DNA of 64,000 nucleotides. Source: an uncultured delta proteobacterium (GTDB taxonomy: Bacteria > Desulfobacterota > Binatia > UBA9968). Made by a program: the position numbers and the translations under genes. Positions within the stretch are counted from its first letter, which is position 1. Each line of letters starts with the position of its first letter. The notes below the pieces were generated by a model, which saw only the letters and a list, made by a program, of their open reading frames with translations, was not told the DNA's origin and searched no databases. The stretch lies in contig CAVSHR010000002.1 in assembly GCA_963727625.1 (NCBI GenBank), forward strand, positions 640,001 to 704,000. The letters run 5' to 3'. Below, one piece after another: positions 1-64,000 of the stretch.

Positions 1-375
1 GCCGCAATATTTCAGCCAGCGCTCGGTGCCGTCTTTGCGGACGATTTTCAATTCGTAACTCGGATCAACGAGACGGCCCCGCTGGCGCGCCCGCCCGCGC
101 TTTTCAACCATCTGTTGAAAATCCGGATGCACGATCTGCCAGAAATTCATGCCGAGAAGCTCTTTGCTGGAATAACCCGTGAGTGCTTCGGCGGCGGGAT
201 TGACGAGTCGATTTTTGTCGCCGGAGAAGATGAACGTAGCCGCGGGAGTCTTGTGGATCAAGCTGCGCAGCTTGGAATCGCCGTCGCGCGCCGGTCGCGC
301 TCGTTGAACGGCAACCTGATTCAAACGGGGGCGGCTCCGCGCCGCAACCTGTTTACTCGAAATTGCTCTTGCCAT
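1..375 (-). CDS. PAS-domain (S-box) sensory protein, N-terminal part; runs off the window edge
   Basis: Not in the ORF track. Manual translation from ATG at 375 is open to position 1 and gives LVNPAAEALTGYSSKELLGMNFWQIVHPDF...YELKIVRKDGTERWL, a typical PAS/PAC pattern. Confidence 0.85.
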   Translation of the reverse strand, partial: MARAISSKQVAARSRPRLNQVAVQRARPARDGDSKLRSLIHKTPAATFIFSGDKNRLVNPAAEALTGYSSKELLGMNFWQIVHPDFQQMVEKRGRARQRGRLVDPSYELKIVRKDGTERWLKYCG

Positions 376-802
376 AAACCCAGCGGAAGAAATTTCGCTA
401 TCCGGTTGTCTCTTCGCGTCGCTTATCGGTCTGAAGTTCGAGGCGCGATGTCGTGATGCGTGTTTACGATGTTCGGCATACGGACGGGCCAAACCTCAAG
501 TCTAGGGTCCGTTTACTCTTCTAGCTGCCAAATATCAAGAACCAATGGGCCGGATACGAGGTCGGTGTCGTAGGCCAAGGTTGAGTGTCGAATCGAAGAA
601 GCGCTTATTCGCGTTGAGTTTGGTTGCTGCTGCCAAAAACGCCGAAAACTGCCGTGCTCCCGACCTCGCTGAATGCGCTCTTCACCGCCATGACGCCTAA
701 TAGCCGAACGATTTGTTTACCAAAGTAAAGTTCCGGGACAAGACACCGGGTTGGAATTGCGAATGCAGGCGGAGGGGCCGATCGATCAGGCTGTGAAAAA
801 AT

Positions 803-2458
803 TCAGTTCTGGCCGCTTACTCGCGCCGCAACTTCACGGCGAATAAATCCCGGCGGGCGGCCGTGCTTGGAGTGAATTTCCAGCCAGCCGCCGCGCGAGT
901 CAACGACGATGACCTTTACTCCCGGCTCAATGTCGCCGATGGAACGTGAAGACTCGCTCGGCGCGGCGTAGACGCGGCTGGGCCGGGTGACCTGAAAGGT
1001 TCCGGCTACACGCGGCTGGGGCTTCGCGCTCTGGCGCGCTCGTGAAATCGTTTTGAGATTTTCATTCACCCCCGGTTTGGCCATCGCCTGTTTGACTGTG
1101 GGTGCGTCAAAAGCAGGCGCAACATCGGGCGGCGCAGGCTGCGGCTCCGACGCGATTGACTCAGTCTGAGAGGCCGTCTTTGCGGCACTCATCGTTCCGG
1201 GGGTGGCCGGCGCTTGCGCCGCTTTGGAACCGAGGAATTGAAAGGCCGCCGCGCCGGTCGCGGCCAACAAAATCAACAGACCGAAAATGCCATAGCTGCG
1301 TGCTCGTTTCGGCTTCGGCTGGTCGGTTGCGGCGATGGGTTCATGGGCGGCGGATTGCGGCGCGCTCGATTCCTGCGCCGTCTGATTTTCCGCCTCGCGG
1401 TCGAGCAAATTCGGCAGACCTGCCGAAACGACTGGTCTGGTCGTCGGTTCGCTCGCGGCAGGATCAGTATTTTGCGTTTCCGGATTCGCTGACCCTGGCG
1501 TCGAATTGACCTTAGGCGTCGTGTCATTCGGGATCGCCATGAGCCGCGCGAATGCGCTGAGATCTTCTTGGAGTTGGCGCTGTTGCTCGGCCAGAGTCGC
1601 CTGCTTGGAGAGCACTGCATCGAATGGAGCCCGCAGCGCGGCAAGTCTTTGCCGATTCTCTTGGCCCTCGGCGATGCGTGCTTGCCAGCGGGGAATTTCT
1701 TCTTCATGCCGGCGGATTTCTTCGCGCAGCGATTTCTGTGACTCCTCTGCTTCGGCTATATGCTGGCGCAGAGTTTGCGCTTCGGTAAGCATTTCTTGAT
1801 CCGAGAGCAGTCGCCGTTCGAGCTCGGCGATACGCTCCTCTAATCCCTGCCGCTCTTGACGGTAACGCGCCTCGATTGCATCGATGTCGGGGATGTTCTG
1901 TTGTGCCGCTTCGAGCTCGTGGATTTTTCCCCCGCGTGCTTCAATCTCTTGTCGCAGCTCGACGACCTCGGCTTGCAGACCAGCGTAACGATCTTGGCTG
2001 TCCTGATTCTGCGGTGGTGCGCTATCGATTCGCGCCTCGCTGGCGGCGAGACGATCGCGAAGCTCTTCTAACTGGGCTTGCAGTTGGTCATTGGCGGCAC
2101 GTAACCGCGCGGTGTCCGGTGGATCGGCTTGATCACTCTCCCGTGTCGCCTTGAGCTCATCGATGGTTCTTTGGCTCAACTCCAGTTTGCCGGAAAGCGC
2201 CTGTAGTTGATTTTGCAAGTCTCGGTTCTGCGCCCGAAGTTCGGCCAATTCCGCGCTATGATCGGGCTGCGGGTCGGTCGGCGCCTGCATTGCAGATCCT
2301 TGCCCCGAATTCTCAAGCCTAGTGAGCAGTTCCTCGATTTGGCGACGCTTGGCTTTAAGCTCTCGCTCGGACGCGACCAGGATCGCGCCCAAAATGGCTA
2401 CCAAGACACCGGCGGACATTAAGATCAAGACGAAAGTGCTATTCATCGTCGCCTCCAA
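803..2458 (-). CDS. Membrane-anchored coiled-coil protein with C-terminal bacterial SH3 (SH3b-like) domain
   Basis: N-terminal hydrophobic helix, long E/Q/R/L heptad-rich region, second TM (YGIFGLLILLAATGAAAF), Pro/Ala linker, then VYAAPS...IGDIEPGVKVIVVDSRGGWLEI...GFI. Confidence 0.75.
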   Translation of the reverse strand: MEATMNSTFVLILMSAGVLVAILGAILVASERELKAKRRQIEELLTRLENSGQGSAMQAPTDPQPDHSAELAELRAQNRDLQNQLQALSGKLELSQRTIDELKATRESDQADPPDTARLRAANDQLQAQLEELRDRLAASEARIDSAPPQNQDSQDRYAGLQAEVVELRQEIEARGGKIHELEAAQQNIPDIDAIEARYRQERQGLEERIAELERRLLSDQEMLTEAQTLRQHIAEAEESQKSLREEIRRHEEEIPRWQARIAEGQENRQRLAALRAPFDAVLSKQATLAEQQRQLQEDLSAFARLMAIPNDTTPKVNSTPGSANPETQNTDPAASEPTTRPVVSAGLPNLLDREAENQTAQESSAPQSAAHEPIAATDQPKPKRARSYGIFGLLILLAATGAAAFQFLGSKAAQAPATPGTMSAAKTASQTESIASEPQPAPPDVAPAFDAPTVKQAMAKPGVNENLKTISRARQSAKPQPRVAGTFQVTRPSRVYAAPSESSRSIGDIEPGVKVIVVDSRGGWLEIHSKHGRPPGFIRREVAARVSGQN

Positions 2459-2747
2459 GAGTTTCTTGCTGTTGGGTTTTTATCATTGAGCTACGCCAAT
2501 TATATGCCAACTAGAGCCCTCTAGTCACGCCTGGTCGAATTAATCCGGTTTTACGCCGTTCTTTGCCATCCCAAGGCAAACTTTGCCGTCTCCCTCTACT
2601 GGGTCGCGAACAAAATCGTGAATCGCGGCTAAAAATGTAACTGCCCAAACGGCAAAGCTTTTCTGAAAATTTATGCAACTCCAGTTTGACCCCTCCGCTG
2701 GCGATGGAAGATGCCATGGGATATTCAAGGAGAAGTCCGATTGAATC

Positions 2748-4181
2748 ATGGCAACCAAGTTCCAACTCCCACGCGACGGCGACGGCATTTCCCCCGCCGA
2801 AGAGCGCGCCATTCTCACCGTCACCTGTTTGGCGGCATTTCTCTTTTTCAACAGTTTTGGCAGCATCGGCGTCGCCTTGCCGATGATCCAGAAACAGTTC
2901 GGCAACAGCTTGTCGGAAATCCAGTGGATAAGCTTGATGGGAGTGGTAACGATCTCCAGCCTGTCATTCTGCTTCGGCCGTGCCGGCGGCATTTTCGGCC
3001 AGCGGCGGCTTTACAAGATCGGCGTAGCGCTTTATACATTGGGCGCCGGATTGGGCGCCATATCAAATTCGTTCGTGCAGTTGCTGTCGGCGCGCGCGGT
3101 AATGGCCGTCGGCTTGGCGATGGCATTGCCGATGTCGACGGCGATTCTGGCAAGTAGTTTTTCACCGAACCGGCGCGGTCAGGTGCTAGGGCTGTTCGCT
3201 TCCGCCATCGCAGTGGGCCGGATGACTGGTCCGGCCATCGGCGGGTTCCTGTTGCAATTGGGCGGCTGGCCGTGGATCTTCTGGATGAATTTTCTGGTCG
3301 GGGCCGTGGTGACGCTGGCAGTAATCAAAATTTTTAGGGGCATAGGTCAACGCCGTCGCGAGACATTTGATGGCTGGGGTTCTCTGGCTTTGCTGATTGG
3401 TTATCCGGCGTTGCTGGTCGGTCTGACCTTCGGCGCGAAATTCGGCTGGGCGTCTGCGCCGGTCGCGCTTGCCTTTGCGGTAGCCGCGGTGGGTCTGGCG
3501 AGTTTTGTCTGGATCGAATTGCATACGCCAAGGCCGCTCGTCGATGTCCGTCTTTTCAAACAAAAGATGCTCGCGGCCGCTTTGGCCGCGGTGGCCCTGA
3601 GCCAGTTGATTTACAATCCGATTGCGTTGTGCGCGCCGCTCTATCTGCAGAACGTCTTGGGCACTTCGGCACTGATGGCCGGCATCATCCTCGCTATCTT
3701 TCCGCTTTCCACCGCGCTTGCATCGCCATTGAGCGGCCGCCTCGCCGACCACTATGACGCTGCTATTGTCGGTGCCGTCGGCCTCGGCATGATCGTGGCA
3801 GCCATCGCTTGTTATTCCCGATTGAACGCGGATTCCCATTTAATGTTAGTGGCTTTGGTCCTTGCTCTCCTTGGTTTAGGGGTCGGCTTCTTCACCCCGG
3901 CCAATCAAAAAATCGCCTTCGCCGCCATTGGCCGGGAAGACTACGGCGTCCTTGCCGCCATGCTGAGCTCTTTCGGTACAGCCGCCGGCGCCATTGGCAC
4001 GACCGTTACCGTTGCGCTGATGGAAATCGACGGTGGACGGGATCTTTGGGCCCAGCCGGCGGTGCTCGTCGGTGCGCAGCGCTTCGCATTTGCCTGTCTG
4101 GTGCCGGTCGGGTTACTGGCACTCTGGATCGGAAGCAGACGACCGGCGGCCCGGTCGAGCATCCATGCGGCACAAAATTGA
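2748..4181 (+). CDS. MFS transporter, DHA2 (EmrB/QacA-like) type
   Basis: 477 aa, many TM helices, VALPMIQ, GRAGGIFGQRR, GPAIGGFL, WPWIFWMN, PLVDVRLF, SGRLADHY motifs. Confidence 0.9.
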   Translation: MATKFQLPRDGDGISPAEERAILTVTCLAAFLFFNSFGSIGVALPMIQKQFGNSLSEIQWISLMGVVTISSLSFCFGRAGGIFGQRRLYKIGVALYTLGAGLGAISNSFVQLLSARAVMAVGLAMALPMSTAILASSFSPNRRGQVLGLFASAIAVGRMTGPAIGGFLLQLGGWPWIFWMNFLVGAVVTLAVIKIFRGIGQRRRETFDGWGSLALLIGYPALLVGLTFGAKFGWASAPVALAFAVAAVGLASFVWIELHTPRPLVDVRLFKQKMLAAALAAVALSQLIYNPIALCAPLYLQNVLGTSALMAGIILAIFPLSTALASPLSGRLADHYDAAIVGAVGLGMIVAAIACYSRLNADSHLMLVALVLALLGLGVGFFTPANQKIAFAAIGREDYGVLAAMLSSFGTAAGAIGTTVTVALMEIDGGRDLWAQPAVLVGAQRFAFACLVPVGLLALWIGSRRPAARSSIHAAQN

Positions 4182-4232
4182 TACTCATCATTAGCGACGG
4201 GCCCGGCGCCCGTCAGAGAGGCGGCATGATCG

Positions 4233-5210
4233 ATGGTCATCGATTTTCAACATCACTATATTCCGGTGGAGTTGGCAAAAAAACGCGGGCTGTACTCGGA
4301 AACGGGTAGAACCATGCTGAAGGAAGGCGGCTTGCCGGCCACCACGATGCATCGGCGTCTTTACGATTTGGATTTGCAGCTGCGCGACATGGACGAAGCC
4401 GGGGTCGACGTTTCGGTGCTTTCTTGCCTGCTCGGTTGGTCCGCGGCGCTTGAGGAGTGCCGTTTGATTAACGACAATCTCGCCGCGCTGGAAAAAAAGT
4501 ATCCGCGCCGCTTCGTCGGCTTGGCCCAAGCGCCGATCTTGCAGGGCAAAGCGGCGCTCGGTGAGCTGCGCCGCGCGATCAAGGACCTCGGCCTGCGCGG
4601 CGTGACGATTACTTCGCAAATTGACGGTTTGCCGCTCGATGCGCCTGCGCTGGGCGATTTTTATGAAACCGTCTGCGGGTTGGATGTGCCGGTATTCGTG
4701 CACCCGGCGCTGGTGCCGACCGGTTACGAGCATCTAAAAGACTACGATCTGCCGCGGGTCTTAGGCCGGGAAGTCGATTTGACTGTGGCGACGACCCGGT
4801 TGATCGCCGGCGGCGTATTGGACCGTTTCCCCACGCTCAAGATTGTCATGGCCCATTTCGGCGGCGGCATCGCAGCGGTCAAAGAGCGTCTGATGGGAAA
4901 AGGCTACCGTTTCGGCACGCTCAAGAAACCCTTCGGCGAGTACTTCGACAGGGTCTATTTCGACATGGCCGGCTTCGAAGGCGGCATGACCGCGCTTAAA
5001 TGCGCGCTTGAAGGCATCCGCGCCGAACGACTGGTATTCGCCAGCGATTATCCCCAGGACTTCACCGGCGTCAACAGCGACACCGGCAAGGGGATGCAGG
5101 AGCTGAAAAATTATATTGGAGCAGTGCGCGGATTGGCGCTGGACGAAACCGCCAAGCAAAATATTCTCGGCGGCACGGCGGCGCGCTTGTTGAAGCTCGA
5201 TGCCGCATGA
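4233..5210 (+). CDS. Amidohydrolase family 2 protein (ACMSD/LigW-like)
   Basis: IDFQHH metal motif, PVFVHP, AHFGGG and VFASDYP motifs. Confidence 0.9.
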   Translation: MVIDFQHHYIPVELAKKRGLYSETGRTMLKEGGLPATTMHRRLYDLDLQLRDMDEAGVDVSVLSCLLGWSAALEECRLINDNLAALEKKYPRRFVGLAQAPILQGKAALGELRRAIKDLGLRGVTITSQIDGLPLDAPALGDFYETVCGLDVPVFVHPALVPTGYEHLKDYDLPRVLGREVDLTVATTRLIAGGVLDRFPTLKIVMAHFGGGIAAVKERLMGKGYRFGTLKKPFGEYFDRVYFDMAGFEGGMTALKCALEGIRAERLVFASDYPQDFTGVNSDTGKGMQELKNYIGAVRGLALDETAKQNILGGTAARLLKLDAA

Positions 5211-5327
5211 TTCGAGCCCGCCGAGTCGTCTCCAAATACCTTCCGCCGGCAGGATTTGCCTGAAATTTTGATTCCAAATCTGCGCTCAATGAAAAGCCGC
5301 AGCATCCAACCGCCGTAGCGCCGGGCT

Positions 5328-5888
5328 TCACTCGCCGGCCGCGGATTTTGCCAAGTTTGCGTCGACGTACCCAGGTTTGTTACCGCGCTTCGATTCGACC
5401 TTTAACCAGCCATTGTCTTCTTCGACGACGTTGAGCTTGGTTCCTTTCGATATGTCCGCGATGACGGGATAGTGAAGGCCCGGTCCGCTGCGGACCTGGG
5501 TGTCGGTGGCGGCTACGTATTTGCCCTCGGCTTTAGGATCCAGCGTTTCTTTCGTCTCACCCACTGGACCGCTCCAGGGCGTCACTGAAACCATTTCAAT
5601 GTAGCCGGGCGCATTGCCTTTCTTGGAAACAATCAATACCCAATCGCCGTCTCGACCAACGACGTTGACTCGCGCATCCCGGCCGATTTCGGCGATGGTG
5701 CGAAATTGCGGTCCTGGCCCGGTGCGGACCTTGGTGCTGGCCGTCGTCACGTAGACGCGCGCCAGTTCGTTGAGATCGGGAAGCTCTTTTAATTCGCTTT
5801 TGGTTTCTTTGTCTTTACAAGCGTAGACGTTCAGACAAAACAAAAACACGATTAACCAGCGGGTTTTATTATTTGCGATTCGATTCAT
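5328..5888 (-). CDS. Lipoprotein with two tandem SH3b domains
   Basis: Signal peptide ending VYAC; two repeats VR(T/S)GPG..(F/Y)..IA.I.....(V/L)NVV.....W......G..PGY; GGAGG SD upstream. Confidence 0.85.
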   Translation of the reverse strand: MNRIANNKTRWLIVFLFCLNVYACKDKETKSELKELPDLNELARVYVTTASTKVRTGPGPQFRTIAEIGRDARVNVVGRDGDWVLIVSKKGNAPGYIEMVSVTPWSGPVGETKETLDPKAEGKYVAATDTQVRSGPGLHYPVIADISKGTKLNVVEEDNGWLKVESKRGNKPGYVDANLAKSAAGE

Positions 5889-5996
5889 CGGGGCCTCCGA
5901 AGGTCACTGGATAGGCGCATTGTAACATGTTTGCGCGCGGTGTTTACGGATAATCGCGATAAGGCATCACCATCGATAGTGATGGGCTGATCGTCT

Positions 5997-6416
5997 CTAG
6001 CGGATTTCCTTCCAAACCTTGGCTAAACTCTCCCCGTGAACGCTTAAATCCCATTCGCAAAAATAGCCGAAAGGGGTGTTCCATACCTGGTAACCGGTCG
6101 CGCGCAAGCGTTCGGCAAACTGGTCGAGAAACGCCGCGGCAAAATCCGGCGGTGCGGATTCGCCGCCCAGATGGGAAAAAGAGTGCAGGACGATATTCGT
6201 AAACCCGCGTTTGTTGGCGAGCCATTTGACGTGCTTGACCGACTGGCGCAGGACCGAGGCAGCGCGGTCCCCAGCGGCGTCGAATGTCTCCGCATGGATA
6301 AAAACAACCACGGCATCTCGAACCTGCTGATCGATTCCTTGATCGGGAACTTCCGGCAGGGTTTTAGAATGAGGCTTCCAGCGAAAACGTTTGGCCTGGA
6401 AACAGAGCAGCTTCAT
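5997..6416 (-). CDS. Free-standing archaeal-type threonyl-tRNA synthetase editing-domain protein
   Basis: 139 aa from ATG 6416 (MKLLCFQA); VVVFIHAE..D, IVLHSFSHLG and TPFGYF..W.L...GESLA mirror the YPxAHLS / APFGxxK...GHPLA motifs of the archaeal ThrRS editing domain. Confidence 0.75.
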   Translation of the reverse strand: MKLLCFQAKRFRWKPHSKTLPEVPDQGIDQQVRDAVVVFIHAETFDAAGDRAASVLRQSVKHVKWLANKRGFTNIVLHSFSHLGGESAPPDFAAAFLDQFAERLRATGYQVWNTPFGYFCEWDLSVHGESLAKVWKEIR

Positions 6417-6426
6417 CACGCGCCGG

Positions 6427-7005
6427 TCAATAAAAATCCAGAAAGTTCTTGAGAATCTTTTTGCCCTCTTCGTTGAGGATGGATTCCGGATGGAACTGCA
6501 CGCCCTCCACAGGAAATTGCCTGTGGCGAACCGCCATGATGATGTCGTTTTCCGCGCGGGCGCTGATCGCAAGGTCGGCTGGCAGGCTTTTCGGATCGAT
6601 CACCAAGGAATGATAGCGCATGGCGCCAAAGGGATTCTTGACGTCGCGGAAAATTGTCAACGAATCGTGGGTCACATCCGAAAGTTTGCCGTGCATGATC
6701 GACGGCGCGCGAACGATTCTGCCGCCGTAAGCGGCGCCGATGGCTTGATGGCCGAGACAAACGCCTAGAATCGGGATGCGCGCGCCGAAGCGCCTGATCG
6801 CGGCGCAGGAAATGCCCGCTTCCTTCGGCGTGCAGGGCCCCGGCGATAGGACGATTTTTTCCGGCTGCAGCGCTTCGATCTCGTCAAGCGTGATCTTGTC
6901 GTTAAGGTAAACTTTCACGTCGGCGCCGAGCTCGCCGAGATAGTGGTAAAGGTTATAGGTAAAGGAGTCGTAGTTGTCGATCAGCAGAATCATCGTTTTC
7001 TCCAC
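6427..7005 (-). CDS. trpG: Anthranilate synthase component II (glutamine amidotransferase)
   Basis: IDNYDSFTYNL, SPGPC, GVCLGHQ, RYHSL, GVQFHPES; overlaps trpE. Confidence 0.93.
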   Translation of the reverse strand: MEKTMILLIDNYDSFTYNLYHYLGELGADVKVYLNDKITLDEIEALQPEKIVLSPGPCTPKEAGISCAAIRRFGARIPILGVCLGHQAIGAAYGGRIVRAPSIMHGKLSDVTHDSLTIFRDVKNPFGAMRYHSLVIDPKSLPADLAISARAENDIIMAVRHRQFPVEGVQFHPESILNEEGKKILKNFLDFY

Positions 7006-8477
7006 TGCTCGGCAAGCTCGACGGCTTTCAGCATGGCGCGCGCTTTATTGAGCGTTTCCTGGTATTCCAGTTTCGGATCGGAATCGGCGACGATGCCGGC
7101 GCCCGCGGTGACGTAGACTTTTTTGCCCTTCATCACGATGGTGCGAATGACGATGCACGTGTCCAAGTTACCGTTGTAGCCGAAATAGCCGATGGCGCCG
7201 GCGTAGAGACCGCGTTTCTGCGGTTCGAGCTCGCTGACGATTTGCATGGCGCGAATTTTCGGCGCGCCGGAAACCGTGCCGGCGGGAAAGGCGGAGACGA
7301 AGAGATCGAAGGAGGTTTTGCCGGCCGCCAGTTTGCCGCGCACGTTGGATACGATGTGGATCACGTGCGAGTAGCGCTCGATGGCCATCAATTCATTGAC
7401 TTCGACCGAGCCGATCTCGGCGACCCGGCCGACATCGTTGCGGCCGAGATCGACCAGCATGATATGCTCAGCACGCTCTTTCGGATCGGCGAGCAGATCG
7501 GCTTCCAGTTCGCGCTCTTCTTCCGGCGTGGCGCCGCGGCGGCGGGTCCCGGCGATGGGGCGCAACTCGATGGTGCCGCCGGTGAGCCGAACCATGGTTT
7601 CCGGCGATGAGCCGATCACCCGCAGCTCTTCGAGTTCCAGGTAAAACATGTAGGGGGATGGGTTGATAAAGCGCAGGGCGCGATAAATTTCAAAAGGATC
7701 GGTGGTGGTTTCCGTCTCCAGGCGCTGACAGAGGACGACTTGAATGATATCGCCCGCCTTGATGTATTCCTTGGCCGTGGCCACGGCTTTCTCGAAAGCC
7801 CGGGGTGATAAATTCGAGCGAAATTTTCTTCGTCCTTCACTCTGGGTCAAGTCTCGCGGCTCGATGCCGCGCGGCTTTTTTTGCAGACTCGAAATGACCT
7901 TGCGAACACGCTTGAGCGAGGCATCGTAAGCACGGCGAAGATCGGTCTGATTATCGAGCTGCACGTTATCGATGACCTTGATCGTATGTTTTAGGTTGTC
8001 GAAGGCGACCAGGGTCTGCACGAAGACGAAAAAAATCTCCGGCGCATCCAGCGGGTCCGGTTTATCGTTGACAATCCCGTGGACCTGTTCGACGGCATCG
8101 TAGGACACGTAGCCGAGCGCACCGCCGAAAAAGGGCGGCACGCCGGGCACCTTGACCGGACGGCAACCCTCTAACAAATTCTCCAGCATCTTGAGCGGGT
8201 CTTCGCAGGTCAGCTGCCGCGATTTCCCGCGTTCGATTATCTCGACTTGCTTGCCGCGCGCTTTGAAGATGCGGTACGGACGCGTACCCAAAAACGAAAA
8301 GCGCGCCCAGCGTTCGCTGCCTTCGACGCTTTCGAGCAGAAACGAGTAACGGTCCCGCTCGAGCCGCTTAAAAAACGACAGAGGTGTTTCGAGATCCATG
8401 AGCAGTTCCTGGTACACCGGGACCAAATTGCCTTGTTTAGCGAGCGCGCAAAAATCTGGGTAGGTTGGTTGAATCAT
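6990..8477 (-). CDS. trpE: Anthranilate synthase component I
   Basis: LLESVEG, NPSPYM, SSPE, RPIAGT, EHIMLVDLGRND, FPAGTVSGAPK; start trimmed to ATG 8477 (MIQPTY). Confidence 0.95.
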   Translation of the reverse strand: MIQPTYPDFCALAKQGNLVPVYQELLMDLETPLSFFKRLERDRYSFLLESVEGSERWARFSFLGTRPYRIFKARGKQVEIIERGKSRQLTCEDPLKMLENLLEGCRPVKVPGVPPFFGGALGYVSYDAVEQVHGIVNDKPDPLDAPEIFFVFVQTLVAFDNLKHTIKVIDNVQLDNQTDLRRAYDASLKRVRKVISSLQKKPRGIEPRDLTQSEGRRKFRSNLSPRAFEKAVATAKEYIKAGDIIQVVLCQRLETETTTDPFEIYRALRFINPSPYMFYLELEELRVIGSSPETMVRLTGGTIELRPIAGTRRRGATPEEERELEADLLADPKERAEHIMLVDLGRNDVGRVAEIGSVEVNELMAIERYSHVIHIVSNVRGKLAAGKTSFDLFVSAFPAGTVSGAPKIRAMQIVSELEPQKRGLYAGAIGYFGYNGNLDTCIVIRTIVMKGKKVYVTAGAGIVADSDPKLEYQETLNKARAMLKAVELAEQWRKR

Positions 8478-8930
8478 TTTTTCTTGTTCTGAGAAAATAA
8501 AAAGGGCCATAAGTTTACCACCTATGGCCCTAACCGTATTCACTTTTTTTACAGGGATCAGCCATGGCGGAGACGCTGTCTCATGGGCCAGCACCACCAA
8601 GTGAGAGCTAAGCATTCACGCTGTGATTGCCGATTCATGACGCCATATTGCCGTATTGGATTTTGCCGGTCAAGCTCGCCGTTCAGGGCGTCCTATGTCG
8701 GCTGGCGCCAACTCATACTTAGATGGTTCTATTTATTGAATTCGAGAAATCGGCTCCCAGGACAAAACGGTAAACCTCCTTGGTTATCGTTCCATTCCCG
8801 AATGATCCACGATTGCCCCATTTGGAAATCATCGATTCAAAGCACCGATCGCTTTGTCAAAGCTGTTTTCGCGGTCGATTAGCCATCCTAAGCCGTAAAT
8901 TTTAGGCCCGGCCCGTCGTCCGGAGGCCGT

Positions 8931-8959
8931 TTGACAACGATAGACCGCCGAGTTAGGTT
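8931..8959 (+). promoter_or_regulatory. Putative sigma70 promoter of the IclR gene
   Basis: TTGACA-17 nt-TAGGTT upstream of the AGGAGG SD and ATG 9038. Confidence 0.55.
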
Positions 8960-9037
8960 AAAACGCCTTTTTGGAATCGGCCCAAGGGGCGATGAAGTTC
9001 GTATTTTAAGCGAGACAAGCGACACCCAGGAGGAAAC

Positions 9038-9817
9038 ATGGTTCGGCGCGAGAAATCCAATTACGTCATTCAATCAGTCTCGCACGCGCTCGATGTATTG
9101 GAACAATTCAATGGCAACGTCGATGAAATCGGTGTCACCGAGTTGAGCAAGCGGCTAAAGCTGCACAAGAACAATGTTTTCCGATTGCTCGCAACGCTTG
9201 AGGCCCGCGGCTACATCGAACAAAATAAAATTAGCGAAAATTATCGTTTGGGATTGCGCTGTTTGCAATTGGGACAAACCTTTATCCATCAAATGGGCTT
9301 GCTCGTGCAGTCGCGCTCGATTCTCGAGGAACTAACCCAGTTGACCCAAGAAAGCGCCTACGTCGCGATTCGCAAGGGCAGCGCGATTATTCCGCTCGAT
9401 TTCGTCGAACCGGCGCGGACGGTGCGCGTGGTGTCCTTCTTGGGCACGGTACTGCCGGCGCACTGCACTGCGGCCGGAAAGATACACTTGGTGTTCGAAG
9501 CCGAAGGGATTGCGGCTCAAACCTTGCCGGAGCGATTAGAGCGGTTCACGGACAAAACCATCGTCGACAAAGCGGCCTTACGCGAGCAGATGAAAACCAT
9601 CGGGGAGACCGGATACGCGGTGGAGCGAGGTGAATTTGCCGACGACGTCAATGCCGTCGCGGTTCCGGTGCGTGATTACACCAGGTCGCTCGTGGGAACC
9701 CTGGCCGTCGTCGGGCCGGCGCACCGGTTAGACGACATAGCGGTCAGTGACGAAATCGCGCCGGCGCTGCTCAAGGCGGGCGGAGAGCTCTCCAAGCGTT
9801 TGGGCTTTCCCGCGTGA
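9038..9817 (+). CDS. IclR-family transcriptional regulator
   Basis: IQSVSHALDVLE...GVTELSKRLKLHKNNVFRLLATL HTH; HCTAAGK and AVAVPVRD effector-domain motifs. Confidence 0.95.
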   Translation: MVRREKSNYVIQSVSHALDVLEQFNGNVDEIGVTELSKRLKLHKNNVFRLLATLEARGYIEQNKISENYRLGLRCLQLGQTFIHQMGLLVQSRSILEELTQLTQESAYVAIRKGSAIIPLDFVEPARTVRVVSFLGTVLPAHCTAAGKIHLVFEAEGIAAQTLPERLERFTDKTIVDKAALREQMKTIGETGYAVERGEFADDVNAVAVPVRDYTRSLVGTLAVVGPAHRLDDIAVSDEIAPALLKAGGELSKRLGFPA

Positions 9818-10006
9818 GCCAAGAAACCGCGTGACACCGGGGGAATTTCTCGCGCTGGGCAATTCTCACCGACTCAGGATTATCCAGATTACCGTCGTAG
9901 AACCTTAGAAAATCTTTGGCGCCGGTCCGAGTCTTTCTCAAGCTCGTTTTGACAAGCGCTTCGTCTCAACGATAAGAAAGAGCCAACGGAGGTCTAAAGG
10001 CCCGCT

Positions 10007-12004
10007 ATGCTGACCTTAGTCGAAAAACTTCTTTTTGTTCTGTTTGCGCTGGGATCGCTCTATTATGGCGGGACTCAATTTTATGCCGTCTACCGCGCCA
10101 TCGCCCGCGGCAAGCCGGAAACGCGCATGGATAATCTCAGCGCGCGCATTGGGCGGGCTCTCTGGATTGTCTTGACGCAAAAGTCAGTATTTAAAGCGCG
10201 GCCACTGGTTTCATTCCTGCACGCTTTGATTTTCTACGGGTTTGTCTTTTATTTTCTCGTCAATCTAGTCGACGTGCTCGAAGGCTTATTTGGCATTCAC
10301 GCGCGCGGCGGAGCCTGGAACCTGTTTAACCTGCTCGCCGATCTGCTGACCGCTTGCGTGTTGATCGGCATTTTCGGAATGTTGATTCGCCGCCTGTTTG
10401 TGCGGCCCAAGGACTTTGATTTCCCCGCCAATGTGCCGCTCCAGCCAATGGTTCGCGCCGGAATTTTTCGCGATTCCACGCTGGTGGCCGGTTTCATTGT
10501 TTTTCACGTCGGTTGCCGGATGTTGTTCAAAGCGACGCAGCTCGCCATTGACGGAGCCGATTCATTCCAGCCGGTAAGCTCGCTCTTCGCGGCGGCTTTA
10601 ACCGGATCCTCAACCGGCGCGCTCGATTTACTCAACCACGTCTTCTGGTGGGGTGCGTTGGGGTCGATTTTGCTGTTTATTCCTTATTTCCCGCGCTCGA
10701 AGCATATCCATCTTTTCCTCGCGCCGATCAACCTGGCGTTAAAGAAAGACAAGCCGGGCGTGCTGCAGCCGATGGATTTCGAGAAGGAGGAGGTGTTTGG
10801 CGCGGCGAAGCTCGAAGACTTTACCTGGCCGCGGTTGTTGGATTCCTACAGCTGCATCATGTGCAACCGCTGCCAGGATGTTTGCCCCGCGACCAATACC
10901 GGAAAAGCGCTTAGTCCCGCGGCGATTCTGATCAACGAGCGCTACGAGTTGAATAAAATATTGCCGGCTTTCGCCGACGGGCAGCAAAGCCCGCGGCCAT
11001 TACTTGATTTTGCGCTAAATGAAGAGGCGGCGTGGGCCTGCACGACCTGCAACGCTTGTATCGAAGTCTGCCCGGTGGGGAACGAGCAGATGCTGCATAT
11101 CCTCGACGTGCGGCGCGAGCGGGTGCTTAACGCGGCGGAATTCCCCAAGGGTTTGCAGAACACCTTTAATCATATGGAGCGCGCCGGCAATCCTTGGGGC
11201 ATGGCCGCCGACGAACGTCTCGCTTGGGCCAAGGATTTGCCGTTTGCCGTGCCGACCTTGGCGCAAAAATCCGATCCTGAAGTGCTCTATTGGGTCGGTT
11301 GCGCGGTGGCCTTTGATCCTCGTGCGCAAAAAATCGCCCGAAGTCTAGCGGCTATTTTCAATGCCGCCGGCTTGGATTGGGCCGTGCTCGGCAAAGAGGA
11401 AAAGTGCACCGGCGATACGGCGCGACGCACCGGCAACGAGTACCTCTTTGCGCAAATGGCGGAAGAAAACATCGCGGCTTTAAACCAGATCAAAGCCAAA
11501 ACCATCGTGACGACCTGTCCCCACTGTTTTCATACCCTCGCCAACGAATACCCGCAGTTCGGCGGTAATTACACGGTAAAGCATCACACCGAGTTCATCG
11601 ATGAGCTGATTCGCGCCGGCCGGGTAAAGCTCGCGACCAACGGCGCCGGTGCGGTGACCTATCACGATCCTTGCTATCTCGGCCGCCACAACGGCATTTT
11701 CGATCAGCCGCGTGGCTTGATTCAATCCACCGGCGCCAAGGTCAGCGAACCGAGCCGCAATGGTAAGAACAGCTTTTGCTGCGGGGCGGGCGGCGGCCAA
11801 TTTTGGAAAGAAGAAGAAAAGGGCAAAGAACGGGTAAGTACCAATCGTTATCGCGAGCTCAAGATGACCGGCGCCAAAACCGTCGCCACAGGTTGTCCGT
11901 TCTGTATGCGCATGATCACTGAAGAGGCTGCCAAAGAGGAGCCTGACACCGCCATGGAAATCCTGGATGTCGCCGAAATCGTCGCCAACAGCCTCGCCGG
12001 TTGA
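10007..12004 (+). CDS. Membrane-bound Fe-S oxidoreductase (HdrD/GlpC/FadF-like, CCG domains)
   Basis: N-terminal TM helices, CIMCNRCQDVCP and CTTCNACIEVCP ferredoxin motifs, YHDPCYLGR, CCGAGGG, GCPFC. Confidence 0.92.
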   Translation: MLTLVEKLLFVLFALGSLYYGGTQFYAVYRAIARGKPETRMDNLSARIGRALWIVLTQKSVFKARPLVSFLHALIFYGFVFYFLVNLVDVLEGLFGIHARGGAWNLFNLLADLLTACVLIGIFGMLIRRLFVRPKDFDFPANVPLQPMVRAGIFRDSTLVAGFIVFHVGCRMLFKATQLAIDGADSFQPVSSLFAAALTGSSTGALDLLNHVFWWGALGSILLFIPYFPRSKHIHLFLAPINLALKKDKPGVLQPMDFEKEEVFGAAKLEDFTWPRLLDSYSCIMCNRCQDVCPATNTGKALSPAAILINERYELNKILPAFADGQQSPRPLLDFALNEEAAWACTTCNACIEVCPVGNEQMLHILDVRRERVLNAAEFPKGLQNTFNHMERAGNPWGMAADERLAWAKDLPFAVPTLAQKSDPEVLYWVGCAVAFDPRAQKIARSLAAIFNAAGLDWAVLGKEEKCTGDTARRTGNEYLFAQMAEENIAALNQIKAKTIVTTCPHCFHTLANEYPQFGGNYTVKHHTEFIDELIRAGRVKLATNGAGAVTYHDPCYLGRHNGIFDQPRGLIQSTGAKVSEPSRNGKNSFCCGAGGGQFWKEEEKGKERVSTNRYRELKMTGAKTVATGCPFCMRMITEEAAKEEPDTAMEILDVAEIVANSLAG

Positions 12005-12005
12005 T

Positions 12006-12470
12006 ATGCGCCCGCGACGCCTGCTGTTTTTTCCCAACTTTCTTGCCGCGCTCAGCATCGTGGCGGCGTGCGAGGCCCAACCCAGGGTCACAATATCGAC
12101 CAAGGCGGGGCGTGAGATAGTCTTTCAGGTCGAGGTTGCCGACACCCCGGCTAAGCGGCAAATGGGCCTCCAGTATCGCCGCGAGTTGGCCGGCGACCGC
12201 GGCATGATTTTTTTGTTTGCCGCGGAGTCCCCGCAAACCTTCTGGATGAAGAACACGCCAATCCCCCTGGATATGATTTTTATCAATCGCGGGCGCAGGA
12301 TCGTCGGCATCGTCGAACACGCGGTGCCGTTTTCACTGGATTCGCGGTCGGTCGGCCTGCCCAGTCAGTTTGTCTTGGAAATCAACGGCGGTTTGGCCAA
12401 AAAACTTGGCATTGAAAGCGGCGACAGTGTGCGCTTCGACGGCATTCCGGCGGCACCCGTGACCGAATAA
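12006..12470 (+). CDS. DUF192 family protein
   Basis: VEVADT...GLQYR...GMIFLF...FWMKNTPIPLDMIF...VLEINGG; ATG 1 nt after the upstream stop. Confidence 0.92.
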   Translation: MRPRRLLFFPNFLAALSIVAACEAQPRVTISTKAGREIVFQVEVADTPAKRQMGLQYRRELAGDRGMIFLFAAESPQTFWMKNTPIPLDMIFINRGRRIVGIVEHAVPFSLDSRSVGLPSQFVLEINGGLAKKLGIESGDSVRFDGIPAAPVTE

Positions 12471-12503
12471 AAAGGGATCGCGAGCATGGCCCGCGACCCC
12501 TTT
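12471..12503. terminator. Probable bidirectional intrinsic terminator
   Basis: Imperfect hairpin AAAGGGATCGCGAGC-ATG-GCCCGCGACCCCTTT between convergent genes. Confidence 0.6.
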
Positions 12504-12524
12504 GTCCTTGAACGCGGTTGGCGG

Positions 12525-13592
12525 TTAAATTTCCGCAAAGAAATAGGGCTGCACCGGCACGAGCTTTTCCTCGTAAGAATCCGGATACATAAACCACAAG
12601 GTCGCGGCGATGCTGCTCAACAGCGAGTTGCCGTCCTGCGGCGTAAAGCAGGTGCCGATGATTTCTTTATCGCCGCGCATCGCCAGACTCTGGGTGACGA
12701 TTACCGTTTGGTTGAGAATCCTGCCGAACATGCCGTGATCCCGGCCAAAAGAAAACACCGATGCGGACGATTTTTTGTGCGTGAGCGCGACCCGTGAATT
12801 GGCCTTGAGACGACGCATCAGTTCTTCTTTGTTGATGCCGCGCCGCAGCTTCAGATCGAAGTGAATCGTGTGCATGTACTGTGTGTTCAGCTTCAAAGCA
12901 GAGGAGTAGATATCAAGGTCTAAGCCTAGGGTTTTGAACAGGTAATGGGCGTCGCGACCTTGGTGGGTACCAAACTTCGGATCGTCGTGTTTGCCTGCTT
13001 CGGGAGCGGGGATGAAATCTCCTTCCTGGCTTAGATCATTGGCGCGACGCATGCACACAAAGCGACTTTCGGCGAGGTTATTTTCCTTTTCCGGACCCAA
13101 GGCGATCGTGTCGATCAGCACCGCCAAGTTGTGGGTGTTGCAGCTTACGACTTGAATGAACTGGTCCTTGCCTTTCTCGAGCGCTTTGTCATTGATCCCG
13201 CGGGCGTACTTCTTACCGAAGCCGTCTTCGCTGCCCTGGGCAATGAAGCCGCGGCCGTTACCGGCATATTTGTTATAAATCTTTTCCTTGTTCTCATTGC
13301 CCACCGGGGTGCAGTCGATAATCACGTTGGCGCGCTCGATCGCCTCTTCAGCCTCGAGGCTCGGCTGCATGCCCATATCGACGAACTTTTGCCAACGGTC
13401 TTTGTCGACGGCGAGCTTCGCGCCTTGCCTGCACGACACCTTCACTTTGGACCGGTCGGTGATCAACGGAGTACGCTTGTGAAACGTCACTTCATCAATC
13501 CCGAATTGCTCTTTGAAGGTTGACAAAATGCCGATCAGCGGCTCGCCGATAGTTCCGGTTCCGACGATGTGAACTATCTTTTTCTGCGCCAT
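12525..13592 (-). CDS. Archaeal-type (class II) glyceraldehyde-3-phosphate dehydrogenase homologue
   Basis: GTGTIG Rossmann motif, VIIDCTP, FIAQG, catalytic VVSCNT, RRAND, TQYMH: same order as archaeal GAPDH motifs (DCTP, FQGG, VVSCNT, RRxAD, TLMH). Confidence 0.72.
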   Translation of the reverse strand: MAQKKIVHIVGTGTIGEPLIGILSTFKEQFGIDEVTFHKRTPLITDRSKVKVSCRQGAKLAVDKDRWQKFVDMGMQPSLEAEEAIERANVIIDCTPVGNENKEKIYNKYAGNGRGFIAQGSEDGFGKKYARGINDKALEKGKDQFIQVVSCNTHNLAVLIDTIALGPEKENNLAESRFVCMRRANDLSQEGDFIPAPEAGKHDDPKFGTHQGRDAHYLFKTLGLDLDIYSSALKLNTQYMHTIHFDLKLRRGINKEELMRRLKANSRVALTHKKSSASVFSFGRDHGMFGRILNQTVIVTQSLAMRGDKEIIGTCFTPQDGNSLLSSIAATLWFMYPDSYEEKLVPVQPYFFAEI

Positions 13593-13757
13593 AAACTCCC
13601 ATCCGGGGTTTTTTTATTACGCAAATAGTAGCTCAAACCATACAAGCAATCAACATGATTTTGTCCCATCCGCCGTTCCTGTACTGCGAATTTGTTTTCC
13701 GCAAACGAGTTTAATCGACAAATACTTATGTGTTAACATTTCAATTCGGGAGGGAAT

Positions 13758-15203
13758 ATGGCGATCGAAACATTGCCGGCGGCTTTCTTTAGCGACAATT
13801 TCGGCATCCGCTCGAACGACCTGCAAAAAGTGGTCGACACGGCTCTGGGCAAAAAGGCGGACTATGCCGACCTCTATTTTGAATACCGGAGAAACGAAGG
13901 GGTGGGGCTGGAGGAGGGACTGGTCAAAAACTGCTCCCAGTCCACGGCCAACGGGGTCGGGGTCCGTGTTCTTGCCGAGACTAAGACCGGTTATGCCTAC
14001 ACCGACGATATCACCATAGAGAAGCTCGAAATTGCGGCGCGGACCGCGCAGTACATCGCCCAGAATCGATCTTCGCAAACGCCGGCGCCGGTGGGGCAGC
14101 CGCGCGGCGAGCACCACGATCTCTACCCGGTAAAGACGCCGGTTAACGACATCGCTTTGGAAAATAAAGTGGAACTGCTTTACGAAATCGACAAATTTAC
14201 CCGCGCTATGGACCCCCGGGTGAAAAATGTTTTTGTCTCCCTTGGCAGCGAATACAAAGTGATTCTGGTGGCGACGTCCCAAGGCGTGGTTGTCGGGGAC
14301 ATTCAGCCGCTCACGCGGCTTAACGTTACCTGCATCGCCGAGGAAAACGGCAACCGGCAGATCGGCAGTTTCGGCGGCGGCGGCAGGGTCGAGTTTGGTT
14401 TCTTCGTCGACCACAAGGATTGGGAGAGATACGCCCAGCAGTCGGTGCGCCAGGCAATTCTCAATCTGAGCGCCGTCGATGCGCCTGCGGGTACCATGGA
14501 CGTGGTTTTGGGCAGCGGCTGGCCGGGCATTCTGCTCCACGAAGCGATCGGTCACGGACTCGAAGGCGATTTCAATCGCAAAAAGACTTCCGCCTTCACC
14601 GATCGAATCGGCCAGAGAGTGGCGTCGGATTTATGCACCGTGGTCGATGATGGCACGATTCCGTCCCGGCGTGGATCGGTCAATATCGATGATGAGGGCA
14701 CGCCGACGCATCGGACAGTGCTGATTGAAAAAGGCATTCTCAAGGGCTACCTGCAAGATAAACTCAACGCGGGATTGATGAAGATGCCGCTCACGGGCAA
14801 CGGGCGGCGTGAAAGCTACGCGCATATTCCCATGCCACGCATGACCAACACGTTTATGCTCGCTGGCGAATCTTTGCCTGAGGACGTTATCCGCTCGGTC
14901 AAAAAAGGGCTGTATGCGGTTTCCTTCGGTGGCGGCCAGGTGGACATCACCAGCGGTAAATTCGTGTTCTCGGCCAGCGAGGCTTATCTCATCGAAGAGG
15001 GCAAGGTCACCAAGCCGGTCAAGGGTGCCACGCTAATCGGCAACGGTCCCGATGTGTTGACCCGAGTATCGATGGTGGGCTCGGATCTAAAGCTAGACGA
15101 GGGCGTCGGCACCTGCGGCAAGGACGGACAGTCGGTTCCGGTCGGCGTCGGTTTGCCGACGATTAAGATCGACGGGCTGACCGTCGGGGGGACGAAGGCA
15201 TAA
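13758..15203 (+). CDS. tldD: Metalloprotease TldD
   Basis: ADLYFEY, GWPGILLHEAIGHGLEGDFNRK, GNGRRESY, PRMTNT, CGKDGQSVPVGVG. Confidence 0.96.
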   Translation: MAIETLPAAFFSDNFGIRSNDLQKVVDTALGKKADYADLYFEYRRNEGVGLEEGLVKNCSQSTANGVGVRVLAETKTGYAYTDDITIEKLEIAARTAQYIAQNRSSQTPAPVGQPRGEHHDLYPVKTPVNDIALENKVELLYEIDKFTRAMDPRVKNVFVSLGSEYKVILVATSQGVVVGDIQPLTRLNVTCIAEENGNRQIGSFGGGGRVEFGFFVDHKDWERYAQQSVRQAILNLSAVDAPAGTMDVVLGSGWPGILLHEAIGHGLEGDFNRKKTSAFTDRIGQRVASDLCTVVDDGTIPSRRGSVNIDDEGTPTHRTVLIEKGILKGYLQDKLNAGLMKMPLTGNGRRESYAHIPMPRMTNTFMLAGESLPEDVIRSVKKGLYAVSFGGGQVDITSGKFVFSASEAYLIEEGKVTKPVKGATLIGNGPDVLTRVSMVGSDLKLDEGVGTCGKDGQSVPVGVGLPTIKIDGLTVGGTKA

Positions 15204-15267
15204 CAAATACCGTTCAAGCCGTATATCAGAAGCATCCGAAACGTTTTGAACGAATTGTAGGAAACTT

Positions 15268-16623
15268 ATGGAACGCATGGAGTTGAGCCAAGACTTAGGC
15301 CGGGAAATCCTTTCCATGGCCAAAGCCAAAGGAGCGTCGCAGGGCGATGTCATGATGGCGGAGAGCGAGTCGTTCTTTGTCACGGTACGCATGGGCGAGG
15401 TGGAAAAGATCAGCCAGGCAGGCGAGAAGCGCTTGGGGTTGCGGCTTTTTTTCGGTAACAGCTCCGCCTCGGCATCGACCTCCGACATTTCCGGGAAGTC
15501 GATAGAGAAACTGGTCGACGACACCGTACGCATGGCCAAGGTGACGGCGCAGGACCCCCATGGCGGTTTACCGGAGGCTTCCGAGATGGCTCGCGAGCTT
15601 CCTGAGCTCGACTTGAGCGATGACGGTGCTAGGGCGGTTTCGGTTGACGAGAAGATTCAAATTGCCCTCGATGCCGAGAACGGCGCTTTAACTTACGATC
15701 CGCGTATTACCAATTCCGAAGGGGCGGAATTTTCCAATCAATTCGGCCGGGTGATCTATGCCAACAGCCACGGCTTTGCGGGCAAATACGCCGGGTCGAC
15801 CTTCGGCCATTCAGTAGCCCCCGTGGCGTCCGAGAATGGCGCCATGCAGCGCGATTATTGGTATTCATCCAACCGAAAATTCTCCAAGCTCGAATCGCCC
15901 CGAAGCGTCGGCGAGAAAGCCGCGCAGCGGGTGCTGCGCCGGCTCGGCGGGCGCAAGGTCAAGACTTGCGAGGTGCCCGTCGTCTTTGATCCCGAGATGG
16001 CTGCTTCGTTGCTGCGTAGCCTGGCCTCGGGGATCTCCGGCTACTCGTTGTACAAAGGCGCGTCGTTCTTGGCCGGCAAGCTGGGCACCAAGATCGGCTC
16101 CGGGCTGCTTTCCGTAATCGACGACGCGACCATACCCGGCGCGCTGGCGTCACGCCCGTTTGACGGCGAAGGATTGCCTACCCGGAAAAAGGTCGTCGTT
16201 GAGAAAGGCGAGCTGCAAAGTTATTTGCTCGACACCTACAGCGGCAAAAAACTGGGCATGAAATCCACCGGCAACGCGTCGCGCTCGGTGGGAGAGCCGC
16301 CCGGGGTGTCGCCCGCGAATTTCTATTTGTCTCCAGGTCATGACACGCCGCAGCAAATTATCAAATCCGTGAAAGGCGGTTTGTACGTCACCGAGATGAT
16401 CGGTTTCGGTGTCAACATGGTCACCGGCGACTATTCGCGCGGCGCTGCCGGGTTGTGGATCGAAAACGGCGAGCTGACCTATCCGGTGGAGGAGATTACG
16501 ATTGCCGGTAATTTGAAAGAGATGTTTCAGAACATCGAGAGGGTGGGTAACGATCTTGAATTGCGCGGGCGAATTGCCTCGCCAACGATTAAAATCTCTC
16601 AAATGACCGTGGCCGGCGATTGA
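15268..16623 (+). CDS. pmbA: TldE/PmbA protein
   Basis: MQRDYWY, SRPFDGEG, GVNMVTGDYSRGAAG, EITIAGNL; directly after tldD. Confidence 0.94.
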   Translation: MERMELSQDLGREILSMAKAKGASQGDVMMAESESFFVTVRMGEVEKISQAGEKRLGLRLFFGNSSASASTSDISGKSIEKLVDDTVRMAKVTAQDPHGGLPEASEMARELPELDLSDDGARAVSVDEKIQIALDAENGALTYDPRITNSEGAEFSNQFGRVIYANSHGFAGKYAGSTFGHSVAPVASENGAMQRDYWYSSNRKFSKLESPRSVGEKAAQRVLRRLGGRKVKTCEVPVVFDPEMAASLLRSLASGISGYSLYKGASFLAGKLGTKIGSGLLSVIDDATIPGALASRPFDGEGLPTRKKVVVEKGELQSYLLDTYSGKKLGMKSTGNASRSVGEPPGVSPANFYLSPGHDTPQQIIKSVKGGLYVTEMIGFGVNMVTGDYSRGAAGLWIENGELTYPVEEITIAGNLKEMFQNIERVGNDLELRGRIASPTIKISQMTVAGD

Positions 16624-16667
16624 AAATCGACGATGGATTATTTGTTATCGTCGATCCTTGATTTCAC

Positions 16668-16877
16668 TTACAATACCTGAAATCCGGCCTTCAGTGCCGC
16701 ACGTAAAAACTCGTCGATGTGCGATTGGCTTGGATCGAACTCGAGCACCGCGACGCTGCGTTCCAAGCTGAAGTCGATTTTGCCGACGCCGGGCAACGCT
16801 TGGAACGCCTGACGCAGTGTTGGCAGATCCTCCGTTTTAAGATTCGCGATCGACAGTATGGCGGTTTTTGTGCTCAT
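16668..16877 (-). CDS. Small HMA-fold-like protein lacking the CxxC motif
   Basis: 69 aa from ATG 16877; LSI.NL...LRQAFQALPGV..IDFSLE...AVLEFDP...AGFQV resembles heavy-metal-associated domains, but it has no Cys. Confidence 0.6.
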   Translation of the reverse strand: MSTKTAILSIANLKTEDLPTLRQAFQALPGVGKIDFSLERSVAVLEFDPSQSHIDEFLRAALKAGFQVL

Positions 16878-17112
16878 CTTGCCTTGCTTGTTTTTAAATT
16901 TGACAAAACTTTCTTCAATTCGCAAATCCACGGCAACCCACCGCGGTTTACAATTTAATTTCACGCAAAATAATTTTCATCACGCGGCAATTTTCTTGAC
17001 CTGCACGGCCCGGATATGTGACAGTAATCCCGTCCATTCAATGCGGCGGTAATGACGGTGACGTACCGCACGACGCCTGTGAGAACAGCGGCGTTCGTAG
17101 GGAGGTGCTAAT

Positions 17113-17544
17113 ATGGCTTACGATGTGGATAAGCTTTTAACTATGTCGCAAACCGAGCTCGACGCTCTTTTCACCAATAGCCCGGTCGGCAATATCCCGG
17201 ATGGAGAAGCCGATGGCACGGCGATCGTTGCACCGGGAACAAATTTCAGCCCGACCATCGCCAAATTTGTCAGTACCTTTGCCTGGCAAGGAAAAGTTTT
17301 TGACGCAAAGAAAGGCGCCCTTAAAAATAGGATTCTTCCGTTCGGGCTCAACGCGATCATTGCCAAGGTCTATAAGGGGCCGAGTTGGCTCGACGGCAAA
17401 GAATGCATCGTCTTGGACTATTCGGATACTTCGATCATCGCCCAGTGGATTCGCGATGAAATCCGCGAAATCCAGCCTAAGCTGTACTTGGGAAAAGTTT
17501 ACTGGGAAAAAAAGCGCCTGATTGACTTTGCGTTGAAGTTCTAA
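17113..17544 (+). CDS. Conserved hypothetical protein, first gene of the dihaem cluster
   Basis: Strong GGGAGGTG SD; protein-like motifs WQGKVF, SWLDGKECIVLDYS, IRDEIREI.P.LYLGKVY. Confidence 0.8.
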   Translation: MAYDVDKLLTMSQTELDALFTNSPVGNIPDGEADGTAIVAPGTNFSPTIAKFVSTFAWQGKVFDAKKGALKNRILPFGLNAIIAKVYKGPSWLDGKECIVLDYSDTSIIAQWIRDEIREIQPKLYLGKVYWEKKRLIDFALKF

Positions 17545-17796
17545 TCGGCTCGCAAACTATCAAGCGGTCTGACGATTTGGTGCGGCCCGGAAGTGTGGTC
17601 GAGTGGTTTGCAGTTGCTGGTGTCGTGGATGTTGTTCGCTCCTCTTCTGCGTTCCGGAAAGCTTTCTTCCTCCCTTCTCAACCGTGAAACGGTGTGGTTT
17701 TAGCGAGCAAGGACCAAAGCACTCGGCTCAGAATGTTTTCTTTCCGGTTCTCGCGAGCGGGCTTTGGCCAGCGTCCTTGGCGGAGGTTGATGCCAG

Positions 17797-19311
17797 ATGA
17801 ATAGCAATAGTCAATTGTCGCGAGGTCAAAGGATTTTATACCGTATCGGTATTGTTGCGATCGTTGTGCTGGTGATCGCTTTGTCGGCCGGGGGATGGTT
17901 GTTGGGCCGTTTCGGCGCTGATCAAGCCGTGGAGTACAAGGATGATCTCGATCATTTCAAGTACGGCTCGCTCGGCAGCGAGCATGAGTTCGGCATGCCC
18001 TATTGGATTTGGCGCGCCTTGCCCGAGCTTTTTGCCGACAAGCTTCCCGGCCAAGGATTGGAGTCTGTGGGCTTTGTCTTCGAAAAGGGCAAGGTCTTGC
18101 CCGCCGGCATGTCGCAGCGCCGCTATCTGGGCTTCGATCTGGTTTGGTTGAACTGCGCGATTTGCCATACCGGCACCGTGCGCGAGACGCCGCAAAGCGA
18201 GCAGAAGGTCTATGCCGCCATGCCGGCCAATACATTCAATTTTCGCGCCTTCACTCGCTTTCTCTTCGCCATCGGTGCAGACCGACGCTTTACCCCGCGT
18301 GACATCATCCGTCAGATCAACGTCATTCGGCGGCGCGAAGGACTTGGTCGGTTGCCGCTGATAGATCGGTTGGTGTTCCGCTTCTACGCCATTTACTACA
18401 TGCGCGAGCGGCTGCTGACGCTGCGCGACCGCTTGGATTTCATCAAAGCGGAGCCGGAATGGGGTCCGGGTCGCGTCGATACTTTCAATCCGTTGAAAGC
18501 GTATTTCAACTTTCCGCCCGAGAAGCTCTCTAAACAGGAGCTCATTGGTACAACCGATTTCCCGTCGATCTGGAATCAGGGACAGCGCGAAACTCTGAAA
18601 ATGCATTTGCACTGGGATGGCAATAACGTATCGCTCGAAGAGCGCAATCGCAGCGCCGCCATGGGAACCGGCATTACGCCGCCCACCGGTGACCGGCAGA
18701 GCCTGAAGCGTGTCGCCGATTGGTTGCGCAAGCTTTCATCGCCGCCTTATCCGTTTGCGATCGACAAAAATCTCGCCGCCCAGGGCGTGCCGGTTTACAA
18801 AAAATACTGCGCCGAGTGCCATGGCGCCGACGGCAAGGACTTTCGCGGCGAATACGCCGGCAAAGTCGTGCCGATCGAAGAGATTGGCACGGACCGGCAT
18901 CGGCTGGACTCTTACACTTACGATGTCGCGGTGAATCAAAATATGATCTTCGCCGGCTATGGGGAGGAGCGCTTCAGCCACTTCCGTAAGACCTTTGGCT
19001 ACGCTAACAGCCCGTTGGACGGGCTATGGCTGCGGGCGCCCTACTTGCACAACGGTTCGGTGCCGACCCTGCGCGACCTGCTCGAGCCGAGTGATAAACG
19101 GCCGGTGAAATTTTACCGCGGCTACGATGTCTACGATCGGAAGAAAGTCGGTTTCGTATCCGATGTGGCTGAAGAAAAGGGGCGGAAGTATTTTCTTTAC
19201 GATACTGCAGAGCCGGGCAATGCCAACAAAGGCCATGAGGGTAAGCGCTACGGAACCGAGCTTTCGGCCGCGGCAAAGGACGCGCTCGTCGAGTATCTAA
19301 AGACTTTCTAA
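17797..19311 (+). CDS. RoxA-like dihaem cytochrome c protein (paralog 1)
   Basis: N-terminal TM; CAICH and CAECH; LDGLWLRAPYLHNGSVPTL (MauG/RoxA motif); C-terminal GNANKGHE...LVEYLKTF. Confidence 0.82.
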   Translation: MNSNSQLSRGQRILYRIGIVAIVVLVIALSAGGWLLGRFGADQAVEYKDDLDHFKYGSLGSEHEFGMPYWIWRALPELFADKLPGQGLESVGFVFEKGKVLPAGMSQRRYLGFDLVWLNCAICHTGTVRETPQSEQKVYAAMPANTFNFRAFTRFLFAIGADRRFTPRDIIRQINVIRRREGLGRLPLIDRLVFRFYAIYYMRERLLTLRDRLDFIKAEPEWGPGRVDTFNPLKAYFNFPPEKLSKQELIGTTDFPSIWNQGQRETLKMHLHWDGNNVSLEERNRSAAMGTGITPPTGDRQSLKRVADWLRKLSSPPYPFAIDKNLAAQGVPVYKKYCAECHGADGKDFRGEYAGKVVPIEEIGTDRHRLDSYTYDVAVNQNMIFAGYGEERFSHFRKTFGYANSPLDGLWLRAPYLHNGSVPTLRDLLEPSDKRPVKFYRGYDVYDRKKVGFVSDVAEEKGRKYFLYDTAEPGNANKGHEGKRYGTELSAAAKDALVEYLKTF

Positions 19312-19350
19312 TGAGCCGCTCCGCGCTGCCCAGCGACGGACGGAGGAACG

Positions 19351-20814
19351 ATGGCTGAAGCACAAAGAAAAAAATCCCGCTGGATAATCTATTTGCTCCT
19401 GTTGCTCATCCTGGCCGGTGTCGGCGGCGCCATCGGCTGGTATAAGTTCTTCCGCGCCGAGCCGCAGCCCGACTGGGTGACCGCGACGCCGGACATGCGC
19501 TTTAAATACGGCTCCATCGGCGCTGAGTACGACGCTGGCATTCCGTACTGGATTTTCTTTGTGCTGCCGCGCATGTTCCCGGAAAAATTACCCGGTCCCG
19601 GCGGCTATGCGTCGTTGGGCGTGGCCTGGGAACAAGGCCAAGAGCTGCCCATCGGCTTTACCAAGAAAACCATCGGCTTCCCTAGGGTCGCCAACAACTG
19701 CGCATCCTGCCACACGGCAAGCTATCGCAAGAGCCCCAATGACAATCCGGTGTTTGTGCCGACCGGGCCGAACCACACGCTCAACCTTCAGGCATTTTTT
19801 CGTTTCGTCGTCGATTGCGCTAGAGACCCGCGTTTCAACGCGGACGAGATCATGAGCGAGATCGCGCTCGTCTACAAATTGCCGCTGCTCGATCGGTTGA
19901 TTTACCGCTACCTGCTGATCCCGATCACGAAAAAGCGTTTGCTCGAACGGGAGAAGCAATTTCAATGGGTCTACCATAGAGACTTTCCGTTGTGGGGACG
20001 CGGTCGCGATGACGCCATGAACCTCACGAAATATTTTCTGCTCAACTGGCCGATGGATGACAGCATCGGCCCCACCGACATGCCCTCGGTGTGGAACCTA
20101 AAAAAATACAAACCGGAAAAGGGCATGCTGATGAATCTCGCCGGCGACAGCCACGATGCGCGCTCGGTGATCATCGACTCAGCGCTCGGCTTGCTCAGCG
20201 CTGCGCCGCACAATCGAGATGACTTCCTCAAAGAGATCGACTGGCTGGTCAAATATCTCAGCGAAAAGCAGGCTCCCAAGTATCCCTTTCCGATCAATCA
20301 ACAACAGGCCGGAGCGGGCAAGGCCGTGTTCGACGCCAACTGCGTCGGCTGCCATGCCAGCGAGCGCACCGGCAAGCGCGTGCCGGTCGATGAAGTGGGG
20401 ACCGATAAAGAGCGACTCAAGACCTGGAGCAAGAAGGCAGCCATCGAATCGAACAAGGTGGTGCGCAGCTTCGGCATCGAGCGGGCCGGCCTGGTGGAGA
20501 ACGAACCGAGCGGTTATATCGCGGCCTTCCTCGACGGCATCTGGCTGCGCGCACCCTATCTGCACAATGGCTCGGTGCCGACGTTGCGCGATCTGCTCCG
20601 GCCGGCCGCCGAGCGGCCCAAGGTATTTTACCGTGGCTATAACGTTTACGACCCGGCGGATGTCGGATTCGTGACCCAGGGCCCGGAGGCCGAGCGGGTC
20701 GGCACCAAATACGACGTAAGCGAGCGGGCCAGTGGTAATCAGGGACATGAATTCGGCGCGAATCTGCCGGCCAAAGACAAGGACGCGCTGATCGAATATT
20801 TGAAGACCCTGTGA
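19351..20814 (+). CDS. RoxA-like dihaem cytochrome c protein (paralog 2)
   Basis: N-terminal TM; CASCH and CVGCH; LDGIWLRAPYLHNGSVPTL; GNQGHEFG...LIEYLKTL. Confidence 0.82.
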   Translation: MAEAQRKKSRWIIYLLLLLILAGVGGAIGWYKFFRAEPQPDWVTATPDMRFKYGSIGAEYDAGIPYWIFFVLPRMFPEKLPGPGGYASLGVAWEQGQELPIGFTKKTIGFPRVANNCASCHTASYRKSPNDNPVFVPTGPNHTLNLQAFFRFVVDCARDPRFNADEIMSEIALVYKLPLLDRLIYRYLLIPITKKRLLEREKQFQWVYHRDFPLWGRGRDDAMNLTKYFLLNWPMDDSIGPTDMPSVWNLKKYKPEKGMLMNLAGDSHDARSVIIDSALGLLSAAPHNRDDFLKEIDWLVKYLSEKQAPKYPFPINQQQAGAGKAVFDANCVGCHASERTGKRVPVDEVGTDKERLKTWSKKAAIESNKVVRSFGIERAGLVENEPSGYIAAFLDGIWLRAPYLHNGSVPTLRDLLRPAAERPKVFYRGYNVYDPADVGFVTQGPEAERVGTKYDVSERASGNQGHEFGANLPAKDKDALIEYLKTL

Positions 20815-20895
20815 CGCCGGAGAGCGTGTTTAGACCGTGAAAAGAGCGCGGCGTTCTGCTGGCGTGGCGGCGCCGGGTTTTGCGGAGGAACAAGA

Positions 20896-23292
20896 ATGAA
20901 GAGCTTTAGATTGGACAACCTTGCAATCTTTTTCGTCATCGTTTTTCTAGTTTTGGGGTGCGGCAAAAAATCGCCCGAGCCCGGCACAGTCAAGGACGAA
21001 GCGCTGATGGTGGGGCGCATGGCGGAGAGCTTTCCGGCGGCCGATGAGGACTATTTCAAAGACATGGATGGCGCGGTGGAACTCACCGCAAACGAAATCA
21101 AAGGAAGAAACAACTGGATCGTTTGGACCGGCGGCAACGATCGCTTCTGGGATTACCTGGGGAACAATAGCTTCGGCGCCTTGGATTTTTTGAAAACCCT
21201 CTCCTCTCATCCGAGCATCAAACACTACAGCCGGGACAACCGCTGGCGCTATCTCGGCCTGGTCAACGAGCCTTGCTTCGAGAAGGCCAAGGGGCCGCGC
21301 GCCGACCGCTTTGGACTTTGGCTCGACGCTCGCAGCAAAGATTGCCCGCCCGATCCTTTCGAGAACGAGCAAAAATATCCCGGCGTCAAGATCGGTGCGC
21401 GGGGTAAAAATATTGCGGCCGGCTCCTATTATGGCTACGCGAGCGGCGTCGTGGGATTGCGGCTTTTTCCAAATCCGGCTTTCGATGAGGCGGCGGCAAA
21501 AAAATGGGACCCGGAACGCTACTACAGCGATCCCAAATATTATAACGATAAGAATTTAGTCCGTCCCTACCGCGTCGGCATGTCCTGCGGCTTTTGTCAT
21601 GTCGGCCCGAGCCCGGTGAAGCCGCCTGCAGATCCGGAACATCCGAAGTGGGAGAATTTGAATTCCAATCCCGGCGCGCAATATTTTTGGGTGGATCGGG
21701 TGTTTTTCTGGGACAAGGACGACGCCAGTTTCGCCTTTCAGCTGTTCCATACTTCGTTGCCGGGAACGCTGGATACTTCATTCATCTCCACCGATTACAT
21801 CAACAATCCACGCACCATGAACGCGGTCTATAGCATTGGGCCGCGCTTGGGGCCGGCGCTGCGCTGGGGCAAGGAAAAACTTGCAGGAGGCGGTCTCAAA
21901 AATAAACAATTCCAAGATTTCAAACAAACCGCGGCATTGTCTCAGTTCTACCAAGCGCCGGACTCGGTATTCACGCCGCGCGTGCTCAAGGACGGCTCCG
22001 ATTCCGTCGGTATTCTCGGCGCGCTCAATCGCGTATTCATCAACATCGGGCTTTTCAGCGAAGAGTGGATTCTTCATTTCAACCCGCTGGTCGGCGGCAA
22101 GAAGATCACCCCGATCCGGATCGATGGTGCGGAGAAAAACTCCAGCTATTGGAATGCCACGGTGAATCAGACGGCCGACGTGGCTTTGTTTTTCCTCAAG
22201 ACCGCCAAGCCCGACCGGCTCAAGGACGCACCGGGAGGAGCAAAGTTTCTTAGCACGGACAAAGCGACGCTCAGCCGCGGCAAGATCGCGTTTGCGACTA
22301 CCTGCGCGCGCTGCCATTCGAGCAAGATTCCCGAGGCGCCGGCCAGCGTCGACGATTCCAACTGGGATCAATATTGGACCTGGACCAAAACCGACGACTT
22401 CAAAGACAAAATGAAAGCCATCGTGCTGGCCGACGATTTTCTCACCGACAATTATCTTTCCACCGAGCGCCGGATTTCCGTGACCCTGTTGCAGACCAAC
22501 GCGTGCAGCCCGCTGGCGACCAACGCCTTGGGCGGCAACATCTGGGATAATTTCTCGTCACAAACTTATAAAGATTTGCCGTCGGCCGGCAAAATGACGC
22601 TCTACAATCCGATCGACGGCGGCCCGTTCGAATACGAATTGCCGGCCGGTGGCCGGGGATACACGCGCGTGCCGTCGTTGATCAGTCTGTGGTCGACCGC
22701 GCCGTTCTTGTTGAATAACTCGGTAGGCAAGTTCAACTGGAGTCCTGCCGTCGACTCGCGCATGGAGTCGTTCAACGATGCAATCGAAAAAATGCTCTGG
22801 CCGGAAAAGCGCGACAAGGATCCGATTCTCGGCGATAAAGTTCCGGGATTCATCTATCGCACGACGGCGACGAGCTACATCAAGGCTCCCGCCGGCTACT
22901 TGCCGGCAGGCTTAGGAAAGCTTTTGAGTTGGGGTGATTGGCTGCACAATCTGTTGCCGTGGCTCTTCAGCGAAGGGATGGTCAAAATCGGCCCCATCCC
23001 CAAGGGAACACCGGTGAGTCTGTTGACCAACATCGATCTCGAGACCGACAAACTCGATCTCGCCAAACTCTTGCTCAAGATGAAAGAAGATCTCATTCGC
23101 GTCGAGGGCAAGAGCGAAGAAGAGGCGGCCCGGGTGTTCAAAAACCTGGTTCCCGATCTGCTCAAAGTGAGCAAGTGTCCAGATTACGTGGTGAACAAGG
23201 GGCATTACTTCGGCACGAGCCTCTTCAAGGAAGAGCCGCCGTTGAGCGACGACGATAAACACGCGCTGATCGAGTTCTTGAAGACTTTTTGA
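20896..23292 (+). CDS. Large dihaem cytochrome c lipoprotein, divergent RoxA-like (paralog 3)
   Basis: Lipobox VLGC; CGFCH and CARCH; variant motif SLWSTAPFLLNNSV; NKGHYFG...LIEFLKTF. Confidence 0.75.
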   Translation: MKSFRLDNLAIFFVIVFLVLGCGKKSPEPGTVKDEALMVGRMAESFPAADEDYFKDMDGAVELTANEIKGRNNWIVWTGGNDRFWDYLGNNSFGALDFLKTLSSHPSIKHYSRDNRWRYLGLVNEPCFEKAKGPRADRFGLWLDARSKDCPPDPFENEQKYPGVKIGARGKNIAAGSYYGYASGVVGLRLFPNPAFDEAAAKKWDPERYYSDPKYYNDKNLVRPYRVGMSCGFCHVGPSPVKPPADPEHPKWENLNSNPGAQYFWVDRVFFWDKDDASFAFQLFHTSLPGTLDTSFISTDYINNPRTMNAVYSIGPRLGPALRWGKEKLAGGGLKNKQFQDFKQTAALSQFYQAPDSVFTPRVLKDGSDSVGILGALNRVFINIGLFSEEWILHFNPLVGGKKITPIRIDGAEKNSSYWNATVNQTADVALFFLKTAKPDRLKDAPGGAKFLSTDKATLSRGKIAFATTCARCHSSKIPEAPASVDDSNWDQYWTWTKTDDFKDKMKAIVLADDFLTDNYLSTERRISVTLLQTNACSPLATNALGGNIWDNFSSQTYKDLPSAGKMTLYNPIDGGPFEYELPAGGRGYTRVPSLISLWSTAPFLLNNSVGKFNWSPAVDSRMESFNDAIEKMLWPEKRDKDPILGDKVPGFIYRTTATSYIKAPAGYLPAGLGKLLSWGDWLHNLLPWLFSEGMVKIGPIPKGTPVSLLTNIDLETDKLDLAKLLLKMKEDLIRVEGKSEEEAARVFKNLVPDLLKVSKCPDYVVNKGHYFGTSLFKEEPPLSDDDKHALIEFLKTF

Positions 23293-23317
23293 CTGTCGCT
23301 CGGAAACATTCTGCGAA

Positions 23318-25174
23318 ATGTCTGACGCCGCCGCGCTCGCGCGCGAATACGAATACATCGTCGTCGGTTCGGGCGCGGGCGGCGGCACCTTGGCCGCACG
23401 CTTGGCCGAGGCCGGCCATTCGGTGCTGCTGCTCGAAGCCGGCGGCGACCCGCTAAGTTTGACCGGCGAGCGCCTGCCAGAAGACTATCAAGTTCCCGCC
23501 TTTCACGCCTTCGCTTCGGAAAATCCCGCCATGAAGTGGGATTTTTTCGTGCGCCATTACGACAACGAGGAGCGCCAGCGAAAAGACTCCAAGTACACGT
23601 CGGAACGACGCGGCGTGCTCTACCCGCGCGCGGGCACGCTGGGCGGCTGCACTGCGCACAACGCCATGATCCTGGTCTATCCGCACAACGCGGACTGGGA
23701 TTATATCGCGAAGCTCACCGGCGATTCGACGTGGCAAGCCACAAACATGCGCGGTTATTTTGAGCGACTCGAAGATTGCCGGCATCGCCCGCTGTATCGT
23801 TGGTTGAAAAAACTATTCTTCGTTAATCCGAGCGGTCACGGTTTCGCCGGTTGGTTGCCTGTGGAACGGCCGCGGCCGCCACGCAAAGCGTTGCGCGACC
23901 GGGAAATGATGGACGTGATCGAGCGCTCGGCCTTGGGCGCCATCGCCGAGCTGGAGCACCCGCTCAAGCGTTTCTTCTGGTTCCTCCGCGCCAAGGGCGA
24001 TCCCAACGACTGGCGCATCGTCCGGCGCAACGCCTTCGGCATTCGTTATGTGCCGCTGACGACTTCCAAGCATGAACGCACCGGCAGTCGCGAACGGCTG
24101 AAGGAGGTTTTGCGCCGCTGTCCCGATAAGCTGCGCATCGAGCTTGATGCGTTGGCAAGCCGGGTTTTATTCGATGCCAATAATCGCGCCGTCGGCGTCG
24201 AGTATCTCAAAGGTGAAAATCTCTATCGCGCCCACGCCAACCCGGCAGCGGACCCGGGCGATCGGAGAGAGGCGCGAGCGTCGCGAGAGGTGATTCTCTC
24301 TGGCGGCGCGTTCAACACGCCGCAGTTGCTCAAGCTTTCCGGCGTTGGCCCGCGCCGGGAGTTGGAACAACATGGTATCGCAGTGCGCGTGGATCTGCCG
24401 GGTGTTGGCGCCAATCTCCAGGACCGCTACGAAGTAAGCGTGGTTTACCGCATGCGCGACGCATGGGACTTTATGAAGGACGCCGAATTCCGTAAAGGCG
24501 ACGCCTGTTTCCGGGAATGGGAAAGATCACGCCAAGGAGTTTATGCCACCAACGGCGGCATGTTCGCCGTGCTCAAGAAGTCGCGCCCGGAGCGAAACTT
24601 GCCGGATTTGTTCTGTCTGAGCTTATTGACCCGTTTCGAGGGTTATTTTCCGGGCTATTCAAATCTCATTGCGGAGAACCAAAGCTATCTCAGTTGGATC
24701 ATTCTAAAAGCTCACACGGAGAACAACGCCGGTACGGTGACATTACAATCCGCCGATCCGCGCGACCCCCCGCGCATCAGCTTTCGGTACTTCGACGAAG
24801 GCAGCGACAAACCCGGAGGAGATCTCGACGCTGTCGTCGACGGTGTGAAATTTGTGCGACGGATCAGCTCGGATTTAGTGCAAAGCGGGCATATCGCCGA
24901 GGAGCACTTGCCTGGCGCTCAGGCGCAAACCGACGAGCAGCTCCGGGATTTCGCCCGTCACAACGCTTGGGGTCATCACGCCTCATGCACCTGCCCGATC
25001 GGCGCCAAAGAGAAGGGCGGCGTCTTGAGCAGCGATTTTCGCGTGCATGGAACCCAGGGACTGCGCGTCGTTGACGCCTCCGTATTTCCGCGAATTCCGG
25101 GGTATTTTATCGTTAGTGCGGTGTACATGATCGGCGAAAAAGCCGCTGACGTGATCCTCGCCGACGCAAAGTAG
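23318..25174 (+). CDS. GMC-family FAD oxidoreductase (choline dehydrogenase-like)
   Basis: IVVGSGAGG, YPRAGTLGGCTAHNAM, GGAFNTPQLL.LSGVG, VGANLQD, HHASCTC, LRVVDAS. Confidence 0.93.
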   Translation: MSDAAALAREYEYIVVGSGAGGGTLAARLAEAGHSVLLLEAGGDPLSLTGERLPEDYQVPAFHAFASENPAMKWDFFVRHYDNEERQRKDSKYTSERRGVLYPRAGTLGGCTAHNAMILVYPHNADWDYIAKLTGDSTWQATNMRGYFERLEDCRHRPLYRWLKKLFFVNPSGHGFAGWLPVERPRPPRKALRDREMMDVIERSALGAIAELEHPLKRFFWFLRAKGDPNDWRIVRRNAFGIRYVPLTTSKHERTGSRERLKEVLRRCPDKLRIELDALASRVLFDANNRAVGVEYLKGENLYRAHANPAADPGDRREARASREVILSGGAFNTPQLLKLSGVGPRRELEQHGIAVRVDLPGVGANLQDRYEVSVVYRMRDAWDFMKDAEFRKGDACFREWERSRQGVYATNGGMFAVLKKSRPERNLPDLFCLSLLTRFEGYFPGYSNLIAENQSYLSWIILKAHTENNAGTVTLQSADPRDPPRISFRYFDEGSDKPGGDLDAVVDGVKFVRRISSDLVQSGHIAEEHLPGAQAQTDEQLRDFARHNAWGHHASCTCPIGAKEKGGVLSSDFRVHGTQGLRVVDASVFPRIPGYFIVSAVYMIGEKAADVILADAK

Positions 25175-25220
25175 TCAAAGCTAGAAGCGCTTGTGCATGA
25201 GTCACCGTCTCATCAATACA

Positions 25221-28019
25221 CTAGCGGATTTTGAAATTCGGGTCGCTCTCAGCGCCCCGGCGCGGTTTCCACTGTAACGAATAGTAATCGCCTCGGTCGC
25301 GGGCCCATGGATCGAAAACGTTGATCACCGGATCGAGCTCTGATTTCAATTGTGGAATCGTTCTCAGCAACACGCGCTTTAGCGGGGATACGTCAATTCC
25401 ATGCCCGTTCGCTTTAAAGCGCTCCTTGATCCTTCCATCCGGACCGTTTTCGTTTACCCACCGGACTCCGAGGTGAGAATAAAATTCGGGGCGAAAGCTC
25501 GAGGTCAGAAAGCGATCGCTAAACAGCCGGCGCGAGGCGTTCAAAATAAAAACCTGCAACTGGGTTTCGGAAATCGCAAAGCCGTGCGGGCGCACCGGCT
25601 CGGCGAGCCAACCTACCATCGCGTCGAGATCCTCGATGTTGTCGACCAACGTACCGTCGGGATGCCCGAGACAGTCGTTGATCGGCGATCCGTCCGAATT
25701 CTTCTGCGCGTCTGTGATGATCTTTCGCGCGGTGCATTTGTGCCGTCCATAGATTTCGCGCAGCAGCGCGACTCGCTTCTGCTGTTCGGCGTGTTCGGCC
25801 CTATCGCGCGGCAGCGACGGGTCGATGAAATCATCGAAGCTGGTCAATTGCCGCAGTCCATACTGGCGGCGAAATTCGTTATAACGCGGAATGCCGCGTT
25901 CCCTATCGCGGAGAATATCCAGCGCCAGGACATCGATTTTGCCGCTGGCGCTCTTCAGCCGGGGCAGCTCCAGGTTTTGCAGGAACAAAGGATGGTTTTG
26001 CAAGGTCAGTGCGCCGACGCGCTGGCGTCCCATCGATAGCGCCCAATCGGCGATGCCGTAGCGGCGCATCGCCTGGGTCGCTTTGCCGAGCACCGTGTCG
26101 GCTACCGGAATTTTTAGCTTGATCGCGTTGGGGTTATCCTTAAGCTCACGCAACTCGATCAAATCCGGCACCATCGGATGGAGCCGATAAGCGTTGATGA
26201 ATTCTTCGGGAAAATTGAACGGCGAGCCGAAATGATTGACGCCGGCCATAATGTCGGCCTTCTTGCTGCCGAGACCAAAGATTCCCGGGCCGGCGGCGAA
26301 CGCCGAATACCACTCGGTCGACCGTTTGCCGCTCGCTGAATCTGCAAAGTTTTGCACGACTTTTTCCAGGGCTGCGCTGGCCAGTGGAAAGTCTTGCAGC
26401 AGACCCGACCAGTTGGCGTTCATCGCCAGGTAGAGCGGCTCGTCGTAAAGCATCTGCGGCGTCCACTCGATGGTATGAATCTTGGCGATCTCGGCGGCGA
26501 CGACCAGGCGCGCGACTTCAAATAATTCATCGGCGCTGACGTCTTTGTAGCGGATTATCCGGTCCGGGGTCTCGGGGTTGCGCAGTCCGGAGTCTTGCTC
26601 CGGTTCGAGGGTGGCCCGCCGGCGAAAAGCCTCGACGAATAAATTATGCTCGCGGGCAAAGACGTTGTGAAAGAAGCTCAGACCGATATTCCAGTTGTCC
26701 GGAAAAGCCACGGCTTCCTGGCCAGCCCATTGAGGATTTTGCGGATCGGACGGGGTTAAGATCGGCAGATAGCCCGGATTCTTATGGGCTCCCAAGCTCG
26801 CTTCAAGCAGCAGCTTCGCCGGATCGCGCGGATCGCGCTTGACCCGGTGCCGGGAAGTTTCGTTGTAGCCGTAGATCTGCGATGCGTCCCACCACGCAGT
26901 GACTTTATTCAGGGTCGTTTTTGGCGCCCGCGAAAGGTAACGCTTGTCCCCGACGGTGAAGGTCGGCGGAGAGGAATCCTCGGCAATGAGGGTGCGATCG
27001 ATTCTATCCTCCGGCCGGCAGCCAAGCTGTTTGATTGTCTCTGAGATCAAAGGGGTTGCGCCGCCATTCGTGTTATGGGTGCCGCAACCGGTGGCGATCA
27101 TCGCCGCGGCGTTATGTCCTTCGTCGAGATGGGAGAACCAGTCATGGGTCATGAACTGAATCCAAAAGGCCGCCAGGACGTTGATGTGTGCGGCCTGGTG
27201 ATAGTCGCAGTGCGCTTGCGTTGACAAGTTCGGCAGACCACGGCCATTGCGGCATTTTTCCGGCGCGCTTTGCCGGCGCGTGAAAAGTTTCCGGCTGATC
27301 ACTTGCGGGTCGGGGGTCAAAAGCCCGATGCGGCCGGCGTGGCGATTTCTCGCCAAATCGTTCAACTCGAGATCGGGAAACGCGGCTTCGAAACCGACAT
27401 TGCGCGCGAAGGGTTGATCGGTCGCGCCCATCAGCGGATTGAAGATGTCGTTGCAAATTCCAGTGAGCGTGCGGAAACGAATCAATTCGCCGCGGCAACG
27501 CTGTGGACCGTCACCGCCGACCCTTTGATAAAACGGGTGGTTTGCCGGCAGTCTAAACTGCGGCCAGACTCTGGTAACTTTGCCGGAACCATCCATAAGG
27601 TCGCGCTGGTATTTCTCGAAGGTGCCCGAGTTGTCGAACAAATTGAATTTGAGCAGCTCGATGCGTTGGTACTCGAGGTCGAGGAGGGCGCCGTCGATAC
27701 CGCGCCGATTGGGGCTTAAAAATCCCAATGCGCCGGCAACGCCGCCAACTTTGCTTTCGGCGCCCGCCGCGCCCCAATAGCGCCGCCAATCGAGCCACGG
27801 CGCGGCCCGCCATTTCGCAGCTGCTTCGCCGCCGCGGCAGCGCGCCGTGTCCTGCTGCACTTTGCCCAGGAACCGGTCGGCTCGAGCGATCGCGACTTCG
27901 CGAAATCCGCCGCTGTAATAAACCATGCAACTGCCCAAGTCGGTGGGTTTAATGATTTGAAAACCAGCGAGAAGTAAAAGGACGACGCCAAGAAACGAAA
28001 ATGACAGCTTTTTTTTCAT
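25221..28019 (-). CDS. Peroxidase-cyclooxygenase superfamily haem enzyme, alpha-dioxygenase-like
   Basis: FWIQFMTHDW, TAWWDASQIYG, FAREHN, IAKIHTIEWTP, EEFINAYRLH, RDRERGIPRYNEFRR; start trimmed to MKKKLSF with a signal-like N-terminus. Confidence 0.88.
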   Translation of the reverse strand: MKKKLSFSFLGVVLLLLAGFQIIKPTDLGSCMVYYSGGFREVAIARADRFLGKVQQDTARCRGGEAAAKWRAAPWLDWRRYWGAAGAESKVGGVAGALGFLSPNRRGIDGALLDLEYQRIELLKFNLFDNSGTFEKYQRDLMDGSGKVTRVWPQFRLPANHPFYQRVGGDGPQRCRGELIRFRTLTGICNDIFNPLMGATDQPFARNVGFEAAFPDLELNDLARNRHAGRIGLLTPDPQVISRKLFTRRQSAPEKCRNGRGLPNLSTQAHCDYHQAAHINVLAAFWIQFMTHDWFSHLDEGHNAAAMIATGCGTHNTNGGATPLISETIKQLGCRPEDRIDRTLIAEDSSPPTFTVGDKRYLSRAPKTTLNKVTAWWDASQIYGYNETSRHRVKRDPRDPAKLLLEASLGAHKNPGYLPILTPSDPQNPQWAGQEAVAFPDNWNIGLSFFHNVFAREHNLFVEAFRRRATLEPEQDSGLRNPETPDRIIRYKDVSADELFEVARLVVAAEIAKIHTIEWTPQMLYDEPLYLAMNANWSGLLQDFPLASAALEKVVQNFADSASGKRSTEWYSAFAAGPGIFGLGSKKADIMAGVNHFGSPFNFPEEFINAYRLHPMVPDLIELRELKDNPNAIKLKIPVADTVLGKATQAMRRYGIADWALSMGRQRVGALTLQNHPLFLQNLELPRLKSASGKIDVLALDILRDRERGIPRYNEFRRQYGLRQLTSFDDFIDPSLPRDRAEHAEQQKRVALLREIYGRHKCTARKIITDAQKNSDGSPINDCLGHPDGTLVDNIEDLDAMVGWLAEPVRPHGFAISETQLQVFILNASRRLFSDRFLTSSFRPEFYSHLGVRWVNENGPDGRIKERFKANGHGIDVSPLKRVLLRTIPQLKSELDPVINVFDPWARDRGDYYSLQWKPRRGAESDPNFKIR

Positions 28020-28239
28020 CCGACTACCGCGCGAGCATGCGCCGACACGCCGTCGGCCCAAAGAGAGGTTAAACAAACCTGGACCGTGCTGTCAATTTAT
28101 TGTCGGCGATTTTGCGTCCAGTTGCCCTTTGGTAATGAAGCCGATATAGCTCGAAGCACACTCCACAAATGCAGTCTGGCGATTGTATCTTTACCGCCGA
28201 TCTTTTCGCCGATCCCCGGATAGCCCTAAGGAATAATAG

Positions 28240-29118
28240 ATGAATTCTATTCCGGCCGAAGCTTTTGCCCTGGTCAACGCTTTTCTCTTCGCGTTGCACA
28301 ACATGTTCACCAAGAAGGCGCTGCGCACCTCTAATCCCGCCACCGCGGTGATCAGCAGTCTGTTGATCAACATTATTTTTCTCTGGAGCGTGTCGGTCCT
28401 GATCGTGCCGCTGAAATCGCTCACCGATCCCGCGATCTTGATCTTCGTCGGCGTCGGCTTTTTCCAGCCGGGCTTGACCCGCCTGCTCAGTTACAAAGGC
28501 ATCGACGCGCTCGGCGTGGCGATCACCGATCCAATCCGTGCCACCACGCCTCTGTTCAGCGCCGCCATGGCGATCATTTTCCTCGGCGAAAAAATCACTA
28601 TGCCGATCATTGTCGCCACGCTGATGATCATTGCCGGGATTACTCTCTTATCCTGGCGCAGCGGTTCGTTGAAGCTCACCGGCTCGGCCGTCTATCTCTG
28701 GTATCCGATCGCCGCCTCGGCGCTCGCCGGCGCCACGCAAGTCGTGCGCAAGTTCGGCATGGCCGCCGTGCCACACCCGTTCCTTGCTGCCGCCGTGACG
28801 GCTTCATCGTCCTTTGTCGTGTCGATCGTGACGCTTTGGTACGTGGAGAAGAGTCAGGAAACCTGGAAGATGAACCGGCAGTGCTTCTGGTGGTTCCTCG
28901 CCGCCGGCATAACCATCAGTTTGGGCATGACTTGCATCTACTACGCCCTCGATCTCGGCAAAGTCTCGGTGGTGATACCGATCAGCAGTACCGGCCCATT
29001 TTTTTCACTGATCCTGGCGGCGCTCTTCTTGCGCGATGTCGAACGCGTGACGTTGAGGATCGTCATCAGCGCGGCGATGATCGTCGGCGGGGTGGTGCTG
29101 TTGACCTTGTGGAAGTAG
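28240..29118 (+). CDS. EamA/DMT family transporter
   Basis: 292 aa, two hydrophobic repeats ending PLFS...FLGEKIT and PFFSL...FLRDVERVT. Confidence 0.9.
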   Translation: MNSIPAEAFALVNAFLFALHNMFTKKALRTSNPATAVISSLLINIIFLWSVSVLIVPLKSLTDPAILIFVGVGFFQPGLTRLLSYKGIDALGVAITDPIRATTPLFSAAMAIIFLGEKITMPIIVATLMIIAGITLLSWRSGSLKLTGSAVYLWYPIAASALAGATQVVRKFGMAAVPHPFLAAAVTASSSFVVSIVTLWYVEKSQETWKMNRQCFWWFLAAGITISLGMTCIYYALDLGKVSVVIPISSTGPFFSLILAALFLRDVERVTLRIVISAAMIVGGVVLLTLWK

Positions 29119-29220
29119 GGACCGCGAACGAATCTCGAAAAGAATTCCGAGAGCGACCTTCTTCCTTTCCAAAGGAAAAAAAACACGATATGAGGGAGCG
29201 AGGAAATTTCACGAGGTCAT

Positions 29221-31551
29221 GTGATGGCGAACTATTCGGTGGTAGGAGAATCGGTTTATCGGACGGACGCCAATCCGAAGGTAACCGGACGGGCGCTGCA
29301 TGTCGGCAATATCGAGATGCCCGGCATGTTGCACGTCGCCGTGCTTCGAAGCCCGTATCCGCATGCCCGGATTACCCGGATCGAGAAATCGAAGGCGGAG
29401 GCGCTGGACGGCGTGGCGGTTGTTTTGACCGGCGCGGAGATTGCCAAGATGCCGGGCGTCGACCCGCACTTCGGTCCGGCGTTTCGCGACCAGCCGATCC
29501 TGGCGGTGGAGCGAGTCTGCTACATCGGCGATTCGGTCGTGGCCGTGGCGGCGGTGGACAAGCGGACGGCGGAAGATGCCTTGCAGCTTGTCGAAGTCGA
29601 TTACGAGCCGCTGCCCGCAGCGCATGATGTGTTGGAAGCGGTAAAACCGGGGTCGCCGCTCGTGCATGAACAACACCGGCCGGCCAAGGCTTTCGCCGAT
29701 CTCGCGCATATGAAAGCCGGTCAGCAATCGAACATTTGCTACCACTTCAAGCTCCGCACCGGCGACGTGGAGAAAGCTTTCGCTGAAGCAGACAGCATAT
29801 TCGAAGACATGTTCAGCTCGCCGCCAGCGCAGCATATGCCGATGGAAGCGCATGTGACGCTGGCCTATCTGGACGAACACGAGCGTTTGAATATCTGGAC
29901 GGCCAGTCAATCGCCGTCTTATGTCCGGACCGAAATTTCCGCGACCTTCGGCATTCCGATGAACCGAATTCGCGTGCGCGTGCCCTATCTTGGCGGCGGC
30001 TACGGCGCCAAGCTCTACGCCAAGCTGGAACCCCTGGTCACCATTCTCGCGTTGATCAGCAAAAGGCCGGTGCGCTATGCGCTGACGCGCGAGGAAGAAT
30101 TTCTCACGATCACCAAGCACAAAGTTGTCACGAAGATCAAAACCGCGATCAAAGACGGGGCGATGACGGCGCGCAAATGCGAAGTTTTCTGGGACACCGG
30201 CGCTTACGCTGAGATCGGCCCGCGCATCGGCCATAAGTCCGGATACACGTCGGCGGGGCCCTATCGCATTCCCAACGTCTGGATCGATTCCTACTGCGTG
30301 TATACCAACAAAGTGCCGGCGGGCGCGTTTCGCGGTTTCGGCGTGCCCCAGGTCATCTGGGCTTATGATTCACAGACCGACATAATCGCGCGGGCTCTCG
30401 GCGCCGACCCCGTGGAGTTTCGCTTGCAGCCGGCGTTGGAAGAGGGCGAGCGTTTCGCCACCGGGACGGTCGTACACTCCTTCGGTGTTAAAGAAGCAAT
30501 CCGACAGGCGGTGCAAGCGATCGAGTGGTCAAAGCCGAAAGCGGCGCAAAGCGGAACCAAGCTGATCGGCAAAGGCATCGCGGCGGGTGTCAAGGCGGTG
30601 CTGACGCCCTCGATCTCCGGCGCCATCGTGATTCTCAACGCCGACGGCAGCGCGAACGTGCTGAGCAGCACGGTGGAGATGGGGCAGGGATCGGAGACGA
30701 CGATGGGGCAGATCGTCGCCGAAGAGTTGGGCATCGGGCCGGACCGTGTTCACATTGTCCAGCCGGATACCGACGTCACGCCTTACGACACCATTACCGC
30801 CGGCAGCCGCTCGACTTACCACATGGGTAACGCGGTGCGCATGGCGGCGGGCAAGATCAAGGCGGAGTTGCGCGAAGTCGTAGCCGCCAAGCTCGAGGTC
30901 GATCCCGTGGATCTGATCGCGCGTAACGGCCGTATCGTCGTACGCGGCATGGAAGAGCGGGGTATGACCATCGGAGAAATATTCTTGGCCAAGTTCGGCA
31001 GTCTCGGCACGACGCTCGCCGCCGAAGCGGTTTGCCAACCGACCGCGGCGCATATGGATCCAGAAACCGGCCAGTCGGAAAAGTGCACGGAGTATTGGTT
31101 CCCTTCGGCCACGGCGGCGGAAGTGGAAGTCGACACGGAAACCGGTCAGGTGAAAGTTTTGCAGCTCATTAGCGTCGGCGACACCGGCACGGCGATCAAT
31201 CCGCGCCACTGCGAGCAGCAGTTGCAAGGCGCCGCGATCATGCATCTGGGACTCACGATGTTCGAAGAAATGATCTTCGACGAAGGCCAGCTCGTCAACG
31301 GTTCGCTGCTCGACTATCAGGTCGCGTCATTCAAGGACATGCCCGAATCGGTTCGATCCATCGTCGTCCAGGTGCCGCACGACGATGGCCCCTTCGGCGC
31401 CAAAGGGGCAGGGGAGACCGGCGCGTTAACCGTGGCGCCGGCGATTGCCAATGCGATTCACGACGCCGTCGGCGTGCGGATTTATGATTTGCCGATCACG
31501 CCGGAAAAGGTTTTGCGGGCGCTTGTTGATAAAGGCGAAACTGCCGCCTAG
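29221..31551 (+). CDS. Xanthine dehydrogenase-family molybdopterin-binding large subunit
   Basis: RSPYPHARI, GGGYGAK, AFRGFG, EMGQG, AGSRST, GPFGAKGAGE, PITPEKV. Confidence 0.94.
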   Translation: MMANYSVVGESVYRTDANPKVTGRALHVGNIEMPGMLHVAVLRSPYPHARITRIEKSKAEALDGVAVVLTGAEIAKMPGVDPHFGPAFRDQPILAVERVCYIGDSVVAVAAVDKRTAEDALQLVEVDYEPLPAAHDVLEAVKPGSPLVHEQHRPAKAFADLAHMKAGQQSNICYHFKLRTGDVEKAFAEADSIFEDMFSSPPAQHMPMEAHVTLAYLDEHERLNIWTASQSPSYVRTEISATFGIPMNRIRVRVPYLGGGYGAKLYAKLEPLVTILALISKRPVRYALTREEEFLTITKHKVVTKIKTAIKDGAMTARKCEVFWDTGAYAEIGPRIGHKSGYTSAGPYRIPNVWIDSYCVYTNKVPAGAFRGFGVPQVIWAYDSQTDIIARALGADPVEFRLQPALEEGERFATGTVVHSFGVKEAIRQAVQAIEWSKPKAAQSGTKLIGKGIAAGVKAVLTPSISGAIVILNADGSANVLSSTVEMGQGSETTMGQIVAEELGIGPDRVHIVQPDTDVTPYDTITAGSRSTYHMGNAVRMAAGKIKAELREVVAAKLEVDPVDLIARNGRIVVRGMEERGMTIGEIFLAKFGSLGTTLAAEAVCQPTAAHMDPETGQSEKCTEYWFPSATAAEVEVDTETGQVKVLQLISVGDTGTAINPRHCEQQLQGAAIMHLGLTMFEEMIFDEGQLVNGSLLDYQVASFKDMPESVRSIVVQVPHDDGPFGAKGAGETGALTVAPAIANAIHDAVGVRIYDLPITPEKVLRALVDKGETAA

Positions 31552-31635
31552 CCGCGCATCCAACGATTCAATGATCCGGTCAATGGAAATTCCTTGATTC
31601 GGTTCGCCCGGGACCGGCAGTGGCAATACAAAAGC

Positions 31636-31663
31636 AGATCCTTCGCTTACGCTCAGGATGACA
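31636..31663. repeat. REP-like extragenic element arm
   Basis: AGATCCTTCGCTTACGCTCAGGATGACA between convergent genes; a related arm TGTCACTTCGAGGCGAAGCCGAGAAAT lies at 61028-61054. Confidence 0.45.
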
Positions 31664-31733
31664 TTCAACGCAATAGAAGTCTCGAACGGCCGATGGCCGT
31701 CTGCGAATTGTTTCAGCGGTAATTAGCTGCAAA

Positions 31734-32714
31734 TCAAATCGCGGCCGGGTGATCGAGCTCGAAGCCGAGGTCCTCGATCATGCGGTGCGCGTCGGAGGCC
31801 TCCTGCCCGGGCGTTGTCAGGTAGCCGTTGACAAAGATTGAGTTTGCCGGATAGAGCGCGAGCGGCTGCAACGAGCGCAGGTTCACTTCTCTGCCGCCGG
31901 CGACGCGAATCTCTTTGGTTGGATTGACGAAGCGGAACAGGCAGAGTGTTTTTAAACAGCGCTGCGGTGTGAGCTCCCGTCTTTCTGCAAAGGGAGTCTT
32001 TGGGATCGAATTCAAAAAATTCACCGGGATCGAGTCGATGTCCATGGCTCGCAGCGTCAGCGCCAAGTCGATGATGTCCTGGTCGCTCTCGCCCATGCCG
32101 ATGATGCCGCCGGAGCAGGTGCCGATGCCGGCGTGCTTGACGTTTTCAAGGGTGGCGACTCGGTCGTCGTAGCTGTGCGTCGTGACGATATCGGGATGGT
32201 GCGCGCGGCTGGTATTCAGGTTGTGATTGACCCGGCCGACGCCGGCGTCCTTGAGCTTGAGCGCTTTATCCTCGCTCATCAGGCCGAGCGAGCAGCAAAT
32301 ATTGATCCCCACCGTTTCGCGGATCTCGCGCACCGCTTCGGCGATCTCGTCGATCTCCTTGTTGGTCGGGCCCCGTCCGCTGTTGACGATGCAGTAGCGC
32401 ACGGCACCCGCGGCTTTGGCGGCCTTGGCGCCTTCCAAGAGTTGTTTTTTCGACATGAACGGGTAGCGGTCGATGGGCGCGTCGGACACCGAGGATTGCG
32501 AGCAATAGTGGCAGTCTTCCGGACAGAGGCCGCTCTTGGCATTCTGCAGGACGTGAATCCGCACCCGCTTGCCGTAGTAATGACGGCGCACCTTGAACGC
32601 AGCGCTCAGCAGTTCCGGTAATTGTTCCTCGGAAGCGTCAAGCACCGCTTTCAATTCATCCCGTTCCGGGATGATGCCTTGCAATGCCTTGTCCGCGAGT
32701 TCCTGAAAATTCAT
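31734..32714 (-). CDS. bioB: Biotin synthase
   Basis: NAKSGLCPEDCHYCSQS radical SAM motif, NHNLNTS, CSGGIIGMGE, SIPVNFL, IRVAGGRE, ANSIFVNGYLTT; start trimmed to MNFQEL. Confidence 0.95.
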   Translation of the reverse strand: MNFQELADKALQGIIPERDELKAVLDASEEQLPELLSAAFKVRRHYYGKRVRIHVLQNAKSGLCPEDCHYCSQSSVSDAPIDRYPFMSKKQLLEGAKAAKAAGAVRYCIVNSGRGPTNKEIDEIAEAVREIRETVGINICCSLGLMSEDKALKLKDAGVGRVNHNLNTSRAHHPDIVTTHSYDDRVATLENVKHAGIGTCSGGIIGMGESDQDIIDLALTLRAMDIDSIPVNFLNSIPKTPFAERRELTPQRCLKTLCLFRFVNPTKEIRVAGGREVNLRSLQPLALYPANSIFVNGYLTTPGQEASDAHRMIEDLGFELDHPAAI

Positions 32715-32739
32715 GCCGGCCTCCAAAACTAGCCAGTTT

Positions 32740-32958
32740 CTAACATGCGCGTTCCGACCTTGCAAATATGGCTTGGCGAGAACGAAACCTTCCCCAAGTG
32801 TAAATAAAACCGGCCAAAATAAAATGAAAAAAAATCGGGATCATACCGCCCAACCAGCGCATTGCCGGGCGTAAGATCATCGTCAAAACGTAACGGGCGA
32901 TCATGCTGCCGGCGTAAAGCGCGCTGAACCCGATCAGCGGGCGCGAGTGACGGGTCAC
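32740..32958 (-). pseudogene. Probable C-terminal fragment of a small membrane protein
   Basis: Two hydrophobic helices (LIGFSALYAGSMIARYVLTM; WLGGMIPIFFHFILAGFIY) with no convincing start or SD. Confidence 0.45.
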
Positions 32959-33001
32959 AGGAGAGTCGCCAGTGCGAGAGCCGGACCGTGCAAAGGCGGC
33001 A

Positions 33002-33775
33002 TCAACGGATTGTTTTGACGACGGACGCGGGGTCGGGGCTCTCGACGACGAACATGCGCTCGCCGGCGTCTTCCAACGCCGTGCTCAGCAGCGCTGCTTT
33101 GAATTGCACGTCGCGGCCGCCGCGCGCCAAACTCGACTGAGACTTGCGCTCGAACCAACCGGGTTTCATCAGCCAGAGCGCCGGGGCGCCCAGTCGAAGC
33201 GAATCGCGCTTCTGCGCGTATTCGAGATTCAGGCGGCATAGGTGCGAATCGAGCTCATAGAGGAGCTGTTCGAGGCACTCGTGGGCCGGACTAGCGCCGT
33301 CAAACTCCACCGAGAAGACATAGCGCGACTGGTTGACATCGGCGCAGGCGCGGAAATGGCGCACCGGCAGGCTGGTTGCGGCTTGGGCGTGGGCGAGCGC
33401 CTGGATCACCTGATCGACATGCAGTTTCTCGCCGGTGACGCTGGTGACGTCGCGACCCTTGCGAATGAATTCAAGCAGCGGGGTGCGGTTGTAAAAACCG
33501 GGGATGCGAACCACGTCGTTGATATCGTAGCGGTAGAGGCCGCCGGGCGTCGTGAGAACGATATAGTATTCCTTGCCCACTTCCAGTTCAGCACAGCCAA
33601 GCGGCGTGGCGGTGGCGTTGCCGAATTCGCTCTCAGGAATGAATTCGTAAAAATTGGCGCCGATATCCCGTATTCCCGCCGAGCCCGAATCGGCAATCGG
33701 TAGGGTGATCTGCGCCTCGCTGGCCATGTAGCCCAGGTCGCGCACCGGCGTTGCTTCATCGAACCAAAGACTCAA
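33002..33775 (-). pseudogene. 5'-truncated GH3-family (acyl-adenylate-forming amido synthetase) gene
   Basis: GYMASE, FYEFIP, GGLYRYDINDVV, TGEKL motifs of the GH3 C-terminal half; the N-terminal half with the SSGTT-type motif is absent. Confidence 0.8.
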
Positions 33776-33782
33776 TCATCAC

Positions 33783-33962
33783 GCCTTCCTCGGCGTGGCG
33801 GATGTCGACTTCGGAGTGAAGCGCAAACCAGCGGAGCGCGGCGTTCGCGGACGCGTAACGGCTTGTCAGTGCGCCGGCGATTTCGCCGGAGCAGCGCGAC
33901 AGGATGAATTCGAAACTCATGGTTTCGAGCAGAACCGACAAACAAAGCTCCCGTGGAGTCGC
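33783..33962 (-). pseudogene. Internal fragment of a haem-oxygenase-like diiron (PqqC/TenA/CADD-like) redox enzyme
   Basis: Frame of ORF 33756..34196 reads LETMSFEF...LRWFALHSEVDIRHAEEG (E...HxxxDxxH pattern); no proper start. Boundaries approximate. Confidence 0.55.
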
Positions 33963-34036
33963 TACCGGCGCCCGCGCGGCGCAAAAGGGCAACCCGCTGG
34001 CGCGCGGCGGCGGTTGTATTTTCACTGAAGTGATCC

Positions 34037-37000
34037 TTACGCGACCGGTGTTTGTGAAAATTCCCGGGCCATCGCTTTGATTTTCTTCAGATCCACTTTG
34101 CCAGAACCGAGTAGCGGCAGCGAGTCGATAAAGTGAAGATTCTCCCGTTTGGGAATCCACAGCTTCGGCAGCTCCGAGTGATTCAACTTGTCCCACAGTT
34201 CTTCTCTGGTGATGCCGTTTTGAGCGTAGAAGGCGATCAGTTTCTCGCCCCGCTGTGCGTCGGGTAGCGCGACGACGACGGAAGCAGCGCTGCCCAGCGT
34301 TGCATTCATGATCTCTTCGATCTTCATATGCGGCACCATCTCGCCGCCGATCTTGCTGAAGCGCGAGATCCGGTCGGTGATCTGGATGAAGCCATCGTCG
34401 TCGACGGCGGCAATATCCCCGGTAACATACCAGCCGCGGCGCAAGGCTTGATCGGTGAGCCCCGGCTGGCCGAGATAACCGAGCATCAAATTGGGCCCCT
34501 TGACGAGCAAGAGGCCGGGTTCGCCGGGAGGAAGCGGCCCGTCGCGGTCCGGGTCGACGACCTTGACTGCGACACCGGGAAGCGGCCGCCCCACGGTACC
34601 GAGCTTGTGGCCGAGCTGTTTCTCCTTGCCGTCGAATACATCGGGGATATTGACGGCCACGACCGGCGCCAGCTCGGTGCAGCCGTAGCCCTCCAAAATC
34701 GTCAAGCCGAATTTTTCCTCATAGCTCTTGCCGGTCTGTTCGCGTAATTTCTCGGCGCCGGCGATCAAGTAGCGCAGTGAAGCGAACTCTTCTTTGGTAC
34801 AACGGCGCAAATACCCAGCGAAAAAAGTCGGCGTGCTGATCAGCAGCGTGGCGCGGTATTTTTGCACGGTTTCGCCGATGGTTTTGGCATCGGTGGGATT
34901 GGGGTGATAGACCGCGCCGAAACGGGCGAGCAGCGGCAGCCAGAGCGTGCCGGTGAAGCCGAAGGAGTGAAACAGCGGCAAAACCCCCATGATTCGGTCA
35001 TTCGGCATGAACTCAATCACTTGGCGGATCCCTTCGATGTTCGAAATGATGTTCCAATGCGACAGCATGACGCCCTTCGGCTCTCCTGTACTGCCGCTGG
35101 AAAAAATCACCGTCGCGAGGTCGTTGGGCCGTTGGTTCTTGAGATAGCGACGGTTGAGCAGGGACGACGGCACGAGAGCTGCTTTTAGCGCCGCTGCGAA
35201 TCTCTGCGCCGGTGTAAATGTCTTTCGCAGCTCTTCGAGATAGACCATGCCGTCGAGTTTCTCTAAACCGGCTTTGCTTAGAAATAACCGCGAAGTCACG
35301 ATGGTGATGATGCCGCACTGTGCCAATGCGGAGGCCATGGCTTCGCGTCCACTGGTGAAGTTCAAATTCACCGGGACTTTTCCGGCGAGAAGAATCGCGA
35401 TGTTGGCCAGCGAGCCGCCCACCGAAGCGGGCAGCAGCACACCCACCATCGACTCCGCGGCGCAGTATTTTTTCAACCAGTTCGAAAGCAGCAGGCTGCC
35501 GATCAATATTTTGCCGTAGGTGAGCTCCGTGCCTGTGGTGTCGGCCATGCAGAAGGAGGACCAGTGCCGCTTGGCGGTGGCGATAAATTTCGTGTGCAGC
35601 AGCTCGGCGGCGCTGTGGCGATACTCAAATGCCTTGCTCTCGAGCTCGAGCACGGCGTTGCGCACCTCATGGACCGTCGCGTTGGACGGCAGCGGCGGAC
35701 CGAAGGAGACCGTGACCGGATGGGGAAATTGTTTAGGCCATTTCCAAAAGAATCGGCCTTGATTGAAGCTGAAGATACTGCCCCAGAGTTGATCCAGGTG
35801 AACCGGTATGATTGGCACGCCGGTCCCCTCGACAATTTTTTCGAAGCCGCGCTTGAAGGGCAAGATGTGACCGGTGCGGGTGATCGCGCCTTCGGCGAAG
35901 ACACAGACGACATGGCCCTTGTCGAGCTCATTGCGCGCGTGCTTGAGCGACTGCACGATGTCGCGGCGGTTGCTTGCCGAAACCGGAATCGAGCGCATCA
36001 GGCGGAAGAACCAGTTCAATCCTTTGAGATCGTAGTAGTCACGGTGCAGCATGAAGCGGACAAATCGCGGCAAGGCGCCGCCGACCATGAAGGCGTCGAC
36101 GAAGGAAACGTGGTTCGACACCAGCAGCGCCGGGCCCTTCAGCGGCAGATTCTCCGCGCCGACGATCTTGATTCGGTACGCCGTGTGGGTGAATGCCCAG
36201 AGGATGAAACGCACGAAGTAGTCCGGCAGAAAATAAAGAATCACCGCAGTGCCGCCCAGGGTGAGCAGACCGGTCAGCAAAATGATGACATCCGGCGTGA
36301 GTTGGAGCGCGGATTTGAGAAACCAGTGAATCCCGGCGGCAAGAAAAATTCCCAGGGTATTCATGAAATTATTGGTCGCGAGCAACTGTCCCTTTTCCTC
36401 GCGTCCGGCCTTTTGTTGGAGAAAGGCATTGAGCGGAACCGCGAACAGGCCGGCAGAGAAACCCAGGCCCATCAGCGCGACGGCGGTGTGCGGATAGGAG
36501 GGCGTGGCCAGCGCGACCCAGCCCAAACACACGCCCATGGCCACCGAACCCAGGGGTACCAGACCCAGCTCTATGTGATCGCCGGAGAGTCGTCCCGCGG
36601 CCAAGCTCCCCAGGCCGATGCCGATCGCCAGGAATGTCGCGAGCAGTCCGATGTAAAACTCGTCGAGCCGGAGTAGCTCCCTGCCAAAGAACAACATGTT
36701 GATTTGCACCAGGGCGCCCAGAAACCAAAAGTAAGAAATGCCGATCACCGTGAGCCAGAGCGGCCGTTCGGCACGCAAGCGGCGCAGACCGTCGACGATT
36801 TCTCCGAAGGGATTGAGCCGAAAGAGCTTGGTTGCCCCTGACGGCCGCACCCGAACGATTTTAAGACTCGTCAATAAGCCAAGCACAGCGATGGCGATCA
36901 TCAACAGGCCGATCAGCGGCAGGTTGCGTTTCCACAACGCGAAGATCGCGCCGCCAGCGGAGGTGCCGAGGACGATCGCCATAAAGGTGCTCATCTCCAG

Positions 37001-37438
37001 CAGGCCGTTGCCGCGTGATAGATCGGCGTCGGGCAGCATTTCCGGCAAGATGCCGTACTTAGCCGGACTGAAGAAAGCGGCATGCAAACCCATGAGAAAG
37101 ACGATGGCAAGCATGGAATCGACATGGCCGGTGAAGAAGGCCGCGAGGGCCAAGAGCATGATGAGAATCTCGCAGAACTTCACGATCACCAAAATGCTTC
37201 TTTTGCTGTAGACGTCGGCCAAGTGGCCGGCGTAGCCGGAAAACAGCGCCGAGGGCAGCATGAATAAAAAGGCGATAAGCTCGACGTAACTACCCGTGCC
37301 GTTGATCGCCAGATCGAGCGCGACGAAGGAAACGACAATTTTTAAGAAATTATCGTTGAAGGCGCCGAGAAATTGGGTGCAGAAAAACGCGAAGAATCCC
37401 GGCTGTTTCAATGTGTCGATATATCTGCCGTCGTTCAT
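34037..37438 (-). CDS. aas: Acyl-ACP:phospholipid O-acyltransferase / acyl-ACP synthetase fused to an LplT-like MFS domain
   Basis: TQFLGAFNDN and PAKYGILPE (MFS), NHVSFVD and FAEG (PlsC), FSSGSTGEPKGV, EGYGCTE, SRFSKIGGEMV (adenylation). Confidence 0.93.
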   Translation of the reverse strand: MNDGRYIDTLKQPGFFAFFCTQFLGAFNDNFLKIVVSFVALDLAINGTGSYVELIAFLFMLPSALFSGYAGHLADVYSKRSILVIVKFCEILIMLLALAAFFTGHVDSMLAIVFLMGLHAAFFSPAKYGILPEMLPDADLSRGNGLLEMSTFMAIVLGTSAGGAIFALWKRNLPLIGLLMIAIAVLGLLTSLKIVRVRPSGATKLFRLNPFGEIVDGLRRLRAERPLWLTVIGISYFWFLGALVQINMLFFGRELLRLDEFYIGLLATFLAIGIGLGSLAAGRLSGDHIELGLVPLGSVAMGVCLGWVALATPSYPHTAVALMGLGFSAGLFAVPLNAFLQQKAGREEKGQLLATNNFMNTLGIFLAAGIHWFLKSALQLTPDVIILLTGLLTLGGTAVILYFLPDYFVRFILWAFTHTAYRIKIVGAENLPLKGPALLVSNHVSFVDAFMVGGALPRFVRFMLHRDYYDLKGLNWFFRLMRSIPVSASNRRDIVQSLKHARNELDKGHVVCVFAEGAITRTGHILPFKRGFEKIVEGTGVPIIPVHLDQLWGSIFSFNQGRFFWKWPKQFPHPVTVSFGPPLPSNATVHEVRNAVLELESKAFEYRHSAAELLHTKFIATAKRHWSSFCMADTTGTELTYGKILIGSLLLSNWLKKYCAAESMVGVLLPASVGGSLANIAILLAGKVPVNLNFTSGREAMASALAQCGIITIVTSRLFLSKAGLEKLDGMVYLEELRKTFTPAQRFAAALKAALVPSSLLNRRYLKNQRPNDLATVIFSSGSTGEPKGVMLSHWNIISNIEGIRQVIEFMPNDRIMGVLPLFHSFGFTGTLWLPLLARFGAVYHPNPTDAKTIGETVQKYRATLLISTPTFFAGYLRRCTKEEFASLRYLIAGAEKLREQTGKSYEEKFGLTILEGYGCTELAPVVAVNIPDVFDGKEKQLGHKLGTVGRPLPGVAVKVVDPDRDGPLPPGEPGLLLVKGPNLMLGYLGQPGLTDQALRRGWYVTGDIAAVDDDGFIQITDRISRFSKIGGEMVPHMKIEEIMNATLGSAASVVVALPDAQRGEKLIAFYAQNGITREELWDKLNHSELPKLWIPKRENLHFIDSLPLLGSGKVDLKKIKAMAREFSQTPVA

Positions 37439-37754
37439 AAAGCTCTCTGGGCTCGGTCGGTACTATTTTTTTAATCCATTGGATGCGAATTTCAAGCAAT
37501 TTTTTTAATCACGAGTTAATGGCATTGTAACGTTGTCGTGACCATTGAGTTAGCCAAGCCGACCCAGGCGATCGTGCTCTTGAAACACGCTTGCGATTTA
37601 GCTTTTGTTCACACTGTCGAGGATGGGTGAAATCGACGCGCGCGTCTTCAAAACAAAGCTATGTCGGCATGGATTTCCCCAGAAAGTCCAATGCAGACTA
37701 TTCGACTCCAACCGCAAGTTTCCTGGTTACAATATCACCGTTTCGTGCCGGTGC

Positions 37755-37783
37755 TTGCAACGACGGATACTTGTCACCATAAT
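37755..37783 (+). promoter_or_regulatory. Putative sigma70 promoter of pgeF (leaderless or very short leader)
   Basis: TTGCAA-17 nt-CATAAT, 9 nt before ATG 37793, no SD. Confidence 0.55.
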
Positions 37784-37792
37784 CGTTCGGGT

Positions 37793-38566
37793 ATGGAATT
37801 TACTTGTCTTCAGGTGCCCGCGTGGCAAGAGTACCAGGGCCTGTTGCATGGTTTCACCGGCCGGCGCGGCGGCAGGAGTGTAGGACCTTACGCGGGGTTG
37901 AACGTTTCTTATCGCGTCGGCGACGATCCGAAGGTCGTGAGCCAGAATGTTTGTGATGTTAAGCTGGCCGCCGACATTCACGATGGCCGGATCGTCACCA
38001 TGCGCCAGGTGCACGGCGATCACATTGTCGAGGTGAAAGACAAGACCCTGAAGGAGGCGGGCGAGGCCGACGGCATGATCACCGGCAAGCCTGAAATATT
38101 TCTCGCCGTGTTAACCGCCGACTGTGTCCCGCTGTTGTTCGTGGCGCCGAGACAGAGGTTGGCCGCCGCCGTTCATGCGGGATGGCGTGGCACATTGGCT
38201 GGGATCGCTGAAAAAACGGTTCGGCTATTCAATGAAAATTATGGTGTCGAAACTGATGATCTGGAGGTCGCTCTTGGTCCAGCTATCGGGGTTTGCTGTT
38301 ACGAAGTCAAAGACGATGTTTCAGGGCCATTGATGAAAAAATGGGGCAAGTTGACGACCCCGAGCGTCTCGGTCAAAGAAGGAAAGACGTTTGTCAATTT
38401 ACGCCGCCTCAATCGAGATATTCTCCGGGCATCCGGCGTGCCGGGAAAACAACTCTATGAAGTCGGCCCTTGCACGAGCTGTGCGCCGGAGGTATTTTTC
38501 TCCTACCGGCGGGCAGGCAGCGAAACCGGCCGGCAGATGAGCTTTGTCGGATGGCAGCCCGTCTAA
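37793..38566 (+). CDS. pgeF: PgeF/YfiH (laccase-domain, purine nucleoside phosphorylase-like) protein
   Basis: HGFTGRRGG.S, QVHG, LTADCVP, HAGWRG, GPAIG.CCYEV, FFSYRR. Confidence 0.93.
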   Translation: MEFTCLQVPAWQEYQGLLHGFTGRRGGRSVGPYAGLNVSYRVGDDPKVVSQNVCDVKLAADIHDGRIVTMRQVHGDHIVEVKDKTLKEAGEADGMITGKPEIFLAVLTADCVPLLFVAPRQRLAAAVHAGWRGTLAGIAEKTVRLFNENYGVETDDLEVALGPAIGVCCYEVKDDVSGPLMKKWGKLTTPSVSVKEGKTFVNLRRLNRDILRASGVPGKQLYEVGPCTSCAPEVFFSYRRAGSETGRQMSFVGWQPV

Positions 38567-38737
38567 TTCTTGTCGGCGCATCTGGAGCTGCAACGGCAAC
38601 CCGAGTCTCTCTGCCGGCATCTTTTACCGAAACAGACAATACGGCCTTTCCTTATATTCGCGTTTATATTAAGTAGTTCTTCGTGAGCGCCAGCGCTATG
38701 GCTCGCTTCAATCAGAGGTCATTGGGGAGGCATCCTT

Positions 38738-39700
38738 ATGGGAATAAGTCGCCGGAGTTTCTTGGCTAAAGTCAGCGTTGGCATTGCGGCTCTACCGTTT
38801 GCGGAAGGTTTTAGCTGGGCGCAAACCAAGAGCAAGCTTGGCTACATGAAGATCGTCGATTGTTCGCCGATGTTCATGGCGATGGAGAAGGGTTTTTTTA
38901 AGGCCGAAGGATTGGAATTGAAAACCGTGCCGATGGCTGGCGGCGCGGTGATCGTGCAGGGTGTGACATCGGGCGATTTGCAGTTTGGCTGGACCAACGT
39001 GATTTCCCTTTACCAGGCTTACGTCGAAGGTTTTGATTTTAAACTGGTCGCGGGCGGCGCGACCAACGTGCGCGGCACCAATGATACCCACGCCATCGAA
39101 GTCTTGAAAGATTCTCCCATCAAACGAGCCAAAGACCTCGAAGGCAAAACCGTCGCGGTCAACACTTTGAACAACATAGTTCACTTGATGGCGATGGCCT
39201 GGGTGGACAAGAACGGCGGCAGCTCGGCCAAAGTCAAATTCATCGAGCTGCCGTTTCCCCGGATGGAAGCCGCTCTCGTGGCCGGCAAGGTGGATGCGAT
39301 CAGCGTGCACGAGCCCTTCGCCGCGGCGGCGGCGCGCAAAGCGGAGATTCGGGTGCTGGCGAATCCATGGGGCGATGTCGCGCCAAAGTTTTTGATTGCC
39401 AGTTGGTTCGCATCGGAAAAATGGGTACAGAAGAACAGAAAAACCGCCGAAGCCTTCGTGCGTGCGCTCAATCGCGGCATTGACGCAATTCATGCCGACA
39501 AAGAAGGCGCGCGCGCTGCCATGATTAAGTGGGCGGGGCTCAAACCCGATATGGTGGGAAAAATCGGCCTGCCGCTGTTCGACAAGACCCTGTCGGAAAA
39601 GGATCTCCAAGCCACCATTGACCTCACGTTCAAATACAAATTAATTTCGCGCAAGATCAAAGCGCGCGAAGTCATCAGCGGCATCGCGACTAAGGCTTAA
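38738..39700 (+). CDS. ABC transporter substrate-binding protein (NitT/TauT type), probable Tat signal
   Basis: SRRSFL twin-arginine motif, EKGFFKAEGL, DLEGKTVAVN; first gene of the ABC operon. Confidence 0.9.
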   Translation: MGISRRSFLAKVSVGIAALPFAEGFSWAQTKSKLGYMKIVDCSPMFMAMEKGFFKAEGLELKTVPMAGGAVIVQGVTSGDLQFGWTNVISLYQAYVEGFDFKLVAGGATNVRGTNDTHAIEVLKDSPIKRAKDLEGKTVAVNTLNNIVHLMAMAWVDKNGGSSAKVKFIELPFPRMEAALVAGKVDAISVHEPFAAAAARKAEIRVLANPWGDVAPKFLIASWFASEKWVQKNRKTAEAFVRALNRGIDAIHADKEGARAAMIKWAGLKPDMVGKIGLPLFDKTLSEKDLQATIDLTFKYKLISRKIKAREVISGIATKA

Positions 39701-39796
39701 AGGAAAGATTTTCCAAAGGGGCGGCCTGGTTAACGGATTCAAAATCCGTTGCCTCTACGCTCCAATGCTTCCGCGCTCTAATAGTTCCATTCTCCC

Positions 39797-40573
39797 GTGG
39801 CGATACTTGAGGTCCAAAATCTCGCCAAGAGTTATCGGCAAGCCGGCGGTGATGTCACCGAGGCGATCGGCAACATTACCTGCCAAATCGAGGCCGGCGA
39901 ATTCGTTTCGTTCGTCGGTCCGTCCGGCTGCGGCAAGACCACACTGCTAATGACCATCGCCGGCTTGCTCGCGTCGAGCTCGGGTCGCATTATCGTCAAC
40001 GGCAAAGAAGTGAACGGCCCGCCGGCGAACTTGGTATTAATCTTTCAAGAATACAACAAGTCGCTGTTCGCCTGGCGCACCGTGCTGGGTAACGTCCGCT
40101 TCGGTCTGGAAGCGCGCCGCGACCGCTCGGCCCGAGCCCTAGCCAAGGCGCGATCGCTGGTCGAACTCGTCGGGCTCAAAGGGTTCGAAGATCATTACCC
40201 CTGGGAGCTTTCCGGCGGCATGCAGCAGCGCGTGGCGATCGCCCGCGCGCTCGCCTACGAGCCCGAAATCTTGTTGATGGACGAACCCTTCGGCTCCCTG
40301 GATGCGCTGACTCGTTTGGAGCTTGAAGATAGCTTACTTGAACTCTGGTCGGAACTCAAAACGACGATCCTGTTTGTCACGCACGATATTGAAGAGGCGA
40401 TTTATCTCTCGGATCGGATCTGGGTTTTGAGCCGCAGGCCATCGCGGATCACCGAAGAATTGCCGATCGACTTTCCCCGCCCGCGCAACCAAGAGACGAC
40501 TCGCGCCGAAGCGCGCTTCATGGCAATGCGCAATGATATTTATCGCCGGATCAGCAATGCGGTGGCGCGGTGA
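39797..40573 (+). CDS. ABC transporter ATP-binding protein (NitT/TauT type)
   Basis: [27 protein letters not shown]. Confidence 0.95.
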
Positions 40574-41349
40574 GCAGAAGCTGGCAATTTAATGGGTCCG
40601 GCTGGGCGAGCTTCGCTGGATTGTTGTTGCTCTGGGAATTGGCCGCGCGCGTCGCGCCCGGCTATCAACTGTATCTGCCGCCGATCAGTCGAGTTTTGGC
40701 GGCGCTAGTAATATCGGTATCATCCGGGCCGTTGATTAGACACCTCGGTGTTACCATCGTCCGGTTCGCGGAAGGCTATCTTCTTGCTGCGGCGATCGGA
40801 GTTGCGTTGGGTATCGCGCTTGGCTACTTGCGCTTTCTGCATCGCTTGGTGGAAATTGTGATCGAATTCTTGCGGCCGATGCCGTCGGTGGCGATCATCC
40901 CCGTCGCTATCCTGACGCTTGGCATCGGCGATTCGATGATCGTGGCGGTCACGGTATACGCCACCCTCTGGCCAGTCTTGATCAACACCATCGACGGTGT
41001 GCGCCAGATCGAAAGGGTGTTGATCCACACCGGGCAGACTTTCGGACTAAGCCCGCTAAAGCTCTTGTGGCAGGTGATTTTGCCGGCCGCCACACCCTAT
41101 GTGGTGACCGGGTTGCGCATCGGTTTGTCCATCGCGCTGATCCTCGTCACCACCGCTGAAATGCTTGCCGGCAGCAAAGGCGTGGGCTTTTTTATCCTCG
41201 ACGAAGAACGGTCCATGAACAGCGACACTATGTATGCCGGTATTCTGCTCGTGGCTGCGCTTGGTTACACGCTCAATCGCGTTTTTTTATGCGTAGAAGC
41301 TAGAACGATGAAGTGGCGTCGCGGCACGATTGCGCGGGAAGCGGCCTGA
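40570..41349 (+). CDS. ABC transporter permease 1
   Basis: [18 protein letters not shown]...GLR; GTGA overlap with the ATPase gene. Confidence 0.92.
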
Positions 41350-41350
41350 G

Positions 41351-42118
41351 ATGCGCGCGGGCAAATTGAACGGCCTGTTGTTTTTATTGACGCTGCTCGT
41401 AGCTTGGGAGCTGGCGGCGCATGCGGAGTGGCTCAATCCGCTGGTGGTGCCGCCGCTCAGCAGGATTTTACGGATCTTTTGGGATCAAGTCGCGTCGGGC
41501 GAGATCCCGCTGCAGATGCTTTTGAGCATGAAGCGCGCCGCCGCCGGTTATTTTCTCGCCGCCCTGGTTTTCATTCCGCTTGGGCTCTTGATGGGCTTGT
41601 CCGAGCGCGTTCATCGCGCCCTTGAGGTTGTCGTCGAAATGCTTCGCCCGGTGCCGCCGCCGGTGATGATCCCCGTCGCCATGCTGTTTTTTGGTCTCGA
41701 CGACGGGATGAAAATCTTCGTGATTTTCTTTTCCTGCGCCTGGCCGATTTTGCTCAATACCATCGACGGCGTACGCAATCTCGACTGGGTGCTGTTGAAT
41801 ACGGCTAAAACCTTTCGGCTGTCGCCCGGCAAGGTCCTCTGGCGGGTCATTCTCCCGGCGGCATCGCCGCAAATCATGACCGGCTTGCGCGTCAGTCTGC
41901 CGATCATGCTGATTCTGGTGGTGATCTCGGAAATGGTCGGCAGCACCGACGGCATCGGTTATTTCATTCTCGATTCGCAGAGAAGATTCAAAGTTGCGCA
42001 GATGTATGCTGGAATGCTGTCGCTGGCGATCCTCGGCTACCTGCTCAACCAGCTTTTCAATTTACTTCACCGCAGGCTGCTTTCGTGGCATTGGTGCACG
42101 ATGAGAAGGGGGGAGTAA
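41351..42118 (+). CDS. ABC transporter permease 2
   Basis: LRPVPP, ILPAASPQIMTGLR, SEMVGS; ATG 1 nt after the upstream stop. Confidence 0.92.
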   Translation: MRAGKLNGLLFLLTLLVAWELAAHAEWLNPLVVPPLSRILRIFWDQVASGEIPLQMLLSMKRAAAGYFLAALVFIPLGLLMGLSERVHRALEVVVEMLRPVPPPVMIPVAMLFFGLDDGMKIFVIFFSCAWPILLNTIDGVRNLDWVLLNTAKTFRLSPGKVLWRVILPAASPQIMTGLRVSLPIMLILVVISEMVGSTDGIGYFILDSQRRFKVAQMYAGMLSLAILGYLLNQLFNLLHRRLLSWHWCTMRRGE

Positions 42119-42133
42119 GGGAGTTTGGAGTCG

Positions 42134-42182
42134 TGGAGTGATGGGTTCTGGAAGCGTAGCACTTCAGTACTCCATCACTCCA
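42134..42182. repeat. Inverted repeat between convergent genes (possible terminator)
   Basis: TGGAGTGATGG ... CCATCACTCCA, 11-bp perfect arms. Confidence 0.55.
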
Positions 42183-42195
42183 ATCTTCTGAGTGG

Positions 42196-43107
42196 CTAGA
42201 CGATATGCATACCGCCGCCGGGAGGCGGCGTCGGTTGATTCTTGCCGGGCAGCCAGTCCACTTCCTTGCGCGGGCTGTTGCCTTTCACGGCAAACTTGGC
42301 CCGGCCCATGTTTTCGAACTCGATTTCGATGGTGTCGCCGGCATTCACCGGCATCAAACCTTCGTGAAAAGTGCCGGTTGCGACTACGTCGCCCGGAGTT
42401 AGGCGGATAAACTTCGTCAGCCAGGCGATCTGATTGGGAATCTTATGGGCCATCGCGCTGGTGTTGTAATTCTGCCGCGGTTGGCCGTTGTTCCACGATT
42501 TCACGATCACGTTGTGCGGATCGGGAATTTCATCCTTGGTGATGATCCACGGACCGCAGCAGCCGTGGCTGCCTTGGCCCTTGCCGATGAACTGCGTGCG
42601 CCGTATCAGGCCGCGCGTCGAGATGTCGAACATCGGGACGTAGCCGAAAACATAATCCAGCGCCTTGTTGGCGGGAACATTTTCCGCCGCCTTGCCGATA
42701 ACGAAGGCAAATTCGGCCTCGGGCTGATAGACCACGCAAGCCGGGATATCTCTCAGTTCGACGGCGTCGCCGGGTCCGACCAGATCGGGCGACTTGTAAA
42801 AATATTCATTGGGAAAATTGTCCGCGGTGCGGCCGGGGCGATCGATGTAGTTGCTAAACGCGGCGAGGAACTTGCCGGGGCGGGCCAGCGGCGAGCGCAG
42901 CTGCACGCTGTCGAGCGGCACGCCGCTCTGAGTTGCCATGATTTTTTCGAAACGGCGCCGATACTTGCGCCAGCCCTCGATAACTTCTTCCATGACCCGC
43001 TGCGGCCCTTTGGCCTTGCGAGCGCTCACGCTGTCGCTAACGTCGACGACCATGGTCCCGTCTTTAATGACGCCGATTCGGTCATCGTTGAATCGTAGAA
43101 TCTTCAA
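42196..43107 (-). CDS. Fumarylacetoacetate hydrolase family protein
   Basis: EAEFAFVIGK, YVFGY...DIS.R, GPWIITKDEI, PGDVVATGT; TTG start with AAGGAG SD. Confidence 0.9.
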   Translation of the reverse strand: MKILRFNDDRIGVIKDGTMVVDVSDSVSARKAKGPQRVMEEVIEGWRKYRRRFEKIMATQSGVPLDSVQLRSPLARPGKFLAAFSNYIDRPGRTADNFPNEYFYKSPDLVGPGDAVELRDIPACVVYQPEAEFAFVIGKAAENVPANKALDYVFGYVPMFDISTRGLIRRTQFIGKGQGSHGCCGPWIITKDEIPDPHNVIVKSWNNGQPRQNYNTSAMAHKIPNQIAWLTKFIRLTPGDVVATGTFHEGLMPVNAGDTIEIEFENMGRAKFAVKGNSPRKEVDWLPGKNQPTPPPGGGMHIV

Positions 43108-43262
43108 AGTTATCTCCTTCCCTGCGCGAAATTGCGCATATCATTCCTACAACCCGGTGTTGTTGTCAATCCAAAATCGACAAAATTCGACGCCGATAAA
43201 CGATTAAGCAATCAGCTTTTCAAACTGTCTGGATTGTTGTAATTCAATGTCAGGAGGATTCT

Positions 43263-44351
43263 ATGCTGCTGATCAACAACCAGGAAGTTGAAAAGCTTTT
43301 CTCGATGAAAGACTGTCTCGCTGCGCTCGAAGACGGCTACGACGATTTGCTCAAGGGCGACGCGGTCTATCGGCCGCGCTTGGATTTATGGATGCCCTGC
43401 GACCGGCCGGACGGTTATTGGCGTTGGGGCACGATGGAAGGGGCGAGCCGCAAGATCGGCGTGTTCGCGATTCGCATGAAGTCCGATGTCGTCTACTGGC
43501 CCAACGGAGCGACCGAAGAAAAATATTGCATGCAGCCTGGCACCTGGTGCGGTTTGGTGATGGTCTTCAGCGTACGCAACGGGGAACCTTTGGCGATGAT
43601 CAACGACGGCTTGTTACAGCATATGCGCGTCGGTGGTTGCGCCGGCTTGGGTGCGAAGTATATTTCGCGCGAGGATGCCTGCGATGTCGGCATTTTCGGC
43701 TCGGGCGGCATGGCGCGCAGTTACCTGGAGGCGTTTTATGAAGTTCGCAAGCTCAAGCGGGTAAAAGTCTACAGTCCGACCAAAGCGAACCGCGAGCGTT
43801 TCGCCCGCGAGATGACCGGCAAGCTGGACATCGAAGTTCTGGCCGTCGACGAGCCGGAAAAAGTCGTACGCGAAGCAGATATCGTGGCGACCTGCACGGA
43901 CTCGACGCGGACGGTGTTCGACGAACCGGAGTGGCTCAAGGAAGGGGCGCACATTACCTCGGTGCGCGCCTGCGAGGTCGGGCCCCGAGTGATCAAGAGA
44001 TGCGATCTATCGGTCAAACTCGGAAAGAACACTATCGAAGCGATGGACGAAGGCATGATTCGCTTGCACGGCAACGTCGGTTACATCGCGGGACAGCCGG
44101 AGGAGCGCGCGCGCATACCCAACCCGGCCGTGGATAATTACAAGGGCGATTTCTTCAAGTACTTCATGGATGTCCGTTCGGGCAAGGTGCGTGGCAGGAT
44201 CAATAATCAGCAGGTCACTTATTTCATCAATGCCGGTACCCAGGGGCTTCAATTCGCTGCATGCGCGGGGAAAGTTGTCGAACTGGCGAAGAAACAGAAA
44301 GTCGGGCGCGAGCTGCCGACCGAATGGTTCTTGCAGGACATAAGGGATTAA
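43263..44351 (+). CDS. Ornithine cyclodeaminase / mu-crystallin family protein
   Basis: GEPLAMINDG...MRVG, GIFGSGGMA, ADIV..CTDS, GTQGLQFAA. Confidence 0.88.
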   Translation: MLLINNQEVEKLFSMKDCLAALEDGYDDLLKGDAVYRPRLDLWMPCDRPDGYWRWGTMEGASRKIGVFAIRMKSDVVYWPNGATEEKYCMQPGTWCGLVMVFSVRNGEPLAMINDGLLQHMRVGGCAGLGAKYISREDACDVGIFGSGGMARSYLEAFYEVRKLKRVKVYSPTKANRERFAREMTGKLDIEVLAVDEPEKVVREADIVATCTDSTRTVFDEPEWLKEGAHITSVRACEVGPRVIKRCDLSVKLGKNTIEAMDEGMIRLHGNVGYIAGQPEERARIPNPAVDNYKGDFFKYFMDVRSGKVRGRINNQQVTYFINAGTQGLQFAACAGKVVELAKKQKVGRELPTEWFLQDIRD

Positions 44352-44360
44352 TCCGTTTTG

Positions 44361-44419
44361 GGTTTCGTGCCTTGGGTTTGGCGTTGTCCTGGCGATTTGT
44401 GAACTCGAAACACGAAACC
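44361..44419. repeat. Imperfect inverted repeat after the OCD gene
   Basis: GGTTTCGTG (44361) pairs with CACGAAACC (44411). Confidence 0.45.
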
Positions 44420-44429
44420 TGAAGCGACC

Positions 44430-44477
44430 TCAATATCCCAGATCCTCAATCTCTTCCTGGTCTATTCCGAAGTCGTG
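44430..44477 (-). repeat. Diverged duplicate of the last 16 codons of the zincin gene (island left junction)
   Basis: 39/48 identical by manual alignment to 49221-49268; translates HDFGIDQEEIEDLGY* versus HYFGMDEEDIEDLGY*. Confidence 0.85.
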
Positions 44478-44559
44478 GCGACCTATTCAGAACCCTAACT
44501 TTTTTTGGGTTTCATCTTTAGGTGACCTCCTAGGTCCCGTGTGTTATTCTAATTTTGTT

Positions 44560-47500
44560 ATGACGGTATTGGTTGGACAACCCATCGATGCACGTGAATT
44601 GGAGCAAGCCATAAGCCAGTGGTCGCCGGATAAGTTTGCTTCCATGTGCAACGATCTGGTTTGGGCTATTTCCGGTCGCCGGTGGCCGGGGATGCCGTCC
44701 TTTACGGAACGCGTCAATGCTGCTGACGGCGGGATCGATGCAGAGTGGGAGGTAGAAGTTTCGGATGGAGACAGCGTAGTCCCGACTCCGATTATCGGTC
44801 CAGGTTGGAACGTTTTCCAGTACAAAAAACGTGATCTCATCGCCCAGGATCGAAAACGCATCATTTCCAATGTTAAATCAGACCTGAAGGGAGCTGTCAC
44901 TAACCTTACACGAGCGCGCCAGCGGCTTCCAAGTCGTTACGTATTGTTTTTGAATGTCGATTTGAAGCATGACCAAACCGTAGCTCTAAAAAGTGCAATA
45001 CTGGAAGGGTACGACCGGGCATTGGGGGTTCACGTCGAGGTTATCGGGGCGGCTGAAATTGCCACCTTCTTAAATGACCAACCGCACCTTAGAGCGGCTT
45101 ATTTTTCTCCGCTCGCTTTCAAAACCTGGGAGGAAGCTAATCGCTCTCACCGCAATCAAAAGCTTTTCGGTTTCGACGTAGCATTGGTAGGTCGAGAGGG
45201 TCTGCTAACACGACTAAGGGATTTGGTTGATGCTCCCCATATTGCCGTGATTGTGGTTTCAGGACCACACGATATTGGGAAGAGTCGTCTTGTCCTTGAG
45301 GCCACTCATCATCGACCTCAGGATATTGTTTTTGCAGTTGATCCCCGCTCCATGAAGATTGATGACTATCGTAATCTCGTCGCAGAGCGGCGCAATGTTG
45401 TGTGCGTTGTCGAAGATCCCGATCCAGAACGAGTTGAACGGCTTATCAACGAAATTCTGGGCATCGAACGACTAAAAATAATAATTACTGTTCCGAATTC
45501 AGAGCAGATGCCGCCAATCTCGTATGGTTTGGATAACCGAGTAGAGTCATTATTTGTCGAGGGTTTAAGCGACGAAAACGCGCGTAAACTTCTACTGTCC
45601 ACACAGAAGCATCTAGACTTTGGTGTTGAGTCCTGGATTTTGGATCGAGCGGGCGGCAATCCCGGAATTTTGCTTGCAGCGGCAACGGTGGCAGAGACGC
45701 TACGAACCGAGTCTGGAAACTTTGAAACGGGCGTTGGGCAGGAATTTGCGAGACGGATCGAATTAGAGCTGAGTGGAAACTCGCTAAAATGTGCAGAGCT
45801 ATTATCCCCATTGACCCACGTTGGTATTTCAGGACGGTTCGAAAAGGAAATCCGCGCAATCTGCGATATCTTTGGTGACGGGCATTGGAATCTGACTGAG
45901 GTCTTTTCCGAACTAGAGAGTTTGGAAAAGACGGGATTGGCAAAAAGAGGGGGATCGTTTGCCGAGATTTCGATACCGTTTCTAGCTAATCATCTTGTAT
46001 CAGCGCTACTTCGCGGTCGAAAGGATGAATTATTCGCTCTCTTTGCAAGGTTAGAACAAGCAGGGAGAGTGAGACTGATCAGGCGCCTCTCGCAGGTCAC
46101 AAGCCCCGAAGTAAACCATTTTTGGGACGCCCTATTCGATCCTAACGACTCGCAAGCTCCGTTCGGCACTCTGTCATCTGCGTTGAATCAGTCGCAAATG
46201 CTGCGATTCATTGCTGGTGCCGCACCAGAAAAAACAATCGTCTTGTTAGAAAAAAGCCTGCTTGGAACAAGTCACGAGGACAGGTTAGCGATAACCGGTG
46301 ATGCGCGCCGGGAGATCATGTGGGCCCTTGAACAACTTCTTTTTCGGGCAAAGACTAGTCGGCGCGCTTTAACATTGGTCTGGCTTTTGGCTGAAGCGGA
46401 GACTGAAACCTGGGGCAATAACGCCACTGGTGTCTTGTTAGAGTGTTTTCATCCTTTGCATAGCCAGATGCCTCTGCCACTGGATGAGAGATTGGCGGCC
46501 TTGCGTGAATTTACGTCAGCTTCGGGTTCTAGAGACGGAGCACTCGTCGCGATTCGAGCCGCAGGAAAGGCTCTGAGCCAACGTGCTGTTGGACTTCGAC
46601 ACAGCATGGGAACCGCGCCGTTAGATAAGAGGCCGGTTTTTACTTATGGAGATTTGTACGACTATGCTCGTGATGTAATAGACCATCTCTTCTCGATCGC
46701 GGAATCTGCAGAGAACGAGATTGCCCACGCTGCGGTGGAACAATTGCCAACCTTAGTATCAGAACTGGCCACTCAGGGGCGACCGAAAGAAGCATTAGAG
46801 CGCCTTAACAAATTAGTCGCTTGGGCAGTATCAGAAAAGCCAGGAGTAAGCATCGCGTCTTTGTACAGGGTCCTTCACTTTGTTCGGCGAGTCTTTCTTG
46901 AACGCGCCCAAAAAAAGGACACCGATGCTAATGGACGTGAAGAATTTCAACAGCATGTTAAGGATCTTGAGCGCTTAGTTTACAGTCTGGAAAGTGGCGG
47001 CTTCTCTGTGAGACTAAAGAGATGGGCTAGCGGATGGCATTCAAAAGACCATGAAGAATTACTGATTAATGGGCAGAAAGTGTATCGATCAGAATACGAA
47101 CTGGAGAATTTAGCTAAAGAGTTATTATCGAATTCTGCGTTGTTGACCCCACAGATACTTTCGTGGCTTGTTTCTGGTGAGGCGAACCAATCTCATCAGT
47201 TCTTCTATCACTTGGGCAGATTGGATGTAGAAGGTTGTTTTCGCTCCAAGATGGTGAAGATTGGAACTGACAGTCGTGGATCAATAGCTTTTGCTTCGTA
47301 TTGGGGAGGTCAGGCAGAAATTGACCGAAGAAAAGCAGAGGCACGGCTAGAAGAACTCGCAAGTTTGGGGGCCATTGCTGGTAAAGCGTCTATTGCTACG
47401 GCCGCGCGCTTGGGACCGAGCAAATTAAGTCTACAAATAGTTCGGCATGAAATCTCAGTGGGTCGCGTCTCCTCCAATGACGTGTCTGAAATTCTCTATG

Positions 47501-48531
47501 GGGACTGGATCGAAAAGCTATCACCAGACGATTTGTTGAGCTTGCTAGAGATCATTGCAGGAAAGCAGTTCGAAAATGCAAAGGTAATAACTAATGTACT
47601 TACGAGGTGGATACACCACGATAAATCACTGGAGGGTCCGCTTGGGGAGTTTGCGTGGAAATGTCTGGAAGTTATGCCACCTGTTTTAGGCAACGAAGCT
47701 TACGATTGCGATCAAGTTGCTTCAAAATTGGCTCAAATAGACCCTGAACGGGGGTTTAAACTTCTTGAGAGCCTTTTGATGCAGCCTGAGGACAGACGAA
47801 GCTGGTGTCCGATAGATCGTTATGTGGGTGGAAACGATTTTTGGAGTGTCTTGCACAAATCTGACCCCCGGAAAGCCCTGCGGACGGTTTTTTATGTCGC
47901 TTTGCAAGACCCCTTGTACGGCTTCCGTGTGACGTGGAATCTTGAAGAATTGTTGAATCAAGCAGCTGACGCAGACATGTTGCTTGAGTTTGCTCTCGAA
48001 GCCGAGAATCACGCAATCCTAGTTGCTGAAAGCATCACAAGTGCCAAAGACGGCTTTTGGCCAATTGCTTTTGGTATTGTTCAGAAGTTTCCTACCAGTG
48101 AGAAGGTGCGGAATGCACTTACGCAGGGCGTCGAGCAAATGGGTCGCATTATAGAAGGCCCGTATTCACAACATACTGAGGCGTGCCGCAGAGAAGTTGA
48201 GAAAAGGCTGAGGGATCCAGGTACTCCAGCGGCAGCTCGCCCCTGGCTTCAGGATATCCTGGGCCGCCTAGAGGAAGAAATAGCTCAACATACCATTTGG
48301 GAATATGACGAAGACGCGAACGACCTACGACGATATATAGAAATTGAAGACAAAACTTCTCCTGAAAGGATTTGGGCTATATCGCGTGTCTTAAAGTATG
48401 CAGACTGGAAGGACGTAAGAAGGATGTTGACGGTTGAAGATATTGAGGACGTTCTCCCTCAAGTGGATTTACCTGAGAGAAAGCGTAAGGCATTAGAAAA
48501 AGCGCTGGAGGTTTGGCGTAGTGGAGTCTAA
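44560..48531 (+). CDS. Restriction-endonuclease-like / STAND-type NTPase / helical-repeat protein with a C-terminal antitoxin-like domain
   Basis: DGGID...FQYK (Mrr-like PD-(D/E)xK variant), Walker A GPHDIGKS, Walker B-like VCVVED, GGNPG, long helical region, C-terminal WEYD...WAISRVLKYADWKDV...ALEVW. Start could be GTG 44539. Confidence 0.75.
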   Translation: MTVLVGQPIDARELEQAISQWSPDKFASMCNDLVWAISGRRWPGMPSFTERVNAADGGIDAEWEVEVSDGDSVVPTPIIGPGWNVFQYKKRDLIAQDRKRIISNVKSDLKGAVTNLTRARQRLPSRYVLFLNVDLKHDQTVALKSAILEGYDRALGVHVEVIGAAEIATFLNDQPHLRAAYFSPLAFKTWEEANRSHRNQKLFGFDVALVGREGLLTRLRDLVDAPHIAVIVVSGPHDIGKSRLVLEATHHRPQDIVFAVDPRSMKIDDYRNLVAERRNVVCVVEDPDPERVERLINEILGIERLKIIITVPNSEQMPPISYGLDNRVESLFVEGLSDENARKLLLSTQKHLDFGVESWILDRAGGNPGILLAAATVAETLRTESGNFETGVGQEFARRIELELSGNSLKCAELLSPLTHVGISGRFEKEIRAICDIFGDGHWNLTEVFSELESLEKTGLAKRGGSFAEISIPFLANHLVSALLRGRKDELFALFARLEQAGRVRLIRRLSQVTSPEVNHFWDALFDPNDSQAPFGTLSSALNQSQMLRFIAGAAPEKTIVLLEKSLLGTSHEDRLAITGDARREIMWALEQLLFRAKTSRRALTLVWLLAEAETETWGNNATGVLLECFHPLHSQMPLPLDERLAALREFTSASGSRDGALVAIRAAGKALSQRAVGLRHSMGTAPLDKRPVFTYGDLYDYARDVIDHLFSIAESAENEIAHAAVEQLPTLVSELATQGRPKEALERLNKLVAWAVSEKPGVSIASLYRVLHFVRRVFLERAQKKDTDANGREEFQQHVKDLERLVYSLESGGFSVRLKRWASGWHSKDHEELLINGQKVYRSEYELENLAKELLSNSALLTPQILSWLVSGEANQSHQFFYHLGRLDVEGCFRSKMVKIGTDSRGSIAFASYWGGQAEIDRRKAEARLEELASLGAIAGKASIATAARLGPSKLSLQIVRHEISVGRVSSNDVSEILYGDWIEKLSPDDLLSLLEIIAGKQFENAKVITNVLTRWIHHDKSLEGPLGEFAWKCLEVMPPVLGNEAYDCDQVASKLAQIDPERGFKLLESLLMQPEDRRSWCPIDRYVGGNDFWSVLHKSDPRKALRTVFYVALQDPLYGFRVTWNLEELLNQAADADMLLEFALEAENHAILVAESITSAKDGFWPIAFGIVQKFPTSEKVRNALTQGVEQMGRIIEGPYSQHTEACRREVEKRLRDPGTPAAARPWLQDILGRLEEEIAQHTIWEYDEDANDLRRYIEIEDKTSPERIWAISRVLKYADWKDVRRMLTVEDIEDVLPQVDLPERKRKALEKALEVWRSGV

Positions 48532-48535
48532 GGTA

Positions 48536-49213
48536 ATGACTCCATTCCAAACAAGGGTCCTAGAGACTCTTTTTGAAAGTGGTCTCAGCGACCTCGGTTA
48601 TTTTTTTACCGGTGGGACAGCACTCGCTGAATTCTATCTTCAACACAGATTTTCCGACGATCTAGATATATTCATTAGAGAACATCAAAGCATAAAGGGT
48701 GATTTTACCAGCGTCAAACGACTCTTGGAGGAGAAATCATTCGAAGTGTTTTCGGAAGTGGCGGGAGATGAATTTGTTCGATTCTTCGTACGTGACTCTG
48801 AGGAGACGGGGCCCGGTCTAAAAGTTGAGTTGGCGAGACAGGCGGGGGTTCAATTGAGTCCGAGCATGGCCGTCGGCAAGATTGTGGTGGATTCATTTGA
48901 GGATATAGCCGTCAATAAAATTTGTGCGATCTACGGAAGGATTGAAGTCAAGGATTTTGTAGACTTGTTCTTCATACTAAGACAATCAAATTTCTCTCTC
49001 GATTACCTGGTTGCCCGGGCCAAGGAGAAAGACGCCGACTTCGAAAGAGAAGATACGGTACTCGAATTTGCCACGCGGCTTTTGGCCGTGGGAGAATTGC
49101 AATTGCATCAAATCCGGATGATTAAGTCATTGTCATTGGATGATCTCCGGTCTTATCTTAGACCTAAGGCGGAGGAATTGATTAGACTGTTTCGTCCGGC
49201 AAGGGTGCCATAA
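48536..49213 (+). CDS. AbiEii/DUF1814-family nucleotidyltransferase toxin
   Basis: FFTGGTALAEFYLQHRFSDDLD and NKICAIYGR...KDFVDLF motifs. Alternative GTG start at 48521 overlaps the upstream stop. Confidence 0.9.
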   Translation: MTPFQTRVLETLFESGLSDLGYFFTGGTALAEFYLQHRFSDDLDIFIREHQSIKGDFTSVKRLLEEKSFEVFSEVAGDEFVRFFVRDSEETGPGLKVELARQAGVQLSPSMAVGKIVVDSFEDIAVNKICAIYGRIEVKDFVDLFFILRQSNFSLDYLVARAKEKDADFEREDTVLEFATRLLAVGELQLHQIRMIKSLSLDDLRSYLRPKAEELIRLFRPARVP

Positions 49214-49220
49214 AATCGTT

Positions 49221-49589
49221 TCAGTACCCCAGATCCTCGATGTCTTCTTCGTCCATGCCGAAGTAGTGAGCGATCTCATGCAACACCGTGAGGCGAATCT
49301 CTTCGCGAAGCTTAACCGGATCGGCAAAGTCACGCAGCAACGGTTCGGCGAAGATGGTTATTTTATCCGGCAACAGCGGCGGTTCGAGGCTGGATCGTTC
49401 GGGGAGAGGAACGCCTTGATAGAGCCCGTAAAGCGTATCGTGACGCGGGTCGAGCCCTTCGGCGCGCAAGAGCTTCGGACTTGCTCTTCCCTCGACGACG
49501 AATTCCAGATTGCGCAACTGGGCCCGGAAGCGGCGCGGTAGCCGGTCCACAATTTTGGCCACTTCTTCCGTGATTTGATGGATGTCCAA
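49221..49589 (-). CDS. Minimal zincin-like metallopeptidase
   Basis: LYGLYQGVPL.ER...PDKITIF...TVLHEIAHYFG (HExxH). Confidence 0.9.
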   Translation of the reverse strand: MDIHQITEEVAKIVDRLPRRFRAQLRNLEFVVEGRASPKLLRAEGLDPRHDTLYGLYQGVPLPERSSLEPPLLPDKITIFAEPLLRDFADPVKLREEIRLTVLHEIAHYFGMDEEDIEDLGY

Positions 49590-49609
49590 CGCCGCTGAGT
49601 TTCCCGCAA

Positions 49610-50818
49610 ATGTATTCCAGCTTCAAGCTTCTTAGTCGCGGTTCGCTAATGATCGTGACGATCTTTTGCTGCGGCTGTGTCGCGGGGCTCTCTCCCGACC
49701 GGGAGAAAATCACACCGAAGCCGGCAGCAATCCGCGATGATCTCGATGCCGAGTCCCTGCGCGCGGCAATTCGCCAGAGCCTGGTTTACCTGCAACAATT
49801 GCCGCCCGATCGCGTGGTCGGCGAACAACCGCGCCGATTCACCGCCAACGAAATCGCCAAATCCCTCTTGGCTTTCGAGAAATTGCTCGATGATTGGCAA
49901 TGTGCCGAGTGTGTCGCGCGCCAGGTCGCCGCCCATTTCGATCTCGTACCCTCCGGCGCCGATGCCGAGCGCGCCGAAGTGTTGTTTACCGGTTACTATC
50001 GACCGGTGTTGAACGGCAGTCTCACGCGCACGGACAGATTCCGCTATCCGATTTACGCCAGGCCCGCCGATCTGATCGGCGCCGAACGGGTTACGCTCGG
50101 GCCGAAACCGATCGTCGAAAGAGTGGTCGGCCGAGTTCAGGGCGAACAATTCATGCCTTACTATTCGCGGCGGGAGATTGACGAGGCGGCTGCCTTGCAA
50201 GGGCGCGGCCTAGAGATAGCGTGGGTCGATGATCCCGTCGATCTTTTTTTTCTGCATATCCAGGGTTCAGGCCTGATCCGTTTGCCGGACGGCGCGCAGT
50301 TGAGCGTCGGCTACGCCGGACAAAACGGCTGGCCATACCGGAGCATCGGACGGCTTTTAGTCGACCGGGGCGAGGTTTCCAGAGAAGATATGTCGATGCA
50401 GCGCCTGCGCCGTTATCTCAGCGACCATCCACAGAAGCGCGCCGAAGTCTTCAGCTACAACGAAAGCTACGTTTTTTTTCGCGTGCTCCAGAATGGACCG
50501 CTGGGCAGCCTGGAAGTGCCGCTCACGTCGAGTCGCTCCATCGCCACCGATGCGCGCTTGTTTCCCAAAGGCGCGCTGGTATTGATTCAAACGCAAATCC
50601 CGCGCATCGATAGCGCCGGTCGTCTGGCGGGATGGCGCCCGATCACGCGCTTCGCGCTCAACCAGGATTCCGGCGGTGCGATCCGCGGCCCGCAGCGCGC
50701 CGATATCTATTTCGGCTCCGGCGACGAGGCGGCCAGCTTGGCCGGTTACATGAACCGCCCGGGTAAAATGTTTTTCCTGGTGTCAAAATCGGCGCCGCTA
50801 ACAGTCAAAAACGAATGA
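49610..50818 (+). CDS. mltA: Membrane-bound lytic murein transglycosylase A
   Basis: FTGYY.P, FFLHIQGSG, N.SYVFF, SIATD, QDSGGAIRG..RADIYFG. Confidence 0.93.
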   Translation: MYSSFKLLSRGSLMIVTIFCCGCVAGLSPDREKITPKPAAIRDDLDAESLRAAIRQSLVYLQQLPPDRVVGEQPRRFTANEIAKSLLAFEKLLDDWQCAECVARQVAAHFDLVPSGADAERAEVLFTGYYRPVLNGSLTRTDRFRYPIYARPADLIGAERVTLGPKPIVERVVGRVQGEQFMPYYSRREIDEAAALQGRGLEIAWVDDPVDLFFLHIQGSGLIRLPDGAQLSVGYAGQNGWPYRSIGRLLVDRGEVSREDMSMQRLRRYLSDHPQKRAEVFSYNESYVFFRVLQNGPLGSLEVPLTSSRSIATDARLFPKGALVLIQTQIPRIDSAGRLAGWRPITRFALNQDSGGAIRGPQRADIYFGSGDEAASLAGYMNRPGKMFFLVSKSAPLTVKNE

Positions 50819-50959
50819 TTAGCTGCGAATTACGGCGAGCGCGTCATAATCGCTGCCCAAGAACCGGTGATCGGGTTTGCCCGATGGGTTCTTTCATTCA
50901 ATGCGCTACTTGAGCCATACGCAGCGGCAGGATAGCCTATCCTGAACCGATCACTCCCG

Positions 50960-51832
50960 ATGGAACGGCATAATGAAACACGACGACTGAAGTGGGCTTT
51001 GGCGATCAGCCTGCTGTATTTTTTTGCCGAACTGATCGCCGGCTTCATGACCAACAGCCTGGCTTTATTGTCCGACGCCGGCCATATGCTTTCCGACGTC
51101 GGCGCTTTGGGCCTGAGTTTGTTCGCCTTTCATGTGGCGAAGCGGCCGGCCACGCATCACAGCACCTACGGTTTTCATCGTGTTGAAATTCTTGCCGCGC
51201 TGTTCAACGGCTTGGCGCTGTGGATGATCGTAGGCATGATTTTCGCCGCGGCCTACAGCCGCGTGGCCCAACCGCCCGAGGTCGAGAGCTTCGGCATGAT
51301 CGTCGTCGCGGTGATCGGTTTGTTGGTGAACCTGGTCGCCGCGGTGATTTTGCACGGCGGGCACCATCACAATCTAAATTTGCGCGGCGCGTTCTTGCAT
51401 GTGATCAGTGATGCCGTGGGGTCAGTGGGCGCGATTATCGCCGGCGTGGTCATGCTGACCACCGGGTGGTATCTCGCTGATCCGCTCATCAGTATCGTGA
51501 TCGGCGTGCTCGTGCTGTTTTCGTCGTGGAGCCTGGTGAAAGACGCGCTCAGCGTGCTCATGCAGGCGGTGCCCAAAGGCATCCGGCTCGATGAAGTGCG
51601 GCGCACCATCGAAGCCGTCGACGGGGTCAGCAAGGTTCATGATTTGCATGTCTGGGCCGTGACCTCGGATATCTTTACGTTAAGCGCGCATGCCGTGGTG
51701 GAGCGCGGCGAAGATTTTCACGTGGTCTTGAACGGCATCGAAGACACGCTCAAGGACCGTTTCAACATCGAACACACCACGATCCAGTTGGAAACCGAAA
51801 GCCGCGAGGAAAAAGAATTTAAAGCCTTCTGA
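50960..51832 (+). CDS. Cation diffusion facilitator (CzcD/ZitB-like)
   Basis: SLALLSDAGHMLSD, NLRGAFLHVISD, VHDLHVW, HTTIQLE. Confidence 0.95.
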   Translation: MERHNETRRLKWALAISLLYFFAELIAGFMTNSLALLSDAGHMLSDVGALGLSLFAFHVAKRPATHHSTYGFHRVEILAALFNGLALWMIVGMIFAAAYSRVAQPPEVESFGMIVVAVIGLLVNLVAAVILHGGHHHNLNLRGAFLHVISDAVGSVGAIIAGVVMLTTGWYLADPLISIVIGVLVLFSSWSLVKDALSVLMQAVPKGIRLDEVRRTIEAVDGVSKVHDLHVWAVTSDIFTLSAHAVVERGEDFHVVLNGIEDTLKDRFNIEHTTIQLETESREEKEFKAF

Positions 51833-51901
51833 ATCAGAACGGCTGGACGGCGGCATCTCCCAGCCGAGGAACCAACCCGTTATTCCCAGTAGATTGGGTT
51901 T

Positions 51902-53122
51902 TTAGGAAACCGTCCCGCTTGTGACGGTGATGCGGGCGCGTGGCAGCAAGCAGGCCATCAAGCCGACGCTGACGAAGGAAAAAATACCGAGCAGCCAGAA
52001 GATCGTCGGCAATTCGGCGCTGACGAGAAGCAAGCCGACAATGGATGTGGACGTGGTCTTGGAAAACTGTTGAATCAGTCGGTCGAAAGAAACGATGCCG
52101 CCGCGCATTTCCGCCGGCGCGTTTTGAGTCAGTAGGCTTTTTTGCATCGGCGAGATGACGCCGTTGGCGAGGCCGTAGAAAAATAGCGTGCCGCCGACTA
52201 GCCAGATCCCGGGTAGGAAAGGCACGGCGAGGACCGTGGCGCCGCTGACCAAAAACGCCACAAACAAAATATTCGCCTTATCTCTGCCCGCGGCAATGCG
52301 CCCGGCCTGGCTCGACGTGATCATGGCGCCGGCGGCGAAGAACATGTAAAGAAATCCCGCCGTCGCCGTCGAAATGCCGTGAGTGCGGACCAAAAACAGC
52401 GGGAAATAAGTGAGAAAGCCGTAATCGAGAAAGAAGCGCAAAAAGCCAGCGGAAAATGCAATCAGCAATCGCGGATGGCGCGTCAGGCGCAACATATCGC
52501 CCAAGTAAGCCGACGCGCGATCGCGGGTTTGGCCTTTAGTCTCGGGCATCCAAAATAGCGCCGCCAGCCCCACGGGTATGGTCACTATGTAAAACACAAA
52601 CGGCCAGTACCAGGCAACGGCGGCGAGTAGGCCGCCGAGGGGCGGAAAAACGAAATAACCGATGCGGTCGAGAAAAACCTTCAAGCCCTGGCCGCCGATC
52701 TCGTTGTCGCCTTCGAGCAGGTCGCCGATCAAAACGATGGTCAGCGGAATCACCGCGCTGAAGCCGATGCCTTGAAGTGCGCGGAAAATAAGCAGCCAGC
52801 GGTAGCTCGGCGAAAACGCCATGGCCGTGCCGAAAATTCCGAACGAGATCAATCCCAGCGCCAGCAATAATCGCCGGCCGTAGAGGTCGGCGACCATGCC
52901 GAAGATCGGCGACAGCACAATTGCCGGCGCGGTATAGACCGTCATCATCCAGGAGAGCTGGGCGTCGCTGACTTGAAAGGGTTGGCTGAGGGCCGGCAGC
53001 GCGGGCTGGATGAAATTTACGCCGAGCATCAGCGCGATGCTCGACGCGTAGACGATGCTCAAGGCCCGCGCTTTTTCCGGTGCGAGTTGCTCCATGCCGA
53101 ACAACGCGGTGAGTGAAGCCAT
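51902..53122 (-). CDS. MFS transporter (12-TM type)
   Basis: PALPAL, ADLYGRR, FRALQGIG, PPLGGLL; start trimmed to ATG 53122. Confidence 0.9.
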   Translation of the reverse strand: MASLTALFGMEQLAPEKARALSIVYASSIALMLGVNFIQPALPALSQPFQVSDAQLSWMMTVYTAPAIVLSPIFGMVADLYGRRLLLALGLISFGIFGTAMAFSPSYRWLLIFRALQGIGFSAVIPLTIVLIGDLLEGDNEIGGQGLKVFLDRIGYFVFPPLGGLLAAVAWYWPFVFYIVTIPVGLAALFWMPETKGQTRDRASAYLGDMLRLTRHPRLLIAFSAGFLRFFLDYGFLTYFPLFLVRTHGISTATAGFLYMFFAAGAMITSSQAGRIAAGRDKANILFVAFLVSGATVLAVPFLPGIWLVGGTLFFYGLANGVISPMQKSLLTQNAPAEMRGGIVSFDRLIQQFSKTTSTSIVGLLLVSAELPTIFWLLGIFSFVSVGLMACLLPRARITVTSGTVS

Positions 53123-53129
53123 TTGCCGC

Positions 53130-53158
53130 AAGCTAGATCAATGGCTCGGAGCAGTCAA
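53130..53158 (-). promoter_or_regulatory. Putative sigma70 promoter giving a leaderless MFS mRNA
   Basis: Minus strand TTGACT-17 nt-TAGCTT-7 nt-ATG, no SD. Confidence 0.6.
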
Positions 53159-53282
53159 ACTCTTATGCCGGCGGCCGATCAAGCTGAGCGCCGGCCCGAC
53201 CGCGCGTTTTCATCATTGGTGTGCTCGCGTCACCGTGATATGGATGAGCGCGAACGCTCGCTGAAAGAGAGGGGCAATTAAA

Positions 53283-54713
53283 ATGGCTCAAGATATGCGC
53301 GACTGGATCGAGCAACTGGAGCAGGCTGGACTGCTGGCGAGAATCGCCAAGCCGGTGGACCCGCGCACGCAGATGGGCGCGTTATTATGGCAGGCGCGCG
53401 ATCGCGCCCTGTTGTTTGAAAATCTGCCGGATTATCCGGGCTGGCGCTGCTTGGGCCAGGCGCCGGGCGATGTTTCGCTCGCGCCGGTGGCCTTCGGTAC
53501 GCCGCGCGACGAGATGATTCCGGAATTCGTCCGGCGCACCGAAAGGCTCGGCTCCACGCGGCTGGTCGAAACCGGGCCGGTGCACCAGAAAGTGCTGATC
53601 GGCGACGAGATCGACATCACAAAAATGCCGATTCATCAGGCGGGCATCCGCGACGGCGGGCCGTTCATCGGCTCCGGTTTGATGATTACCAAAAATCCCG
53701 AAACCGGCCGACGCAACTTGAGCTTTCATCGTTTGCAGATGAAAGGGCCGAAGAAAACCGGTATCCTGCTCTATCCGCGCCACGCCTGGAACAATTATCA
53801 ATTGTATGAAGCGCAAGATAAGCCGATGCCGGTGGCGATTATGATCGGACACCATCCGATGTATTATTTCGCGGCGGCGACTACCGCGCAGTATGGCGTG
53901 GATGAGTTGGAGATCGCTTCAGCTTTACTGCGCGAAGAAGTCGAGTTGGTCAAGTGCCACACCGTTGATTTGGAAGTTCCGGCTTGGGCGGAAATTATTC
54001 TCGAGGGCGAGATCCCGCCCAAGTTGCGCGAGCCCGAGGGGCCGTTCAGCGAATTTCAAGATTATTATCTCACCGGTTCGGGCATGAATCCCATCGTCAA
54101 TATCAAAGCGATCACCATGCGCAGCGACGCGATTTTTAAAAACGTGCAGAATGGCACAGAGGTCGAAGGCTGCGTCTATCACAAGGTGCCGATGTCGGCA
54201 CAGATTCTGCGCCGTGCGCGCACCGTCGGCGGTCTGGCCGACGTTAAGAACGTCTTGGTGATGCCGGGTATCTTCGGCGTCGTCGTGCAGATGCGGCCGC
54301 GCTATTACGGCGAGGCGCGCAATGTGCTCATGTCGGTCTTGTCGAGCGAGTATCAGCATCCCAAAGTCGCCATCGCCGTCGACGAAGACGTCGATATCTT
54401 CAATTACGCAGAAGTTCTCTGGGCGATCAACACGCGGGTCAATCCCTCTGAAGACATCGTCGTGATCAACGGCGCCAAGATCCACGCCATGGATCCATCA
54501 TGCCCTGAATTTGGCCATCCCGGCGCGCCCGGATGGCACCGCATCGGAGGTAAAGTCATCATCGACGCGACCAAGCCGCCGGAGTGCGATCCCAAGCGCA
54601 GGCATGAGTTCGAACGGCTGCGGCCGGTGGGATGGGAATCCGTCAGTTTGGAAGATTTTTTGCCGGCGGGAGCGCCGCCGTTGAGGATCAAACCGAAGAT
54701 TCCGATGGGTTAA
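53283..54713 (+). CDS. UbiD-family prFMN-dependent decarboxylase
   Basis: DGGPFI, NLSFHRLQ, VPAWAEIILEG, EPEGPFSEF, VDEDVDI, IIDATKP. Confidence 0.93.
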   Translation: MAQDMRDWIEQLEQAGLLARIAKPVDPRTQMGALLWQARDRALLFENLPDYPGWRCLGQAPGDVSLAPVAFGTPRDEMIPEFVRRTERLGSTRLVETGPVHQKVLIGDEIDITKMPIHQAGIRDGGPFIGSGLMITKNPETGRRNLSFHRLQMKGPKKTGILLYPRHAWNNYQLYEAQDKPMPVAIMIGHHPMYYFAAATTAQYGVDELEIASALLREEVELVKCHTVDLEVPAWAEIILEGEIPPKLREPEGPFSEFQDYYLTGSGMNPIVNIKAITMRSDAIFKNVQNGTEVEGCVYHKVPMSAQILRRARTVGGLADVKNVLVMPGIFGVVVQMRPRYYGEARNVLMSVLSSEYQHPKVAIAVDEDVDIFNYAEVLWAINTRVNPSEDIVVINGAKIHAMDPSCPEFGHPGAPGWHRIGGKVIIDATKPPECDPKRRHEFERLRPVGWESVSLEDFLPAGAPPLRIKPKIPMG

Positions 54714-54719
54714 AAGATT

Positions 54720-54812
54720 CGTTCAAGGTTTAAGCGTTCAATAGTTCAAGGGGCTGGAGGAGCAACGTGGGAACTGCTTACTTTGAACTTTTGAAGCTTG
54801 AACGTTTGAACG
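54720..54812. repeat. Palindrome built of short GTTCAA / TTGAAC units
   Basis: Three GTTCAA on the left arm and three TTGAAC on the right, between convergent genes. Confidence 0.6.
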
Positions 54813-54831
54813 GCTATGGTAAAAGCGCTTA

Positions 54832-55077
54832 CTATTCGTCCGGTTCGCCGAAATAATCTCTCACGATTCTTTCCTTGATATATTCCAAAGCGCCCAAATC
54901 CTGAATGATATCGCCGCCAGTGTCATAGAAAAAAATATCACCTTTATGATTGCGGCCGATAGCCACGAGCCATTCCAGTTCGTCGCGGTCTTCCAACAGA
55001 TAATTAATCGCTTGATTGGCGCCTTTGCTGGCGATGATGGTTACTTTGGGTTTGGCGTTTTTCTTCGCTTGCGACAT
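54832..55077 (-). CDS. Hypothetical protein, 81 aa
   Basis: AGGAGG SD before ATG 55077; plausible globular composition. Confidence 0.75.
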   Translation of the reverse strand: MSQAKKNAKPKVTIIASKGANQAINYLLEDRDELEWLVAIGRNHKGDIFFYDTGGDIIQDLGALEYIKERIVRDYFGEPDE

Positions 55078-55173
55078 GGACCAGCCTCCTGAGTGCAAGC
55101 TGAGTCTATAACAGAAGTAGAGGCGCTACAACTTAAGGGAATTATTGGCTCGCAGCCGGCGCCGCGAAGCGGA

Positions 55174-58100
55174 CTACTTCATGCTAAAATCGACGCGATT
55201 CGGCCGGCCCTTGAGTTTATCGCGCTCCTCCGCCGTCAGCGGCTTGGCGGCGATGATCAACAGGCGATCGGAAGCGATTTGATCGCCGGCGAGCAGCGCG
55301 TCGCGCACGATCTGAGCGCGTCGGTCGGCAAGGCGACGCAGGTCGTCGTCACCGACCTTAGCGTACTGCATCATTAGCTTTTCCATCTCCGGAACCGGCA
55401 AATCCTTCGCCAGACCGATGATGTTGCGCGGTTTGGGAAAATTTTCTTCACCGTAGGCGGCCTTCAAGTATTGCGGGTACTCGCTCTCGTCCACTTGGAC
55501 TTCGTCCAACGATTTCGGCGCTTGGCCATTGCGAGCCAGCTCTTTTAATTTTTGCGCCTTCACTTTTCGTTCGATCTCGACTCGCTTCAGGCCGTCGAGA
55601 TCGCCGGATGGGTCGACGCGGCCGATGATCTCGAGCTTGAGTGCGGGCCGGTTGTTCAAGGCTTTCACCAGCGTCGAAATTTTTTCCCGGTCGGTTTGAT
55701 CGAGGGCCGCGCGGCCGGCGGCGAATTCCACATAGCTCAGCTCATCGCCGCTTACGCCGCCGCTGCTAAAAGCTGAGGCGAGCAGCGAAAACGGCGCGGT
55801 CACCGCCTTGGTAATGATGTTGATGATGATGCGCAAGACCAGGCCGCCGACGCTGAACTGGGGGTCGTCGAGGGAGCCGCTGATCGGCAGGTCGACGTCG
55901 ATGACACCGTTGCGGTCTTTGAGGAGGGCGACCGCGAGCAGCACCGGCAGCTTGGTGGCGGTGGGGCTTTCGACTTTATCCCCGAACGTGAGCTGGTTTA
56001 GGATGATGTTGTTCTCGGCGCTGAGCTTGCGATTTTCAAGTTTGTATTTGACGTTGAAGGTAAGCTTGCCGCTTTCGATGCCGTAACCCACATACTTTAC
56101 CGAGTAGGGCGTCATGGGGCTCAACTCGATGCCTTTGGCGTTGGCGACGATATCGAGGAAGAGATCTTTGGCCAGCGGATTGATCTTGCCCTTGATCTCC
56201 ACTGGGGCAGCGTCATCGAGTTTGGCTTTAAGGTCGATCTCTCCAGGCGTCTCCGGCTTCAACTCTGAGATGGCGCCCTGCACACTGGTTAGATTCGCCG
56301 AATAATTCGGCTTGACGAAAAAATCGCTGAAATTGATATTGCCGCCCTTAAGGTTGATCTTGCCGACGCTGACGGCGCGGGGAGCTGTGGTTTCAGTAGC
56401 AGGCGGCGAAGCCGCTTTCACGGCCGCCTGGGACGATGCGGCTTTCGTATCTGTTTTTTTAATCTCGTTCGCTTTGTCGGAGGGAGTCAACTTTTGCAGG
56501 TTCAATTTGCCGTCCGCGCCGAGGATGAGCCGCGAATAGAAGTCGGCCAAAGTGATCTCACCGATGCGCAATTGAAACGGCTCGAGGTCGAATTGGACGG
56601 GGTCAAGGATCAAAGATTTCCACTTGAGTAAATCCTGCGCGCCGTCCTTTTCGACGCTGCCGAAGTCCGTAACTTGCAGACTGCCTCGATAATTCAACTT
56701 GGCGCCACCGGCGCCGCTCTCGTAAGCCAATGCGCCCTTGGTGCCGATCCGCCCGCCGGTGAGCAGAAAATTAACGTTTTCGGTGAAATAGCTTTGGTAA
56801 GGCAATACCTCGATGTCTCGCCCGTCCACGGTGAACTTAGCGCTGACGGGATTTAATGTCGCGGTGCCGACCAGCTGGAGCGAGCCTTTATCGTTGACTC
56901 TGATCCGGATCGTTGCTTTGGCGGATTGATTTTTTGCCGTGGAGAAATTTTCCCCGCGAAGCGAAATATCCGAGAGACTGGTTTTCGACTTTCCTTGATC
57001 GCTCACGTTGATTTTAAATCCGTCGAGAACGATACGCTGGGCGTCGATTCGCCATTCCGCATCGCCGGCCTTCGGTGGCGGCTCCGCTGCTTGGGCTTCG
57101 GGACCGGGCTTGGCGATGCGGCTGAGGTTCAGCTTGCCGTCGGCGCCCCGTTCGATATAGCCGCTGCCCTCTTTTGCTTCGAGGGAGCCGACCACGATCG
57201 TTTTCTTCGCCACATCGATCATCGCATCCTTGAGCGCGAAGGTCCCGACGCGCCAGAGTGGCTCGGGTTGCCCGGTGAGTTCGAGCCGAAAATGGCGCAG
57301 GCTTGCATTCAGATCGGTCACCTTGATTTCCGGCTGGGCGTCATTTTCTGCGAAGCTGTATTGCGTCGATAGGTCGAGAAGACCGTCTTTAATTTCGGCC
57401 GCCAGCGCGTTTTCGTAGTAGGGCCGCAGCGGGCCAATCCTGAGCGCGCTCACGTCGAGCTTGCCTTCGACGAGCAAAGGGGCCATCTGCAGCGTTCCAT
57501 TATGGGTGAACTTTTCCTTGGCCTCGGATTCGAAGGAAACTTCGACATTGGCTTTTTTCCCGCCTTCATTAGTCAGGCCGGTGATTTTCGCGTTGAAGTT
57601 GTCCAGGCGCGTCTTGTAGGGCCGCTGCGGCTGCGCGTCATCGATATGAACCGTCGCCGCTTCGAGGGCAATTTCGTCGACGGTATAGCCGAAAGGCTTG
57701 CTATCCTTCTTCGGCTCCGGCGCCGCGGGTTTAGCTTCGGTCTTAACCAGGTTTGCCAGATTGATCTTGCCGTCGCGCGCCCGCACGACATGAAGCTCCA
57801 GACCTCGTGCCCGCACGGATTTGAGATGGCTATCGCCGGCAAAGATCCGGACGACGTCGATCAAGACTTCGAGGCTTGGCAATTTGACCAGCGGCGCGCC
57901 GTCTTTTTGGCGCATCTCCAAGCCAGTCACGCCAAGGCTGCCGGACACGGCGAGCACGGAAGGTTGCTCTTTGGAAGATCGAAAATTGACCGTCAATTTG
58001 GAATCGAGCTTCCCGGACGGCAATTCGAAATTCAGCTCCAGCGGGGAATATTCGAGATATTTGGCGATCTCCAGCTTGTCGATATTGATCTCCAGGTTGC

Positions 58101-58794
58101 TATCGCGGGAGTCTTTGAATGGCAAGGTAACGCCGCCAAGATGAAATGGGGAGCCGTCGATTATCGCTGAAAATTCCGGTTTGACTTTTATGTCGATGTA
58201 GGACGGCAAGCTGGAAAGGAACGGCACGCCGATCTTGAGCTGTGTGACGGTGTGTTTGGTCTTTTTCGGGCGGTCGTCGAAATCGATCTTTCCGTCAATC
58301 AGCTCGATATTGTGCAGGGCGAACTTCGGTGTCGGGGCTGAGGGATCGGATGGCTTGGCAGTAAATTCATCGATGAGATCCTGAAAGTTGTATTTAAAAT
58401 CCTCATTGCGCACCACACTTAGATACGGCTTGACTAGCCGGAGCTCTTTAATCACCGGGGCCAGGCGAAAAATCGATTGCAGTTGGAGATTAACAAAAAG
58501 CTCGTCGAAAGAAAGCCCGGGGGATTGGCTCCCACGCCGTTTCATCAGAAAGCCGCGGATCGCGACGGTCATCGCATAGGGGTTGATGCGGATTTGCTCG
58601 ATGGAGACTTGACGATGGAGTTTGTCGGAAAGCACCTCGGCGATTTTACTGCGGATCAGAGGCGGCGCGACCAATCCCAGAAGGATGCCGAAGGCGACGA
58701 TAATCGAAACCGTCCAAATGGCGATTTTCCGCGTGCGCCGGTGGCGCGCAATTTCTACCGTTCGCTTGCAGAGTTCAGTGAACTTCAACGGCAT
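55174..58794 (-). CDS. DUF748 (AsmA-like) protein with C-terminal OmpA-like region
   Basis: N-terminal anchor, repeated beta-rich DUF748-like units, LAVALLKDRNGVIDVDLPISGSLDDPQFS, C-terminal NRVDF. Confidence 0.88.
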   Translation of the reverse strand: MPLKFTELCKRTVEIARHRRTRKIAIWTVSIIVAFGILLGLVAPPLIRSKIAEVLSDKLHRQVSIEQIRINPYAMTVAIRGFLMKRRGSQSPGLSFDELFVNLQLQSIFRLAPVIKELRLVKPYLSVVRNEDFKYNFQDLIDEFTAKPSDPSAPTPKFALHNIELIDGKIDFDDRPKKTKHTVTQLKIGVPFLSSLPSYIDIKVKPEFSAIIDGSPFHLGGVTLPFKDSRDSNLEINIDKLEIAKYLEYSPLELNFELPSGKLDSKLTVNFRSSKEQPSVLAVSGSLGVTGLEMRQKDGAPLVKLPSLEVLIDVVRIFAGDSHLKSVRARGLELHVVRARDGKINLANLVKTEAKPAAPEPKKDSKPFGYTVDEIALEAATVHIDDAQPQRPYKTRLDNFNAKITGLTNEGGKKANVEVSFESEAKEKFTHNGTLQMAPLLVEGKLDVSALRIGPLRPYYENALAAEIKDGLLDLSTQYSFAENDAQPEIKVTDLNASLRHFRLELTGQPEPLWRVGTFALKDAMIDVAKKTIVVGSLEAKEGSGYIERGADGKLNLSRIAKPGPEAQAAEPPPKAGDAEWRIDAQRIVLDGFKINVSDQGKSKTSLSDISLRGENFSTAKNQSAKATIRIRVNDKGSLQLVGTATLNPVSAKFTVDGRDIEVLPYQSYFTENVNFLLTGGRIGTKGALAYESGAGGAKLNYRGSLQVTDFGSVEKDGAQDLLKWKSLILDPVQFDLEPFQLRIGEITLADFYSRLILGADGKLNLQKLTPSDKANEIKKTDTKAASSQAAVKAASPPATETTAPRAVSVGKINLKGGNINFSDFFVKPNYSANLTSVQGAISELKPETPGEIDLKAKLDDAAPVEIKGKINPLAKDLFLDIVANAKGIELSPMTPYSVKYVGYGIESGKLTFNVKYKLENRKLSAENNIILNQLTFGDKVESPTATKLPVLLAVALLKDRNGVIDVDLPISGSLDDPQFSVGGLVLRIIINIITKAVTAPFSLLASAFSSGGVSGDELSYVEFAAGRAALDQTDREKISTLVKALNNRPALKLEIIGRVDPSGDLDGLKRVEIERKVKAQKLKELARNGQAPKSLDEVQVDESEYPQYLKAAYGEENFPKPRNIIGLAKDLPVPEMEKLMMQYAKVGDDDLRRLADRRAQIVRDALLAGDQIASDRLLIIAAKPLTAEERDKLKGRPNRVDFSMK

Positions 58795-59225
58795 GTCACG
58801 ACTTCTTAAACTTTAACTTGAGGCATCTTATCGTACCGGTATGCGCGGGTTCAAGGCCGCGGCCTAAATTGCCCTAGTGTCCGGTTCTGTAGCAACTTTT
58901 GCCCAGGATCGGCGAGAAGATGCGCTCTCCGCCGTGGCTGTCAAGCGCGCGACGTCCATGGCTAAGCGTAGACGATCGAATAGCCGGCCGATTGGGGGGA
59001 TCCACCCCGATGACCGACAATGGTGCGATATCCGGCAAGTTCGCCCTTGATTCTTAGTCGAGGCAATAATTGGCCGACTTCCTCTCCCGATGAACGTAGC
59101 AGCATAGACGCGGCCGCTTTGGGTAAGCCGTGAGCTTGCTACCGGGAGCTGTATCCTGCCTGGGGATTGCTTACGTCTAATAGAAAAGTTAACATATAAA
59201 CGATAATCGATAGATCGGAGTATAA

Positions 59226-59819
59226 ATGAGAATTTTCAGCAAGTTAGTAATCATTTCTATATTTTCACTTTTGTTTCTAATGCCATTTCGGGCGGCGGCC
59301 GGAGAACCTACGGTCCAACTCAGCGCTACCATCAATGAATTTGTCGCTATCCTTACAAACACGTCGGTGGCCGAATTGCGGGCTACCGGGTTGCCCCAAC
59401 GGGCTTTGAACTTGATTTTTACCCGATTCGACTTCTCGGAGATGACCAAGCGGTCGTTGGGGCGGCATTGGGCAGCTCTTAATCCGAGTGAGCGGCGCGA
59501 GTTTGTCGATGCCTTTACCCAGCGCCTACTGCGCGCTTATGGCCGCTCGATGCGCGCCAATGGCGATGAAAAAATTGAGTACAATCACGAAAATCTCGAC
59601 GGCGAATACGCCCGGGTCCAAACCAAGGTGGTGAGCGGCAATGGCGAGGAGCTGCCGGTCGATTATCAACTGCACGATATCAACGGCCAGTGGAAGGTTT
59701 ATGACGTGGTCATCGACAGCATCAGCATCGTCAAAAACTATCGCGCGCAATTCGAGCGGGTGATCGCCAAGAGCTCGATTAAAGAACTGCTGCAGAAAAT
59801 GAAACAGCAAGAATCTTAA
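59226..59819 (+). CDS. mlaC: MlaC/Ttg2D family phospholipid-binding protein
   Basis: FDFSEMTKRSLGRHW, WKVYDVVID.ISIVKNYRAQF; signal peptide. Confidence 0.88.
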   Translation: MRIFSKLVIISIFSLLFLMPFRAAAGEPTVQLSATINEFVAILTNTSVAELRATGLPQRALNLIFTRFDFSEMTKRSLGRHWAALNPSERREFVDAFTQRLLRAYGRSMRANGDEKIEYNHENLDGEYARVQTKVVSGNGEELPVDYQLHDINGQWKVYDVVIDSISIVKNYRAQFERVIAKSSIKELLQKMKQQES

Positions 59820-60041
59820 TAAAATTGGACCAGACCGAACTCTTCGCCCGGCCGGTTATGTCCGCACGTAGGTCAAGTCAAATGCGCGCGCCGCGTCGGG
59901 CGCGGTTTCGAGCCTTAACTCGGGCAAATCCCTTCCTTGATGATTCTGCAGCCCCTTTGAGCTATTCACGGAACTGTCGGTAACCCCGAAGGCTCCCTAA
60001 GTATTTGACGCCACGGACCGCTTTCGTTATTGGTGGTCTCC

Positions 60042-60992
60042 ATGGCAAGACTAGATATCACGCTGGCGCTCGGTTCCTACGATCGGCACGCGCCGCTGCT
60101 CGAAGGCTGTATTCGCCACCCCGACATCGACGTCACATATATCGAGGTCGACCCGCAGCAGGGACGCCACGAGCGCTTCTTGCAACATTTCGAATTCGAC
60201 GCCGCCGAGTTGTCGCTATCATCTTATCTTATTGCGATCGATCAAGGGCTGCCGGTCTACGCTGTGCCGATTTTCCCGCGCCGGCTGTTCAGCCAATCGC
60301 AGATGTACAAGAACATTCACTGCGGCATCGGCTCGCCGGCGGACTTGGCGGGGAAAAAAATCGGCCTCAGCGCTTACCAAAATACTCTGGGTGTGCGCGC
60401 CAAGGGCGACTTGACTCACTTCTACGGCGTCCCCCGCACCACCGTTACCTGGGTGACGCCGGGTAAAGAGGTCGTTGACGTGAAGCTCCCTGCCGATCTA
60501 AAAATCGAGACCCGCGCCAGCATGGCCGACATCGAACAGGAATTTGTCGAAGGCAAAATTCAGGCGATGTTCGTCTCGCGCTTGCCGAAAGCGTTTCGCG
60601 GCGGCAATCCCAATTTGGCGCGCTTGTTCGCCGACCCGCAAATCGAAGAAGAGCGCTACCTGCGCGAGGTAGGTTTTTTCCCGATCATGCATGTGCTCGC
60701 ATTCAAGAAGGAGCTGGCGCGAAAATATCCTGAGCTGCCACGCGCGCTGTTCGACATTTTCGAGCAAGCCCGCCAGCGCGCCACGCAGCGCTGGGCCGAC
60801 CCCAACTGGTCGATGGCGATCTGGGGTAGGCGCGAGCTGGAACGCCAAGCCAAGCTCTGCAGCTTCGACCCCTGGCGCAACGGCCTCGAGTCCAACCGGA
60901 AAAACATTGAACAGTTTACCTTGTACAGCCACGAACAGGGTCTAACCGGGCGGCGCCTGACGCCGGACGATTTGTTCGCGGCGATCGACTAG
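60042..60992 (+). CDS. 4,5-dihydroxyphthalate decarboxylase-like / periplasmic-binding-fold protein
   Basis: YDRH.PL, FDAAELSLSSY, PIFPRR.F, FPIMH, DPW..G...NRK; no signal peptide. Confidence 0.8.
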   Translation: MARLDITLALGSYDRHAPLLEGCIRHPDIDVTYIEVDPQQGRHERFLQHFEFDAAELSLSSYLIAIDQGLPVYAVPIFPRRLFSQSQMYKNIHCGIGSPADLAGKKIGLSAYQNTLGVRAKGDLTHFYGVPRTTVTWVTPGKEVVDVKLPADLKIETRASMADIEQEFVEGKIQAMFVSRLPKAFRGGNPNLARLFADPQIEEERYLREVGFFPIMHVLAFKKELARKYPELPRALFDIFEQARQRATQRWADPNWSMAIWGRRELERQAKLCSFDPWRNGLESNRKNIEQFTLYSHEQGLTGRRLTPDDLFAAID

Positions 60993-61246
60993 ATTCGTAT
61001 TTCTGAAGTGACCGCCATCCTTGACGCTGTCACTTCGAGGCGAAGCCGAGAAATATAGTGTTCGCGGAATTTCCGATGCGGGTCTTGACCGCTGCTGCGC
61101 AGTTACGAGTTCCGAAAAGCAACGGCAGCGGCTAAACCCCATCAGCGCTGTTTATGTCAAACAACCTCGCGATTCCGTTGGCTTGGAAAACAGGGTTGAT
61201 GGCTATAGGACTGACTCGAAATTTGGGGTGACCCAGGAGAGTTAGC

Positions 61247-62323
61247 ATGCTGATTCTATCCAACGAGGACATCGAGAAAATTTTACCCGTCGGCACCTGC
61301 CTGGACGTGCTCGAGGAAGCATATCGCGATCTCGGCAACGGGAGGGCGGCGACGGTGCCGCGCTACGATGTTTTCAGCCCGACCAAGCCCAACCAATTCT
61401 ACGAATACAAAACGATGAGCGGCGTGTTGCCTGGTCGCAAGATCGCGGCGCTGCGGCTCAACTCCAGCGTGGTCACGTGGTACGAGAAGGCCGGCGGTGT
61501 GCGCAAAGACAAGTTGCCCGTCGCCGGCGGCGATAAATACGTCGGGCTGGTGATGCTCTTTAGCACCGAAACCGGCGAGCCCCTGGCGATCTTTCCCGAC
61601 GGCTACGTACAGAAACTGCGTGTGGCCGGGGCCAGCGCCATTGCGGCGCGTTACCTGGCGCGCAAGGATTCCAAAGTCATGGCGTTGCTCGGCGCCGGTT
61701 GGCAAGCGAGCGCACATCTGGTGACGATGTCGATGATTCGCGACCTGAAGCAGGTGAAGGTCTTCAGCCTGACACTGGAGTCGCGCCGACGTTTCGTCGA
61801 AGAGTGGACGGGAAAGGTTGCGGCGCAGTTGATCGAGACCGACAGCGCGGCCGAGGCGATGGACGGCGCCGATATGGTAATCGCCACGACCAACTCGATC
61901 TCGCCGCTGTTTCCCGGCGAGTCTTTGCGGCCGGGGATGCATGTGTCGTGCGTCAAGCCCTGCGAGTTCGATGCCGCAACGTACAAGCGCTCCGAGCCGT
62001 TGATTATCCACTGGCGTGAGGCGAAGCCCTTTCAAATCGCCATCGGCTTTGACCGCCAATCGATCCCCGACGTCGCCGAGGGCTGGCAGCACCCGCTCAC
62101 GCGCGAAGACTGCGCTATTTGGGATTTCCCGACTCTTTCGGAATTGGTCAACGGCCGGCACCCCGGTCGCGCCAGAGACGATGCGATAAGCTGTTTTTGC
62201 AACAATGTTGGCCTTGGCTTGCAGTTCGCGGCAGTCGGCAGCGAGGTCTTGGCGCGGGCCCGAGAAACGCGCGTCGGACGGGAAATTCCGACGGATTGGT
62301 TCTTAGAAGAGGTGCATCCCTAG
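61247..62323 (+). CDS. Ornithine cyclodeaminase / mu-crystallin family protein (second paralog)
   Basis: GEPLAIFPDG...LRVA, LLGAGWQA, ATTNS, GLGLQFAA; C-terminus PTDWFLE matches PTEWFLQ of 43263..44351. Confidence 0.88.
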   Translation: MLILSNEDIEKILPVGTCLDVLEEAYRDLGNGRAATVPRYDVFSPTKPNQFYEYKTMSGVLPGRKIAALRLNSSVVTWYEKAGGVRKDKLPVAGGDKYVGLVMLFSTETGEPLAIFPDGYVQKLRVAGASAIAARYLARKDSKVMALLGAGWQASAHLVTMSMIRDLKQVKVFSLTLESRRRFVEEWTGKVAAQLIETDSAAEAMDGADMVIATTNSISPLFPGESLRPGMHVSCVKPCEFDAATYKRSEPLIIHWREAKPFQIAIGFDRQSIPDVAEGWQHPLTREDCAIWDFPTLSELVNGRHPGRARDDAISCFCNNVGLGLQFAAVGSEVLARARETRVGREIPTDWFLEEVHP

Positions 62324-62366
62324 AATGATGTTTCGAGTTTCCGGTCTCGGGTTTCGAGTTAAAAAC

Positions 62367-62661
62367 ATGAAATCCAAAGGTTCGCTTCCGATGGGTTTGC
62401 TTGCGTTTGAGCCTGACATGCAGCGCGCGCAGACCAAACTCAAAGTCGCTTACCCGGCCACAAGCACGGGGTAGACGTCGAGGTCATTTACACCGCCGGC
62501 AGCTCGCGCCTCATCCAAGCCATGTTGGCTAAAAACCTGCCGATCTCCGAGATTGCGATTTCCGCGGTTATTCAAGCAATCTCGCCGGCCAATTTTATCG
62601 ACGTCGGTTATTAGAAAGTGCTGGAGCGAGTGGGTTCACCAAGAAGCGCTATGGTGAGTAG
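62367..62661 (+). pseudogene. Deletion-collapsed remnant of a NitT/TauT-type substrate-binding protein gene
   Basis: Manual translation: AQTKLKVAYP / KHGVDVEVIYTAGSSRLIQAML...AVIQA / PANFIDVGY*KVLER, with frameshifts and an in-frame stop. Confidence 0.65.
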
Positions 62662-62763
62662 TGATCCGCACTTCAAGTTGCAGGACGACGCGTTGAGCAA
62701 ATTATTTTGGGAAGACGAACCCACTCGCGCGAAAAAAAATGCAATCAAAAATTCACATTTTTA

Positions 62764-62792
62764 TTGACAGATAAAAACCACTTTCGTACACT
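62764..62792 (+). promoter_or_regulatory. Near-consensus sigma70 promoter with AT-rich upstream tract
   Basis: TTGACA-17 nt-TACACT preceded by A/T tracts. Confidence 0.75.
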
Positions 62793-62798
62793 GCTCAT

Positions 62799-62922
62799 CA
62801 GCAGGGAAAGGAGGTGGTCCAGACATGATTGATAAAAGTACTGTCTGCGAGGTGGCTGAGACTTAGGCTCTAGGCGGAATCTTTGACGGGGATTCAGGCC
62901 TGGAGCCTGGGAATCCCCCTCA
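62799..62922 (+). ncRNA. Candidate small RNA / sORF transcript with an extended 16S-complementary tract
   Basis: Promoter, then GAAAGGAGGTGGTCCAG (62806-62822), a 13-codon ORF and a GC-rich 3' hairpin GGGGATTC...GAATCCCC (62888-62918). Confidence 0.55.
62825..62866 (+). CDS. Putative 13-aa peptide MIDKSTVCEVAET
   Basis: ATG 10 nt after AGGAGG; TAG at 62864-62866. Confidence 0.45.
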   Translation: MIDKSTVCEVAET

Positions 62923-62942
62923 GTCCACCTAGTGGGTCCGCT

Positions 62943-63683
62943 TCAACGGTCGCTTGCGCTGCCGCTTGAAGCGGACCTTCTTTTTTCCAGCAATTCGAGT
63001 GCGGTTAGGGCCGCTTTTCTCGACCCCCGATCTTCGCTCTCGCTGTTCTTTTTTAACGCAGCCAGAAATTCTGCTGTTGGCTGTCCCAGATTCGCCAGCG
63101 CAATTGCGGCTGTGTGACGCACCTTGGCTTCCGCATCGTCACCGTAAATTCGTAACAAAACATTTTTTCCGGCGGCGTCAAGATCTGGTCGTAGCCTCAA
63201 ACAAATGGCGGCGGCGACCCTGACGGTGACATCGGGATCACCCAGGGCCCCGAGCAACGCTGACCGGCTCGCCGGATCGGTCAAGGCAAGATCGCGAATG
63301 CAGTAAAGCGCCATGCGTTTCTGATGCGCGGTGCCGTCGGCGCTGAGTTGCATCAGTCGCGGGACGATAGCGCCGTCAATTTTTGCAATGCGAATCAGCA
63401 GGAGGGCGATCGCCCAGCGAATGTCTGCCTCGCCGTGATCCAGGGCGTCGAGCAGCCCTTGCAGCGCGGCGCGGGAAGGTTCCGGCAGATGACCCAGAAT
63501 GTAGGCTACTGGCCAGTAATTTTTATGACCGCTCGCGGTCAGTCGGTGCCCTAGGATTTCGCGCAGGCGAGGAGTCTCGTCGGCGAGGGCGATCAGCTTG
63601 TCGACGGCCGCGCGAATCGCCGGCTTGTTATGTTGATCCAGGTCGGCAATGAGCGCGTCAATTTGGCGATCGTCCAGTTCCAT
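62943..63683 (-). CDS. HEAT-repeat protein
   Basis: Repeated L.D.D..VR.AAA..L helical units; start trimmed to MELDD. Confidence 0.82.
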   Translation of the reverse strand: MELDDRQIDALIADLDQHNKPAIRAAVDKLIALADETPRLREILGHRLTASGHKNYWPVAYILGHLPEPSRAALQGLLDALDHGEADIRWAIALLLIRIAKIDGAIVPRLMQLSADGTAHQKRMALYCIRDLALTDPASRSALLGALGDPDVTVRVAAAICLRLRPDLDAAGKNVLLRIYGDDAEAKVRHTAAIALANLGQPTAEFLAALKKNSESEDRGSRKAALTALELLEKRRSASSGSASDR

Positions 63684-63754
63684 GATGAGTCCGCCTGCGC
63701 TCAACCGCAGATCATCGACTTAAATTGTTCTGTGGTCTTCTCGCCCCGGCGCCC

Positions 63755-64000
63755 TTAGATTTCCAGAAACTGCGGACAGTCCGTAAGATTTCGATTGGCT
63801 TTGGTCGTGACGAGAACGACGTCTTCCAAGCGCACGCCACCGACGCCGAGATAGTAAAGCCCGGGTTCCACGGTAACGACATGACCGGTGTGCAGGGTCG
63901 CGTCGATCGGTGCGATGCGCGGCGGTTCGTGGATATCCAACCCGAGACCGTGGCCCGTGCCGTGAAAAAATCCCTGCATTCGCCCGTTAATTTTACCGGT
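63755..64000 (-). CDS. Xaa-Pro peptidase (M24B) C-terminus; gene starts beyond the window
   Basis: HGTGHGLGLDIHEPP, VTVEPGLY, GGVRLEDVV. Confidence 0.93.
   Translation of the reverse strand, partial: TGKINGRMQGFFHGTGHGLGLDIHEPPRIAPIDATLHTGHVVTVEPGLYYLGVGGVRLEDVVLVTTKANRNLTDCPQFLEI

Follow-up and report, generated by a model that had tools for sequence, protein, structure and literature searches.

Two adjoining genes in the window—the whole stretch of DNA analysed here, 64,000 nucleotides in length—encode an Avs-like STAND protein and, directly behind it, a nucleotidyltransferase of the AbiEii/DUF1814 family (Table 1). Because the tail of the sensor resembles AbiEii partners and an AbiEii gene follows directly, the two proteins probably work as one wired, so far undescribed unit. 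Taken as a whole, the explanation that we favor—an Avs-type sensor with a fused AbiEii partner (a presumed antitoxin) and a coupled toxin, forming a horizontally acquired, two-gene anti-phage cassette—draws on sequence comparison and on analogy, and we judge its chances to be about even.

Table 1. Features of the two-gene cassette and its flanks, in window coordinates.
Feature	Position	Strand	Basis or remark
Left copy of the 48-nt imperfect direct repeat flanking the cassette	44430..44477	.	Repeat search, family D1
Gene 1, Avs-like STAND protein, 1323 aa	44560..48531	+	ORF, translation, homologue alignment
N-terminal Mrr-like PD-(D/E)xK nuclease domain	44560..45159	+	Motifs DGGIDAEW 44725-44748, FQYK 44815-44826
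STAND NTPase module	45160..45999	+	Walker A GPHDIGKS 45262-45285
Long sensor region	46000..48285	+	First part colinear with the PD-Lambda-4_A (Avs8A) profile
C-terminal domain, ~80 aa, five helices (predicted)	48286..48528	+	Homologue of free upstream partners of AbiEii genes
Gene 2, AbiEii/DUF1814-family nucleotidyltransferase, 230 aa from GTG 48521	48521..49213	+	Pfam PF08843, PADLOC AbiEii
Gene 1/gene 2 overlap, 11 nt (transferase start over sensor stop)	48521..48531	+	Sequence
Right copy of the direct repeat	49221..49268	.	3' end of the convergent zincin-like gene
Zincin-like gene, convergent	49221-49589	-	Zincin_1 Pfam match

The large protein that the first-pass annotation had put at about 1320 aa does combine an Mrr-like head with a STAND NTPase, a long sensor region and a C-terminal domain; the motifs singled out there (DGGID...FQYK, GPHDIGKS and GGTAL...RFSDDLD) are all present, and are invariant or nearly so in 26 sensor and 29 transferase homologues. 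Gene 1 could open at GTG 44539 (1330 aa) or at ATG 44560 (1323 aa), the latter being favored by homologues that open with 'MALLIGQPI' and align there, and it closes with TAA at 48529-48531. For gene 2, the options were GTG 48521 (230 aa) and ATG 48536 (225 aa). The junction had been given as either a 4-nt gap or an overlap, and both descriptions hold—ATG 48536 sits 4 nt downstream of the sensor stop, and GTG 48521 yields the 11-nt overlap. Judged by homology to the N-termini of its relatives, which read M-x-x-S/K-I/V-L-T-P-L-Q and in most loci start at an ATG overlapping the stop before it by about 11 nt, GTG 48521 is the transferase start. In 12 of 17 related loci, the corresponding candidate start precedes the end of the sensor stop codon by 10-11 nt; in the remaining five, its position ranges from 8 nt upstream to 5 nt downstream of that point. 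The 11-nt overlap of start and stop implies translational coupling of the transferase to the sensor.

The earlier claim that a separate antitoxin gene is missing was borne out by the ORF list, which holds no small ORF between or upstream of the two genes. Likewise, the AbiEi (COG5340) models of Pfam, PADLOC and NCBIfam matched neither the large protein nor its last 131 aa, and those of Pfam and PADLOC gave nothing against the large protein at E <= 1. An internal start yielding a separate small protein was also considered and rejected, as the domain boundary carries no conserved Met in 26 sequences.

As judged from its sequence and a structure model, the core of the sensor is a STAND-type P-loop NTPase. 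In the numbering of the 1330-aa form, DGGIDAEW occupies residues 63-70, FQYK 93-96 and GPHDIGKS 242-249; the nuclease residues D, D, Q and K are invariant across 19-26 homologues, as are the G and K of the Walker A motif in the homologues of the protein. An hhalign comparison with an alignment of 16 Mrr_cat domains (E 1.2e-4, probability 55%) ran over 111 columns and took in all of the Mrr_cat domain, DGGID and QxK falling in register; the Pfam Mrr_cat HMM (PF04471) gave no match to the nuclease head at E <= 10. Pfam AAA_16 matched the STAND module below its cut-off (E 3.3e-6). Residues 1-480 were modeled with AF2 (pLDDT 79.2), and Foldseek placed Avs4 (8dgf_A, E 3.3e-9) first among structural relatives of this model, followed by CED-4, Avs3, Apaf-1 and plant NLRs, with E-values in this group from 1e-9 to 1e-6. 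VIA returned Z-scores of about 12-13 for the same model, in alignments that covered almost only residues 183-480 and thus say little about the nuclease head. In PADLOC, PD-Lambda-4_A was matched at E 1.1e-8 (31.2 bits), sensor residues 414-755 aligning with positions 417-760 of the 1283 in the profile, which makes the sensor distant kin of Avs8/PD-lambda-4A. Three lines of comparison (PD-Lambda-4_A, Avs4 and Mrr_cat) support the initial view that the protein is Avs-like. A sequence search of solved structures with the large protein gave no match at E <= 1, and Pfam and NCBIfam scans of the first 207 aa, the sensor region and the last 131 aa returned nothing meaningful. Within the protein, conservation is lowest in the sensor region, where mean pairwise identity is 0.40-0.45.

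A total of 218 database proteins match the sensor at E <= 0.001, and among the best 120 of these, 112 align over 97% or more of the query, with identities of 39-100% and lengths of 1289-1370 aa. Since 112 of the 120 listed homologues are full length, the fusion is real and not an artefact; a lost stop codon or an assembly error was rejected as its source on the same count. The fusion is also not peculiar to this assembly, a possibility raised at the outset, given at least 112 full-length homologues.

The C-terminal ~80 aa are predicted to be a separate, confidently folding helical module, with AF2 assigning a pLDDT above 90 to residues 20-88. Their mean pairwise identity (0.569) is level with that of the catalytic parts. 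A profile built from 20 copies of this domain and searched against 1.84 billion representatives retrieved 178 matching proteins. The 144 newly listed among them comprise 70 proteins of up to 160 aa that consist of the domain only, 32 full-length STANDs, 41 STAND fragments and one longer domain-only protein, with no other fusion partner of the domain in this set. The free homologues are stand-alone proteins of 83-160 aa, present in 24 of 401 sampled genomes of the phylum; across the 23 loci found in addition to that of the genome itself, an AbiEii gene lies directly after, or overlaps, the free homologue in 18. Fold searches were less informative. The domain profile gave only an insignificant match among solved structures (E 1.2), the best Foldseek hit of the domain model had an E-value of 3.0, and the best wide VIA score (Z 5.1) was in the noise range for helical models; neither an antitoxin nor a wHTH fold stood out in these searches, which is no proof of a new fold.

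Sequence profiles nevertheless relate the domain family to DUF6922, of which it is, on hhalign evidence, a remote relative (probability 90.8%, E 1.2e-6 for the free homologues; 72.8%, E 3.2e-5 for the fused domain). DUF6922 occurs in 52 of the 401 genomes sampled and, in 11 of 30 loci, itself immediately precedes AbiEii. The domain of the window stayed below the Pfam gathering score of 27 bits for DUF6922 (PF21956), and no match to this family was found in its own genome at E <= 0.001. Sub-threshold Pfam matches were seen in two of 20 fused copies (best E 0.0065) and in three of 47 scanned domain-profile matches, all three being free homologues. No mention of DUF6922 was found in the literature. 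The 'antitoxin' label of the free family and of DUF6922 rests on gene order and analogy, since no experimental record was found.

The downstream protein is a clear member of its family, with E 5.9e-16 for Pfam PF08843 (59.6 bits, where the cut-off is 22.5) and E 1.1e-14 for the PADLOC AbiEii model. Its motifs lie at 48611-48625 (GGTAL, residues 31-35) and 48647-48667 (RFSDDLD, residues 43-49), the conserved active-site Ser corresponds to S45, and residues G31, G32, R43, D47, D49, K133, R140, D145, D148 and K170 are invariant in 29 transferase sequences. Only 4o8s and 4ok0 match it among solved structures. The subfamily is distant in sequence from MenT and from S. agalactiae AbiEii, so that its target may differ. 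The 17 sensor-linked transferases form one group in the tree (support 87/93). Positions 47800-49213 are represented in 15 sequencing runs, each of DNA or metagenome type and none with a share above 0.20; no RNA run is among them.

Presence of the C-terminal domain goes with that of the AbiEii gene downstream. We counted 109 related loci, 36 of which were not assessable; domain and transferase occur together in 44, the transferase without the domain in none, and neither accompanies the sensor homologue in 21. The domain without a transferase was seen in eight loci (five distinct), which are degraded or carry a degenerate domain, and these cases suggest that the domain may survive by itself for a while or serve another function. 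The link is kept down to 26-28% sensor identity (L108, L111, L120 and L124). In a sensor tree built with FastTree and rooted at midpoint only, the transferase-less sensors form one clade nested among fused forms, within which remnant-domain and domain-less forms interleave. As relatives of the domain precede AbiEii genes and its presence tracks a downstream AbiEii gene, the best reading is that the sensor carries the partner of the toxin. The first-pass annotation had proposed that the sensor carries the antitoxin, an idea that comparative genomics supports well.

The cassette is a 4.8-kb low-GC insertion, flanked by direct repeat copies that are 81% identical and spaced 4791 nt apart. The same site is empty in six of six congeneric genomes examined, and the insertion is recent. 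No tRNA genes were found around the cassette, and promoter and terminator scans of its surroundings gave pattern counts at shuffle level.

On this basis, gene 1 would be an Avs-type STAND sensor, made up of a nuclease head resembling Mrr, a P-loop NTPase module for oligomerization and a long target-recognition region, that may have gained at its extreme C-terminus a small helical protein—the free upstream partner, and presumed antitoxin, of an AbiEii subfamily. Gene 2 would be that putative nucleotidyltransferase toxin, its translation coupled to that of the sensor. At rest, the C-terminal domain would keep the transferase neutralized, either by binding it or by inducing auto-phosphorylation of the active-site S45, a mode shown for other DUF1814 antitoxins (PMC11375011; 10.64898/2026.01.19.700257). 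Once it binds a phage protein, the sensor would undergo ATP-dependent oligomerization, which would switch on the nuclease and withdraw or occlude the C-terminal domain, and the freed transferase would then block translation—by analogy with MenT, through modification of tRNA 3' ends. Loss of the sensor would likewise be punished, in that truncation, frameshift, deletion or phage-driven destruction would all strip the antitoxin-like tail.

A bolder set of claims, which taken jointly seems to us somewhat more apt to fail than to hold, is that the NLR-like sensor itself acts as the antitoxin of a translation-blocking toxin and is in this sense self-guarded: a phage trigger would fire the nuclease and free a tRNA-modifying transferase, and sensor loss (by host mutation, island loss, or a phage protease or degradation tag) would kill the cell. 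This wiring would be ancient, reaching down to 26% sensor identity, and spread over at least seven bacterial phyla, and the DUF6922-like free family would constitute a large, unrecognized class of AbiEii antitoxins.

The comparative data do not distinguish the favored reading from an alternative that we consider unlikely, in which the fused domain and the toxin serve as insurance, or addiction, only. Here, the pair would stabilize a costly sensor gene whose nuclease is the sole immune effector, the transferase taking no part in the phage response; nonsense mutations, frameshifts or deletions in the 4-kb sensor ORF would strip the C-terminal antitoxin and free the toxin. The position of the antitoxin-like domain at the very end of the ORF, the coupled translation of the toxin and the mobile nature of the 4.8-kb insertion would suit this arrangement, as would patterns of decay—the transferase is also broken or gone in the degraded loci L012, L023, L025 and L116, and in one clade it was lost and the domain decayed afterwards. 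However, two sources record pairs of the AbiE type as abortive-infection systems in their own right (PMC3985639; 10.64898/2026.01.19.700257). Moreover, an unfused toxin-antitoxin pair next to the gene would stabilize the island equally, so that insurance leaves the fusion as such unexplained, unless protection against point mutations matters.

Less likely again is a role of the domain as an adaptor instead of an antitoxin, docking the transferase as a second effector that is inactive alone and switched on by sensor oligomerization; in the free pairs, the small protein would then be an activator or specificity factor. Among NTP-dependent conflict systems, STAND systems do recruit separately encoded effectors through small adaptor domains, and strict co-occurrence together with translational coupling would be expected of such a pair. 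Against it, AbiE and MenAT pairs show the same order, with the small gene first and an overlap of its stop with the next start, and docking would not be homotypic, since the transferase carries no copy of the domain. In addition, the upstream partners of DUF1814 transferases characterized to date are all antitoxins (PMC11375011; 10.64898/2026.01.19.700257). That the domain serves the sensor itself (e.g., in autoinhibition or oligomerization) and the AbiEii gene is an independent neighbor could account for the five distinct loci with a domain and no transferase, but is very improbable in view of the 44-to-zero distribution, the 18 of 23 free homologues preceding AbiEii, the degeneracy of the domain or locus wherever the transferase is missing, and the conserved start-stop overlap.

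STAND/Avs sensors and AbiE-type toxin-antitoxin pairs are among the commonest building blocks of prokaryotic immunity and are known as separate systems; the novelty here is that the two appear hard-wired, with the presumed antitoxin a domain of the sensor. If the preferred reading of a sensor wired to an AbiEii toxin is true, the cassette would represent a natural pattern-recognition receptor with two effectors of different kinds, one directed at DNA and one at translation. It would also guard a costly, autoimmunity-prone defense gene against mutational loss and against sensor-destroying phage anti-defense. Finally, it would provide a functional handle on the DUF6922-like partners of AbiEii, found in about 6-13% of the genomes sampled (24/401 and 52/401).

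Among described systems, Avs8 of E. coli is an Mrr-STAND protein that senses a capsid protein—Avs8A, combining an Mrr nuclease with a STAND NTPase, recognizes HK97-fold major capsid proteins and is encoded with its partner Avs8B in a two-gene operon (10.1101/2025.07.02.662641). The cassette shares with Avs8/PD-lambda-4 the order of parts, the Mrr-like head, the STAND core and the two-gene operon, as well as a near-equal length (1323 aa against 1283 profile positions) and a colinear HMM match. It differs in that PD-Lambda-4_A was matched over 342 of 1283 positions only, at 31 bits and short of a full-length hit, in having an AbiEii transferase as second gene, and in the extra C-terminal partner domain of the sensor. 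Avs8B (PD-Lambda-4_B) had no match anywhere in the genome at E <= 1 and was absent among the best 25 of the 26 PADLOC families listed for the downstream protein, the 26th being weaker than E 0.016. Because Avs8B is absent, the named two-gene system is not matched. The first-pass annotation knew of no described system with this architecture, which stands as far as the Avs8 pair is concerned; the sensor, however, does have named kin in the distant Avs8/PD-lambda-4A. Among the papers listed for AbiEii together with STAND/Avs, judged by titles and the starts of abstracts, we saw no such architecture, and the supplements of a STAND survey (10.64898/2026.01.04.697583) may list the family.

The structural comparison points to Avs4 as the best match of the N-terminal 480 aa (Foldseek, 537 columns), and both proteins are single-chain nuclease-STAND-sensor molecules; identity is 13% and the TM-score is low (0.30). 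Avs4 (EcAvs4, PDB 8dgf) is a STAND protein with an Mrr-like nuclease and recognizes the phage portal, and we know of no transferase partner or antitoxin-like tail for it.

As in AbiE and MenAT, the PF08843 toxin keeps its catalytic motifs and the conserved Ser, and its partner is encoded upstream with an overlapping junction. Unlike these pairs, the cassette has no AbiEi/COG5340 wHTH antitoxin; the partner is instead a helical domain of ~80 aa that lacks a solved relative and is joined to an immune sensor of 1240 aa, and the transferase belongs to a subfamily matching only 4o8s and 4ok0 among solved structures. MenA antitoxins are already known to stem from unrelated families (PMC11375011), and DUF1814 antitoxins are assigned to several unrelated families that act through induced auto-phosphorylation of the toxin (PMC11375011; 10.64898/2026.01.19.700257). 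When challenged with 32 coliphages in E. coli, AbiE of S. agalactiae was not protective (10.64898/2026.01.19.700257). With DUF6922 (PF21956), the domain shares remote homology, a position directly upstream of AbiEii and the pattern FWDxD ... IIxRvL ... W ... W; it differs in scoring below the Pfam threshold in the window, and DUF6922 and the free homologues occupy different loci within the same genomes.

Finally, the proposed logic recalls PARIS, in which the AriB toxin is held by the AriA ATPase scaffold, and CapRel(SJ46), in which toxin and antitoxin are fused and the capsid is sensed by the antitoxin domain. In both, as would be the case here, a sensor silences a toxin, a phage protein lifts the block, and sensor and antitoxin functions reside in one polypeptide. 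The protein families are different, however, and the antitoxin-like module of the cassette is fused not to the toxin but to an NLR-like STAND protein with a nuclease of its own.

Window 44560-49213 is filled by two overlapping plus-strand genes: gene 1, encoding a large sensor (an Mrr-like nuclease head, a STAND NTPase, a sensor region and a C-terminal domain, here termed the tail), and gene 2, encoding an AbiEii/DUF1814 nucleotidyltransferase presumed to be a toxin. The first-pass annotation had proposed that the sensor carries the antitoxin of the adjacent toxin in a candidate new anti-phage system, and all of the motifs it named were found—DGGIDAEW and FQYK within the first 100 residues of gene 1, GPHDIGKS at residues 242-249, and GGTAL and RFSDDLD in gene 2. 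The junction, at which the two reading frames are coupled, is conserved: at 12 of the 17 related loci checked, the candidate transferase start yielding the homologous N-terminus precedes the end of the sensor stop codon by 10-11 nt, and at the other five it is placed between 8 nt ahead of that point and 5 nt beyond it.

Coordinates (window numbering) of the two cassette genes and the flanking repeat copies
Feature	Position	Strand	Length	Remarks
Gene 1	44560 (ATG; upstream GTG 44539) to TAA 48529-48531	+	1323 aa	nuclease-STAND sensor with tail
Gene 2	48521 (GTG; alternative ATG 48536) to 49213	+	230 aa	transferase; overlaps gene 1
Direct repeat, left copy	44430-44477		48 nt	imperfect (81% identical); flanks cassette
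Direct repeat, right copy	49221-49268		48 nt	3' end of zincin-like gene

The 4.8-kb cassette formed by these genes is a recent insertion. Its G+C content is 46-51% over genes 1 and 2 versus 56-59% on either flank, and it sits among housekeeping genes, with an ornithine cyclodeaminase-family gene on its upstream side and, on the other, a convergent zincin-like gene and MltA. At all six congeneric loci compared (L136 and L138-L142; a seventh, from a genome flagged unpublished, was omitted), the cyclodeaminase and zincin-like genes adjoin, and both cassette genes are missing from the space between. Neither an integrase nor a transposase lies near the cassette, and the window has no tRNA genes. 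Between the cyclodeaminase gene and the left direct repeat, just past the former, is an imperfect 25-nt inverted repeat (window 44354-44426; 72% complementary, 23 nt between arms), perhaps the terminator of the cyclodeaminase gene; it is not among the matches of a terminator pattern scan.

The gene 1 protein retrieved 218 matches from 5.8 billion clustered proteins, with source names including Deltaproteobacteria, Acidobacteria, Nitrospira, Binatia and Thermodesulfobacteriota. Any suspicion that the fusion might be peculiar to this assembly is laid to rest by the conservation of the family: among the matches listed, 112 of 120 homologues are full length, with at least 97% query coverage, 39-100% identity and 1289-1370 aa. 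The entire architecture, including the last ~80 residues, is retained in an alignment of 26 homologues. Mean pairwise identity in the family is 0.576 in the nuclease head, 0.557 in the NTPase, 0.516 in the helical/winged-helix part that follows, 0.447 and 0.401 in the first and second halves of the sensor region, and 0.569 in the tail—which is therefore constrained as much as the catalytic parts.

Pfam reported only AAA_16 on this protein, sub-threshold and at the Walker A region. An AlphaFold2 (AF2) model of residues 1-480 (pLDDT 79.2, pTM 0.77) had Avs4 as its best Foldseek match (8dgf_A, E 3.3e-9, 537 columns), followed by CED-4, Avs3, Apaf-1, plant NLRs, SAMD9 and Avs5. VIA-align confirmed the NTPase part, with Z 12-13 over model residues 183-480, and hardly covered the nuclease head. 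The Pfam Mrr_cat HMM gave no match on the head; a profile comparison (hhalign) of 19 N-terminal domains with 16 Mrr_cat sequences aligned the whole Mrr_cat length at E 1.2e-4 and 55% probability, pairing DGGID with DGGID and QYK with QAK. We conclude that gene 1 encodes an Avs-type STAND sensor, probably with a nuclease head, that is distantly related to Avs8A. Three canonical Mrr_cat genes lie elsewhere in the window's genome (G000 C9:455577-455927, C5:653239-653583 and C3:8689-8946; E 2e-37 to 2e-22), none of them linked to the cassette.

To judge from its sequence relatives, the tail is probably the usual partner of an AbiEii toxin in fused form, cognate to the gene 2 transferase. A domain profile built from 20 fused copies (the final ~85 residues; alignment A2) gave 178 matches among 1.84 billion representative proteins. 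The 144 newly listed matches, sorted by a whole-sensor profile, comprise 32 full-length sensors, 41 sensor fragments, 70 domain-only proteins no longer than 160 aa and one longer domain-only protein, with no occurrence of the domain in any other kind of large protein. The free proteins align across the whole domain and share the pattern F/W-W-D/E-Y-D ... W-A-I-x-R-I/V-L ... L-T ... I ... L-P ... W. Exact-sequence look-ups of ten free proteins gave either no name or 'hypothetical protein', and one archaeal and one Patescibacteria record are among their sources. A free-protein profile matched 24 of 401 genomes sampled from the phylum to which the window belongs, the window's own included, leaving 23 other loci. 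At 18 of these an AbiEii gene lies directly 3' of the free homologue, mostly overlapping it: Pfam AbiEii was present in 14 of 15 downstream ORFs tested, and the transferase profile added four loci (two complete, two partial). Of the remaining five, one is a small gene lying where its contig ends, two are weak matches and two (L040 and L049) have no detectable transferase. A reading in which the toxin-antitoxin part of the cassette serves gene insurance only we regard as unlikely. The cassette is very probably a defence system.

By sequence comparison, the domain family and Pfam DUF6922 are remotely related. The DUF6922 HMM matched 2 of 20 fused copies and 3 of 47 profile matches scanned (all three free homologues), in each case below threshold, and hhalign related DUF6922 to the free proteins with 90.8% probability (E 1.2e-6) and to the fused domains with 72.8% (E 3.2e-5). 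DUF6922 genes occur in 52 of the 401 sampled genomes, and an overlapping AbiEii gene follows in 11 of 30 loci (L143-L172), four of which have too little downstream sequence to judge. This family of unknown function, of which we found no mention in the literature searched, looks like a class of AbiEii partners that has gone unrecognised. The domain itself comprises five helices in a confident AF2 fold (pLDDT >90 for residues 20-88), and solved structures offer no convincing counterpart; this sets it apart both from the AbiEi-type winged helix-turn-helix and from the single-helix MenA1 type. Both the free small-partner/AbiEii pairs and the DUF6922 genes often adjoin defence genes—a RAMP protein, a Card1-type CARF nuclease, Cmr3, ResIII/DEAD helicases and a DUF4143 ATPase (L044, L047, L165, L035, L046 and L050).

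The gene 2 product was assigned to the AbiEii/DUF1814 nucleotidyltransferases by PF08843 (E 5.9e-16; 59.6 bits, cut-off 22.5) and by the PADLOC AbiEii profile (E 1.1e-14); the only solved structures matching it by sequence are the structural-genomics proteins 4o8s and 4ok0. Its catalytic columns (G31, G32, R43, D47, D49, K133, R140, D145, D148 and K170) are invariant in 29 relatives, and S45 is nearly so. According to two reports (PMC11375011; 10.64898/2026.01.19.700257), this serine position is where MenT/AbiEii toxins auto-phosphorylate upon antitoxin binding. By analogy with Avs and with AbiE/MenAT, the tail would hold the transferase silent, either through binding or through induced auto-phosphorylation of S45; recognition of a phage protein would oligomerise the sensor, activating the nuclease and freeing the transferase, and loss or destruction of the sensor would free it likewise. 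We give this chain as a whole about an even chance. The tail might instead be an adaptor that docks and activates the transferase, a reading that we consider quite unlikely.

Returning to the tail as cognate partner, we classed 109 loci (29 from species genomes, 80 from metagenomes) with sensor, domain and transferase profiles. Domain and directly downstream transferase occur together at 44 loci (19 + 25), and neither is present at 21, where the sensor body is complete to its end with at least 289 nt downstream; eight loci (five distinct) have the domain without the transferase, none has a transferase after a domain-less sensor, and 36 end with the contig so that no class can be assigned. One of the five distinct domain-only loci is degraded and was met in three copies, and in the other four (L071/L072, L073, L074 and L075) the domain has lost its W-E-Y-D motif and final Trp; in L071/L072 and L075 the degenerate domain is followed by a basic Arg/Lys/Gly-rich extension of ~30-45 residues. 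The link between domain and transferase persists even where fused sensors have diverged furthest, to 26-28% identity with the window's (L108, L111, L120 and L124). That tail and transferase have no link at all, as the domain-only loci taken by themselves might allow, is very hard to credit.

Two metagenome contigs (L060:92-1102 and L061:1-927) have a free pair and a sensor gene as neighbours. The small stand-alone partner gene, which in L060 matches the free-protein profile at E 1e-19, is located immediately 5' of a gene for a sensor homologue sharing 64-73% identity with the window's sensor. After the partner gene comes an AbiEii gene broken across two frames, and the 3' ends of both sensors lie beyond the contig.

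A midpoint-rooted FastTree of 49 intact sensor bodies (rows: the window's sensor, 34 fused forms, 5 with the domain alone and 10 lacking both; a single duplicate was removed, and the set excludes loci that are degraded or partial), read as topology without its support values, places the transferase-less sensors in one clade nested among fused forms, with remnant-domain and domain-less forms interleaved inside it. On the simplest reading, the transferase was lost once and the domain decayed afterwards. In the transferases, 17 sensor-linked sequences split from 12 free-pair ones (support 87/93; 84% of bootstrap trees), a grouping that accords with fusion having happened once. With rows drawn from Myxococcota, Nitrospirota, Acidobacteriota, Planctomycetota, Elusimicrobiota and Chloroflexota, horizontal spread is implied.

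Among named systems, the closest counterpart is PD-lambda-4, renamed Avs8; according to two reports (10.1101/2025.07.02.662641; 10.64898/2026.01.04.697583), Avs8A combines an Mrr nuclease with a STAND NTPase, has HK97-fold major capsid proteins as its trigger and is paired with a protein of unknown function, Avs8B. PD-Lambda-4_A is the one PADLOC match of the gene 1 protein (E 1.1e-8, 31 bits), with residues 414-755 colinear with profile positions 417-760 of 1283, and it matches nothing further in the window's genome. The PD-Lambda-4_B (Avs8B) profile found nothing at E <= 1 across the whole genome, which places gene 1 outside the named system. That profile (PDLC03992) matches 3 of 14 control genomes (E. 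coli, Thermotoga maritima and Haloferax volcanii)—an odd spread for a partner said to be without known relatives—and may detect a common domain. In the literature searched we found no description of the partner-sensor fusion or of the resulting two-gene unit, and the available text of a STAND survey (10.64898/2026.01.04.697583), whose supplements may list the clade, lacks the terms 'antitoxin', 'AbiEii', 'DUF1814' and 'nucleotidyltransferase'. The parts themselves are of known kinds throughout: an Avs-like STAND sensor, an AbiEii toxin and a small partner resembling DUF6922.
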